DNA from: a bacterium
GTDB taxonomy: Bacteria; Desulfobacterota_D; UBA1144
Assembly (NCBI GenBank): GCA_002708105.2
Contig: PAOQ02000007.1
Span: 5,426-58,748, forward strand
Direction of reading: 5' to 3'
Length of the DNA: 53,323 nt
The position numbers and the translations under genes are program-made. Under the pieces are notes generated by a model that made no database searches, was not told where the DNA came from, and worked only from the letters and a program-made list of their open reading frames with translations. Below are positions 1 to 53,323 of this stretch, piece after piece. Every line of letters begins with the position of its first letter. Within the stretch, counting starts at the first letter, position 1.

Positions 1-4
1 TCAT

Positions 5-87
5 GGGGATATGGCAGAGTGGACAAATGCATCAGACTGTAAATCTGACCGCGCAAGCGTACGGTGGTTCGAATCCATCTATCCCCA
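5..87 (+). tRNA. tRNA-Tyr (GUA)
   Basis: Acceptor GGGGATA/TATCCCC, anticodon loop CTGTAAA in TCAGA/TCTGA stem, long variable arm, T-loop TTCGAAT; CCA not encoded. Confidence 0.95.
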
Positions 88-95
88 GAAAGCAT

Positions 96-169
96 GCGGG
101 AGTAGCTCAGTTGGCTAGAGCATCTGCCTTCCAAGCAGAGGGTCGCGGGTTCGAGTCCCGTTTCCCGCT
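96..169 (+). tRNA. tRNA-Gly (UCC)
   Basis: Acceptor GCGGGAG/TTCCCGC, anticodon loop CTTCCAA in TCTGC/GCAGA stem, T-loop TTCGAGT. Confidence 0.95.
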
Positions 170-173
170 TTTT

Positions 174-245
<72 letters not shown>

Positions 246-300
246 TTCAATTAGTTTAATTAATAGTATGATTTTATATTGAAACTAGAGGAAGTAAGTT

Positions 301-462
301 ATGGGCGATAACATAGTAGTAGTAGCGCTTGAATGCACAGGATGTAATGGTAAAAATAGGTACCATATTAGAAAAAATAAAAAGGTTCAGCGCGACAAAT
401 TAGAGATTAAAAAATATTGTAAATTATGCAATAAACATTTAATTCATAAAGAGACTAAATAG
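301..462 (+). CDS. rpmG: 50S ribosomal protein L33 (Zn-binding CxxC..CxxC form), 53 aa; not in ORF track
   Basis: Hand translation MGDNIVVVALECTGCNGKNRYHIRKNKKVQRDKLEIKKYCKLCNKHLIHKETK; GAGG SD upstream; usual position before tRNA-Trp. Confidence 0.93.
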   Translation: MGDNIVVVALECTGCNGKNRYHIRKNKKVQRDKLEIKKYCKLCNKHLIHKETK

Positions 463-533
463 GGGTGTAGCTCAGCTGGTAGAGCGACGGTCTCCAAAAC
501 CGTAGGTCGGGAGTTCGAGACTCTCCACCCCTG
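461..533 (+). tRNA. tRNA-Trp (CCA)
   Basis: Acceptor AGGGGTG/CACCCCT, anticodon loop CTCCAAA in ACGGT/ACCGT stem, T-loop TTCGAGA. Confidence 0.95.
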
Positions 534-589
534 TTTTGAAAATGATTTAATGTTTCAGGTAAATTAAGTATTATTAATCGAGAGCAGAG

Positions 590-3253
590 ATGAAAAATAA
601 TATTTTTTTAGAAGAAGTTAAGTTATCAAATAGTGATTTCAAACTATACTCATTACCAAAAGTTGCTGAGGAGTATGGTTTTGAATTAGAAAGAATGCCT
701 TATTCTTTACGTATTTTACTTGAGAATTTGGTCAGAAATTATGATGAAAGAATTGTCGACGAAGAATTAATTAAAAAATTTATTTTTAATAAAGATGAAA
801 AATTTGAAATACCTTTTAGACCAGCAAGAGTAGTTCTTCAGGATTTTACTGGAGTACCATGTGTTGCAGACTTGGCTGCAATGAGAGATATAATAAGCAA
901 ACTAGGCGGTAACACTGATACTATTAATCCTTTAGTGCCCGTTGATTTAGTAATTGACCATTCTGTCCAAGTTGATCATTTTAGAGAGGTAGATGCTCTT
1001 TCTTTGAATACAAAATTAGAGTTTGAAAGAAATCAAGAAAGATATTCTTTTCTAAGATGGGCTCAAACAGCATTTAAAAATTTTAGAGCTGTGCCACCTG
1101 GCAATGGAATAGTTCATCAGGTGAATCTGGAATATTTAGCAAAGCTAGTTCAGAAAGTAGATAGCAATGGTTCAGAGGTAGTCATACCTGATACTTTAGT
1201 TGGAACAGACTCTCATACAACAATGATAAATGGTATTAGTGTTCTTGGATGGGGTGTGGGGGGAATTGAAGCTGAAGCCGCGATGCTTGGTCAACCATTA
1301 TATTTTTTAATTCCAGATGTAGTAGGTTTTAAATTAGAAGGGAATTTATGTGAAGGTGTTACTGCAACAGATTTAGTTTTAAATATTACTGAAATGCTAA
1401 GAGCAGAGGGTGTTGTAGGAAAGTTTGTTGAATTTTATGGTCCAGGACTTGATAATTTACCTCTTCCAGATCGAGCAACTATAGCGAATATGGCACCTGA
1501 ATATGGAGCTACTATGGGATTCTTTCCAGTAGATCAAGAGGCTCTAAATTATTTAAAATTAACTGGTAGAACTGATCATGAAGTTGAGCAGGTTGAAAAA
1601 TATTACAAAAATCAACAAAGTTTTAGAGATTCATCTAGTAAAGATCCTGAATATTATAAATCTTTATATTTAAATCTTGAAACAGTTCAGCCAGCACTAG
1701 CGGGACCAAAAAGACCGCAAGATAGAATTTTGTTATCGGAAATGAAGACCACTTTACATAAAGAACTAGAGTCTCGTGAAATTAATAATTCAGAAGAATA
1801 TAAAATTGTTGGAGAAGAAGAGGAGTCAATAAGAAATGGTTCGGTTGTCCTAGCAGCTATTACTAGTTGCACTAATACTTCTAATCCATATGTGATGATA
1901 ACTGCTGGCTTAGTTGCCAAAAAAGCAAATGATTTAGGCTTAAAAGTACCTAAATATGTCAAAACAAGTTTAGCACCAGGATCCAAAGTTGTTGTTGATT
2001 ACTTATCTAATGCAGGCTTATTAGATAGTTTAGCTGCAATAGGATTTCAAACAGTAGGATTTGGCTGTACAACTTGTATAGGGAATAGCGGTCCATTGCC
2101 TGAAGAAGTTGGGAATGTGATAACATCTAATTCGATGCATGTTGCTGCAGTATCAAGTGGAAATAGAAATTTTGAAGGCAGAGTTCATCCTTTAATAAGA
2201 TTATCATATTTAGGTTCTCCACCACTTGTAGTTGCGTATGCATTAGCTGGAACTGTAGATATTGATTTCTATAAAGAAAAAATAGGTGTATCATCAAACG
2301 GCCAGGATATATATTTAAAAGATATATGGCCAACTAATGAGGAAATAAGGGAAACTGTATATAGCTCTATCCTTCCTGATACTTTTATTAACAGATATAG
2401 CAATATTTTTGTTGGCGACGAAAGATGGGAATCTATATCTATTCCTGATGGATCCATTTATGAATGGACTAAAGAGTCAACCTATATTCAAAAACCAGGT
2501 TTTTTTGATGATTTTAGTATAGATTTGCCTACAATTAATGATATTAAAGATGCTAGGGTCCTTGCATATTTAGGGGATTCTATTACCACTGATCATATTT
2601 CACCAGCTGGCTCTTTTACTGAAGAAACGCCTGCAGGTAAGTATTTAACTGACAGAGGAGTCGATATTAAGGATTTTAATAGTTACGGTTCTCGAAGAGG
2701 GAATCATGAAGTTATGATGAGAGGAACTTTTGCAAATATTAGAATTAAAAATAAACTCCTTGAAGACGTTGAAGGTGGGTTTACAAAATATTTTGATACT
2801 AATGAAACGATGGCTATCTATGATGCTGCAATGAAGTATAAAGAAAAGAATACTGATCTAATAGTTATTGCAGGTAAAGAATATGGAACAGGTAGTTCAA
2901 GAGATTGGGCTGCAAAAGGATCAATGCTTTTGGGAGTCAAGGCTGTTATTGCGGAAAGTTTTGAAAGAATTCATAGAAGTAATTTAGTTGGCATGGGAGT
3001 TTTACCATTGCAATTTAAAGAAAATGAAAATGCAGAGTTTCATGAAATCGTCGGAGATGAGAAATTTTCAGTATCAGGCTTAGTTGACGGATTAAAGCCA
3101 TTGTCAACAATAATGCTTAATATCGTTGATTCAGATGGGAAGAATAGGGAAATAGAGCTTATATGTAGATTAGATTCTATTGTCGAAGTAGATTACTTTT
3201 ATAATGGTGGAATTTTGCAAACAGTATTAAGACAAATGCAGAAAGCAAATTAG
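590..3253 (+). CDS. acnA: Aconitate hydratase A
   Basis: 887 aa; QDFTGVP, DHSVQVD, Fe-S ligands SCTNTSNP and [20 protein letters not shown]. Confidence 0.97.
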
Positions 3254-3315
3254 TTATTGATTTTTCCTGTTTTTTTATTATATTTTCTAGTGAAACAATT
3301 CAAGGAGAGAAATAC

Positions 3316-4560
3316 ATGTCATATATAAAAATACCTTCAGAAGGAACTAAAATTACTATCAATAAAGATGGAACATATAATATTCCAGATAATCCAATTA
3401 TTACCTTTATAGAAGGTGATGGAATTGGCCCAGATTTATGGAGAGCATCAGTAAGAGTTTTTGACGCTGCTGTAGAAAAAACTTTTGGCGGGAGCAAGAA
3501 GATTGTTTGGGCGGAAGTTTATGCAGGTGAAAAAGCCTTAGAAATTACTAAGGAGTGGTTACCTAAAGAAACAACTGACGTAATCAGCGAATATTTAATT
3601 TCAATCAAAGGTCCTCTAACTACACCTGTAGGTGGTGGAATTAGAAGTTTAAACGTTGCACTAAGACAGATAATGGATTTATATGCTTGTGTAAGACCTG
3701 TTAGATGGATTAATGGTACTCCTTCGCCAGTGAAAAGTCCGGAAAAAATGGATGTTGTATTATTCAGAGAAAATACTGAAGATGTATATTCTGGTGTGGA
3801 ATATGAAAGTGGAACTAAAGAAGCGAATGATTTAATAAAATATTTACAAGATAATGGCGCAAACGTTAGAGACTTGTCAGGTGTTGGAATTAAGCCTATT
3901 AGTGCTTTCGGCACTAAAAGATTAGTCAGAAAAGCTATTCAATATGCTATTGATAATAATCGTAAGAGTGTAACCTTAGTTCATAAAGGAAATATTATGA
4001 AATTTACTGAAGGTGCTTTTAAGGATTGGGGTTATGAGTTAGCCAAAGAAGAATTCCCTGAAGAAACTATATCAGAAGATGAATTATGGGATAAATATAA
4101 TGGAAAAGCTCCAGAAGGTAAGATTGTTATTAATGATAGAATTGCAGACAATATGTTACAACAAATTTTAACTAGAACGGATGAATATGATGTGTTGGCT
4201 TTACCTAACTTAAATGGTGACTACATGTCTGATGCTTGTGCAGCTCAAATTGGCGGACTTGGTCTAGCTCCTGGTGCTAATATTGGCGATGAAATTGCTC
4301 TTTTCGAAGCGACTCATGGTACAGCTCCAAAATATGCAGGACAAGATAAAGTTAATCCAGGCTCTGTAATACTTTCTGGCGTAATGATGTTTGAACACAT
4401 GGGTTGGAGAGAAGTTGGAAACTTAATTGTTAAAGCTATGGAAAAAACAGTTTTAGATAAAGATGTTACTTATGACCTAGAAAGGCAAATCGAAGGAGCA
4501 AACTTGCTTAAATGCTCTGAGTTCGGTGATGCTATAATTAAAAATATGGACAAAGTATAG
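3316..4560 (+). CDS. icd: NADP-dependent isocitrate dehydrogenase (dimeric)
   Basis: [49 protein letters not shown]. Confidence 0.97.
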
Positions 4561-4581
4561 TCCTTAGGTGGTTTAAGAAAA

Positions 4582-5526
4582 TTGTCTAGTCTTCCAAAGA
4601 TTTCAGTCATAGGAGCTGGAAATGTAGGTTCCTCTGCAGCATATAGAGCTTTAGAGCTTAATCTTTCTGATGTTGTCTTGCTGGATATAGTAGATGGTTT
4701 ACCTCAAGGTAAAGCTTTAGATATGACTCAAATGTTATCTGTGACTGGATCATCTTCAAGGATCTTTGGAACCACAGATTATTCAGATACAAAAGATTCA
4801 GATATTGTAATAATTACTTCTGGACTTGCAAGAAAGCCTGGGATGAGTCGTGATGATTTAATTAATACTAATACTAAAATTATCAAAGAAGTTACGCAAA
4901 AAGTAGTAGAAAATTCTCCAAATTCAATAATTATAGTTGTTACAAATCCATTAGATGCCATGACCTATGTTTCATACAAAGTTAGTGGGTTTCCGAAAGA
5001 GAGAATAATTGGAATGGCAGGGGTTTTAGATGCTTCAAGATTTAAAGCTTTTTTATCATTAGAACTTAATGTTGCTGTTTCAAAAATTGACACATTAGTT
5101 TTGGGTGGCCACGGAGATGATATGGTACCTCTAAAAAACTATACATCCATTTCGGGGGTTCCAATCAACCAACTAATAGAAGAATCTAAATTAGAAGATA
5201 TTATACAAAGAACCAGAGATGGTGGTGCTGAAATTGTTAAGCTACTTAAAACAGGCAGTGCCTTTTATGCTCCTGGAGTTTCAGCAATTGAAATGGCTGA
5301 ATCAATTTTAAAAAATCAGAATAAGATCCTACCTTGTTGCACTTATGCTCAAGGTGAATATGGAATAGAAGACCAATTTTTAGGACTTCCTGTTATACTA
5401 TCTTCAGGAGGGGTTAAAGAGATTATAGAGATAGATTTAACAACTCAAGAAAAGCAAGAATTAGTAGTTTCTGCTTCTCATGTTAAGGAACTCTGTAACT
5501 TTATTGATGAGTCTGGCCTAATTTAG
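4582..5526 (+). CDS. mdh: Malate dehydrogenase (LDH-like type), TTG start
   Basis: GAGNVG, RKPGMSRDDL, VTNPLD, GGHGD, GSAFYAP. Confidence 0.95.
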   Translation: MSSLPKISVIGAGNVGSSAAYRALELNLSDVVLLDIVDGLPQGKALDMTQMLSVTGSSSRIFGTTDYSDTKDSDIVIITSGLARKPGMSRDDLINTNTKIIKEVTQKVVENSPNSIIIVVTNPLDAMTYVSYKVSGFPKERIIGMAGVLDASRFKAFLSLELNVAVSKIDTLVLGGHGDDMVPLKNYTSISGVPINQLIEESKLEDIIQRTRDGGAEIVKLLKTGSAFYAPGVSAIEMAESILKNQNKILPCCTYAQGEYGIEDQFLGLPVILSSGGVKEIIEIDLTTQEKQELVVSASHVKELCNFIDESGLI

Positions 5527-5536
5527 GTATTACTTT

Positions 5537-6232
5537 ATGAATCAAATCAGTTTTCTAAAAATTTCGTCTGTTTTAAAAAAGATAATTATTGCAGTTACTG
5601 GTTTATCGCTTTTTTTATTTCTTATAATTCATCTTTTAGGAAACATTACCCTCTTTACTGGAAATCCTCCAGGAAAAGACTTTAATCAATATGCACATTT
5701 CTTAGAATCTTTCGGAATCCTTTTCACTATTGCAGAATTAGGACTTCTTGGTTTTTTTCTTTTACATATTTCTACAGCTTTATATTCCAACTTTATAAAT
5801 ACATCTGCTAGGGTAAATAGATATGCTGTTAGCTCTTTCGCTGGAGGAAAAAGTAAGAAAACTTATGCATCCCAGAGTATGGTCATAACTGGAGTTGTTA
5901 TAATGATTTTTTTGATATGGCACGTACTGCAATTCAGGCTTGGTATTTATTATGATACAACTTATTTAGATTTTAATAATGGTCAGCCGATTAGGGATTT
6001 ATATAAGAATGTCACTGAAGAGTTTACAAATTTATGGGTAGTTGCTGGTTACACTGTAGCGATGACCTTGCTTTCACTTCATTTAGGTCACGGATTTTGG
6101 AGTTCTTTTCAATCTCTTGGAATATACGGTAAAAGTTTTACCAGGATTACTTACTCCATAAGTTATTTATTAGGTACAATTATAAGTATAGGGTTTTTGT
6201 TTATCCCTATATATATTTATTCAATAAATTAG
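5537..6232 (+). CDS. sdhC: Succinate dehydrogenase/fumarate reductase cytochrome b subunit (single b558-type anchor)
   Basis: About five TM helices with heme-ligand His (IHLLGN, LHI, WHV, HLGHGFWS); directly before sdhA. Confidence 0.9.
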   Translation: MNQISFLKISSVLKKIIIAVTGLSLFLFLIIHLLGNITLFTGNPPGKDFNQYAHFLESFGILFTIAELGLLGFFLLHISTALYSNFINTSARVNRYAVSSFAGGKSKKTYASQSMVITGVVIMIFLIWHVLQFRLGIYYDTTYLDFNNGQPIRDLYKNVTEEFTNLWVVAGYTVAMTLLSLHLGHGFWSSFQSLGIYGKSFTRITYSISYLLGTIISIGFLFIPIYIYSIN

Positions 6233-6240
6233 GGGGTTAA

Positions 6241-8193
6241 ATGACTGTTACTGCACCTGAGAAAGAGTTTGTTGAAAGCCTTTCAAAGTTAGATGGAAGA
6301 CTACCTTCTGGTGATTTAGAAGATAAATGGGACAAATATAAGTCCAGCATGAAGATTGTAAATCCTGCCAATAAAAGGAAATTTAATATTATTGTTGTTG
6401 GAACAGGTCTTGCTGGTGGTTCTGCAGCAGCGACTCTTGCGGAGCTAGGATATAATGTAAAATCATTTTGTATTCAAGATACGCCTAGAAGAGCGCATAG
6501 TATTGCAGCACAAGGTGGAATAAATGCAGCTAAAAATTATCAAAATGATGGCGACAGCATTCATAGATTATTTATTGATACAATCAAAGGTGGCGACTAT
6601 CGTGCACGTGAGGAAAACGTTCATAGATTAGCCGAAATAAGTACGAATATTATTGATCAATGTGTAGCACAGGGAGTCCCTTTTGCTAGGGACTATGGTG
6701 GCCTTTTAACTAATAGGTCATTTGGAGGCTCTCAAGTTTCTAGAACTTTTTATGCTAGAGGACAGACCGGACAACAACTTTTACTTGGCGCTTACTCAGC
6801 AATGATGAGGCAAGTTGCAAAACAGCAGATTGAATTATTTCCAAATAGAGAAATGTTAGATGTTGTTACAGTTGATGATAGAGCAAGAGGTATAGTTGTT
6901 AGAAATTTAAAGACTGGTGAACTTGAAACCCATTCTGGTGATGCCGTTGTGCTTTGCACGGGAGGCTTTGGAAATGTTTATTTTCTGTCCACTAATGGTA
7001 AAGCCTCAAATGCTACGGCAGCTTGGAGATGTTATAAAAAAGGCGCATTTATGGCTAACCCTTGTTTTGCTCAAATTCATCCTACATGTATTCCTACATC
7101 TGGCGAGTATCAGTCCAAGCTGACATTGATGTCAGAGAGTCTCAGAAATGATGGAAGAGTTTGGGTACCAAAAGATGCAAACGATAAAAGACCTCCGGCT
7201 GAAATCCCAGAGTCTGATAGAGATAATTTTTTAGAAAGAATGTATCCTGCTTATGGAAATCTTGTCCCAAGAGATGTGGGTTCTAGGGCCATAAAAAAGA
7301 TGTGTGATGAGGGAAAAGGTCTAGACCCTTCAGGAAGGGCGGTTTATTTAGATTTCAGTAGTGCGATTGAAAGATTAGGGAAGAAAAATATTTCGGATAA
7401 ATATGGGAACCTCTTCGATATGTATGAGACGATAACTGGAGACAGTCCTTATAAAGAGCCAATGAAAATATACCCTGCTATTCATTATATAATGGGAGGT
7501 TTGTGGGTTGATTATGATTTAATGAGTACAATCCCAGGACTCTTTGTTTTAGGAGAAGCTAATTTTTCTGATCATGGTGCAAATAGGCTAGGTGCTAGTG
7601 CTTTAATGCAAGGTCTTGCTGATGGATATTTCGTAATACCAAATACTCTTGGTAATTACTTGGCGAATACAAAACTAGATAGTGTAAGTATTAGCTCTGA
7701 AGAATTTAAAGAAGCAAGGAACGACTGCAAGGAGAGAACAGAGGATTTTTTAAAAATTAAAGGTTCTTCTACGGTTCTTGAAATTCATAGAGAGCTTGGT
7801 GGAGTTATGTGGGATTTGGTGGGAATGGCTAGAACTAAAGAGTCTCTTGAAGAAGCTTTGGATAAAATTCCTAAGATTAAAGATAAGTTTTGGAATGATC
7901 TATACATTTCTGGTGAATCAGACACCCTGAATAAAAGTTTGGAGCAAGCTGGAAGGTTAGCAGATTTTCTAGAGTTAGGTGAATTAATGGCGATGGATGC
8001 TTTAAATCGAGAAGAGTCATGTGGTGCACATTTTAGAGAAGAGTATCAAACTGAAGAAGGTGAGCCGTTACGAAACGATGATAAGTATGCATATGTGTCA
8101 GCTTGGGAATATAATGAAAACAACATACCAATATTACACAAAGAAGATCTTGATTATAAATTTGTTAAAATGACTCAAAGGAATTATAAATAA
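6241..8193 (+). CDS. sdhA: Succinate dehydrogenase/fumarate reductase flavoprotein
   Basis: GTGLAG FAD motif, [32 protein letters not shown]. Confidence 0.95.
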
Positions 8194-8942
8194 TGTCAGA
8201 GGTTATAAGTTTAAATCTTCAGGTTTGGAAGCAACCATCTGCCGATGAGCCAGGTTCTTTTGAATTTTATTCAGTAAAAGATATATCTATACACATTTCT
8301 TTTTTAGAAATGCTTGATGTTGTTAACGAAAATCTTCAAAAGGAAGGCAAAGAACCCATCGCCTTTGACAGTGATTGCAGAGAAGGTATTTGTGGTACAT
8401 GTGGTTTTGTCATAGACGGCGTTGCTCATGGACCTTTGGCTAAAACAACTGTGTGTCAGCTTCATATGAGACATTTTGAAGATGGTCAAACCTTAGTTAT
8501 TGAACCTTTTAGAGCCACCCCTTTTAAAGTAGTTAAAGATTTAGTTGTTGATAGAAGTTCGTTTGACACAATAATACAAGCAGGGGGATATGTAACTGTA
8601 AGTACGGGTAATGCGCCTGATGCAAACAATATACTAATTGCAAAAGATAATGCTGAGGATGCGTTTGATGCTGCGGCCTGTATTGGTTGTGGAGCTTGTG
8701 TTGCATCTTGTCCTAATGCTTCTGCAGCTCTTTTCACTAGTGCCAAAATATCACATCTTTCCCATCTACCACAAGGTAAAATAGAAGATGATGCTAGAGT
8801 GAAAGGGATGGTTGAGGCCATGGATGACGAGGGGTTTGGCGCATGCTCTAACCATGCAGAGTGTGAGGCTGTTTGTCCGAAGGGAATATCGATATCAAAT
8901 ATTGCTTTAATGAGAAGAAATTTAATAAAAACAATTTTATAA
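8193..8942 (+). CDS. sdhB: Succinate dehydrogenase/fumarate reductase Fe-S subunit
   Basis: [21 protein letters not shown] and [12 protein letters not shown] clusters. Confidence 0.95.
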
Positions 8943-9003
8943 TTCTGAATTTTAATCTATTATTATAATCTATTAATCTATTAACAAATTACAAGGAGAA
9001 GTT

Positions 9004-10161
9004 ATGAATATTCACGAGTATCAAGCTAAGGACTTATTTCGTAAATTTAATGTCGCTACATCTGAAGGTAAAGTTTTTGAGAATGAAACAGAGGCTGAGG
9101 AATATGCAAAATCTCTAAATGTGGACGAGTATGTTGTTAAGGCACAAATTCATGCAGGTGGAAGAGGAAAGGGTGGTGGAGTAAAGCTTGTTAAGACTCC
9201 TGACGAAGTTAGAGAAATGGTAAAGTCTATGTTGGGAATGACTTTAGTTACCCATCAAACAGGTCCTGAAGGAAAATTAGTAAATAAGGTTTATGTTGAA
9301 GCTGCATCAAACATAAAGAAGGAATACTATTTGTCTTTTGTTACAGATAGAGCTACAGAAAAGAATGTTGTGATTGCTAGTCCTGAAGGTGGTGTAGATA
9401 TAGAGAAAGTTGCCGAGGAAACACCAGAAAAACTTTTAACACAACCTATAGATCCGGTAGTTGGAATTCAACCATTTCATATTAGGAAGATAGGATATTT
9501 CTTAGGTTTTGATAAAGGCCAACTTAAGCAACTAGGTCCTATGATACAAGGTATGTATAACTTATTCGTAGACAAAGACTGTAGTTTAGTAGAAGTTAAT
9601 CCGCTGATTGTCACTGACAAAGATGAAGTTAAAGCTTTGGATGCAAAAATTAATTTTGATGATAATGCATCTTTTAGACATAAAGAATATGAAGAGCTTC
9701 ATGATCCAACAGAAGAAGAACCCTCAGAATTAGAAGCAAAAGAATGGGGTTTTAGTTTTGTTAAATTAGATGGAAACATAGGGTGTCTCGTAAATGGTGC
9801 AGGGCTTGCAATGTCGACCATGGATATAATTAAGCATCATGGTGCAGAACCTGCCAATTTTTTAGATGTAGGCGGTGGTGCTTCAGTAGAACAGGTAACT
9901 CAGGCATTTAAAATGATTTTAAGAGATACAAACGTTAAAGCTATTTTAGTTAATATTTTTGGAGGTATCATGAAGTGTGATACCATTGCTGATGGAATTA
10001 TGGTAGCCGCTAAGGAAGTAGGAATTAAAGTACCTCTTGTTGTTAGATTGGAAGGTACTAATGTTGAATTAGGTAAAAAAATGCTTGAAGAGTCTGGTCT
10101 AAATATAGCTACTGCCTCTACTATGAAAGAGGCTGCAGTTAAGGTTGTGGACTTAATTTAA
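9004..10161 (+). CDS. sucC: Succinyl-CoA synthetase beta subunit
   Basis: MNIHEYQAK, KAQIHAGGRGKGGGV, NGAGLAM, NFLDVGGGA, NIFGGI. Confidence 0.97.
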   Translation: MNIHEYQAKDLFRKFNVATSEGKVFENETEAEEYAKSLNVDEYVVKAQIHAGGRGKGGGVKLVKTPDEVREMVKSMLGMTLVTHQTGPEGKLVNKVYVEAASNIKKEYYLSFVTDRATEKNVVIASPEGGVDIEKVAEETPEKLLTQPIDPVVGIQPFHIRKIGYFLGFDKGQLKQLGPMIQGMYNLFVDKDCSLVEVNPLIVTDKDEVKALDAKINFDDNASFRHKEYEELHDPTEEEPSELEAKEWGFSFVKLDGNIGCLVNGAGLAMSTMDIIKHHGAEPANFLDVGGGASVEQVTQAFKMILRDTNVKAILVNIFGGIMKCDTIADGIMVAAKEVGIKVPLVVRLEGTNVELGKKMLEESGLNIATASTMKEAAVKVVDLI

Positions 10162-10166
10162 ACCTA

Positions 10167-10194
10167 TTGACAATTATACTTTAATGATTACCTT
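10167..10194 (+). promoter_or_regulatory. Putative sigma70 promoter of dnaK
   Basis: TTGACA (10167-10172), 16 nt spacer, TACCTT; no CIRCE element seen. Confidence 0.45.
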
Positions 10195-10228
10195 CTAGGA
10201 AAGTTGACTTTATAGGAGATAATTTTTT

Positions 10229-12136
10229 ATGGGTAAAGTAATTGGAATTGACTTAGGAACAACTAATTCATGTGTGGCGTTTGTAGAATCAAATGAGCCT
10301 AAGGTTATTATAAATGAGGAAGGTAATAGGACTACCCCTTCGATAGTAGGCTTTGGTAATAAAGAAAATGAAGTTTTAGTTGGTGAGCCTGCTAAACGAC
10401 AAGCTGTAGTTAATCCTGAGCGAACAGTCTATTCATCTAAAAGATTAATTGGTAGAAGATTCGAGGAAACAGGAGAGGACAGAAAAGTTCTTCCATATGA
10501 AGTTGTAAAAAATAAAAATGGTGATGCTTGGATAAAAGTTGACAATAAAGAGTATTCTCCTCCAGAAATTGCTGCAAATATTCTTACAAAACTAAAGAAT
10601 GCTGCTGAAGCTCATTTGGGAACCAAAGTTACTGATGCAGTTATAACTGTTCCTGCTTATTTCAATGATAGTCAAAGACAGGCTACTAAAGATGCTGGTA
10701 AAATTGCTGGTTTAAATGTAGAAAGAATTATAAATGAACCTACTGCTGCAGCTCTGGCTTATGGATTCGATAAGAAAAAAGATGGATTAATTGCTGTATA
10801 CGATTTAGGTGGCGGAACCTTTGATATATCTATATTAGAGGTTGGTGAAAATGTTATTGAAGTTAAATCAACAAACGGTGATACAACCTTGGGTGGAGAT
10901 GATTTTGATAGGCTTATTATTCAATACCTAATTGAGGAATTTAAAAAAGAAAATGGCGTTGATTTGTCCTCTGATAAAATGGCTTTACAAAGATTAAGAG
11001 AAGGTGCAGAAAAAGCTAAAATTGAACTCTCTGCAGCTTTGGAAACAGAAATCAATCTTCCATTTATAACTGCAGATCAAAACGGACCAAAGCATTTACT
11101 AATAAAGCTTTCTAGGTCAAAATTTGAACAAATTATAGATGATAAGGTTAAATCATCCTTGAACCCATGTAAGAATGCCCTTTCTGACGCTGGAGTTAAA
11201 CCTTCTGATATAACTGAGGTTATTTTAGTAGGTGGTTCCACAAGAATGCCAATAGTACAAAAGATAGTCAGTGATTTTTTTGGAAAAGAACCGCACAAGG
11301 GAATTAATCCAGATGAAGTTGTTGCTTTAGGAGCATCTATACAGGGAGCCGTATTAAGTGGTGACGTTAAAGATGTTTTATTATTAGATGTTGCACCATT
11401 ATCACTAGGTATTGAAACTTTAGGTGGTGTTAATACTGTAATTATTGGAAGAAATACAACTATTCCGACTAAGCAAAGTCAAATCTTTAGTACAGCTCAA
11501 GATAATCAACCAAGTGTTGAGATTCATGTTACTCAGGGTGAAAGATCTATGGCTAGTGACAACAGAACTTTGGCTAAATTTATACTTGATGGTATATCTC
11601 CAGCACCTAGAGGACTCCCACAAATTGAAGTTACTTTTGATATTGATTCTGATGGAATATTAAACGTATCGGCTTTAGATAAAGCAACAAATAAAGAGCA
11701 AAAAATAAAGGTTGAAGCATCATCAGGTTTGTCAGATAAAGAGATAGAAGATATGGTCCAAGATGCAGAGTCAAAATCCGAAGAGGACGAGAAAAAGAAA
11801 GAAATAATAAATCAAAGAAATAATTTAGATCAGCTTATTTATTCAACAGAAAAAACATTAAAGGATAATGCTGATAAGGTTTCGGATGATGAGAAAAAAG
11901 AAATTGAAGAATCTGTGATAAAAGCAAAAGAGGCTTTAAAATTAGAAGATTTAGATGCTTTAAAAACAGCATATGATGATCTAACTAAAGCATCTCATAG
12001 TTTGGCTGATAAAATGTATAAAGAAGCTTCTGAGGCTGCTAATAATGCCCCTGAAGGTGAAGATACGAATGATGATAACAATGATAAGAAGAAAGATGAA
12101 AAAGATGTCATAGATGCTGAGTTTACTGATAAATAG
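10229..12136 (+). CDS. dnaK: Chaperone DnaK (Hsp70)
   Basis: [33 protein letters not shown]-terminal VIDAEF. Confidence 0.98.
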
Positions 12137-12172
12137 TTGAAAATATATTTTAACTGTTTATAATTCATCCCT

Positions 12173-12415
12173 ATGAAAAAAGATATTCATCCAAATTATA
12201 GAAAAGTTTTATTTAAAGATATTACTACAGATGAAAATTTTATAGTTGCTTCATCTGTTGAAACATCAGAAAGTATTACTGAAAATGGAGTCGAGTATCC
12301 ATTGGTTAAAGTTGAGATTTCAAGCTCTTCTCATCCTTTCTACTCAGGTAAGGAAAGAGCGGGTGGAACAACCGGTAGAATCGAAAAATTTAACCAAAAA
12401 TATAAAAAGAAATAA
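12173..12415 (+). CDS. rpmE2: 50S ribosomal protein L31 type B (Zn-free)
   Basis: MKKDIHPNY..VEISSSSHPFYSG..GRIEKFNQKY; 80 aa, no Cys. Confidence 0.92.
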   Translation: MKKDIHPNYRKVLFKDITTDENFIVASSVETSESITENGVEYPLVKVEISSSSHPFYSGKERAGGTTGRIEKFNQKYKKK

Positions 12416-12975
12416 TGACAACGAGAGTTAGCTCAAAAGAAGATAGAAATTTTTCTTCTAATCTGAATAAAGAACCTAATATTCATCAAAGTGTTTTTAT
12501 AGCTGAAAATTCAAAAGTAATTGGCAATGTAAGTATAGAGGAAGATTCTAGTGTTTGGTTTAATTGTGTTTTAAGAGGAGATGGAAACTTTATTAGAATT
12601 GGAGAAAGAACCAACATCCAAGATGGAACTATAGTTCACATAGATTCGAAAAAATATCCTACAGACATAGGAAATGATGTAACTATAGGACACGGTTGCA
12701 TTATACATGCTACAACGATTAGAAGCAGGATACTGATAGGTATGGGAGCAATAGTGCTAGATGGTGCAGAAATTCGATGCAATGTTATTGTTGGAGCCGG
12801 ATCTCTAGTCCCACCTGGAGCTCTATTAGAGGCAGGTTTTATTTATATGGGCTCTCCATGCAAAAAAATTAGACCAATTAATGAGGATGACTATAAAATG
12901 ATTACTGGATCTGCAAAAGACTATGTAAAGTACAGTAAGTTTTATAAAGAAAAGTATGACATACGCTGCGGTTGA
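12415..12975 (+). CDS. Gamma carbonic anhydrase family (YrdA/CaiE-like) hexapeptide-repeat protein
   Basis: VLRGD, TNIQDG, three His ligands (IVH, IGH, IIH), left-handed beta-helix repeats. Confidence 0.9.
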   Translation: MTTRVSSKEDRNFSSNLNKEPNIHQSVFIAENSKVIGNVSIEEDSSVWFNCVLRGDGNFIRIGERTNIQDGTIVHIDSKKYPTDIGNDVTIGHGCIIHATTIRSRILIGMGAIVLDGAEIRCNVIVGAGSLVPPGALLEAGFIYMGSPCKKIRPINEDDYKMITGSAKDYVKYSKFYKEKYDIRCG

Positions 12976-13858
12976 TCTAGGAACGAATGCATTTAGACTT
13001 CTAATTGTTGATAAAAAAAGAAAAAAGGTTCTTAAAAGGTATAGCTCAATTATTGGACTTGGATCTTATATTTCTAAAACTAATATTTTAAGCCCACCAA
13101 AGTCATATTATAAGGTATTAGATAAAATTTTTAAGTATATAAAAGATTTTGAAGTTAAAAAAGTAAGAGTTGTTGGAACTAGTATTTTTAGAGATAGCGT
13201 AAACAAGGAGCAAATTCATCGAGATTTCTATAGAAGATATAAAGTTAAATTGGAAATCATTTCTCCATCTGTAGAAGCAAAATTAACTTCGATAGGTGCT
13301 CTACATCCACTGACTTTTAATAACGAAAATTGTTTAGTAATTGATATTGGTGGAGGAAGCACAGAAGTGGTTTTAGTAAAGGAATCGAAAATTAAAAAAT
13401 TTATATCAATGAAAATAGGAGTTGTTAGAGAATTTAACTTTTATAAGATATCAGATTTTATTGATACGACTTTTGAAAAAAGGATTTTTAATGATTTAGA
13501 GAAGAAAATCACAAGTTATAAATTTTTTAATAGCTTAAAAGATAATAAATTCAAAGTTGTTATGAACGGAGGAACTCCAACAACTCTTGCCGCAATTAAA
13601 TTAAAAATGAAAAAATACGATCCTAAACAGATTAATGGATATAAGTTATCTTCTAGTTATATTAAGTCAGTATTTAGATCTCTAATTGAAATGAAATCAG
13701 AAGACAGATTAAGAATATATGGGATGGAGAAAGGAAGAGAGATTGTAATAATTTATGGAGTATTTATTCTATTATCGTTACTTAAAATTTTAAAAAAAAG
13801 GATAGTTTACGTTTCAGATTCCGGCATTTTAGAAGGATTAATTCAAGAAATTAATTGA
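12956..13858 (+). CDS. ppx: Ppx/GppA family exopolyphosphatase (short form, no HD domain)
   Basis: AAVDLGTNAFRL, DIGGGSTE, GILEG. Confidence 0.85.
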   Translation: MTYAAVDLGTNAFRLLIVDKKRKKVLKRYSSIIGLGSYISKTNILSPPKSYYKVLDKIFKYIKDFEVKKVRVVGTSIFRDSVNKEQIHRDFYRRYKVKLEIISPSVEAKLTSIGALHPLTFNNENCLVIDIGGGSTEVVLVKESKIKKFISMKIGVVREFNFYKISDFIDTTFEKRIFNDLEKKITSYKFFNSLKDNKFKVVMNGGTPTTLAAIKLKMKKYDPKQINGYKLSSSYIKSVFRSLIEMKSEDRLRIYGMEKGREIVIIYGVFILLSLLKILKKRIVYVSDSGILEGLIQEIN

Positions 13859-13899
13859 TTTTTGAATTATGATGACTATATTCAAACTGAGGTTAAAAA

Positions 13900-14589
13900 A
13901 TGACTGAAGAAAAATCACAAGACAACAATGAAATAGAAGATATTAAATTGGAAATGAGTTTAGATACAAAGGAAAATCTAATAAAGCATTTGGAAGAGTT
14001 AAAATTAAAAAAGGAAGAGGCAATTCCTGATTTTGAATCTTATTCTTTTGATTTATTAAAGGATGAGGATAATAAGAAGGGAATAATTTTCTTTTTTAAA
14101 AACGAAGAGTCAATAAAAGAGATTACCTCTGTTGTTAAAGGAATTGAAGAGGCAAAGAAGGAAGTTAATGATAAATTATTAAGATTTGCAGCTGAATTCG
14201 AAAATTATAAAAAAAGAGTTTCTCAAGAAAAATCACAGTCAAACTTGTATACAAAAGATTTAATTTTTAAAGAATTATTAAATTTTATAGATAATTTTGA
14301 AAGAGGTTTATCATTGTATGAAGAAAAGGAATCTAATTCTGATTTTTTTAAAGGGATGAAAGCAGTTTTTAAAGAATGCGATAATTTTTTATCCAAAAAC
14401 AATATCAAAAGAATCGATACCCAGATTGGTGATGAATTTGATCCATCAATACATGAAGCAATTGAAATAAAAGAATCTAAAGAATTTTCTAAAGATAAAA
14501 TCGTTACTGTAATTCAGTCAGGTTATTTAAGCAATGACAAACTATTAAGACCTGTTATGGTTGTAGTTTCTACAGGAAGTGAAAGTTAA
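13900..14589 (+). CDS. grpE: Nucleotide exchange factor GrpE with N-terminal extension
   Basis: LRFAAEFENYKKR, FDPSIHEA, GY..LLRP.MV.V. Confidence 0.93.
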   Translation: MTEEKSQDNNEIEDIKLEMSLDTKENLIKHLEELKLKKEEAIPDFESYSFDLLKDEDNKKGIIFFFKNEESIKEITSVVKGIEEAKKEVNDKLLRFAAEFENYKKRVSQEKSQSNLYTKDLIFKELLNFIDNFERGLSLYEEKESNSDFFKGMKAVFKECDNFLSKNNIKRIDTQIGDEFDPSIHEAIEIKESKEFSKDKIVTVIQSGYLSNDKLLRPVMVVVSTGSES

Positions 14590-15659
14590 TGGCTAGTAAA
14601 GATTTTTATTCAACATTAGGCGTTTCAAAAAATTCTTCTGACGAGGAAATTAAGAAGTCATATAAAAAACTAGCATTTAAATATCATCCCGATAGAAATA
14701 AGGGTGATAAAAAATCTGAGGAAAAATTTAAAGAAATAAACGAAGCTTATCAAATATTAGGTGATCCAGAGAAAAGATCTCAATATGACGCATATGGATC
14801 ATCTGCTTTTGAAGGTGGTGGGCCGGGAGGCTTTCCAGGAGGAGGTTTTCCAGGTGGTGGTTTTGCTGGTGGCGGAATAAATATAGAAGATCTCATGGAT
14901 GAGTTTTTAGGTGGTGGCAGAGGACGAAGCAGAAGATCATCTAGGGAAAGAAATCAAAGTCCTCGAGGAAGAGATTTAAAATATGATTTAAATCTAGAGT
15001 TTGATCAAGCTGTTAAAGGTACAAAAATGAATGTCCAGGTTAGAAGGGCAAAAAGTTACAAATCTTGTAATGCTTGTGGTGGATCAGGGCAAGTAAATTA
15101 TTCTCAAGGATTTTTTTCCGTTAGTAGAGGTTGTGATTCATGTGGAGGTATTGGAGCTTTTCCTGAAGATACTGAGCATAAGTCAGTTGAAGTTAAAATT
15201 CCACCCGGTGTAGACAATGGTACACAATTAAGGATAAGGAACGAAGGTGATGTAGGATTAAACTCTGGGCCAAATGGCGACTTGTATATTAATATATCAG
15301 TCAAAGACCATCCCCTGTTTGAAAGAGAAGGTCACAACTTAGTTTGTGAAGTACCAATAAGTGTGCCAAATGCTGTGATTGGTGGAAAAATTGATATACC
15401 AACATTAGACGGTAAATCAGAATTAAAAATTCCGGCTGGAATTCAGCCCGGACAAATCATGAGGCTTAAAGGTAAGGGGATCAAGGATTTACATTCAACA
15501 GATATAGGTGATTTGTATGTAAAATTAAATATTATTATTCCTAAAAGAACTAATGCAAAACAGAAAAAGTTAATGGAAGACTTCCAAAAGGAAATTGATA
15601 AAGATGCATCTAATCCATTCTCAGACTACTTAAACACTATTAAAGATTTTTTTAGTTAA
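14589..15659 (+). CDS. dnaJ: Chaperone DnaJ with half-size Zn finger
   Basis: J-domain HPD, G/F-rich region, only two CxxCxGxG repeats, C-terminal substrate domain. Confidence 0.93.
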   Translation: MASKDFYSTLGVSKNSSDEEIKKSYKKLAFKYHPDRNKGDKKSEEKFKEINEAYQILGDPEKRSQYDAYGSSAFEGGGPGGFPGGGFPGGGFAGGGINIEDLMDEFLGGGRGRSRRSSRERNQSPRGRDLKYDLNLEFDQAVKGTKMNVQVRRAKSYKSCNACGGSGQVNYSQGFFSVSRGCDSCGGIGAFPEDTEHKSVEVKIPPGVDNGTQLRIRNEGDVGLNSGPNGDLYINISVKDHPLFEREGHNLVCEVPISVPNAVIGGKIDIPTLDGKSELKIPAGIQPGQIMRLKGKGIKDLHSTDIGDLYVKLNIIIPKRTNAKQKKLMEDFQKEIDKDASNPFSDYLNTIKDFFS

Positions 15660-15930
15660 CTCCACCAGCAATAGCAGGAATTATAGATACTGTATCGTTC
15701 TCACTAATCTCAGAATCAGGGCCTTTTAGGAATCTAATATCTTCCTCGTTTATATAAATATTAATAAACTTCCTGATTTCTCCATTTTCGTCACATAGTC
15801 TGTCTTTTATTCCAGGGAACTCAGATTCAAGGTCTGCGATCATCTGAGTAACAGAGCTTGATTGCAAAGAAACCTCATCTTTTTCATTGGTAAGTCTTCT
15901 AAGAGGGGTTGGTATTTTTACTATAGCCAT
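15652..15930 (-). CDS. MoaD/ThiS/CysO-family ubiquitin-like sulfur carrier with GG-VN C-terminus
   Basis: VKIPTPLR, FINIYINEEDIRF, IIPAIAGG followed by VN; GGAG SD; 9 nt after the thrC-like gene. Confidence 0.92.
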   Translation of the reverse strand: MAIVKIPTPLRRLTNEKDEVSLQSSSVTQMIADLESEFPGIKDRLCDENGEIRKFINIYINEEDIRFLKGPDSEISENDTVSIIPAIAGGVN

Positions 15931-15939
15931 TAAATTCTC

Positions 15940-17175
15940 CTAACCAAAGATTTTATTAAAATCTTCTATCCTTGGTTCTATTATATATGGTTTTGTTATA
16001 TTATTCACTAACGGATCCTGGGTTTTTAAACCATTACCTGTTATTACTAATACAAGAGATTCATTTCTTGGTAACTTCCCAGATTCAATCATTTTCTTCG
16101 CACAAGCAAGGGTTACACCACCTGCAGTTTCAGTAAAAATACCTTCAGTTTCTGCTAATAGCTTCATTGCATCAACAATCTCAGGATCTGATACATCCTC
16201 TGAATAAGAGTTGATTGAATTTAATAAATTAATTGCATTAATACCATCTGCTGGATTACCTATTGCAAGTGACTTTGCAATCGTTTTTGGTTTTACTGGC
16301 TTAAAGACAGGCCATTTATTTTTAACTGCGGTTGAGATTGGAGAGCAGCCTGTGGCCTGAGCTCCAAATATTTTTGTATCATTTGGCTCTATAAATCCTA
16401 AGTCTTCAAACTCTTTTATAGATTTGTATATTTTAGTCAGCAATGATCCACTTGCCATGCAAACCACGATATTCTTTGGTGCTTTCCAGCCTAGTTGTTC
16501 AATTATTTCGTACCCAACCGTTTTTGAACCTTCTGCATAATATGTTCTCAGGTTAATATTCACGAAGCCCCAATTTTTTGAACCTAAAACTTCGGTGCAC
16601 AATCTGTTTACATCATCATATGCTCCATTTATAGCTATAACTTCTGATCCATATACTGAAGTTCCTATAACTTTTGATTCCTCTAAATCTGAAGGTATAA
16701 ATATAAAACTTTTTAGATTAGCTCTGGTTGCATTTGCAGCGACTGAATTAGCAAGGTTCCCAGTAGAAGCACATCCTACTGTGTCATAACCAAGCTCCTT
16801 AGCTTTAGAAAGGGCAACAGATACAACTCTGTCTTTAAATGACAGGGTTGGGAAAGAAACGCCATCATTTTTTATGTATAATTCATCAACGCCTAATTTT
16901 TTACCAAGATTTTCTGCTTTTATAAGTGGAGTAAAACCAGAGTTTAATCCTACAGTTGGTGCAGAATCTAATGGTAATAGTTCTCTGTATCTCCAAAGAT
17001 TTTTATCTCTTTTAAGTATTTTTTCAATTGTAAGATCCTTCTTTATTTTTTTATAGTCATAATTGACCTCTAATGGCCCAAAGCAGAATTCACAAACATA
17101 ATTTGCTTTTTTTTCATATTCTTTACCACAATTTTTGTCGGCACAACGAAGGTTTACCACACATGAGTTAGACAT
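15940..17175 (-). CDS. Threonine-synthase-like PLP enzyme (possibly O-phosphohomoserine sulfhydrylase)
   Basis: N-terminal Cys motifs, PTLSFKDR PLP lysine, CASTGNLA, ITGNGLK; specificity inferred from context only. Confidence 0.85.
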   Translation of the reverse strand: MSNSCVVNLRCADKNCGKEYEKKANYVCEFCFGPLEVNYDYKKIKKDLTIEKILKRDKNLWRYRELLPLDSAPTVGLNSGFTPLIKAENLGKKLGVDELYIKNDGVSFPTLSFKDRVVSVALSKAKELGYDTVGCASTGNLANSVAANATRANLKSFIFIPSDLEESKVIGTSVYGSEVIAINGAYDDVNRLCTEVLGSKNWGFVNINLRTYYAEGSKTVGYEIIEQLGWKAPKNIVVCMASGSLLTKIYKSIKEFEDLGFIEPNDTKIFGAQATGCSPISTAVKNKWPVFKPVKPKTIAKSLAIGNPADGINAINLLNSINSYSEDVSDPEIVDAMKLLAETEGIFTETAGGVTLACAKKMIESGKLPRNESLVLVITGNGLKTQDPLVNNITKPYIIEPRIEDFNKIFG

Positions 17176-17237
17176 AAAAAACTCCTAAAATTTAAATGTA
17201 ACTCAAGAGGAAAGACATATAGGCAAGAATGTCCTTT

Positions 17238-17289
17238 CTCTGTTTAGCAGTTATTTTATGTCGCTGCAATTAGAGTTAAATGACGACAT
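17238..17289 (-). ncRNA. SAM-II/SAM-V-clan riboswitch aptamer (H-type pseudoknot)
   Basis: Minus strand reads AUGUCGU-CAUUUAA-CUCU-AA-UUGCA-GCGACAU-AAAAUAAC-UGC-U-AA-AC-AGAG. P1 AUGUCGU/GCGACAU; UUU triplex loop; UUGCA/UGC(U)AA and CUCU/AGAG pseudoknot helices, as in metX SAM-II and metY SAM-V RNAs. Confidence 0.8.
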
Positions 17290-17294
17290 TAATA

Positions 17295-17323
17295 ATTATA
17301 GTATTAATTTATAAAAAAAACAA
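17295..17323 (-). promoter_or_regulatory. Putative sigma70 promoter of the riboswitch/thrC-like transcript
   Basis: Minus strand TTGTTT-17 nt-TATAAT ends about 5 nt before the aptamer 5' end. Confidence 0.5.
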
Positions 17324-17357
17324 TAAAGTCTAATTATTAAAGAGGTATACTAAAAAA

Positions 17358-18164
17358 ATGTATGAAAGTATAATTGACGACAATTTTATAATTTACAGAT
17401 TTTTGGTTAAGAATAGCGATAGAAACGTTAATTATCTTATAGCATGTAAGAAAACACTTAATTGCGTCATTATCGATCCACTAGACAAGGATGGAATTGA
17501 AGAAATAATAAATAATAATTCTCTTAATCCAATCTATGTTTTTAATACTCATGCACATCCTGATCACATAAAAGAAAATAGCTTTTTTCTAAATAAATAT
17601 AATTGTAAATTGCTAGCGCACATTGATTGTAAAAACTTGTTTGAATTTGAATTTCAGAATGTCTTTGAAAATGATGTAATCAAACTCGGTGATTTGAACC
17701 TTAAAGTTTTGCATACTCCAGGACATTGTCATGAACACATATCTCTCATATTAGGAGAATACTTTTTATGTGGTGATTTAATTTTTAATCTTGGTGTAGG
17801 AAATGTAAAATTTCGGGGAGATGTTTCTATGTTGTTTAGAACTATAACCCATAAGGTAAAAAATCTTCCAGATGATTTAAAGCTATTACCAGGTCACGAT
17901 TACCTTGCGAATAACATTAACTTTTTACAATCAATTTATTCTGATTCAGAAGTTATTGACGATGAATTGTCTGATTTGTTAAATCAATTCAGTTCGGAGA
18001 AGCTAAGCCCAATTTTTGATTTAAAATTTGAGAAAAAATATAATCCATTTTTAAGAATAGATGAGTTTACCTTTTTAGATTTTTTAGATAAAAAAGATTT
18101 ATTTAAGAATGAGAATATTGAATTTAGATTTAGATTATTGAGGCAACTAAGAGATGAGCACTAA
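17358..18164 (+). CDS. Metallo-beta-lactamase-fold hydrolase, glyoxalase II (GloB)-like
   Basis: THAHPDH, HTPGH, GD..F, PGHDY, NPF. Confidence 0.85.
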
Positions 18165-21100
18165 ATTAACTAAAACTAAAGTCTTTTCATATTTAGATGA
18201 GTTATCGTCAGAAAGAATAGTCTATATGGACGGTGCAATGGGAACAATGATACAAAAGTATCGTTTTGAAGAGAGTGACTATAGAGGATTAAAGTTTCAA
18301 AATCATAAAATAGATTTAAAGGGAAACAACGATATTTTAAATATAACAAATATGGAAGCCATAAAAGATATCCATAAGCAGTACATCTTGTCGGGTTCTG
18401 ATATTATTGAAACTAATACATTTAATGGTACTTCGATAGCACAGTATGATTACAATTTAGAAAATTATGCTGCAGATATTAATATATTTGGAGTAAGAGC
18501 TGTTAAAGAAGCTATTGCTGAAACTTCGGACATGGTGAATGGAAGAAAGATTTTAATTGCTGGTGCATTAGGCCCAACTAATAGAACTGCATCAATTTCT
18601 CCAGATGTTGAAGATCCCAGCGCAAGAAATGTTTCTTTTGATGAACTCTCAGAAGCTTATTATAATCAAGCTAAAACTCTATACGAGTCTGGCGTTGATA
18701 TTCTATTGCCTGAGACTACTTTTGATACTTTAAATTTAAAGGCAGCTATATTTGGGATTCGCCAATTGTTTAATGAGGTATCTATTGAGCTACCTCTCTT
18801 TTTATCTGTAACTTTTTCTGATAAATCTGGAAGGACACTTTCTGGTCAAACTATAGAGGCATTTTGGGAGTCTATTAGACATTCTAATCCCTACGCAGTA
18901 GGTATGAATTGTGGCCTTGGAGCCGCTTCTCTTTATGACTACATGAAGACTCTCTCTAATGTTGCTGATTCGAAAATTTTTTGTTATCCAAATGCCGGCT
19001 TACCAAATCCCTTATCTGAAACCGGATATGATGAGACTCCTGATATGACGGCAAAAGATCTTGAATTATTTGCAAAAGAGAGCCTTGTTAATTTTGTAGG
19101 TGGATGCTGTGGTACCACCCCTGATCATATACAAGCAATAGTACAAAAATTAAGTGAATATAAGGGGAGAGCTAATTCTACAAGAGATAGTTTTTCAACG
19201 TATAGCGGTTTAGAACTATTAAAAAAAGATGATATTAATAATTTTCTATTGGTTGGCGAAAGAAGTAATGTGACAGGATCACCTAAGTTTTCAAGGCTTA
19301 TAAAAGATGGAGATTTTGAAGGTGCATTAGAAATAGCTAAGCAACAAGTTGAGAACGGTGCGCATATTATAGATATTAATTTCGATGAAGGATTAATAGA
19401 CAGTGAGGCATGCATGATAAAATTTTTAAATCTTGTTGCCTCTGAGCCTGATATATCAAGAGTTCCAATAATGATTGATAGCTCTAAATGGTCTGTTATT
19501 GAAGAAGGTTTAAAATGTATTCAAGGTAGAGGAATAGTAAATTCTATAAGTTTAAAAGAAGGGGAGGAAGAATTTCTTAAACAAGCAGAAAAGATATTGG
19601 AATATGGTGCCTCTGTTGTGGTAATGGCTTTTGATGAATCTGGACAAGCAACAGAGACTGATCATAAAGTTGCTATATCTAAAAGAGCTTATAATATTCT
19701 GGTTAACAAAGTTGGATTTTCTCCCGAAGATATAATTTTTGATTCCAATATTTTAACGATTGGAACAGGAATAGATGAACATAAAAATTACGCTGTTAAT
19801 TTCTTAGATGCGATACCTCTAATAAAAAAAGAATGTCCTGGATCCTTAACAAGTGGAGGTTTAAGTAATCTTTCTTTTGCTTTTAGAGGAAATAATAAAG
19901 TAAGAGAGGCTATGCATTCTGTGTTTTTATTTCATGCAATTAACAAAGGTTTAGATATGGCAATTGTGAACGCTGGAATGTTGGAGGTTTATGAGGAGAT
20001 TGATAAAGATTTGTTACATATTATTGAGAACGTAATCTTTAATAAATCAGATGATTCAACTGAAGTTTTGATTAATTATGCAAGCAAGCTTACTTCAAAT
20101 CAATCTAGCCAGGAAAAAGAAGAAGAATGGATGAGTTTTGATTTAGAGAAAAGAATCGCACACCAAGTAATAAAAGGTTTAACGTCAAATATTGAAAATG
20201 ACGTTGAGGAAGCTAGATTAAAATATACTTCCCCTCTAGAAGTAATAGAGGGCCCATTAATGGATGGAATGAAAATTGTAGGAACTCTATTTGGCGAAGG
20301 AAAAATGTTTTTGCCTCAAGTAGTTAAAAGCGCTAGATCTATGAAAAAAGCAGTTAATTATTTAGAGCCATTTATGGAAAAGGATAAAAATAATGTTTCT
20401 GGAATTGGAAAAATTCTAATAGCCACTGTTAAAGGCGATGTTCATGATATTGGTAAAAATATAGTTTCTGTTGTTGCAAGATGTAATGGATATCAAGTAG
20501 AGGATATGGGAGTAATGATCTCATGCGCAGATATTATTGATAGAGCTAAGGATTTAAAGCCAGACATAATTGGACTAAGCGGACTTATTACACCGTCATT
20601 AGATGAAATGATTACAAATGTTTCAGAGTTTGAAAAAAATGGGATTAACATCCCGGTTCTAATTGGTGGAGCAACTACAAGTAAAGCTCATACAGCATTA
20701 AAAATTGCACCAAAGTATCCTAATGAAGTAGTTGTCCATGTTCCAGATGCTTCATTAGTTGTAGGAGTTTGCAAAGATTTGTTAAGTCCAAAAAATAATA
20801 CTGAATTTAAAGATAATATAAAGAAAAGCCAGGTTGAGTTTGCTTCAAACTATAACAAAAATAAAAAAATAAAATTTCTATCTCTAGATGAGGCAAGAAA
20901 CAATAAGCTAAAAATAAATTTTAAGAAAATAAATAATAAAATTAATGATTATTCAGAAAAAAAATGGGAGTTTGATATTAATGAGATTATTCAATATATT
21001 GATTGGTCACCTTTTTTCTGGACATGGGAGCTTAAAGGTGTTTATCCTAATATCTTCCGTAATAAAAAATATGGCACCCAGGCTAAAGAATTATTTATAG

Positions 21101-21828
21101 ATGCAGAAAAAATTTTAAAAAGAATGATTTCCGAAAAAGTTTTGTCATTAAAGGGTTTGTCAAAAATATGGAATGCATACTCCATTGATGAGGACATTGT
21201 TTTAATTGATAAGAATGGAATAGAAATTGAAACATTAAATTTTCTTAGACAGCAGGCTGATAAAAGTACAAAAAATTCTAAATACTATTGTCTCTCAGAT
21301 TTTGTATCAGATAAGAAATCTGATGATGATATATTGGGAGCCTTTGCTGTTACTGCAGGGAAAGAAGTTGAAGAATATGCCTCTAGTTTTGAGTTAAAGG
21401 GGGATGATTACTCATCTATAATGATTAAAGCTATAGGAGATAGATTGGCTGAAGCATGTTCAGAGTTTCTACATTATAAAATTCGGATCTTAAATGGTGA
21501 AAACGAAGATTTTAATCTTAAATCCTTAATAAAAGAGGAGTATTCTGGAATAAGGCCTGCGCATGGGTATCCATCCATTCCTGATCACTCTGAAAAAAGT
21601 AAAATATGGTCATTGCTAGAAGTAGAGAAAAATATTGGTGCCTCGTTAACAGAAAATTTTGCTTTAAATCCTCCTTCCTCAATTTGCGGTCTTTATTTCT
21701 TTAACCCAGAAGCTAGATACTTTAATCTAGGAAAAATTAATAATTCGCAATTTGAGATATATGCAAACAAAAAAGGTTATAATATTGAAAGGATGAGAAG
21801 TTTGCTTCAAAATAATTTAATAGATTAA
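18154..21828 (+). CDS. metH: Cobalamin-dependent methionine synthase
   Basis: 1224 aa; [15 protein letters not shown], pterin domain, B12 motif [10 protein letters not shown]-terminal activation domain. Confidence 0.97.
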
Positions 21829-22331
21829 TGACTATAGATGATTTATTAAAATTAAAGAATGATACTTCAAGTTTAACAGATGAATGGGTTGATTCTGCAA
21901 ATAACGCTTTAGAAGTTTTAAATGATGCTAAGCTAAATGATGATGATTTAAAGAATATCTTTCAATCATCTTCATCTCCAAAGGTTTTTAAAAACTTTGT
22001 CAGATTATTATACTCAGAATCAAAAAAGCCAAATATACCAGTAAAATCATTCGATAAAATAAAGCAATATTCAAAAGGCTTATCATATGATGGTAGGGCG
22101 AAAAATTATACAATTAAAGAATATTCAATTTCATCTTGGCTCGATTCAATTGATGCTGTATCTGATTGGTTGGACGAGAATGAATTGGAAGCAGATCTCT
22201 CATCTATTGTTGACTATATCGCTTGCTCAACAGAAACAGTTAATCTTGCATCAGATAATCTAGAACTTGTGGAGATTGTATCTGATTTCTTAAAAGATTT
22301 TGGTTTTGAAAGATCTTTGAAAATAAAATAG
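21828..22331 (+). CDS. Hypothetical acidic, helical protein coupled to metH (TAATG overlap)
   Basis: 167 aa ORF; no family recognised. Confidence 0.75.
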   Translation: MTIDDLLKLKNDTSSLTDEWVDSANNALEVLNDAKLNDDDLKNIFQSSSSPKVFKNFVRLLYSESKKPNIPVKSFDKIKQYSKGLSYDGRAKNYTIKEYSISSWLDSIDAVSDWLDENELEADLSSIVDYIACSTETVNLASDNLELVEIVSDFLKDFGFERSLKIK

Positions 22332-22408
22332 GCTCTTTTAATTTCTGCTTCTATAGGTATTGATTCGTTATTATATAACTACAGGTATACTTAACTAGCA
22401 ATTTAGTT

Positions 22409-23116
22409 ATGAGTAAATACAGTACAGTTTCTTTTGATGCAGCCGATACTCTTTTTTATATTAAGATGGGTCTAGGCAAAAGCTATTATCATGTCTTGAA
22501 GAATTACGATTCATCCTATAATCCTGAAGATATTTCAAAAGTATTTAAAAAGTTCTTTTCAAATAGAGAAGGGTTACATTTTACAGGCCTAAAGGGAGAC
22601 GAGCTTTTTAAAGCAGAAAAGGAATGGTGGCACAGTTTAGTCAAAGATATTTTTAATGAACTAGGTATGTTTAATGATTTCAATAAATATTTTGATGATT
22701 TATATGAATTTTTTTCTGAAGAAGCATGGGAAGTTTATTCAGATACTATTTCCACATTATCCTATCTTAAAGATAGAAATTTTAATATAATTGTAACTTC
22801 AAATTTTGATTCAAGAATTTATAATGTTTGTAAAAAATTTGAAATTGATAAGTTTGTCGACCACTTTACAATTTCATCAGAATCTGGATGTTCAAAGCCT
22901 GATAAAGAATTGTTTTATATGTCTCTAGAAAAAGTACAAGCAAAACCTGAGCTTTCTATACACATAGGAGATAATTATAATCTTGATTACATTCCAAGTA
23001 TGGCAATTGGAATGAAGTCAATTTTGATTGATAGAGATAATCAGTTTGATAAAGATATGAATATTTGTAAAAGTCCTGATTTTGGTAAAATCTTTGAGGT
23101 ACTAGATGAATCTTAA
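22409..23116 (+). CDS. HAD-IA hydrolase (REG-2/HDHD3-like)
   Basis: FDAADTL, SNFDSR, KPD, HIGD..LD. Confidence 0.88.
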   Translation: MSKYSTVSFDAADTLFYIKMGLGKSYYHVLKNYDSSYNPEDISKVFKKFFSNREGLHFTGLKGDELFKAEKEWWHSLVKDIFNELGMFNDFNKYFDDLYEFFSEEAWEVYSDTISTLSYLKDRNFNIIVTSNFDSRIYNVCKKFEIDKFVDHFTISSESGCSKPDKELFYMSLEKVQAKPELSIHIGDNYNLDYIPSMAIGMKSILIDRDNQFDKDMNICKSPDFGKIFEVLDES

Positions 23117-23546
23117 TCCAAACTTGTTAGCATTAATAGTTGCAGCTTTATGGGGGCTTGCGCCAATTTTTGAAAAAATGAGTCTTCAATCTATGAATCC
23201 TATTTTTATTCTTAGTATTAGATTTTTTATTGTAGCCGGTTTGCTTATTCCTTTCTTTATTACAACAAATCAAGTTGTGTATTTGCCCGAACTTAATTTT
23301 AAAAATATTCTTATAATTGTAATACCGGGCATCCTAGCTGTATTAGGGATATATTTATATTTTAATGCTTTGTCAGATTCTACAGCTTCCAAAATAGTCC
23401 CTTTAACAGCAGTTTATCCTCTTTTTACTTGTTTTTATGCCTACATCTTCCTTAAAGAAGATTTTTCAACAGAAAAAATTATTGGAACTATCTTGATAGT
23501 TGCTGGGGTTTTTATTCTTAACTATAAAGATTATTTACAAAATTAA
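23106..23546 (+). CDS. EamA/DMT family transporter (single domain)
   Basis: Five TM segments, ALWGLAPIFEK, YPLF..FLKE motif. Confidence 0.85.
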   Translation: MNLNPNLLALIVAALWGLAPIFEKMSLQSMNPIFILSIRFFIVAGLLIPFFITTNQVVYLPELNFKNILIIVIPGILAVLGIYLYFNALSDSTASKIVPLTAVYPLFTCFYAYIFLKEDFSTEKIIGTILIVAGVFILNYKDYLQN

Positions 23547-23618
23547 CATCTGATTCCAATTTTATATCAGTATCCTGTAAAACTTTAAACCAAGAAGTTT
23601 TTATATTATATTTTAAAT

Positions 23619-23948
23619 GTGTTTGATTACATTAAAGATCACTGGTTTGGACATCAGACTCTTGCTAGATCCTTTTGGCTGAATTTTGTTGTTCAAAACA
23701 TTGTTGTTAATTCTTTAACTAAATCTTGGGATCCTCCATTCCTAATATTGATTGTTTTATTAGCTGGTTACATATGGGGACTTGTTGGTACTTTTAGAGC
23801 TTCAGCTAGATACGAGTGGACAAATATATGGCGAATATTGACTACATTATTTTTAATTTTTTCTATTGTACTTAATTTAACTTGGATTTATTTTGGTATT
23901 TTTATTCAAATTTTTGGCCCTTCCATGGGTAATAATTCTAGTTTCTGA
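23619..23948 (+). CDS. Hypothetical membrane protein
   Basis: 109 aa, about 3 TM; W-G-x-x-x-L-x-x-S-F-W and W..VG..RAS pattern. Confidence 0.7.
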   Translation: MFDYIKDHWFGHQTLARSFWLNFVVQNIVVNSLTKSWDPPFLILIVLLAGYIWGLVGTFRASARYEWTNIWRILTTLFLIFSIVLNLTWIYFGIFIQIFGPSMGNNSSF

Positions 23949-23959
23949 ATTTATCCTTA

Positions 23960-24934
23960 TTAATTATTTTTTAGCAATCTTCCCATTTCTAGAGCAAAAT
24001 AGGTAATAATTGCGGTCGCCCCAGCACGTTTAATTGATTCTAGGGATTCTCTCATAACTGTATCATTGTCAATATATCCTTTTTCTGCAGCCGCTTTAAT
24101 CATTGAATATTCACCACTTACCTGATATGCAACTATTGGAAGAAGTGACGATTCAGAAGAGGCTTTTATTACATCGAGGTAAAAGGATGCCGGTTTTACT
24201 ATTAATATATCAGCGCCTTCAGCTTCGTCTAAAAGTATTTCTTTAATTGCTTCTTTGTAGTTTTTAGGGTTAATTTGATAGGATTTTTTATCACCACTTT
24301 TTGGCTCTGAATTTAATGCATCTCTAAAGGGTCCATAAAGTGATGAGGCAAATTTTGCTGCATATGACATAATTCCAGTATTAAGAAAACCCTTTCTATC
24401 TAAGGCTTCTCTTATTTTGATCACTCTTCCATCCATCATGTCTGATGGAGCCACAATGTCTGCTCCAAACTCAGCATGAATACAGGCTTGCCTACATAAA
24501 ATTTCCACAGTCTTATCATTTAAAACCTCGCCGTCATGGAGAATCCCATCGTGTCCATCAGAATTGTATGGGTCTAACGCAATATCTGTTATTACAACAA
24601 TGTTAGGAAATTTTTTTTTGATAGTAGCTATTGATTTGGGAATTAATCCTTTTTTATTTAGAGCTTCTTTTGCAAGAGGATCTTTAAGTCTTTCATCGAT
24701 TGCAGGAAACAAGATTATTGCATTAATTCCTAATTTTATAGCTGATTCTATATCCTTTAGCTGGTTATCTAAGGTTTTTCTAAAAACATTAGGCATTGAT
24801 TCAATTTTTTCAGACCGATTCTTCCCATCAATTAAAAAAATTGGCATTATTAAATCATTTACAGAAATGCTGGTTTCTTGAACGAGGTTTCTTATATTTT
24901 GATTTAATCTTAATCTTCTACCACGAATAAACAT
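23960..24934 (-). CDS. hemB: Porphobilinogen synthase (Asp-rich, Zn-independent type)
   Basis: DIALDPY..GHDG, PSDMMDGR, YGPFRDA, IVKPA, YQVSGEY. Confidence 0.97.
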   Translation of the reverse strand: MFIRGRRLRLNQNIRNLVQETSISVNDLIMPIFLIDGKNRSEKIESMPNVFRKTLDNQLKDIESAIKLGINAIILFPAIDERLKDPLAKEALNKKGLIPKSIATIKKKFPNIVVITDIALDPYNSDGHDGILHDGEVLNDKTVEILCRQACIHAEFGADIVAPSDMMDGRVIKIREALDRKGFLNTGIMSYAAKFASSLYGPFRDALNSEPKSGDKKSYQINPKNYKEAIKEILLDEAEGADILIVKPASFYLDVIKASSESSLLPIVAYQVSGEYSMIKAAAEKGYIDNDTVMRESLESIKRAGATAIITYFALEMGRLLKNN

Positions 24935-25021
24935 AGATTTGTATTATATTATCTTTTAATTCTTTTTTAAAGTTAAATTTAGGCTTCACTTAAGTAAGAA
25001 AAGAATATATGATTAAGCCTT

Positions 25022-25693
25022 ATGGCTAAAAAAAAGGTTATTGTATTTGATTTTGATGGAGTAATTTACAACTCAGAACCACTTCATTTTAAAGCTTTTA
25101 ATTATGCACTTAAACCTTTAAATGTAACTATAACTAAAGAAGTTTACTATGAAACTTATTGTTCATACGATGATGAGGGATTTTTTAAAAATTTTTTAAC
25201 TGATAATAAAATTGAATTTAATAATGATTTTATTGACAAAATTATTAAAGAAAAACATTATTATTTTGATAAGAATTTTGATTCTGAAACATCAATGTAT
25301 GAAGGATCTATAGATCTTATTAAAAAACTATCAAAAAATTATATTCTTGCAATTGGCTCAGGTGCTAGAAGAGAAGAGATTGTCAGAGTATTAAAAAGAG
25401 AAGAGTTGTTGACTTTATTTGAAGAAATCGTTTCATCTGATGAAACATCTCAGCCTAAGCCAAATCCAGAAACATATATAACGGTATTGGAAAGAATAAA
25501 TCAAACCTACCAAGTTTCTCCTGATGAATGCGTTGTAATCGAGGATACAACTAAGGGAGTGGATGCTGCCAAAGTAGCTGGCATGAAATGCTTTGCTATA
25601 ACAAATTCTGTTGAGAGAGAATTTTTAACTAATGCTGATGTAATAATTGATGATTATATAGAGATAACAGATAAAGCAATTACGGATATTTAG
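25022..25693 (+). CDS. HAD-family phosphatase (beta-phosphoglucomutase-like)
   Basis: FDFDGV, KPNPE, IEDT..GV.AAK.AGM. Confidence 0.88.
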   Translation: MAKKKVIVFDFDGVIYNSEPLHFKAFNYALKPLNVTITKEVYYETYCSYDDEGFFKNFLTDNKIEFNNDFIDKIIKEKHYYFDKNFDSETSMYEGSIDLIKKLSKNYILAIGSGARREEIVRVLKREELLTLFEEIVSSDETSQPKPNPETYITVLERINQTYQVSPDECVVIEDTTKGVDAAKVAGMKCFAITNSVEREFLTNADVIIDDYIEITDKAITDI

Positions 25694-26814
25694 TCTTCTA
25701 TAATTAATGAGTTTATTACTATGTTTGCTGATTGATAAAATTCTTTTAGTATTAATGTTTCTTTTACAGTGTGGAATTCTCTCATACCAGTTCCTAGGTT
25801 TACAGTGTTGACTCCATTTTTAACAAAAAAGTTTGCATCAGCTCCTCCACCAGTTTCAACTAGATTAATTTTGTAGTTAAATTTCTTACATGATGAAAGA
25901 ATCCTTTTTATAATAAGACTATTTTTTGGAATATTGATCGAGTCATAGATTCTATTCACTTTAATTTTAGCGCTAAAATTTTTATTTATTCTTTTGTATT
26001 TTTTATTCATGAGATCAAGAATTTTTTTGATTTTATTTAATTCTATTTTGATTGTTTTCTCATTATGGCTTCTTATTTCACACATAATTTCTGTCATTCC
26101 AGGAACTATATTTATTGCTGAGCCACCATTAATTTTTCCTATATTTATTGTTGTATTCGCATTAATACGACCAGTTTTCATTTTTGAAATTATTTCAGAT
26201 GAAACAACTATAGAGCTTAAGCCTTTTTCGGGATTTATTCCTGAATGAGCCTCTACACCTTTAATTTTAATAGTAAAGTAGTCAGAGCTTGGTCCCTTAT
26301 AGACTAGCCTTTCTGGGCTTGTACTATCTAAAACAATTCCTTCTTTTGCTTTTATTAGCTTATAGTCAAGGAACTTAGCCCCTAAAAGACCAATTTCTTC
26401 ACATGTTGTAATTGCTGCTTCAATATTATAATGTTTTACTTTTTCTTTCTTAAGTACTTCTAGTGTCTCTAAAATAATCGCTAATCCGCTTTTATCGTCC
26501 GCACCTAATATTGTCGTCCCATCGCTAGTTATTGAGCTTTTATGAACTTTTGGCTTAATTCCTATTCCATTAGTTACAGTATCCATGTGTGAAGACAACA
26601 AGATTGTGGGAAGTGTTTTATTCGAACCGAGTTTTGCTATTATGTTTCCATGATTGGATTGAGTTAAAGATTTGGAATTATCAATTTTATATTTTATACC
26701 AAGCTTTTTTAGCTTTTCTTTAATATAAAGAGCTACTTTAGCTTCATCACGAGATTCGCTATCAATTTTGACAAGGTCCGTAAATGTTTTAACGAGCCTT
26801 TTTTTGTTTATCAT
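25690..26814 (-). CDS. M20 family peptidase T-like metallopeptidase
   Basis: SHMDTV, LGADDK, EEIGLLG, AHSG, GGGAD, FHT. Confidence 0.9.
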   Translation of the reverse strand: MINKKRLVKTFTDLVKIDSESRDEAKVALYIKEKLKKLGIKYKIDNSKSLTQSNHGNIIAKLGSNKTLPTILLSSHMDTVTNGIGIKPKVHKSSITSDGTTILGADDKSGLAIILETLEVLKKEKVKHYNIEAAITTCEEIGLLGAKFLDYKLIKAKEGIVLDSTSPERLVYKGPSSDYFTIKIKGVEAHSGINPEKGLSSIVVSSEIISKMKTGRINANTTINIGKINGGSAINIVPGMTEIMCEIRSHNEKTIKIELNKIKKILDLMNKKYKRINKNFSAKIKVNRIYDSINIPKNSLIIKRILSSCKKFNYKINLVETGGGADANFFVKNGVNTVNLGTGMREFHTVKETLILKEFYQSANIVINSLIIED

Positions 26815-26816
26815 CG

Positions 26817-28223
26817 TTAAGAATTCCTTCCTTTATTTTTTACGTTTAATGATGCTTCAAGAAAAATTTCTGAAAGAGTAGGGTGAGGATGGATTGTATT
26901 AATGACTGATTCGATAGAAAGTTTATTTTGCATTATAAGAGTTATCTCTGATATCATTTCGGTGCAACCTTTTCCAATTATATGGGCACCCAATATTGTA
27001 TCATCTTTATCAGTAATAATTTTACAAAAACCGTTAACATTGTCATCTGCAAGGGATTTTCCATTAGCTTTAAATGGATACTTTGAAACTTTATAATCAA
27101 TTTTTTTCTCCACAGCTGTTTCTTCAGTAATACCTACATAAGCAATTTCAGGTTGGCAATATATGCAAGCAGGAACTATAAAGTTATCGTTAATACTTTT
27201 CTTTTGAATTTGATTGATCACTTGACTACCCTCTTCTGAGGCTTTGTGGGCTAGCATGGATCCCCCTATGACATCTCCAATTGCAAAAATATTTTCAATA
27301 TTTGTTTGATAAGAATTGTTTACTTTTATAAACCCAAACTTGTCTGTTTTAACAGCACATTTACTCAAGTTAAGATTATCTGTGTTTGGAATACGTCCAG
27401 TTGAAAGCAGAAGTAGCTGTGTATCAATTTCGAATTCACCCTCTGAATTTGTAACATTAATTTTAAGATTTTTCTCTGATTTCTTAATTTTACTTATTGT
27501 GGTTGATTCATGTATTTTTATCCCCTTTTTTGTGTAGCTTTTTTTTAATTCTTCAACAATTTCTCTATCTAGAAACCCTAAGATAGAGTTTGCACTTTCT
27601 ATTATTGTTACATCTACGTTAAAACTATTATAAAGGTAGGCAAATTCTATTCCGATGTAGCCACCTCCTAGTATGCAAATCTTTTCTGGCAATTCTTTTG
27701 AAGTTAATACAAAGTCACTATCTACTATGTTCACCCCATCAGGAGCTAGATTATTTGGGAAAAATGGTTTTGATCCTGTAGATATGACTATATTTTCTGA
27801 TGATATTTTTATAGTGTCATTAGCTTGCTTAATTTCTACTTCATTTTTATTTATAAAAGAGGCTTCACCGTTAAATATATCTATATCTTTTTTGTTTAAC
27901 AAACTCGTAAGCCCACTTTTAAGTCTTTTTGTATTTTTTTTACTATTTTCAATAATTAACTCGTAGTCATAAGCTAGATTTTCAAATAGAAAACCTCTTT
28001 TTTTAGCTTTATTAGTGAGGAGATCTGCAATTTCAGCAGATTTTAATAATGATTTTGATGGTATACATCCATTGTTTAAACAAGTCCCACCTAATGACTG
28101 TTTTTCTATCAATGCAGTTTTTAACCCAAGCCTAGATGATTCTATCGCTGCTACATAGCCACCAGGACCAGCTCCAATAATTGCAATATCATATTCAAAC
28201 ATATATAGGCTTAAATCTAGCAT
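26817..28223 (-). CDS. lpdA: Dihydrolipoamide dehydrogenase (start possibly at 28202)
   Basis: GAGPGGY, GGTCLNNGCIPSK, GGGYIG, HPHPTLSE. Confidence 0.95.
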   Translation of the reverse strand: MLDLSLYMFEYDIAIIGAGPGGYVAAIESSRLGLKTALIEKQSLGGTCLNNGCIPSKSLLKSAEIADLLTNKAKKRGFLFENLAYDYELIIENSKKNTKRLKSGLTSLLNKKDIDIFNGEASFINKNEVEIKQANDTIKISSENIVISTGSKPFFPNNLAPDGVNIVDSDFVLTSKELPEKICILGGGYIGIEFAYLYNSFNVDVTIIESANSILGFLDREIVEELKKSYTKKGIKIHESTTISKIKKSEKNLKINVTNSEGEFEIDTQLLLLSTGRIPNTDNLNLSKCAVKTDKFGFIKVNNSYQTNIENIFAIGDVIGGSMLAHKASEEGSQVINQIQKKSINDNFIVPACIYCQPEIAYVGITEETAVEKKIDYKVSKYPFKANGKSLADDNVNGFCKIITDKDDTILGAHIIGKGCTEMISEITLIMQNKLSIESVINTIHPHPTLSEIFLEASLNVKNKGRNS

Positions 28224-28277
28224 ATTTTTCTTTATTTATATAAATAAATTTAGAAAACGGTGTATCATATAAAAATA

Positions 28278-28619
28278 ATGGAAATGCAGATAAGAGCTGA
28301 GACCCCAAGGGCAAAGAAAGGGTGGGGAATGGGTTCTACTATGATGGCAGGTGGCTCTAAGATAAGAGGGGTTAAACTTTTAATTACAGAATTTCGTGAT
28401 ATTGATATTAAAAATGTTCAAATAATGCATAAGTTAAGCTCAGTCTTTATGTCTATGATAAAGTCAGAGGATGATATAGAATTAAGTGAAGAAGAATATG
28501 GAATAAGGATTGTAAAAACTGTAAGCCAAGAAAATTATAATAATGAAATATGGGATCAGTGGGTACTTTTTTCGAGAAGAATCTATGATAATATATCTAA
28601 AATTCTTAAAGGAAAATAG
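28278..28619 (+). CDS. Hypothetical protein directly upstream of ileS
   Basis: ORF abuts ileS; ATG at 28278 follows a TATCAT -10-like box; no family recognised. Confidence 0.7.
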   Translation: MEMQIRAETPRAKKGWGMGSTMMAGGSKIRGVKLLITEFRDIDIKNVQIMHKLSSVFMSMIKSEDDIELSEEEYGIRIVKTVSQENYNNEIWDQWVLFSRRIYDNISKILKGK

Positions 28620-31346
28620 TTGAGTCAAGATTATAATAAAACTTTAAATTTACCAAAAACAAATTTCCAAATGAGAGGAAATTTACCCAATAAAGAACCT
28701 GAGATTCTATCTTTTTGGAATTCTCAAAATATTTACGGCGAAATGGAATCTAAGTCCGATGATGTTTTTATTCTTCACGATGGACCACCCTTTGCAAATG
28801 GTAAGATACATATTGGACATTGCTTTAATAAAATTTTGAAAGATATAATTTTGAAGTTTAATTCATCTTTAGGGAAAGGAATCAATTATGTTCCTGGCTG
28901 GGATTGCCATGGTCTACCTATAGAACATCAAGTATTAAAAAAAATTAAGACAAAAGATATATCAAAATTAGAAATTAGAAATAGTTGTAGCGATTTTGCA
29001 ATGAAATTTGTAGAATCTCAAAAAAAAGAGTTTGAACGGTTAGGTGTTGTGGGGCAGTGGAATTCTCCGTATCTTACAATGAACAAAGAATTTGAGGCAA
29101 ATCAAATTGAAGTTTTTTCTGATATGTTTTTTAAGGGTTTTATTTATCGCGGATTAAAACCCGTAAACTGGAGCCCAAGTTCTCGGACTGCTTTGGCTGA
29201 GGCGGAGCTAGAGTATCCTGAGAATCATATTTCAAAGAGTGTTTATGTAAAATGTAAAATTACCAATGTTTCTAGTCTTAATTTCAAGCTTGATAGCAAC
29301 AAAGAGGCCTTTCTTCTTATTTGGACTACAACTCCTTGGACTCTTCCTGCAAATAAGGCCATTTCAATTAATAAAGAGTTTAAGTATGGAGTATATCAAT
29401 CTGATGATTGTTATCTAATTATTGAGGAAGAACTATCAACTAATATTTTTAAGAAGAAAAATGATGCTTTAAAATTGCTTGAACTAGTGAAAGGCGAAAA
29501 TCTACAAAAATTACTATATATGTCACCAATCTCAGGTGAAGAGTGCCCAGTGTTATTAGCCGACTACGTTACACGAGAAACTGGTACAGGATTAGTTCAT
29601 ACTGCCCCAGGCCATGGCGTTGACGATTATTCGACAGGAGTTAAGAATGGTTTAGAAGTTTTTTCTCCAGTTGACGCTGCAGGACGTTTTACCGATCAGG
29701 TTAATGATGATTTAGTTGGATTAAATGTATTAAAAGAGGGGAATGAAAAAGTAATAGAAAATTTAGAGGTTTCTGGATTGCTATATTTAGCTGAAGACTA
29801 TGAGCACAAGTATCCGTATGATTGGAGAACAGGCAAACCAACTATTTTTAGAGCTACATTTCAATGGTTTGCGTCTGTAGACAAATTTAGAGAAAAGTCT
29901 TTAAATGAAATTTCTAAAGTTAATTGGTACCCACCATCAATAGTAAATAGAATTACAAATATGATAAAAGAAAGGTCAGATTGGTGTATTTCAAGGCAAA
30001 GGTCTTGGGGTTTACCAATACCGGTTTTTTATTATAAGGAAACTGGGAATGTATTTTTAAACGAAGAAATTATTGAAAATATTATAAAAATATTTAAGAA
30101 AGAGGGTTCATCAGCCTGGTGGCAGCGCAGTATTGACGATCTTCTACCAGAGAAATATCAGAGTGAGTCTACAAATCTGATAAAAGGAGAGGATACCTTA
30201 GATGTATGGTTTGATTCAGGTTCATCATGGAAAACAGTATTAAACAAAGAAGGTTCATATCCTGCAGATTTATATTTAGAAGGAAACGATCAGCATAGAG
30301 GATGGTTTCAAAGTAGCCTCCTAACATCAGTTGCAATTAATAATATTGCCCCTTATAAAAATGTTTTAACTCATGGCTTTGTAGTTGATGATAAAGGTCA
30401 GAAAATGTCAAAATCTAAGGGAAACGTTGTAGATCCTCAAAAGATAATAAATGAAAGTGGTGCAGATATACTTAGATTGTGGGTTGCAAGTGAAGATTAT
30501 TCCTCTGAGATAAGGATTTCAAACAATATATTAAATAGTATTAAGGATAAATATAAAAAAATAAGGAATACATTTAAGTTTTTAATAGGAAATCTTTATG
30601 ATTTTGAAAGTAAAAATGCTCTTGATTTTGATGATTTAGAAGAGATAGATAGATGGATATTGATTAAATTTACTGAAGTTAAAAAGCAATTTCTGTCATT
30701 ATCTAAAGCATATTCTTTTCATCAAGCCTTAAATCAATTGTTGTATTTCTCCTCTAAGGATTTGAGTTCGATTTATTTAGATTCTCAAAAGGATATTTTA
30801 TATACCTACAGTAAAAACTCTCGCGAAAGAATTTCAGCTCAAAGCTCAATATCGATAATATTTAGAGAGTTAACATTAATGCTTTCACCTATAATTTCCT
30901 TTACGTCAGAAGAGGCTTGGATGGAGAGATTTGGTCACGATAATAGTATTTTTAAGAATGTGCTTTCAAAAGATGAATATATTGATAACAATCTATCTAA
31001 AAAATGGGAAAAAATATTGTTATTGAGAGACCCTATACTTAAAGAAATTGAGGTACAAAGAAGTAATAAAATATTAGGATCTTCATTGGAAGCTAAGGTT
31101 ACATTGGGTGTCAGCAAAGATGATTTTTCATTTTATTCTAAGAATTTAGAATTGATGAAAAAAACTTTGATAATTTCTGAAATTGAAATTATGCAAATCG
31201 ATGCTCTTGAGTCTGAAATAAAAGTTGATAAGACTTCATTTAGGAAATGTGATAGATGTTGGATGCATTTCCATCAAGAATCTTTCATTGATAAGGATGA
31301 AAATTTATGTCAAAAATGCTCTATTCAACTCAAAAAAAGTATATAG
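28620..31346 (+). CDS. ileS: Isoleucine--tRNA ligase (type 1), TTG start
   Basis: HDGPPFANG.IHIGH, GWDCHGLP, WTTTPWT, KMSKS, C-terminal CxxC..CxxC. Confidence 0.97.
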   Translation: MSQDYNKTLNLPKTNFQMRGNLPNKEPEILSFWNSQNIYGEMESKSDDVFILHDGPPFANGKIHIGHCFNKILKDIILKFNSSLGKGINYVPGWDCHGLPIEHQVLKKIKTKDISKLEIRNSCSDFAMKFVESQKKEFERLGVVGQWNSPYLTMNKEFEANQIEVFSDMFFKGFIYRGLKPVNWSPSSRTALAEAELEYPENHISKSVYVKCKITNVSSLNFKLDSNKEAFLLIWTTTPWTLPANKAISINKEFKYGVYQSDDCYLIIEEELSTNIFKKKNDALKLLELVKGENLQKLLYMSPISGEECPVLLADYVTRETGTGLVHTAPGHGVDDYSTGVKNGLEVFSPVDAAGRFTDQVNDDLVGLNVLKEGNEKVIENLEVSGLLYLAEDYEHKYPYDWRTGKPTIFRATFQWFASVDKFREKSLNEISKVNWYPPSIVNRITNMIKERSDWCISRQRSWGLPIPVFYYKETGNVFLNEEIIENIIKIFKKEGSSAWWQRSIDDLLPEKYQSESTNLIKGEDTLDVWFDSGSSWKTVLNKEGSYPADLYLEGNDQHRGWFQSSLLTSVAINNIAPYKNVLTHGFVVDDKGQKMSKSKGNVVDPQKIINESGADILRLWVASEDYSSEIRISNNILNSIKDKYKKIRNTFKFLIGNLYDFESKNALDFDDLEEIDRWILIKFTEVKKQFLSLSKAYSFHQALNQLLYFSSKDLSSIYLDSQKDILYTYSKNSRERISAQSSISIIFRELTLMLSPIISFTSEEAWMERFGHDNSIFKNVLSKDEYIDNNLSKKWEKILLLRDPILKEIEVQRSNKILGSSLEAKVTLGVSKDDFSFYSKNLELMKKTLIISEIEIMQIDALESEIKVDKTSFRKCDRCWMHFHQESFIDKDENLCQKCSIQLKKSI

Positions 31347-31366
31347 ATTAGTTATAATTAAGGAAG

Positions 31367-32653
31367 ATGAATATCTCTAACGGAAATAGACACCATGTTG
31401 TAGTAGTAGGTGCTGGGTTTGGTGGACTTTATGCAGTTAATGAGCTTGTTGACTCAGATGTTGATGTAACTCTAATTGATAGAAGAAACTTTCATCTTTT
31501 TCAGCCGCTTTTGTACCAAGTTGCCACAGGAACTATTTCGGCAACTGATGTTAGTGCTCCTATTAGATCAATTTTTGGAAAAAAGGAAAATATTACAGTA
31601 AGGCTTGATTCAGCTACTGGTATTGATGTTAGAAGTAGGCACCTTAACACTAAAAGTCACACTAGAATTAAATATGATGATTTAATAATAGCGACTGGAG
31701 TTAGCCATCATTATTTTGGTCACTATGAGTGGCAAAAAAATGCTCCTGGACTAAAGACGATTGAAGATGCTTTGGAGATGAGAAGGAAAATTTTTACAGC
31801 TTTTGAGCTAGCAGAAAATGAATCAGATCCTGTAAGAAGGAAACAGCTTCTGACATTTGTGATTGTAGGCGGAGGCCCAACAGGTGTGGAGCTAGCAGGT
31901 GCTCTTGCAGATTTGGCATACAAAACTTTTGAAAAACATTTTCATAATATTAATACAAAAAAAGAATGTTCTATCTATCTAATAGAAGGTCTACCAAACG
32001 TTTTACCATCTTTTAAAGAATCTTTATCAGAAGTTACCAGAGGCTATCTAACTGAAATGGGCGTGGAAGTCTTGACTAGTTCATTGGTGACGGATATTCA
32101 AAATGACACTGTTTTTTACAAGATTGGTGATGAAAGTAAAAAAATAGAGGCTAAGACGATATTGTGGGGAGCAGGCGTTATGGCTTCTGTTATGGGAAAA
32201 ATATTGTCGGACGCTACAGGAGTTGAGCTTGATTCCGTTGGTAGAGTAGTGGTAAATAAAGATTTTACAGTAGGAGAACATGATAATATTTTTGTAATTG
32301 GAGACTTGGCAAGGTTTAAGGAAGGAAGTGACTTCTTACCTGGAGTGGCTACTGTCGCTATGCAATCCGGGGAGTTTGTTGCTAAGTTAATTAAAAATAG
32401 AGTTGGGAATAAAAAAAATTATAAGAAAGAATTTAAATATAAAAATAAAGGAAACTTAGCCGTTATCGGAAGAAATAAAGCTGTTGCTGATTTGGGTTTC
32501 ATGACCTCAAAAGGGTTTGTAGCATGGTTGCTATGGATTTTTATTCATATTTTGTATTTGATAGGATTTGGAAGCAAGGTGTCAGTTCTTACAAAATGGG
32601 CATTAAGCTACTTCAACCAAGACAAAGGAAATAGACTAATATTTATTAAATAA
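31367..32653 (+). CDS. ndh: Type II NADH:quinone oxidoreductase
   Basis: GAGFGG, FQPLLYQVATG, GGGPTGVELAG, WxxIH C-terminal motif. Confidence 0.92.
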   Translation: MNISNGNRHHVVVVGAGFGGLYAVNELVDSDVDVTLIDRRNFHLFQPLLYQVATGTISATDVSAPIRSIFGKKENITVRLDSATGIDVRSRHLNTKSHTRIKYDDLIIATGVSHHYFGHYEWQKNAPGLKTIEDALEMRRKIFTAFELAENESDPVRRKQLLTFVIVGGGPTGVELAGALADLAYKTFEKHFHNINTKKECSIYLIEGLPNVLPSFKESLSEVTRGYLTEMGVEVLTSSLVTDIQNDTVFYKIGDESKKIEAKTILWGAGVMASVMGKILSDATGVELDSVGRVVVNKDFTVGEHDNIFVIGDLARFKEGSDFLPGVATVAMQSGEFVAKLIKNRVGNKKNYKKEFKYKNKGNLAVIGRNKAVADLGFMTSKGFVAWLLWIFIHILYLIGFGSKVSVLTKWALSYFNQDKGNRLIFIK

Positions 32654-32697
32654 CTTTTTTTTTGATTTTTTATAAAAAAGTGTAGAATAAGGGAAAA

Positions 32698-33357
32698 ATG
32701 AAAACCCTTTTTTCTATTCTATTATTAATTATTTTACTTTTATATTTTTCCCCTTTTTATAGTCTTTATAAAATTGGCTCAAGTATTGAAAATCAGGATA
32801 AAAAGACTTTAAATTACTATATGGATTGGCCTAGTCTTCAGGATTCATTAAGAAAAGATGTTAAAAGCTTCTTAAGGAAAAGAGAAAAACTTAGAGAGGA
32901 AAGTTTGGATAATCCTATTGAAGGAATCTTTGAGGATGTAAAAAAATTTGGTGGTTTGCTTTTTGGAGAAAAAGCAATTGATATCGCAATTAAAAAAGTT
33001 GTCACACCGGAAGGGATTTTTAAATTATATAGATTGAATAATAATAAAAATAATAATAAATCTAATAATGAGAATAAAGCTGATTCTAATCCTACTACAG
33101 GTGAAAATGTACTAGAATACGAAGGCTATGCATTAACTGATTTTAATTTTATATCACTAACCAACATTGAGGCTAATGTTGAAGCATCTGAAATTGATAT
33201 ATATTTTAAGATGAAATTCATCTTTCCTCGATGGATTTTGTATACTGTTAGATCAGATAAATTAACGAACGAAATTGCAAAAAAAGTTGAGGATAAGATT
33301 GATTTATTAAAAAATTTAAATAGAAAAATAAATCCATTAAAGAAAAAGAATGAATAA
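32698..33357 (+). CDS. Membrane-anchored hypothetical protein (DUF2939-like)
   Basis: N-terminal TM, SPFYSL, Y.DWPSL..SL and V.TPEG motifs. Confidence 0.65.
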   Translation: MKTLFSILLLIILLLYFSPFYSLYKIGSSIENQDKKTLNYYMDWPSLQDSLRKDVKSFLRKREKLREESLDNPIEGIFEDVKKFGGLLFGEKAIDIAIKKVVTPEGIFKLYRLNNNKNNNKSNNENKADSNPTTGENVLEYEGYALTDFNFISLTNIEANVEASEIDIYFKMKFIFPRWILYTVRSDKLTNEIAKKVEDKIDLLKNLNRKINPLKKKNE

Positions 33358-33394
33358 CTTATATACAGGGGAGCATTTAACTACTTAACCAGCA

Positions 33395-34576
33395 ATGCAT
33401 AAAAAATTATCGTTATTAATGTTGCTGTCTTTTTTGCTGGCTATTATTTTCTCAAATTATTTTCCAGAAATAGTTATTAATTCTAAGTTTCTAGGTGATT
33501 ATTTTATAAGATTGCTTAAGGCTTTTGTTCCTTTCCTGATTTTTGGTACTATCACATACTCAATCGCATCTTTTGATGCATTTAGCAAAATAGGAAAAAT
33601 TGTTCCTCTAACTTTATTTTTTTATATTATTTCAACATTAATAGCGATAACCTTTGCTTTACTTGTTGGATCTTATATTGATTTCGGTTCAACTGACTTT
33701 AATCTTCAAGGCAACTTCGTAAGTAAGCAAATTGATATTGGAACAAGTCTTTCTGTGCTCTCTGTGAATCCAAAAGATTTTGTTAGTTTACTTTTAGATG
33801 CAAATCCTTTTGCTATAATGATATTTTCTATTACTATCGGAATGCTATGTAGAATAAATTCAGAATATAGCAATAAAACAGTTTACCTTTTATCAAAATT
33901 AAATATTTTAGTTATAACTTTTACAAATTATATTATGCTACTTGCTCCTTTGGCAATATTTTCATTACTAGGGAATTTGCTTATTCAGGTTGAAAATGAA
34001 ATGATCTATTCACTGCTTCGATTTGTAATTAGCTCTATAATCATTTTCTTGCTATATCTGTTTCTTTTCTATGGTTCAGTTGTTAAGTATTTAGGAAAAG
34101 TATCCCCATTGGCTTTTTTTCAAAAAATTAAAGATCCACTACTTTTTGCTTTCTTTTCGTCAAGTAGTGCAGCTACAATGCCATTAACATTAAAAGTTGC
34201 AGAGGATGATTTAAAACTTAATAAAGAGATTTCATCCTTCGTGATTCCAATTGGTGTAACAGTGAATATGGATGGATCAGCAATATATTTAGGCCTTGCT
34301 GCCTTATTTGTAGGTCAAATTTTAGGTATTAACTTTACATATAATGAATATCTAATTATTTGTCTTACTGCTACTATAGGTAGTATCGGTGCAGCAGGAG
34401 TACCCTCTGTTGCATTGGTTATGATGACAATAGTATTCTCGTCAGTTGGAATACCATTAGAAGCAATAGCAATTATTGCAGGGGTAGATAGATTGTTAGA
34501 CATGTTTAGAACTTCAATTAATGTAGCTGGTGATCTGACAATTTCGACAGTGGTAAACAAAATTATAAATAAATAA
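33395..34576 (+). CDS. Dicarboxylate/amino acid:cation symporter (DAACS, GltP-like)
   Basis: SSSSAATMP, NMDGSA, GAAGVP, DMFRTSINV.GD. Confidence 0.93.
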   Translation: MHKKLSLLMLLSFLLAIIFSNYFPEIVINSKFLGDYFIRLLKAFVPFLIFGTITYSIASFDAFSKIGKIVPLTLFFYIISTLIAITFALLVGSYIDFGSTDFNLQGNFVSKQIDIGTSLSVLSVNPKDFVSLLLDANPFAIMIFSITIGMLCRINSEYSNKTVYLLSKLNILVITFTNYIMLLAPLAIFSLLGNLLIQVENEMIYSLLRFVISSIIIFLLYLFLFYGSVVKYLGKVSPLAFFQKIKDPLLFAFFSSSSAATMPLTLKVAEDDLKLNKEISSFVIPIGVTVNMDGSAIYLGLAALFVGQILGINFTYNEYLIICLTATIGSIGAAGVPSVALVMMTIVFSSVGIPLEAIAIIAGVDRLLDMFRTSINVAGDLTISTVVNKIINK

Positions 34577-34622
34577 TAATTTTTAGTAGTTAAAATTGAA
34601 TTTGTTAGTTAAAATTTAGATA

Positions 34623-35627
34623 ATGTTTCGATTAATTAAACTCATAGTAGATTTCTTAAATAATTTAGATAAAAGAGGGAGTACTAATGGAAGTATTCCT
34701 GACATGAATTCTACAGACAAAAATAATCTTAAAAAATTATTTATAATTGTTCCAATTTTTTTTGGAATATTAGCTGTCTTATCAAGTATCTATACAATTC
34801 AACCAGGAGAAATAGGCGTAATACAAAGATTTGGAAAATTCTCATCTTATACAAATCCAGGCCTAAACTTAAAAATACCTTTTGTAGATAGGCTAACTAA
34901 AGTTAATGTTGAGAAAGTTAGAAGAATTGAAATTGGTTTCAGGTCTGAAAGAGCGAGGGTAAATGTTCTTCAGGAATCTTTAATGATTACTAAAGATGAG
35001 AACATTGTCAGTGCTCAAGCAATTATTCAATGGAAAATTAAAGATCCTGGAAACTATTTATTTAAAGTCGCAAACCCTATACTTACGATAAAAAATTCAG
35101 CAGAAGTTGCCTTAAGAAGTACTGTGGGTGTCACTTTGATTGATGATGCTTTAACCACAGGCAGAGATGCAATTCAAATTAAAACTAAAGAATTTTTACA
35201 AATACTATTAGACTCTTATTCATCAGGAGTACAGATTACAGACGTTAAGCTTCAGATTGTCGATCCTCCTGACGAAGTTAAAGATGCATTTAACGAAGTT
35301 GTACGTGCTAAGGAAGATAAAGAAAGGCTTATAAATGAAGCAAAAGGCTTCTCTGAAGACGTTATTCCTAAAGCTAGAGGAGAAGCTGAAAAGATGTTGA
35401 AAGAAGCTGAGGGCTATAAAGAAAAAAGAATATCTACTGCAGAAGGTGATACGTCAAGATTTAATCAAATTTATTCTGAGTACAGAAAGGATAAAGATGT
35501 AACAAAAACAAGAATATATTTAGAGAAATTAACTGACGTGCTTCAGAAGCCTAAGAAAGTTATTGGAACCGATTCATCTGGTGGCGCATTAAATCTATTA
35601 CAATTAGGAGATATTTTTAAGGATTAG
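34623..35627 (+). CDS. hflK: FtsH modulator HflK
   Basis: TM plus SPFH domain, RFGK, PP.EV..AF.EV..A.ED, IPKARGEA. Confidence 0.93.
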   Translation: MFRLIKLIVDFLNNLDKRGSTNGSIPDMNSTDKNNLKKLFIIVPIFFGILAVLSSIYTIQPGEIGVIQRFGKFSSYTNPGLNLKIPFVDRLTKVNVEKVRRIEIGFRSERARVNVLQESLMITKDENIVSAQAIIQWKIKDPGNYLFKVANPILTIKNSAEVALRSTVGVTLIDDALTTGRDAIQIKTKEFLQILLDSYSSGVQITDVKLQIVDPPDEVKDAFNEVVRAKEDKERLINEAKGFSEDVIPKARGEAEKMLKEAEGYKEKRISTAEGDTSRFNQIYSEYRKDKDVTKTRIYLEKLTDVLQKPKKVIGTDSSGGALNLLQLGDIFKD

Positions 35628-35629
35628 AT

Positions 35630-36475
35630 ATGAAGAAGTTTTTACCTATATTAATTTTATTAGCATTATTAATACCTAGCTTCGTTTATACAATAGATGA
35701 AAAGGAACAGGCTATTATTACAGAGTTTGGAGAATTCAAAAGGTCTGTTGTTAAGCCTGGGATACATTTTAAAAAACCTTTTATTGAGAAAATATCAAGA
35801 TTTGAAAAAAGAATGTTATCTACCGATGCTCCACCTGGAGAATATCTAACTTTAGATAAGAAAAGACTGGTTGTAGATTTCTTAGCTAGATGGAGAATAA
35901 CAGACCCCTTAGTTTTCTTTAAATCTGTTAGGAATTTATTTAGTGCAAATACTAGGATAGAAGACATTGTTTATTCTGAACTTAGAGAAGAGCTTGCTAC
36001 TCATAATATTAATGATGTTATTGCAGAGAATCGGGAATTAATAATGGATAAAGTAAAAGCAGGAAGCAGTGAAAAGCTTACTGAGTACGGGATTACATTG
36101 GTTGATGTAAGGATTAAAAGAGCTGATTTGCCATCTGAAGTTCAGCAAAGTGTTTTTGATAGGATGGTTGCTGAGCGAAAAAGGATTTCTAAAAGATACA
36201 GATCTGAGGGAGAAGAAGAATCTGCTAAGATTAGGGCTGAAACTATTAAAAACAGAGATATTATAATTGCCAAAGCTTATGCAAAAAGTGAACAAGTAAA
36301 AGGTGAGGGTGATAAAAAGGCTACTGAAATATACTCGTCTTCATATAGTAAAGACCCTGATTTTTATGAGTTTATGAAAACTTTAGAAACATACGAACAA
36401 ATTATTGATGAAAAAACAATTATTTTTCTCCCTATGAACTCAAGTTTGTTAGACTTATTACAAAAGAGAAATTAG
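35630..36475 (+). CDS. hflC: FtsH modulator HflC
   Basis: DVRIKRADLP, RMVAER, RSEG.EE, DPDFYEF..TLE.Y. Confidence 0.93.
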   Translation: MKKFLPILILLALLIPSFVYTIDEKEQAIITEFGEFKRSVVKPGIHFKKPFIEKISRFEKRMLSTDAPPGEYLTLDKKRLVVDFLARWRITDPLVFFKSVRNLFSANTRIEDIVYSELREELATHNINDVIAENRELIMDKVKAGSSEKLTEYGITLVDVRIKRADLPSEVQQSVFDRMVAERKRISKRYRSEGEEESAKIRAETIKNRDIIIAKAYAKSEQVKGEGDKKATEIYSSSYSKDPDFYEFMKTLETYEQIIDEKTIIFLPMNSSLLDLLQKRN

Positions 36476-36478
36476 ATA

Positions 36479-36961
36479 TTGGATACATTTAGTCATGCCC
36501 TCTGGGGTAAAGCATTATTTGGTTATAGAGGCGCAAAATTTTCGCCTTTTTTGTTTGGATCTGCCCCTGACTTAATTGCTTTTGTTCCACATTTTATATA
36601 CAAATTATTCAACAGTAATGATTCTGATCTTTTTGGGAAGCCCGAAATTGTTCAAATACCAAGTTGGGTCTTAAGCCTATATGACTTCTCTCACAGTTTC
36701 ATAACTGCTTTTTTAGTCATTCTTTTACTTTTTATATTTAAGAAGAAAGTTTTTGCATTTGCTGCACTTGCATGGCCTTTTGCTATTCTTCTAGACTTTC
36801 CTTTCCACAGCAAAGAATTCTTTGCTACAAAACTTTTTTGGCCTTTAACTGATTATAGTTTTGACGGCGTTTCTTGGGCAACACCTGAAGTGTGGTTTGG
36901 AAATCTTTTTTTACTACTTATTTTTATTTTCTATAGGTTTTATCCAGGTAAAGATTCATAA
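36479..36961 (+). CDS. Membrane-bound metal-dependent hydrolase-like protein (YdjM-like)
   Basis: MDTFSH, PDL, SHS, LDFPFH, LFWP motifs with TM segments. Confidence 0.7.
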   Translation: MDTFSHALWGKALFGYRGAKFSPFLFGSAPDLIAFVPHFIYKLFNSNDSDLFGKPEIVQIPSWVLSLYDFSHSFITAFLVILLLFIFKKKVFAFAALAWPFAILLDFPFHSKEFFATKLFWPLTDYSFDGVSWATPEVWFGNLFLLLIFIFYRFYPGKDS

Positions 36962-37432
36962 ATTTATCTGTATTTTTTTCCATAATTCAAGTGTAACTGC
37001 AACATCCTGAACACAGTAATCCATCATCCTTTCACTATAAACATCCCATGGTCCTTCATAATCACCCTTTAGATTACTTAGTCTATGACCCCAGGACTTT
37101 AAAGAATGCCTACCTCGTAATTCTAAAGGTATTTTATCTTCTATGTTGTCAGTTTGAATAATATTCGGCCAAATCCTTCTTGCATATTCGAGAGTGTCAA
37201 AAACTTCCCCTTTAGGATTAAATGTATAAATTTTTTGTAGTGCAGGAATATCAAACTTCTTTATATTATGACCTATAAGAAATTCAGCTTTTTCTAAGTA
37301 CTCTAATCCCTCAATAATATTATTTCTAAACTTTCTGATTTCTCCTGATTCTGGATCTATAGTTGCAAAACAATGGACTTTTGTCATTCCTTGCAAAAAA
37401 CCATCAGTTTCTATATCGAAAACTAATTTCAT
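36956..37432 (-). CDS. Stand-alone DnaQ-like (DEDDy) 3'-5' exonuclease resembling the N-terminal domain of T7-type DNA polymerase
   Basis: ExoI FDIETD, ExoII GHNIKKFDIP, HSLKSWGHRL..KGDY, ExoIII MMDYCVQDV; ATG at 37432 is 1 nt from the oadB stop. Confidence 0.85.
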   Translation of the reverse strand: MKLVFDIETDGFLQGMTKVHCFATIDPESGEIRKFRNNIIEGLEYLEKAEFLIGHNIKKFDIPALQKIYTFNPKGEVFDTLEYARRIWPNIIQTDNIEDKIPLELRGRHSLKSWGHRLSNLKGDYEGPWDVYSERMMDYCVQDVAVTLELWKKIQINL

Positions 37433-37433
37433 T

Positions 37434-38762
37434 TTAAGCAAATATTGATATTAATACACCAGCTGCAACCGCTGAACCAATAACCCCTGCAACATTAGGT
37501 CCCATTGCATGCATTAATAATACGTTTGATGGATCTTCTTTATTTCCTACTTTACTTACAACTCTTGCAGCCATTGGTACAGCAGATACACCTGCGGCAC
37601 CAATAAGTGGATTAATAGGGTCTTTACTAAATTTATTTAGCAATTTACCCATTAAGACACCTGTTGCAGTACCTAGAGAAAAAGCAACCAAACCTATAAC
37701 AATTATTCCAAGAGTTTCAGGGACTAAAAATTTCTCTGCTGCTAGTTTTGACCCTACAGCAAGACCAAGGAAGATTGTTACAATATTTATTAGAGAATTT
37801 TGCATTGTTTCAGATAGCCTATCAACAGCTCCCGATTCTTTTAAAAAGTTTCCAAAACATAGAGCACCAACAAGAGGTGTAGCATCAGGTAAAACTAATA
37901 TACATAAAATAAGAACGGTTATTGGAAAAAAGATTTTTTCAAGTTTTTTAACTTTCCTTAATTGTACCATCTTAATTTTTCTTTCATTTTCTGAAGTTAA
38001 TGCTCTCATAATCGGTGGTTGAATTATAGGAACCAATGCCATATATGAATAAGCGGCAACTGCGATTGCCCCCAAGAGTTCTGGTGCTAATCTAGAGGCA
38101 ATAAAAATTGCTGTAGGTCCATCAGCTCCCCCAATAATACTAATTGCAGCTGAATCTTGTAATGAAAAATCTATAATCGTTGTTGTTTGTGATAATGCAA
38201 CTGCTCCAACTAGAGATCCAAAAATACCAAACTGAGCTGCTGCTCCAAGTAGTGCTGTTTTTGGATTTGCTATTAATGGTCCAAAATCAGTCATAGCTCC
38301 AACTCCCATAAAAATTATTATAGGGAATAGGCCATTTTGAACACCAAGGGAATATAGTATTCCTAGGAAGCCGTTTGGCCCCCCAATTTCCGCAATTGGA
38401 ATATTGGCTAGAAGTCCACCAAAGCCTATGGGCATTAATAATAAGGGTTCAAAGTTTTTTGATATAGCTAGATAAAACAATAGTAGGCAAATTAAGATCA
38501 TTATTATTCTTCCAAAACTTTGAGAAAATTTTGACATTGGTTTTAATTTATCAGGATCCAATTTACCTTCGACAGGATTAATAAACTCATATATACCAGT
38601 TGATTTATAAAAGCTTTTAAAGAGTTCTTTTACATTTTTAGATTTATATTCTTTGGTTTCGATTTTTGAATTTGATGATTGTGCGGAATACGCAACATTT
38701 GAAAGAGAAACAAAAACAAAGAACAATAATAGTAATGTTATAAATGTCTTAATATTTATCAT
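37434..38762 (-). CDS. oadB: Na+-translocating decarboxylase beta subunit
   Basis: [50 protein letters not shown]. Confidence 0.95.
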
Positions 38763-38763
38763 C

Positions 38764-40569
38764 TTATGAAACTTCTAGTATTAAATCTCCTTCTTCAACG
38801 CTTTGTCCTTGATCGACAATTATTGCATTAACTGTACCATTTAATCCAGCTTTTACCTCGATTTCCATTTTCATAGATTCTAAGATCATCACTGTTTGAT
38901 CTGCCTCTACTGTATCTCCTTTGGAACACAAAACTTTAAGAACATTTCCATTAACCGGAGCAACTACACCTTCACCTGAGGAGCTTTGTTCAGTTTCTTC
39001 GCTAGAATCTGAGTTTTGGTTGCTTCCAGATTTTGAAACAATCTCTACATCAGTACCCTCTGCAACTTGAACATTGAATGATTCACCATTTAAAACAATA
39101 GTGTAATTTGATGCTTTACCAGTTTTTTTGCCACCTTCTTTAACTAGAGATGGTTCTTCATCTGTAATTTTTCTAACGCTAGCTTTAGTTTTTCCCTCAA
39201 GGAAGTCAATACCTTTTTCCGCACAGGCAGCGGCAATAAAAATATTTTCCTCTGATGTTTCTATATCTTTTTCTATGAGTATTTTTTTCCAGTAATCAAG
39301 ACTTTTCTTTTCGTCTTTATCTGCTATGTCTAAAGGGTTTTCTGTTGTAGGTTCAAGTTTAAGGTGTTCTGAAGCAAGCTTCACTATTTCAGGATCTGGA
39401 GCTGTTGGTGTTTTACCAAAATATCCAAGGACCATTCTTCCATAGCCATCTGCAATTTTTTCCCACTTTCCAAACATCACATTACTAAAGGCTTGTTGCC
39501 AATAAAACTGTGATACAGGCGTTACAGATGTACCATAACCTCCCTTTTCAACAACCTCTCCCATAGCATCAATAACAGAGGGAAACTTATCAAGTATATT
39601 ATTGTCTCTCATCATTTGTGTGTTAGCTGTTAACGCACCACCAGGCATCGGTGAAAATGGAATAAGAGGAGAAACTGCTTGCGCCTCACTTGGGAAGGAG
39701 TAATCTTTGAGTCGATCTTTTAAAACCTCACGATATTTTAAAATTTTATTATTTTCTAAATCACCAAGATTATAATTAGAGTTTTTAGTAGCGTGAAGCA
39801 TAGTTAAAATATCAGGCTGACTTGTACCCCCAGATAAAGGATCTACGGCAGTATCTATTCCATCAGCACCTGCTTCTAATGCTGCAAGGTAACATGCAAC
39901 ACTAACTCCAGCCGTTTCATGAGTATGAAATCTTACATGAGAGTTTTCTGGCAAAAGTCTTTTAGCCATTTTTATAGTTTCATATACTTTTTTAGGATGG
40001 GATGTTCCGCTAGCATCTTTGAAGCATAAAGAAGAGAATTTCATCCCAGAGTCTAATATTTGTTTTAATATCTTTTCATAAAATTCAACAGTGTGTGCAC
40101 CTTCACATCCTGGTGGTAAGTCCATCATCGTTATTACAGCTTCATGTCGCAAGCCATGCCTATTAACACATTCACCACTATAAATAAGATTTGATACATC
40201 ATTTAGTGCATCAAAGTTTCTTATTGTGGTAGTTCCATGTTTTTTAAACATTTTCGCATGGAGGTCCACAATTTCTCGACTGCCTGTATCTAAAGCTACT
40301 GTATTAATTCCTCTTGATAAAGTTTGAAGATTTGCATCAGGCCCAACAATTTCTCTAAATTTATCCATCATTTCAAATGCATTTTCATTCAAATAAAAGA
40401 AAAGGCTTTGAAAACGTGCTCCACCACCAAATTCGAAATGTGTAATTCCAGCCTTTGATGCCTCTTCAACTGCTGGCATAAAATCTTCCATCAAGACTCT
40501 TCCACCAAAAACTGACTGGAAACCGTCTCTAAAAGTAGTATCCATTATATCTATAAATTTCTTGCTCAT
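38764..40569 (-). CDS. oadA: Oxaloacetate decarboxylase alpha subunit (carboxyltransferase plus biotin carrier)
   Basis: [26 protein letters not shown], biotinylation motif ESMKME; flanked by oadG and oadB. Confidence 0.9.
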
Positions 40570-40603
40570 TTCTTTTGACTATTCACAGGTAACCTGAAAA
40601 GAT

Positions 40604-40843
40604 CTAATTTTTGGTATTTTCTTTAATGTGATGTTTAACAGCTGCCGACACAACTGCAACTTTTTTCTTTTCAGTTAAATTTTTCGAACTTTTCTTTGAT
40701 TCAATTGAATCATCTATGTCCTCTGAACCCGAAATATAGCTTATAAGTTTTCCTTGCGCCTCGAGTACAAAGACCATTATAACCAGAAAGAGAAAAACAA
40801 CAGTCATCCCGGTTATCATAAAGTTCACAGATTCACCTATCAT
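40604..40843 (-). CDS. oadG: Oxaloacetate decarboxylase gamma subunit
   Basis: GM.VVFLFL TM helix, VAVVSAAVKHH tail; AAGGAG SD. Confidence 0.9.
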   Translation of the reverse strand: MIGESVNFMITGMTVVFLFLVIMVFVLEAQGKLISYISGSEDIDDSIESKKSSKNLTEKKKVAVVSAAVKHHIKENTKN

Positions 40844-40970
40844 TGTGAAACACTCCTTTATATCATTTTTTATCCATTCTTATTTTAGTAAATAAAATTC
40901 ATAAAAACAATTAAAATTATTAATTTTTTTTAAATATAGTATTGACAAGTATTTTTAAATATGGCATCTT

Positions 40971-41186
40971 ATGGGCTTCATGAGTGAAAAAGATATAGAA
41001 AACCAGGCTTTAAACCTATTAATGAAAGAGTTACGCAAGCTTGATTATTTCAAGTGTATAACTGATTACAAAGCTTTAACACTAGCATTCCATGTTGTTA
41101 GTGAGAAAATAGGTTCATCAGTTGATTTTGTTCGTGAAAATACAGAAATGGATCAAACTATAAAAAGTCTTATTGCTAAACATTAA
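40971..41186 (+). CDS. Small hypothetical protein
   Basis: 71 aa; TTGACA at 40942 upstream. Confidence 0.6.
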   Translation: MGFMSEKDIENQALNLLMKELRKLDYFKCITDYKALTLAFHVVSEKIGSSVDFVRENTEMDQTIKSLIAKH

Positions 41187-41188
41187 TC

Positions 41189-41815
41189 TTATTCAATTGC
41201 CTTCGAAACAATAAAAACAGCTAATATTTCAACAATTAAAAATAATATTATTGATGAAAAGTCTATTCCTACTGGAGAATTCGTAAATAATCTTGATATA
41301 GTAACGGCAGGATTAGCGAAACATGTTGAAGATGTGAAAAAGGTAGCTGAAAGTATGTATGACCCTACTAATATTGGAATACTCGATGGTGAGAATTTAT
41401 CCCCATGAATGATAACAATAAGTAAACCTAAAGTAGCGATAAATTCACCGAGAAGAATATTTGTAGCCGATCTATCAATTACAGAAACTGAAACAGGAGT
41501 TTCCCCAAACATTAAATGAACACAGATTACTCCAGATACAGCACCAAGGATTTGCATTATCGAATATAAGGTTAAATCTTTTAATTCAATGTTGCCTCGC
41601 AAGTACATCATTAATGAGACTGCTGGATTAAAATGTGCTCCAGACACTTTGGAAAACAAAGTGATATTACAAAATAATATCGAGCCAGCTGCTAAAGCAA
41701 TTACTATTAAAGTTATATAAGCAGGGGCATCCATTGATGACATAATAAAAGGTGTTCCAACTATAGCGAGAAGCAATAAAAAGGTTCCATAAAATTCGAC
41801 AATATATTTATTCAT
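41189..41815 (-). CDS. MIP/aquaporin family channel
   Basis: SGAHFNPAV and FANPAV (two NPA motifs), six TM segments. Confidence 0.92.
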   Translation of the reverse strand: MNKYIVEFYGTFLLLLAIVGTPFIMSSMDAPAYITLIVIALAAGSILFCNITLFSKVSGAHFNPAVSLMMYLRGNIELKDLTLYSIMQILGAVSGVICVHLMFGETPVSVSVIDRSATNILLGEFIATLGLLIVIIHGDKFSPSSIPILVGSYILSATFFTSSTCFANPAVTISRLFTNSPVGIDFSSIILFLIVEILAVFIVSKAIE

Positions 41816-41869
41816 AATTTCATATAGTAACTGATATAATATATTTGTTAAAAATAAATTTAATATCTT

Positions 41870-42649
41870 ATGATAGCTAATAATTTTAAAATGGTCTTCC
41901 TTTCAGATATGCATCTGGTTCATGGAAAAAAATTTTTAGGAATCGATACTTTTAATTCTTTTAAAGCTGTTGTTGATCATATTCTTCAATTTCATAGCGA
42001 TTTAGATTGCCTACTTATAGGTGGGGACTTAATTCAGGATCAAAAAAAAGAATCTTTCGATTTTTTTAAATCTCAAATCGATAGAATAGTTTCTCCTAAG
42101 TTATACGCAAGAGGTAATCATGACTTGTCCGATAGCTTTTTTTCTAATTTAGATACTAATAATGGAAAGTTTTCTTATGATAACTGGGAGATCATAAGGG
42201 TTGATACATATAGCAAAGGGAATATATATGGTGAGGTTGATATCGACAATCTAAATAAAATTGCTACAGTGCTAAATAAAATAAAAGATAAACATTTTAT
42301 TTTATTCATGCATCATAATCTTTTTTTAACTTCATCTCCTTGGCTTGATGTTCATATTACGAAGAATAAAGATGAAGTGTTAAGGATAATTTCTAAGATA
42401 AAAAATATAAAACTTGTTATTAATGGACATATACATCAAGAAACAAAAGTTGAATATAAGGGTATTACTTTTGTCTCATCACCATCTACAAGCATACAAT
42501 TTACTTCTAATCAGGAGAATTTTAAATTAGATGATATTTTTCCAGGATATTTAATTGTAAGTTTAGATAAAAAAGGGAATAAAAAAATCCATTGCCAAAG
42601 AGTAGAAGGAAGCTTTGGAGTTCCTGAAAAGAATCCTGAGACTTACTAG
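41870..42649 (+). CDS. cpdA: Class III cAMP phosphodiesterase (CpdA/Icc-like metallophosphoesterase)
   Basis: SDMHL, GGDL, GNHD, MHH, GHIHQ, PSTSIQF, PGY. Confidence 0.8.
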   Translation: MIANNFKMVFLSDMHLVHGKKFLGIDTFNSFKAVVDHILQFHSDLDCLLIGGDLIQDQKKESFDFFKSQIDRIVSPKLYARGNHDLSDSFFSNLDTNNGKFSYDNWEIIRVDTYSKGNIYGEVDIDNLNKIATVLNKIKDKHFILFMHHNLFLTSSPWLDVHITKNKDEVLRIISKIKNIKLVINGHIHQETKVEYKGITFVSSPSTSIQFTSNQENFKLDDIFPGYLIVSLDKKGNKKIHCQRVEGSFGVPEKNPETY

Positions 42650-42655
42650 ACCGCC

Positions 42656-42721
42656 TTACTTATAAGCGGAACAAGAAATCATTAGAGTCATAACTAAAAT
42701 TAAAAAAGGTAAATAGTTCAT
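42656..42721 (-). CDS. Possible 21-aa peptide MNYLPFLILVMTLMISCSAYK
   Basis: Hand translation; TATATT 7 nt upstream of ATG; hydrophobic core ending in lipobox-like MISC. Confidence 0.3.
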   Translation of the reverse strand: MNYLPFLILVMTLMISCSAYK

Positions 42722-42780
42722 ACTTAATAATATACTTTTAGTGATATAGAAATCAAACATTGTTATAATTTAATAATCGT

Positions 42781-43575
42781 ATGAAAATATCTATATTGCT
42801 TTTATTAGTGTCTATTTATATAGTAATAATTCTTTTCTTTTATTTTTTTCAAAGGTCATTCCTTTATTTTCCAGATGAAAATAACTATTTAACCTCAGAA
42901 ATCATAAACAAAGAAAACAAAGTTCTTAACATTAGGACTAAAGATAATTTAAATTTAAAATCGTATTTATATTTTGAAAAAAAGAACAGAAATACAATAT
43001 TATTTCTTCATGGAAATGCAGGAACGTTAAACAATAGAATCTATAAATTAAATATTTTTAAAAATTTGGGATTTAATTATTTGGCAGTAACTTGGAGAGG
43101 ATTTAGTGGTAATAAAGGTAGTCCAACAGAGAAAGGATTAACTCTTGATGCTCTTTCAGGACTTGATTATTTAAATAGCTTGGGGATAAAGGACAATGAA
43201 GTTGTTATATATGGGGAATCATTAGGTACTGGCGTAGGTGTCAATGTATCAACTATTAGAAGCGTTAAAGGTTTGATTCTCGAATCCCCTTACACTTCAG
43301 TAGGAGATGTTGGAAAAATTAAGTTTCCATTCTTACCTATAGACCTAATATTAAAAGATAAGTTTGATACAAGAAGTAAAATTTCGTCTGTTAAGTGTCC
43401 AATTTTAGTTATGCACGGATATGCGGACAAGATTGTTCCATTTCATATGGGAAAGGAAATTTTTGATTCTATAAATAGTAAAAAATACTCACACTTTGTA
43501 GATGATGACCATATGATGGATTTGGATCACGATGCAACCTTAGCAATCCAGAGCTTCTTTAATTCAATAAATTAA
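42781..43575 (+). CDS. Alpha/beta hydrolase (ABHD13/BEM46-like)
   Basis: N-terminal TM, QR..LYFP, HGNAG, GESLG nucleophile, HG..D.IVP. Confidence 0.9.
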   Translation: MKISILLLLVSIYIVIILFFYFFQRSFLYFPDENNYLTSEIINKENKVLNIRTKDNLNLKSYLYFEKKNRNTILFLHGNAGTLNNRIYKLNIFKNLGFNYLAVTWRGFSGNKGSPTEKGLTLDALSGLDYLNSLGIKDNEVVIYGESLGTGVGVNVSTIRSVKGLILESPYTSVGDVGKIKFPFLPIDLILKDKFDTRSKISSVKCPILVMHGYADKIVPFHMGKEIFDSINSKKYSHFVDDDHMMDLDHDATLAIQSFFNSIN

Positions 43576-44126
43576 ATATGTTTAAGACCTTTAACTAAAT
43601 ATACATATCCTGTGTATACAGTAACAACAGCAGCGACCCATAATGAAAAAAGGCCTATGTCTCTCCCGTATCCCAAGAGGAAGTTGTTTCCCGGCTCGCC
43701 AGAAAGCAAAACTGACAGGGCAAACATTTGTATAAAGGTTTTTGCTTTTGAAAGACTTGATACGGGAAGTGAAAGCTGAAGTGAAGCAAGAAATTCTCTT
43801 AGTCCTGAAACTAAAATTTCCCTACTTATTATAATTAATGCCGCAAATAAGGTTAAATCTTTTATCGTTTCGTCATGGATCAATAGTATTATTGCAACAG
43901 CAACTATTATTTTGTCAGCTATAGGATCTAGCAGGGCTCCGAGTTTAGATTCTTGATTCAAGGATCTTGCAAGTTTTCCATCCAAATAGTCAGTGATGCA
44001 AGCAAAAATAAATAGCCCACATGTTGTCCACTTACCAATCTCTCCAGGGATAAAGAAAGCAAAAACAAAGATTGGAATAATAATAATTCTCAAAAAAGTT
44101 AAAGATAGAGGAATTTTTGAAACCAT
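43572..44126 (-). CDS. pgsA: CDP-diacylglycerol--glycerol-3-phosphate 3-phosphatidyltransferase
   Basis: TDYLDGKLAR..S.LG..LDP.ADK CDP-alcohol motif, REILVSGLRE. Confidence 0.93.
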   Translation of the reverse strand: MVSKIPLSLTFLRIIIIPIFVFAFFIPGEIGKWTTCGLFIFACITDYLDGKLARSLNQESKLGALLDPIADKIIVAVAIILLIHDETIKDLTLFAALIIISREILVSGLREFLASLQLSLPVSSLSKAKTFIQMFALSVLLSGEPGNNFLLGYGRDIGLFSLWVAAVVTVYTGYVYLVKGLKHI

Positions 44127-44127
44127 A

Positions 44128-44226
44128 TTAAATACCTAAAAAAATTAGTATAAACCCTAAAAGAATTATTAAAGATGAAATATATTTTTCACGAATTAAT
44201 AATATCAACTGCTTTATAAAGTTCAT
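44128..44226 (-). CDS. Small membrane protein, 32 aa (MNFIKQLILLIREKYISSLIILLGFILIFLGI)
   Basis: Hand translation; TGtTATTAT extended -10 is 7 nt upstream; stop is 1 nt before the pgsA ATG. Confidence 0.45.
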   Translation of the reverse strand: MNFIKQLILLIREKYISSLIILLGFILIFLGI

Positions 44227-44265
44227 ATATTTTATAATAACATTTATAAGATGACAAAATGAATC

Positions 44266-44379
44266 TTATTTGGTAAAAAGCTGAATTATTTTTTCTAAAA
44301 ATCCAAATATTTCCTTATAAAAATAAGCAAGAGGTATAGTAAAAAAAATAAAAAACAAGGTAAACCAAATTGGTCTCAT
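44266..44379 (-). CDS. Small membrane protein, 37 aa (MRPIWFTLFFIFFTIPLAYFYKEIFGFLEKIIQLFTK)
   Basis: Hand translation; TAAAAT 6 nt upstream of ATG; TM plus amphipathic helix. Confidence 0.45.
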   Translation of the reverse strand: MRPIWFTLFFIFFTIPLAYFYKEIFGFLEKIIQLFTK

Positions 44380-44508
44380 TTTTAGATTTTACAATGAAAA
44401 CTAAATTAATTATATATTTTAAAATAAAATAAATATTTTACTTGTGCCTTGGTGTTCTTTTTTATATAATTAGCAAATCATTAAATAAAGCCTTTAAGCG
44501 GAGATTAT

Positions 44509-45225
44509 ATGTTAAGGAATATCTTATTTGTACTTATAGTATTATTGTCACCAGCTCTATCATCTCATTCATATGAAGAAAAACCTTTAGTACTAGATAA
44601 ATCATATGTAAAGGTAGGATATGGAGTTGTTCATTTGCCAGATAATAATAATGTTTCCCAAGGAGTGGGGGATGGAGCAATTGATAATACTTTTCCTAAA
44701 GCTAAATATGATTTTAAATATGAGGCTGGATCGACCTTCTCAATAGCTGCTGGTAATAGATTTCAAAATTTCGCTTTTGAACTTTCTATTGACCAAATTG
44801 TATGCGACATAGATTCCATTACTTCAGATACAGCAATTAAAACAACTAGTGGAGATATAAGTTTGCGAACTATTATGATTAACGCTCTCTACTATCCTGA
44901 GTTTTTCAAGTTCGGTAAAACAAACTTTTATTTTGGGGCTGGAGTTGGAATTACTGAAAAGGTTGACCTTGATGAGTCAGGAATAACAGGGAGTAGGGCT
45001 AAGGCAGATACAGGTTTTAAGTCGTCAACAGACTTATTTAATCCAACCTATCAATTTATAATAGGTGGAGAGTATAATCTTAATGATTATGTATCCCTAT
45101 ATAGTGAGGTTAAGAATGTTAAAGTTAAATCTGTACACCTTGCTAGAGGATCAAGTAAAGAAACCTATGGGTCAATGGAGATGAATCCAATGACCGCTAC
45201 AATAGGTTTTAAATTTAGCTTTTAA
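44509..45225 (+). CDS. Outer-membrane 8-stranded beta-barrel (OmpW/opacity-like)
   Basis: Signal peptide, FYFGAGVG, YQF..G.EY, C-terminal IGFKFSF beta-signal; GGAG SD. Confidence 0.8.
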   Translation: MLRNILFVLIVLLSPALSSHSYEEKPLVLDKSYVKVGYGVVHLPDNNNVSQGVGDGAIDNTFPKAKYDFKYEAGSTFSIAAGNRFQNFAFELSIDQIVCDIDSITSDTAIKTTSGDISLRTIMINALYYPEFFKFGKTNFYFGAGVGITEKVDLDESGITGSRAKADTGFKSSTDLFNPTYQFIIGGEYNLNDYVSLYSEVKNVKVKSVHLARGSSKETYGSMEMNPMTATIGFKFSF

Positions 45226-45230
45226 CAAAA

Positions 45231-45686
45231 TTACTTTATTGTCACTGATCCGTTCATTACACCCCAATGACCAAGAAAACTACACCAAAACATATATTCG
45301 CCACCTTTAGTAAACTTAGAAGGGCTTACTACAAGTGAGATTGTTTCGTTTGGCCCTAGAAACTTTGTTTTATAAATAACTTTATTGTCTTTGGGCAAAT
45401 ATCCAGCCTCTATTCCATGTGAAGGGCTGACTATTGATGTTAAATAATTAAAATCAGATTTTTTTGAAATAACAACATTATGACCAGCAAGGTTAACGTC
45501 CAACTGACCAGTATTTGTTAGATTAATCTTAAATTTGCTACAGCTTGAATCAATAGTTATATCAGCAGTGCTATACTGCATCATACCGTTAGCTTCAAGA
45601 TCGATTTCACATCCTTCATGATGACCAGCATAAGAAAAGGTTGAAAACGATAGCAAAAATATTAGAAATAAAGTAAGGTTTTTCAT
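45231..45686 (-). CDS. azu: Azurin (type 1 blue copper protein)
   Basis: Signal peptide, disulfide Cys pair, GHNVV His ligand, WCSFLGHWGVM Cys/His/Met ligands. Confidence 0.92.
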   Translation of the reverse strand: MKNLTLFLIFLLSFSTFSYAGHHEGCEIDLEANGMMQYSTADITIDSSCSKFKINLTNTGQLDVNLAGHNVVISKKSDFNYLTSIVSPSHGIEAGYLPKDNKVIYKTKFLGPNETISLVVSPSKFTKGGEYMFWCSFLGHWGVMNGSVTIK

Positions 45687-45787
45687 GAGATTCTCCTTGA
45701 AAGCGAAATTTTATACCTTTTATTTTACTTGAAAAGGGAGTTTTTACTACTTTGTCGAACTTTTAAGTAAAAAAAGGACAATAAACC

Positions 45788-45815
45788 TTGACAATGTATA
45801 TTAATTATTTACATT
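45788..45815 (+). promoter_or_regulatory. Sigma70-like promoter overlapped by inverted repeat AATGTA-N11-TACATT
   Basis: TTGACA at 45788-45793 and TACATT at 45810-45815; dyad spans 45793-45815. Confidence 0.5.
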
Positions 45816-45844
45816 AATAACAAATGCTAAAAGGTGGTTAGATT

Positions 45845-45991
45845 ATGAAAAGACAAAAACAAAGTTCAAAAGCTGAATACTTAGCGAAGTACGATAAAGC
45901 TATGCAGCCTATCGGATCATTAGGAAATGCTGTTGTTGCTTACGCTTTGTTGGTAGTATGCTTCATAGGGATTCTGGTAATTAACTTATAG
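45845..45991 (+). CDS. Small tail-anchored membrane protein, 48 aa
   Basis: MKRQKQSSKAEYLAKYDKAMQPIGSLGNAVVAYALLVVCFIGILVINL; AAGGTGG SD and promoter upstream. Confidence 0.7.
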   Translation: MKRQKQSSKAEYLAKYDKAMQPIGSLGNAVVAYALLVVCFIGILVINL

Positions 45992-46088
45992 ATTTTTTTT
46001 TAAAATTCTATACTTGTTTTTTATATTTTTTAAGTATATTTTATATATGGACGTTAGATGTCCACATTAATTATACGAGGTGTAGGAA

Positions 46089-46592
46089 ATGAAAATTGGT
46101 TTGTTTTATGGAACAACAAGTGCAGCAACTGAAGAAGTTGCTAATTTAATACAAGAATCTTTAGATGGGTGTGAAGTTGAACTTTTTGATATTTACAAGG
46201 AACCTCTAGAAAAAATTAGCGAGTTTGATAACATCATTATCGGGTGTCCGACTTGGGATATTGGATTACTCCAGGAAGACTGGAGATCTAAATTTGACGA
46301 CTTAGATAATTTGGATTTCTCTAACAAGAAAGTAGCTTATTTTGGTTGTGGCGATCAGCATGTTTATTCTGGAACTTTTCTGGATGCCTTGGGTACTTTA
46401 GAAGAAAAAATAACAGCAAAGGGTGGAACTACAATTGGTTTGTGGCCTGTTGAGGGATACAGTTTTGATTACTCAAAAGCACAAAAGGATGATAAATTTG
46501 TTGGACTTGGAATAGATAATGATAATGAGCCTGAGCTTACTGAAGAAAGAGTAGAGACTTGGTGCAAACAAATTCAATCAGAATTTGCTTAA
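46089..46592 (+). CDS. fldA: Long-chain flavodoxin
   Basis: IGLFYGTTSAAT FMN loop, GCPTWDIG, FGCGDQ..Y..F.DA, FVGL.ID. Confidence 0.93.
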   Translation: MKIGLFYGTTSAATEEVANLIQESLDGCEVELFDIYKEPLEKISEFDNIIIGCPTWDIGLLQEDWRSKFDDLDNLDFSNKKVAYFGCGDQHVYSGTFLDALGTLEEKITAKGGTTIGLWPVEGYSFDYSKAQKDDKFVGLGIDNDNEPELTEERVETWCKQIQSEFA

Positions 46593-46605
46593 ATATTAAA
46601 CTATA

Positions 46606-46681
46606 CACAATCGAGTCATTAGGACATTTATCCTTACTGCAACAAAAACCATTCAGCAAATGTTCTTATGACTCTTCTGTG
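46606..46681. other. Long intergenic stem-loop between convergent fldA and the MPGP-like gene
   Basis: GAGTCATTAGGACATTT (46613-46629) pairs with AAATGTTCTTATGACTC (46658-46674), one mismatch and one G-U; 28-nt loop; outer CACA/TGTG. Confidence 0.6.
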
Positions 46682-46694
46682 AACTCTAAATTTC

Positions 46695-47540
46695 TTACTT
46701 AATAATTTCCCTTATTATGTCGATTTCTTCTAATGATTCCCTCCAGCCTATGGGAGCAACGTTCTTTGAATTAAAGACATTTACTGTTCTTTTGAGAGTA
46801 ATATTTTTTTTATCTGGAAGTCTTACTACAACTGCATAATCAGATATCTCCATCATTGATATATCGTTCTCGCTATCTCCACAAGCAATTGTAACAATTT
46901 CGTCAGAGTTATTAAAATAATTTAAGATATTAAGGAATTGTAGTAATTCTTTTAATGCATCTCCTTTAGTATTTAATCCAGTTAGGTGTAACAATCTTGC
47001 ACCCGTATTTAGATCCATACTTTCTTCATTTAATTCTTTTTTAAAGTTAATTAATTCTTTATTTGTACCCATCCAGATTAACGGCTCACTAAAGTTTCTT
47101 TCTAAAGTAACATCTAATGCGTCAGACTTAAGACCTGTATAATAAGCTTGTTGTAATTTTGTCATATTTTTTAAAAAAAGTACGTATTTAAGGTATTTCT
47201 TAAAAGTATTACTTCTGATTTTCTTAGATATTTCATCTCTTGGTGTACCTAAAACTATTTCCCAATAGTTATCTTTTTCTGTTGAATTGGCAGGTCTTTT
47301 TAAGAAAGTCTTTTTTGGAAAATAAATTGCTGAACCATTTTCAACAATAAAAGGCGAGATAAGATTTAACCCATTGTTTATTTGGATTATCTCTTGATAG
47401 CATTTACTAGAGCATAAAACAATCTCAACTCCCTTGGAGGTTAGAGTATTAATAAAAGGCAAGATGCTCTTATATTCAAAGTTTTTAAAATTTAAGAGAG
47501 TTCCATCTAAATCTGTAATAATAAGTATATTTTTTGCCAT
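46695..47540 (-). CDS. HAD-IIB mannosyl-/glucosyl-3-phosphoglycerate phosphatase-like (MpgP/YedP)
   Basis: TDLDGTLL, SSK, PFIVENGS, R.FSEP, KG.A, GDSENDISM; start moved to the ATG at 47540. Confidence 0.85.
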   Translation of the reverse strand: MAKNILIITDLDGTLLNFKNFEYKSILPFINTLTSKGVEIVLCSSKCYQEIIQINNGLNLISPFIVENGSAIYFPKKTFLKRPANSTEKDNYWEIVLGTPRDEISKKIRSNTFKKYLKYVLFLKNMTKLQQAYYTGLKSDALDVTLERNFSEPLIWMGTNKELINFKKELNEESMDLNTGARLLHLTGLNTKGDALKELLQFLNILNYFNNSDEIVTIACGDSENDISMMEISDYAVVVRLPDKKNITLKRTVNVFNSKNVAPIGWRESLEEIDIIREIIK

Positions 47541-47687
47541 AAATTTTATTTTAAGTATATAATATACCAAATTTCTTAATATTCTAAGATGGAGGGACAA
47601 TCTTATTAAGATTTTATATTTAATTTTCTTTATAATCCTATATCTAATCATTTCGTATGGTGAAGATTGGGTTGAGGGCCTTAAATA

Positions 47688-48113
47688 ATGTTTTATATTA
47701 TTAAATCAAAAATATTCATACTATTTGTTTCTTTTTTTCTATTCCACCCCCTTACTTCACTTTCTCATGACGATCATGGAAAAATGGTTGAAGCGATTAA
47801 ACCATACCCAGAAATCAAAGTAGATCTTATTAACCTCTATTCGCCAGATTTTAAGCTAGAATTTAACATTAAAAATTTTAAGCTAATTGCTCTTGAAGAG
47901 AACTCAAATCGAAATAAAAACGAGGGACATATTCTTATTCTAGTAAACAATAAGAAGAAGATTATGGTGACAGATGATACTTTTGTTTTAAAGAGAAGCT
48001 TGTTAAAAAAGGGGAAGAATGAAATTTTTGTAATGTTGATGGATTCACATCATTCTTTGTATACAAAAGAAGGAAGTATAATTTACGTATCTAAAAGGAT
48101 TTATAATAAATAG
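47688..48113 (+). CDS. Exported hypothetical protein, possibly metal-binding
   Basis: Signal-like N-terminus followed by SHDDHG; EGH and DSHH motifs. Confidence 0.65.
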   Translation: MFYIIKSKIFILFVSFFLFHPLTSLSHDDHGKMVEAIKPYPEIKVDLINLYSPDFKLEFNIKNFKLIALEENSNRNKNEGHILILVNNKKKIMVTDDTFVLKRSLLKKGKNEIFVMLMDSHHSLYTKEGSIIYVSKRIYNK

Positions 48114-49082
48114 CTAAAAATATAATATTAAACTTAAAATCGATATAGAAACTATCCAAAAAAGAATAAAATATTTAAGGCTCCCTTTTGCTGTATCTCT
48201 TTCTTTTAAAGTCCTAGCCTTAATTCCTTGAGAAATAAAAACAATATTACCTGCAAGTTGAACGCAGATTGTATTTATCACTAAAAGCATCAGTGACCCA
48301 AATGCTAAATTGTATTCACCATTAGCCATGAGAATTGAAAATGATGCAGCTGGTGGGAGTAGGGCAACAGAAACCATAACGCCAACTAAAGCTGCTGAGA
48401 TTCCTGTAGTCATAGAAAGCGCTGCAGCTGCGCCAGATGCTAAAGCAAGTACTATATCGCCCATTCCAATATTAGTCCTTGATATAATTTCATTGCTTTG
48501 ATAATTTAAATTAGAAAATGATGAGATTATGTACCCAAATGTTATAGAAATTAGAATTCCAATTATTATAGAATTTAATGATTTTAAAATAAGATTTCTA
48601 TTCCCGATTGATGCCGCAAATGAAAGAGCAATATTCGGACCAAGCAATGGAGCTATTACCATTGCTCCTACAACTACAGCAACGTTATCTTCAGATAATC
48701 CAATTGTTACAACTATAGTTGAAAAAATTACCATTAAAATAAAATTTAAATTTAAATCTACGCCCTTAACAACGTTTTCATACAACTCCTCTCTTGTAGT
48801 TTTTTGATCAATCTTTGACTTTTCATGCTTATTTTCTTGTAGTCTAGGTATTGAGGCATCTACAGGCAGTACTAAAATCTTTGCATTTTTATCAGATTCA
48901 AAAAGTGTTTGCAGGCTATCTAGAACAGATTGTCTTGAATCATTAGTTACAACCATAGTGAAAACTTGACGACCATCTTCTAGTTCCGATGACCACCAGT
49001 AATCTACAACACCTTGTTTTTCAGCAATAGTTATGAGTGTCCTTTTATATTTTGAATGAGCAATAATCTCGCATATTCGCAT
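48114..49082 (-). CDS. TIGR00341/DUF389 family membrane protein
   Basis: N-terminal soluble domain, VGAMVIAPLLGP, ALASG.AAA, GVMVSVALLPP. Confidence 0.85.
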   Translation of the reverse strand: MRICEIIAHSKYKRTLITIAEKQGVVDYWWSSELEDGRQVFTMVVTNDSRQSVLDSLQTLFESDKNAKILVLPVDASIPRLQENKHEKSKIDQKTTREELYENVVKGVDLNLNFILMVIFSTIVVTIGLSEDNVAVVVGAMVIAPLLGPNIALSFAASIGNRNLILKSLNSIIIGILISITFGYIISSFSNLNYQSNEIISRTNIGMGDIVLALASGAAAALSMTTGISAALVGVMVSVALLPPAASFSILMANGEYNLAFGSLMLLVINTICVQLAGNIVFISQGIKARTLKERDTAKGSLKYFILFWIVSISILSLILYF

Positions 49083-49124
49083 TTTTTAACTTTATCATGA
49101 AAGCAGTATGTTTTGATAGTTAAA

Positions 49125-50819
49125 TTAGTCTTTATTTTTTATTTCAGGGGCAATTACATAAATATTGTCTAAAACTAACTTTAAATTTTTATTGCTACAT
49201 CTAGATGCGTTGTCCCAAACTTTTTTGTTTGTAAATATATATAGAGAGTCACTATCAAAATGACAATTTTGAATATTTTTTTCCAACCTTTTTTTCATTT
49301 CAATTAAAGAGGTCTTCTTGATTCGAGCTAAATATCCTCCATTAACGCTAAGTCCTTCGGAGAGTGCAAATAGGGTTATTTTCTTTGAATTTTTTCCAGG
49401 CATTATTTCTGGATAAATCAATTTTATTTTTTTATACGATTTCCCTAAAAGAGCCCATTTTGGATCTTTTAGCATTTGTTGCCAAGTAGAACCATCATAA
49501 TCCAATTTGAAAGACTTTATTTCCCTTGTTTTCTTGTAAATGTTAGAGGAATCAAAAAAACCAAAGATTACAATAAGAGCTAGTATCGGCAGGCCTTTTT
49601 TCTTCTTTATAAAAGAGCAGAATAAGTAGAATGAAAAGAAAGCCAATATATAATATACAGGCCAAAAAAATCTCCCAGATGATCGAAAAACCCCAAAGAA
49701 GTCTTTTATTGAGCCTGGTAACGGATAAGAGAATAAGAGTGAGTCATTAAAAATAATTTTATTTGATAAGGAATAAAGAATAAAAATTAAACATACGGCC
49801 ACTATAGGCAAGTAATCTATTCTTGGTATAGAGATTACTTGTTTCTTAAAAAATAACGCGATTGTGATCAATATAAGGATTATTGGGAGCCCTATAAAGT
49901 TAAATCCTTCGTAGTCTCCAGATCCAGTAAAAAAAGACGTATCTGGTAAATCTGGTATAACTTTTGAAAAAATATAGGTGTCTTTTTGAAAGTTATCTAT
50001 AAAGACTGATGGGTCGACTATTGAATTAAGGTTCATTCTAAAATGACCGTAACCTTTATAGAAAAAGTAGGTGTCCTCACTTGTTTCAATTCCCAACAAT
50101 GGAAAAATACTCAATATTATTAAAACTGTTAGACTTAAGAATTTTAAGGCTGAAATAGTAGAGATGTTCTTTTTAACTTTATTCTTTACAAGGTCTGCTA
50201 TGAAGATTGGTAGTATCATGGCAAAAAGATATGCCATGGTTAAGATTGATACGACTATCAGTATCAACCAGTGCTTATAAGAAAACCCCTCTCTTATATA
50301 AAGGTATAAAGCGGCAATAATAATCCAATTAGCGAATAGACCAACATGGTTAATTATTAAATTGAATGGAAGTAGTGGAGTAAGAAGTATTACAAATAGG
50401 AACAATGCTTGCATATATTTGTCGTCGGTTATTCTCTCAATTATTTTTAGTGAAAAGTAAGATTGAAGAAATAAACAGGTAAGGTGCCAAATTCCATAGT
50501 ATTGAAATGGAAAAGATAATAGGGTGTCAAAGGGTTTAAATAATAGTGCAAAAAGAGGTACTGATCCTGAGTATATGAGGGAGATATTTAGTTCTTCCCC
50601 ATAGAAGTAGTTATCAAGCAAAGGAAATTGGATTAAGTCGGTCCATCTAAAGAATTCCCAGCCAAACCATGAGATAGATGCATCATCATTTCCAACAAAG
50701 AATATCCAATCTATATTTTTAGGGTTTATATAGTTTATTGAAAAACCGGTCATGTAACAAAAGAAAAAGATTGATACGCCCATTATAAAAAAGGGTCTTT
50801 TTATTAGACTAAATTTCAT
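49125..50819 (-). CDS. Multi-pass membrane protein (DUF6311-like; possibly GT-C glycosyltransferase-related)
   Basis: More than 10 TM segments; GWEFFR..QFPL, FQYYG.W, YEGFNFIG, FRSSGRFFWP. Confidence 0.7.
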   Translation of the reverse strand: MKFSLIKRPFFIMGVSIFFFCYMTGFSINYINPKNIDWIFFVGNDDASISWFGWEFFRWTDLIQFPLLDNYFYGEELNISLIYSGSVPLFALLFKPFDTLLSFPFQYYGIWHLTCLFLQSYFSLKIIERITDDKYMQALFLFVILLTPLLPFNLIINHVGLFANWIIIAALYLYIREGFSYKHWLILIVVSILTMAYLFAMILPIFIADLVKNKVKKNISTISALKFLSLTVLIILSIFPLLGIETSEDTYFFYKGYGHFRMNLNSIVDPSVFIDNFQKDTYIFSKVIPDLPDTSFFTGSGDYEGFNFIGLPIILILITIALFFKKQVISIPRIDYLPIVAVCLIFILYSLSNKIIFNDSLLFSYPLPGSIKDFFGVFRSSGRFFWPVYYILAFFSFYLFCSFIKKKKGLPILALIVIFGFFDSSNIYKKTREIKSFKLDYDGSTWQQMLKDPKWALLGKSYKKIKLIYPEIMPGKNSKKITLFALSEGLSVNGGYLARIKKTSLIEMKKRLEKNIQNCHFDSDSLYIFTNKKVWDNASRCSNKNLKLVLDNIYVIAPEIKNKD

Positions 50820-50975
50820 GGATTAATGATATCACAACTTAAAATAATCTTCTTATTAGACTATATTCCTACAACTTAGCTGACTTACTTTATTCTCGAT
50901 ATTCAGAAAAAATAGAATAGTTTTAAAATAATTATTAAAAAATAGTTGTAATTTAGGGTAGTTAAGTATTTAAAA

Positions 50976-51656
50976 TTAAACTAGTTTTATAACTTTTTTA
51001 AATAAAGAGACCATCATATCTTTATTTAGCCTACCTGTATTAACATTTCTTGGACTAGGATGATAGCATGAAACAAGAATCTTGTTGTCCGGTAGTTTTA
51101 TCAAAGATCCATGTGAAAAGGCTGGTTTTTTTTCAAATTTTCCATAAGCATCTATGTAATATCTTACTGTTGCATCGAAAGCAACTTTTCCCAAGGTAAT
51201 TATAATTTTAGATTTTACTAATAAACTTAGTTCTGTTTTAAAATAGCTGGAGCATGTTTTTAACTCATTGCTTGTTGGTTTGTCACCTGGTGGAACACAC
51301 TTTAATGCTGTAGTTATGTAGGAATTTCTAAGCTTTAATCCATCGTCTGCACTTATTGAATAAGGCTGATTACTAAGTTCTGCTTCATATAAGCACTCAT
51401 ACAGAAATTGGGATGATTTGTCTCCAGTGAAAACTCTACCTGTTCTGGTCCCACCATGTGCAGCTGGAGCAAGTCCTACAATTAAGATTTTAGCATTATT
51501 ATCACCAAAACCAGTTATTGGTTTCCCCCAATATTCCTCATTGATATACTCTTTTCTTTTGATTTTAGAGATTTTCTCTCTAAATACTACCAATCTATCG
51601 CAAAGGCTACATCCAACAATTTCTTTATTTAAACTTTTGATGGTTTCTAGATTCAT
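50976..51656 (-). CDS. Uracil-DNA glycosylase family 5 (UdgB-like, Fe-S)
   Basis: CxxC..L, GLAPAAHGGTRTGRVFTGD, KCVPP.DKP..E...C, YHPSPRNVNTG. Confidence 0.92.
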   Translation of the reverse strand: MNLETIKSLNKEIVGCSLCDRLVVFREKISKIKRKEYINEEYWGKPITGFGDNNAKILIVGLAPAAHGGTRTGRVFTGDKSSQFLYECLYEAELSNQPYSISADDGLKLRNSYITTALKCVPPGDKPTSNELKTCSSYFKTELSLLVKSKIIITLGKVAFDATVRYYIDAYGKFEKKPAFSHGSLIKLPDNKILVSCYHPSPRNVNTGRLNKDMMVSLFKKVIKLV

Positions 51657-51658
51657 TA

Positions 51659-51976
51659 TTAATTTGCCTTAAATTTTAACCTGTATTCTTTTCCATCAAA
51701 TTTCTCAAAAATATGCTGAACCATTGAATGGTTTATGGGTTCAGGATTTATGACTTCTTCAATATTTCTTTCAGCCACATAAGTAGTTTTCTCATCGTCT
51801 GAAACTAAAACATGACACCAAGGCTTATCTTTGGGGGGCTTTGTTTCGGCAACTTTTTCATACCACTCATCTGTACCTTCATATGATGGGTCAATATCAA
51901 AAATTACTCCAGTATAATTAAAAATTTTATGTCGTATTATCTGACCAATTTTAAATTTTGTTTTAATTTCTTCCAT
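51659..51976 (-). CDS. hspQ: HspQ/YccV-like protein
   Basis: KF.IGQII.H..F.Y.GVI.D.DP, P.KD.PW.HVLV, TYVAERN. Confidence 0.88.
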   Translation of the reverse strand: MEEIKTKFKIGQIIRHKIFNYTGVIFDIDPSYEGTDEWYEKVAETKPPKDKPWCHVLVSDDEKTTYVAERNIEEVINPEPINHSMVQHIFEKFDGKEYRLKFKAN

Positions 51977-52005
51977 ATAAAAATTTTACCTTAAAAACTT
52001 GATTT

Positions 52006-52857
52006 TTGTATTCAAAAGAGTACAAATATCTTAAAGAGTTTTTTATGATCTCTATAAATAGAAATAATAAGGGTTTATTAACTGAAGCTAAAGGAACAAG
52101 GGTTACAAAGTCATCTTTATATTCAATGGATGCTGATTTTGAGCTAAGTAGAAGTAAGATAAATGATTTTTTATTATGTAAAAGATGTTTCTATCTAGAT
52201 AGAGTGCTTGGTGTAAAAGTGCCAGATATGCCTGGCTGGACTTTAAATAGCACAGTTGACGAACTATTAAAACGCGAATTTGATAAATGTAGAATATCCC
52301 AAGAACCACATAGATTAATGCTAGAGAATGACTTGTCCCATATTGTTCCATTTAAGCACGAAGATATGGATAAATGGAGGGATGCACTGAGGGGTGGTAT
52401 AAAATATAGATATAAAACATCCAATTTAATTTTAAAGGGCGGGGTAGACGATATATGGTTTGATTCCATAACTGAAGAAATAATAATAGTAGACTATAAG
52501 TCCCAAGCTAGCTTTAACAAGGTTAATACTGAAGATTATCTTTCAAATCCTTTTCATGAAGCCTACAAGATCCAAATGGATATATATGCATACTTATTTA
52601 CAATGAATGGATTTAAAGTAAGTGATATAACGTATTTCTATGTAGCTAATTGTAGAAAAGACCTAAAAGGATTTAATTCTAAACTTATATTCGATGAAAC
52701 TTTAGTTCCTTATAAACATAGAATTCACTGGATCGATGGAAAAATAGATGAAATGATTAATGTTTTAAATTCAAAAGATCTTCCAAAATTTAATCCTTTT
52801 TGTCAGAATTGTGCCTGTTCGAGGGCTAGGGCTGAGTTTGAATATTCTAAAACTTAA
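52006..52857 (+). CDS. PD-(D/E)XK (RecB/Cas4-like) nuclease; start may be the ATG at 52045 or later
   Basis: LSRSKI..F..CKRCFY, GGVDD, IVDYK, QMDIY, C-terminal CxxC. Confidence 0.85.
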   Translation: MYSKEYKYLKEFFMISINRNNKGLLTEAKGTRVTKSSLYSMDADFELSRSKINDFLLCKRCFYLDRVLGVKVPDMPGWTLNSTVDELLKREFDKCRISQEPHRLMLENDLSHIVPFKHEDMDKWRDALRGGIKYRYKTSNLILKGGVDDIWFDSITEEIIIVDYKSQASFNKVNTEDYLSNPFHEAYKIQMDIYAYLFTMNGFKVSDITYFYVANCRKDLKGFNSKLIFDETLVPYKHRIHWIDGKIDEMINVLNSKDLPKFNPFCQNCACSRARAEFEYSKT

Positions 52858-52893
52858 CTAGGTAATTTTTATATATTTTGATATATTATTAAA

Positions 52894-53323
52894 GTGAAAT
52901 ATTTAATTTTATTTGTGTTTTTACTGTTGCCAATAATTTCATTCTCAATATCCAAGAATGACTGTGAAAGATTAGAAAAGAACAATAATCTTCACTGTGG
53001 ACTAAAATATTGGGATAAAAAAGCTAAAATAAGTCGTAAAGGTGTTTTACTTAAGTTTTCTTTGCATCCTGAAAATAGACTCAAAGGTTCAATCAAAAAT
53101 ACATCTGACCAAAGAAGGTATGTATATATAAGGTGGGTACTTCATGATTCCAATCTAAACCCTATTATCAGTGACTCCTATTCAATAACAATCTTAAAAC
53201 CAGACGAACAATCAAATATTGATTTTATCTTTCATGAAGAAGTTTATGATAAAGAAACTAGAATTAGTTCAAAAAAACCCTTAAACGTTGAAGGCGAATA
53301 TTTAAGACTACGGGATTTTGAAG
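52894..53323 (+). CDS. Exported hypothetical protein, truncated by the window end (FxLYD-like Ig-fold segment)
   Basis: GTG start, frame open to the end: MKYLILFVFLLLPIISFS...LKGSIKNTSDQRRYVYIRWVLHDSNLNP...LKPDEQ. Confidence 0.7.
   Translation, partial: MKYLILFVFLLLPIISFSISKNDCERLEKNNNLHCGLKYWDKKAKISRKGVLLKFSLHPENRLKGSIKNTSDQRRYVYIRWVLHDSNLNPIISDSYSITILKPDEQSNIDFIFHEEVYDKETRISSKKPLNVEGEYLRLRDFE

Follow-up and report, generated by a model that had tools for sequence, protein, structure and literature searches.

A probable carrier-dependent homocysteine synthase behind a SAM-II-like leader in a Dadabacteria-like bacterium

A gene that would be named threonine synthase is followed at this locus by one for a ubiquitin-like sulfur carrier and stands divergent from metH, which raises the question of what the pair makes. 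Threonine synthase adds water to O-phosphohomoserine; the initial annotation held that this enzyme and its carrier make homocysteine for MetH instead. The genes lie in a window of 53,323 nucleotides (the whole stretch of DNA analysed):

15652–15930, minus strand: CysO/MetO-type ubiquitin-like sulfur carrier, 92 aa (ThiS family, 57 bits)
15940–17175, minus strand: candidate MetM-type homocysteine synthase, a ThrC-fold PLP enzyme of 411 aa (from the ORF list)
17358–18164, plus strand: gloB-like hydrolase of 268 aa with a metallo-beta-lactamase fold, which opens the metH unit (Lactamase_B and HAGH_C)
18154–21828, plus strand: MetH, cobalamin-dependent methionine synthase, 1224 aa (NF007024, 1714.2 bits, cut-off 1497)

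Both units are as first described: a ThrC-like PLP enzyme with the carrier 9 nt later (gap 15931–15939), matching PALP, TIGR00260 and ThiS, and a divergent gloB-like/metH unit, for which the open reading frames and the Lactamase_B/HAGH_C and NF007024 matches agree. All five domains of MetH are present in the Pfam search, and the start of metH overlaps the end of the gloB-like frame by 11 nt.

The enzyme and its carrier

By family profile the enzyme resembles threonine synthase. It scores 224 bits with PALP and 280.3 bits with the TIGR00260 thrC equivalog of NCBIfam (cut-off 167.1), its nearest solved structures are all threonine synthases and every named homologue is labelled ‘threonine synthase’; the N-terminus carries a Cys4 zinc-ribbon-like motif. 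These matches would fit an ordinary threonine synthase, as annotated, with an unrelated carrier gene next door. Despite passing the TIGR00260 cut-off, the enzyme is not an orthologue within the ThrC clade. In a maximum-likelihood tree of 38 rows it falls in a separate MetM-like clade of 20 rows (support 100/100, stem 1.05), which includes Synechococcus, Cyanobium and five Actinomycetota rows, and lies outside the housekeeping ThrC clade (14 rows, support 97/96). It is 48–91% identical to the MetM-like group (n = 12) and 25–33% identical to canonical ThrCs (n = 15). A second, canonical thrC adjoins aroE on another contig of the same genome, its product being 25% identical to the MetM-like enzyme, and both types co-occur in all 12 further genomes examined. 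The initial annotation had named the phylogeny and a second thrC as checks, and both came out as it anticipated; the ‘threonine synthase’ label is most likely a misannotation of the kind it predicted.

Regulation and neighbourhood of the orthologues also argue against a plain threonine synthase. It had been reasoned that such an enzyme has no obvious cause to be under SAM control, and orthologues elsewhere do stand behind bona fide SAM-I riboswitches (RF00162), directly upstream in 5/16 loci (75–86 bits) and in all 20 actinobacterial loci scanned (56–93 bits). A carrier-like frame with a Gly-Gly tail is kept in 78 of the 80 related loci, the remaining two ending at a contig edge. On this evidence, an ordinary threonine synthase beside an unrelated carrier gene is highly improbable.

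The carrier ends in a conserved PAIAGG followed by two extra residues. The Gly-Gly is invariant in the 25 carriers compared, and the number of residues after it ranges from 0 to 4 among 69 distinct carriers. Its closest solved structures are 4n6e_B (E = 5e-19) and 3dwg_C (E = 3e-18), the latter a chain of Mycobacterium tuberculosis CysO and the nearest solved relative with a recognizable name. The genome holds just one other ThiS-family gene, a true ThiS adjoining ThiO. In a Nitrospirales locus (L039) the order is ThiS, PALP, ThiF, MetM-like, ThiS, NIL, ThiF, Prok-JAB.

Homocysteine synthesis in the genome and its relatives

The genome (88% complete) was compared with six relatives, together a clade set of seven genomes of ~1 Mb, and with a 3 Mb relative (G006). 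The initial annotation expected metA, metX, metY and metB to be absent, and this holds here and in the six sister genomes: Cys_Met_Meta_PP enzymes (MetB/MetY-type) are found in 0/7 of the ~1 Mb genomes at E ≤ 1e-10, MetX likewise in 0/7, and MetA is absent from the present genome. The 3 Mb relative has adjacent metX and metY.

The carrier machinery named beforehand was found in part. The sole ThiF-family gene of the genome (contig C23) encodes a 372-aa MoeZ-type E1 whose C-terminal part is a rhodanese domain; the protein scores 552 bits with NF005646 and 491 bits with NF005902, both below the equivalog cut-offs. The expected JAMM (Prok-JAB, Mec) protease has no match in this 88%-complete assembly, though all seven relatives carry one gene each, and the relatives' cysM–JAMM region gives no tblastn match in its contigs. 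Searches for ThrB and ThrB_alt found neither. A HomK candidate is present in 8/8 genomes (in G000, 461 bits with TIGR02535, cut-off 446); the same protein passes the phosphoglycerate mutase (apgM) model NF003242, with 482 bits against a cut-off of 426.

A carrier thiocarboxylate could also serve a product other than homocysteine, such as cysteine from O-phosphoserine, as in mycobacterial CysM/CysO, or cysteate. The carrier most resembles CysO chains, the enzyme matches the cysteate synthase model weakly (57 bits, cut-off 324.9), and in the relatives the JAMM gene lies beside a CysM-like gene and not beside the MetM-like/carrier pair. The relatives, however, already own CysE, CysK and the CysM-like enzyme for cysteine (CysK and CysM were not found in the present genome, 88% complete), SAM regulation and the metH gene next door speak for methionine, and without the MetM-like enzyme the seven ~1 Mb genomes would have no route to homocysteine. 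Another product is thus quite improbable. The pair at 15940–17175 and 15652–15930 is probably a MetM/MetO-type homocysteine system, as the initial annotation proposed; the separate clade, the second thrC, the SAM-I riboswitches of the orthologues and the lack of MetX, MetB and MetY all support this reading.

Proposed route and known systems

From gene content, phylogeny, context and regulation we infer the following chemistry. A HomK-type enzyme (contig C14) would supply O-phosphohomoserine. The ThrC-fold PLP enzyme would take this substrate and, by analogy with MetM/MetO and CysM/CysO, accept, in place of water, the sulfur that the carrier bears as a C-terminal thiocarboxylate. The single MoeZ-type E1-rhodanese would adenylate and sulfurate the carrier, and a JAMM/Mec-type protease would trim the two residues after its Gly-Gly and release the product. 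The homocysteine so formed would pass to methionine through the divergently encoded MetH.

CysM, CysO, Mec+ and MoeZ form the cysteine pathway of M. tuberculosis. The present system shares with it the carrier subfamily (3dwg_C, E = 3e-18) and would share thiocarboxylate chemistry and release by a JAMM protease. CysM, with a fold of its own, performs a beta-replacement on O-phosphoserine, whereas the enzyme here has the ThrC fold and would use a homoserine ester for gamma-replacement. In its relatives a separate CysM-like gene adjoins the JAMM gene. In Wolinella succinogenes (HcyS/HcyD/HcyF and MetY) a protein thiocarboxylate delivers the sulfur of homocysteine, a JAMM protease removes the carrier residues after the Gly-Gly, and a MetY-type (Cys_Met_Meta_PP) enzyme acts on O-acetylhomoserine. 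Post-Gly-Gly residues on the carrier and a presumed protein-thiocarboxylate sulfur source are common to both, but no Cys_Met_Meta_PP enzyme and no MetX accompany the pair here.

The precedent that the initial annotation named from Streptomyces is real. The homocysteine route of Streptomyces albulus was reported by Hasebe et al. (2024, Appl Environ Microbiol 90:e0124724), as cited in PMC13759103 and PMC12172450; Table 2 of PMC13759103 counts MetM, MetO, Mec and MoeZ among the proteins with experimental support, and a SAM riboswitch upstream of S. albulus metM is described in PMC12172450. As far as these citing papers describe that route, it has in common with the present system a ThrC-like enzyme other than the housekeeping one, a ubiquitin-like carrier with a GG tail, an E1 of MoeZ type, an upstream SAM riboswitch (putative here) and O-phosphohomoserine as the logical substrate. 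The differences are several: the putative riboswitch here is SAM-II-like and that of the actinobacterial relatives SAM-I (20/20); the carrier gene is adjacent here and in only 1/80 actinobacterial loci; the predicted source of O-phosphohomoserine is a HomK-type enzyme, not ThrB; the route is apparently the sole one to homocysteine in the present genome; and the Mec protease is absent from the present 88%-complete assembly. Support for orthology of 15940–17175 to the characterized S. albulus MetM is indirect: according to PMC12172450 that protein is 51.6% identical to a cyanobacterial homologue, and the MetM-like clade contains both cyanobacterial and Actinomycetota rows. For the Microcystis homologue the same paper reports mainly threonine deaminase activity, just an unidentified peak with O-phosphohomoserine and Na2S, and no rise in methionine.

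The finding belongs to a known kind, because the route was first described in Streptomyces in 2024; the MetM/MetO pathway is already published and included in GapMind 2026. The correction of ‘threonine synthase’ to an enzyme that most likely forms homocysteine would close what looks like a gap in methionine synthesis in a marine lineage that is abundant, uncultured and genome-streamlined and would otherwise be scored as a methionine auxotroph, a point of relevance to surface-ocean cross-feeding models. It would also mean that a genome can depend on the 2024 Streptomyces pathway alone for homocysteine, and that this pathway can be combined with HomK in place of homoserine kinase.

That the gloB-like protein, with its thioesterase-like fold, helps to release homocysteine from the carrier is a long shot. 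It scores 138.4 bits with TIGR03413, below the cut-off of 200.8, and the gene is likewise divergent at two other loci (L015 and L020).

The leader of the pair

The following elements precede the enzyme gene, all on the minus strand:

17295–17300: −10-like TATAAT hexamer, 7 nt upstream of P1, read from the sequence
17223–17297: putative SAM-II-like H-type pseudoknot aptamer (RF00521, 30.8 bits, E = 2.4e-5)
17287–17283 with 17264–17260: aptamer P1; the P2 and P2a partners extend to 17238
17206–17241: expression-platform hairpin, with covariation and also predicted by RNAalifold
17199–17204: GAGUUA box, a candidate anti-aptamer pairing, complementary to UAACUC in the third-strand loop of the aptamer
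17182–17186: Shine-Dalgarno AGGAG, with a spacing of 6 nt to the ATG (17175–17173)

The leader had been described as SAM-II/V-shaped. The SAM-II half of this stands as a sub-threshold match: under E-value thresholds RF00521 (SAM_alpha) gives its 30.8 bits against a gathering score of 36 and RF01726 (SAM-II long-loop) gives 23.3 bits. At Rfam gathering thresholds there is no riboswitch in the window, and SAM-V is not listed for the leader up to E = 10. The genome contains four near-identical copies (E = 8e-7 to 5e-4), all fronting sulfur genes, and 20 more occur in six of the seven relatives (E ≤ 0.01). Their targets are metM–metO, a sulfite reductase/cysDN operon, a rhodanese–SufU pair and a methanethiol-oxidase-like gene, and a cysteine-rich mini-ORF comes after the aptamer in three of each genome's four copies.

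The segments AUUU, UUGCA and UGC-U-AAA correspond to the third strand, P2, bulged U and three adenines that PMC6061858 describes for SAM-V/SAM-II. The proposed P1, P2 and P2a are paired in 97.4% of cells, against 29–52% with the partners slid, and the pseudoknot core is invariant across copies. Because P1, P2 and P2a do not covary, the pseudoknot is compatible with the alignment, not proven by it. The proposed architecture is that of SAM-II (RF00521, RF01726) and SAM-V: an H-type pseudoknot whose third strand is U-rich, the UUGC/GC-U-AA P2 helix with bulged U and three adenines, and P2a on the 3′ side of P2; as in their translational members, the leader contains no terminator-like site. It departs from them in scoring 23–36 bits, below the gathering score, in its Dadabacteria-like host (against Alphaproteobacteria or Bacteroidetes), and in the covarying hairpin and conserved GAGUUA box downstream, with a mini-ORF after three of the four copies.

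The enzyme could be MetM-like and the leader still not a SAM sensor, being read by a protein of a sulfur regulon or binding another ligand (SAH, a sulfur metabolite), with the SAM-II likeness due to remote descent or chance. All 24 copies fall below the RF00521 gathering score (best 35.8 bits) and P1, P2 and P2a never covary, so that ligand binding is putative; moreover, the targets (sulfite reductase, rhodanese, the methanethiol-oxidase-like gene) are not classical met genes. Set against this, E-values reach 8e-7 per genome with no match in 14 control genomes (E ≤ 0.01), each SAM-contacting nucleotide of SAM-V/SAM-II is found here and does not vary, and in other phyla the orthologues are under SAM-I control. 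A leader that is no SAM sensor is, on the whole, rather unlikely.

The downstream hairpin covaries, with 6/13 pairs changing on both sides and 87.6% of cells paired; 0/500 shuffles reach the observed values. Its 5′ base shares an AGAG able to form P2a instead, and its 3′ strand carries an anti-SD-like CCUCUU run, whose CUCUU could pair with the Shine-Dalgarno in 90% of cells, with no covariation. The UAACUC:GAGUUA helix (RNAalifold consensus columns 14–19 with 94–100) is kept in all 22 leaders, with G-U in 3–4 and no covariation. The SAM-II-like pseudoknot may set expression of the pair by translational switching. In the SAM-bound state AGAG would be taken up in the P2/P2a triplex, so that the base of the hairpin opens and CCUCUU is freed to mask the Shine-Dalgarno (OFF); without SAM, the hairpin and the UAACUC:GAGUUA pairing would form and leave the ribosome site free (ON).

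A wider reading in three linked parts, taken jointly, is possible rather than probable. One CysO-type carrier, MoeZ and a JAMM protease would serve both MetM-like and CysM-like enzymes, this carrier route being the only way to homocysteine in streamlined marine Dadabacteria-like cells; a lineage-specific SAM-II variant would head a four-operon sulfur regulon; and in three leaders the aptamer would control, at the level of translation, a mini-ORF with runs of cysteine codons at its end, so that one leader would read both SAM and the supply of cysteinyl-tRNA. With four sub-threshold copies in each ~1 Mb genome, the element suggests a marine lineage that the Rfam SAM-II model misses.

The TATAAT at 17295–17300 is unlisted in a consensus promoter scan because no −35 fits; the paralogous leaders carry a similar −10-like hexamer in the same place.

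A MetM-like pair apart from threonine synthase

The pair at this locus, a PLP enzyme of the threonine synthase (ThrC) fold (the query enzyme) and a CysO/MetO-type sulfur carrier, is a further member of the published MetM/MetO pathway, the homocysteine route of Streptomyces in which a ThrC-like enzyme and a carrier act with MoeZ and Mec. The initial annotation, which had proposed that the two proteins make homocysteine, was right in kind. MetO, Mec, MoeZ and MetM of Streptomyces have experimental support according to PMC13759103 (Table 2, after Hasebe et al. 2024), where S. albulus MetM is UniProt A0A059WBP2 and MetO is A0A059W7F4. Particular to the present case are a SAM-II-like leader that scores under the Rfam threshold, a four-operon regulon with cysteine-rich mini-ORFs, the apparent lack of any other homocysteine route in a ~1 Mb genome, HomK as the likely substrate source, and a single CysO-type carrier that may act for the CysM-like enzyme as well. 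The ORF calls bore out the proposed layout, a ThrC-like enzyme with the carrier 9 nt on and a divergent gloB-like/metH unit.

Protein-coding features of the locus (window coordinates)
15652-15930, minus strand: carrier, 92 aa; ThiS family, 57 bits; 9 nt downstream of the enzyme ORF
15940-17175, minus strand: query enzyme, 411 aa; PALP (Pfam); TIGR00260 thrC, 280.3 bits, cut-off 167.1 (NCBIfam)
17358-18164, plus strand: gloB-like ORF, 268 aa; Lactamase_B and HAGH_C; GloB model 138.4 bits, below the cut-off of 200.8
18154-21828, plus strand: MetH, 1224 aa; NF007024, 1714 bits; 11 nt overlap with the gloB-like ORF

The query enzyme carries a Cys-x4-Cys ... Cys-x2-Cys motif at its N-terminal start, and the carrier ends in a conserved PAIAGG followed by two residues. 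A 167-aa ORF (21828-22331, plus strand), unmatched in Pfam and NCBIfam, shares one base with the stop codon of metH, suggesting translational coupling to metH. Four tRNA genes are clustered at the start of the window (5-533, plus strand).

The genome, 908,595 bases in 24 contigs and rated 88% complete, holds the window as its contig C10. The nearest public loci (90-92% identical) belong to marine MAGs whose labels read ‘Deltaproteobacteria bacterium TMED58’, ‘Thermodesulfobacteriota bacterium’ or just ‘bacterium’, and one homologue is labelled Candidatus Dadabacteria; on that basis only, we call the lineage Dadabacteria-like.

The genome search for a second thrC and the phylogeny against ThrC that the initial annotation had advised both separate the query from threonine synthase. 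A second thrC-model gene (442 aa, 216 bits) lies on contig C4, adjoining aroE-like and thiE-like ORFs, and each of the 12 other genomes searched, all holding a query homologue, has at least two thrC matches above cut-off. BLASTP gives the query 48-91% identity with 12 proteins of a single group and 25-33% with 15 further proteins, the ThrC of its own genome (25%) among them. A careful tree built with IQ-TREE (LG+C20+F+G4; 38 rows and 426 columns; three other PALP enzymes as the root) places the query within a 20-row clade (support 100/100, stem 1.05) with TMED58, Scalindua, Zetaproteobacteria, Verrucomicrobiae, Nitrospira, Chloroflexi, Synechococcus/Cyanobium, Acidobacteriota, Anaeromyxobacteraceae and five Actinomycetota rows; the canonical ThrCs form a separate 14-row clade (97/96) that includes the C4 gene. 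One long row, from Dactylosporangium (L202), branches by itself, and a long-branch warning applies to the tree. In the PDB the highest-scoring sequence matches of the query (≤192.7 bits) are all canonical threonine synthases, and by this search its clade apparently has no solved structure. Cyanobacteria are reported to hold MetM homologues, and the ThrC of Microcystis, 51.6% identical to MetM and encoded beside a MetO-like gene, showed chiefly the behaviour of a threonine deaminase when the authors studied it (PMC12172450).

Putative SAM-responsive leaders and the regulon

The SAM-II/V-shaped leader described in the initial annotation is upheld by an RF00521 match at 17223-17297 on the minus strand (30.8 bits, E 2.4e-5, E-value thresholds) but not by the search at Rfam gathering thresholds, which found no riboswitch in the window and four tRNAs only. 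The genome has four RF00521 matches with nearly the same core (35.6, 30.8, 29.0 and 25.3 bits), and 20 further matches (22.9-35.8 bits) lie in six of the seven relatives, the 3 Mb genome G006 having none. Among 14 control genomes no match occurs at E ≤ 0.01; at E ≤ 1 weak matches appear in eight.

Twenty-two of the 24 leader copies were aligned, leaving out L356 (N-containing) and L358 (a near-duplicate). Sequence in the aptamer part hardly varies. Pairing across the proposed P1, P2 (which has one bulged U) and P2a holds in 97.4% of cells, compared with 29-52% for slid partners, and since none of their pairs changes on both sides across the 22 leaders, the pseudoknot fold is compatible with the alignment, not proven by it. 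The last P2 pair (G-U in 8 leaders, G-C in 7, A-U in 4, A-C in 3) was considered as covariation and dropped, being near chance by a rough estimate. The conserved segments of the leader match elements described for SAM-V, which by the same account SAM-II shares almost unchanged (PMC6061858): a U-rich third strand, the U-U-G-C side of P2, a bulged U whose partner is the adenine of SAM, and adenines that lie on either side of the sulfonium and hold the ligand’s amino-acid end. The downstream hairpin covaries, with two-sided changes in 6 of 13 pairs (observed values reached by 0 of 500 shuffles). RNAalifold predicts a long-range UAACUC:GAGUUA helix joining the aptamer loop to a conserved box 3′ of this hairpin, and the Shine-Dalgarno sequence could pair with the hairpin’s CUCUU in 90% of cells; the leader contains no terminator-like site. 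From these predicted pairings we infer a model of ON/OFF control. A single-sequence fold in which the SD-ATG region pairs with the 3′ strand of L3/P2 is absent from the RNAalifold structure of the 22 leaders and was dropped.

Three further leader copies lie elsewhere in the genome.

Leader copies outside the window (contig coordinates)
C22:18401-18475, minus strand: before an operon of CysI-type sulfite reductase, cysD, cysN, permease and cysH-like genes
C12:11848-11922, plus strand: before a rhodanese and SufU-like pair
C5:1136-1214, minus strand: before a methanethiol-oxidase-like gene

The CysI-type sulfite reductase scores 677.8 bits; the methanethiol-oxidase-like match is weak (69 bits), its gene being cut at the contig end. 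The same four targets recur across genomes, metM-metO as the direct one; in the three others leader and gene are separated by a mini-ORF with many cysteine codons. Mini-ORF length is 21-33 codons among the copies where it was read out, and the three of the window’s own genome (28-33 codons) end in runs of cysteine codons. Five of six relatives have three or four leader copies, and G015 has one match.

Among orthologous loci elsewhere, a riboswitch of the SAM-I class (RF00162) was found at Rfam gathering thresholds. It lies directly upstream of the gene in 5 of 16 scanned loci (75-86 bits; Verrucomicrobiae, two Scalindua, Planctomycetota and Zetaproteobacteria) and in 20 of 20 scanned actinobacterial loci (56-93 bits; Micromonospora, Actinoplanes, Frankia, Glycomyces, Blastococcus and others), and a SAM riboswitch is reported upstream of S. 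albulus metM (PMC12172450). Of the 11 loci of the first set without SAM-I, seven belong to the window’s own clade and bear the SAM-II-like leader; the other four, all Thermodesulfobacteriota, gave no riboswitch match at these thresholds. In the many Nitrospira loci, which lie outside the scanned sets, the MetM-like gene is operon-internal.

The loci related to the actinobacterial representative include Micromonosporaceae, Frankia and Blastococcus and no Streptomyces. A GC-rich degenerate pattern for CASTGNLAN, a conserved motif of the family, matched at least 120 stretches, and Streptomyces is absent among the 80 loci listed for it. A tblastn search of plasmids gave one MetM-like match (Nonomuraea), and the six Streptomyces records are not among the 30 matches listed. 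The Nonomuraea record (NZ_LT559118.1, 11.85 Mb) is filed as a plasmid and from its size looks like a chromosome; the MetM-like gene there has 57% identity with the Micromonosporaceae representative and no annotated feature beneath it.

Homocysteine routes and substrate supply

The MetM/MetO route is apparently the sole way to homocysteine in the ~1 Mb genome. The initial annotation had pointed to absence of metA, metX, metY and metB as a check, and the searches agree: MetA is missing from the window’s genome, and neither MetX nor a Cys_Met_Meta_PP enzyme (E ≤ 1e-10) occurs in any of the seven ~1 Mb genomes of the clade. The profile search of the window’s genome gave no Cys_Met_Meta_PP match above noise (best 33.6 bits). 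One such enzyme (445.7 bits) does occur in the 3 Mb relative G006, beside a MetX-like gene.

HomK is the likely source of the pathway substrate. Searches for ThrB and the alternative ThrB (TIGR00191, TIGR00938) returned only a weak GHMP-kinase match. TIGR02535 (HomK, ‘proposed homoserine kinase’) has matches in all eight genomes, above cut-off in seven, and BT2402-type proteins of this family are reported to rescue an E. coli thrB mutant (PMC13759103).

HomK/cofactor-independent phosphoglycerate mutase paralogues (own genome)
C14:21713-22903: paralogue 1, passes the HomK and apgM cut-offs
C13:12661-13806: paralogue 2, 161.5 bits on the HomK model

Because the C14 candidate (461 bits, HomK cut-off 446) also passes the phosphoglycerate-mutase model apgM (482 bits, cut-off 426) and a weaker paralogue is present, its assignment as HomK is probable, not sure.

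Mec is predicted in the nitrospirote Dissulfurispira (PMC13759103). In the window’s genome (88% complete) neither the Prok-JAB and JAB models nor the cysKM model has a match; each of the seven relatives has one JAMM gene by the former and two genes by the latter. The JAMM gene of G007 and G013 comes after a CysM-like gene (TIGR01138, 346 bits, below cut-off), and tblastn with the relatives’ cysM-JAMM region matched nothing in the contigs of the window’s genome except a generic SDR. This region probably sits in the unassembled 12%, and the apparent want of cysteine synthase and JAMM protease is probably an assembly gap. All eight genomes have CysE; together with cysKM in the relatives it indicates that classical cysteine synthesis exists in the lineage, so that the carrier route is not the sole entry of sulfur into amino acids.

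The carrier and its partners

A carrier-like ORF was found by tblastn with the window’s carrier in 78 of 80 related loci; in the other two (L024, L033) the contig edge lies right behind the enzyme gene. Among 69 distinct carriers the GG is followed by no residue in 15, one in 14, two in 8, three in 28 and four in 4, so C-terminal processing must be common. Of solved chains, those nearest to the carrier are 4n6e_B (‘ThiS/MoaD family protein’, E 5e-19) and 3dwg_C (E 3e-18); 3dwg is the CysM-CysO complex of M. tuberculosis, and 3dwg_C its CysO.

The genome search for MoeB/MoeZ, likewise proposed at the outset, found exactly one ThiF-family gene (contig C23; 372 aa, the C-terminal part a rhodanese domain), whose product is most like the MoeB/MoeZ models (552 and 491 bits, both below equivalog cut-offs). 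Each ~1 Mb clade genome has two ThiS-family genes, the window-type carrier and a ~70-aa one, which in the window’s genome is a true ThiS (TIGR01683) adjoining ThiO.

In a Nitrospirales locus (L039) the gene order is ThiS, PALP (309 aa), ThiF, MetM-like, ThiS, NIL, ThiF, Prok-JAB, and that of a Nitrospira locus (L092) resembles it. The small NIL-domain protein (79-94 aa) between carrier and ThiF (L039:5438-5719 and L092:5493-5729, both plus strand) has no counterpart in the window’s locus. A zetaproteobacterial locus (L025) places the carrier between the MetM-like gene and a downstream PALP enzyme and ThiF. Only 1 of 80 actinobacterial loci (L097-L176) has a carrier within 3 kb of the MetM-like gene, and in the other 79 it must be encoded elsewhere. 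A GNAT-domain ORF follows the MetM-like gene in Micromonospora and Dactylosporangium loci.
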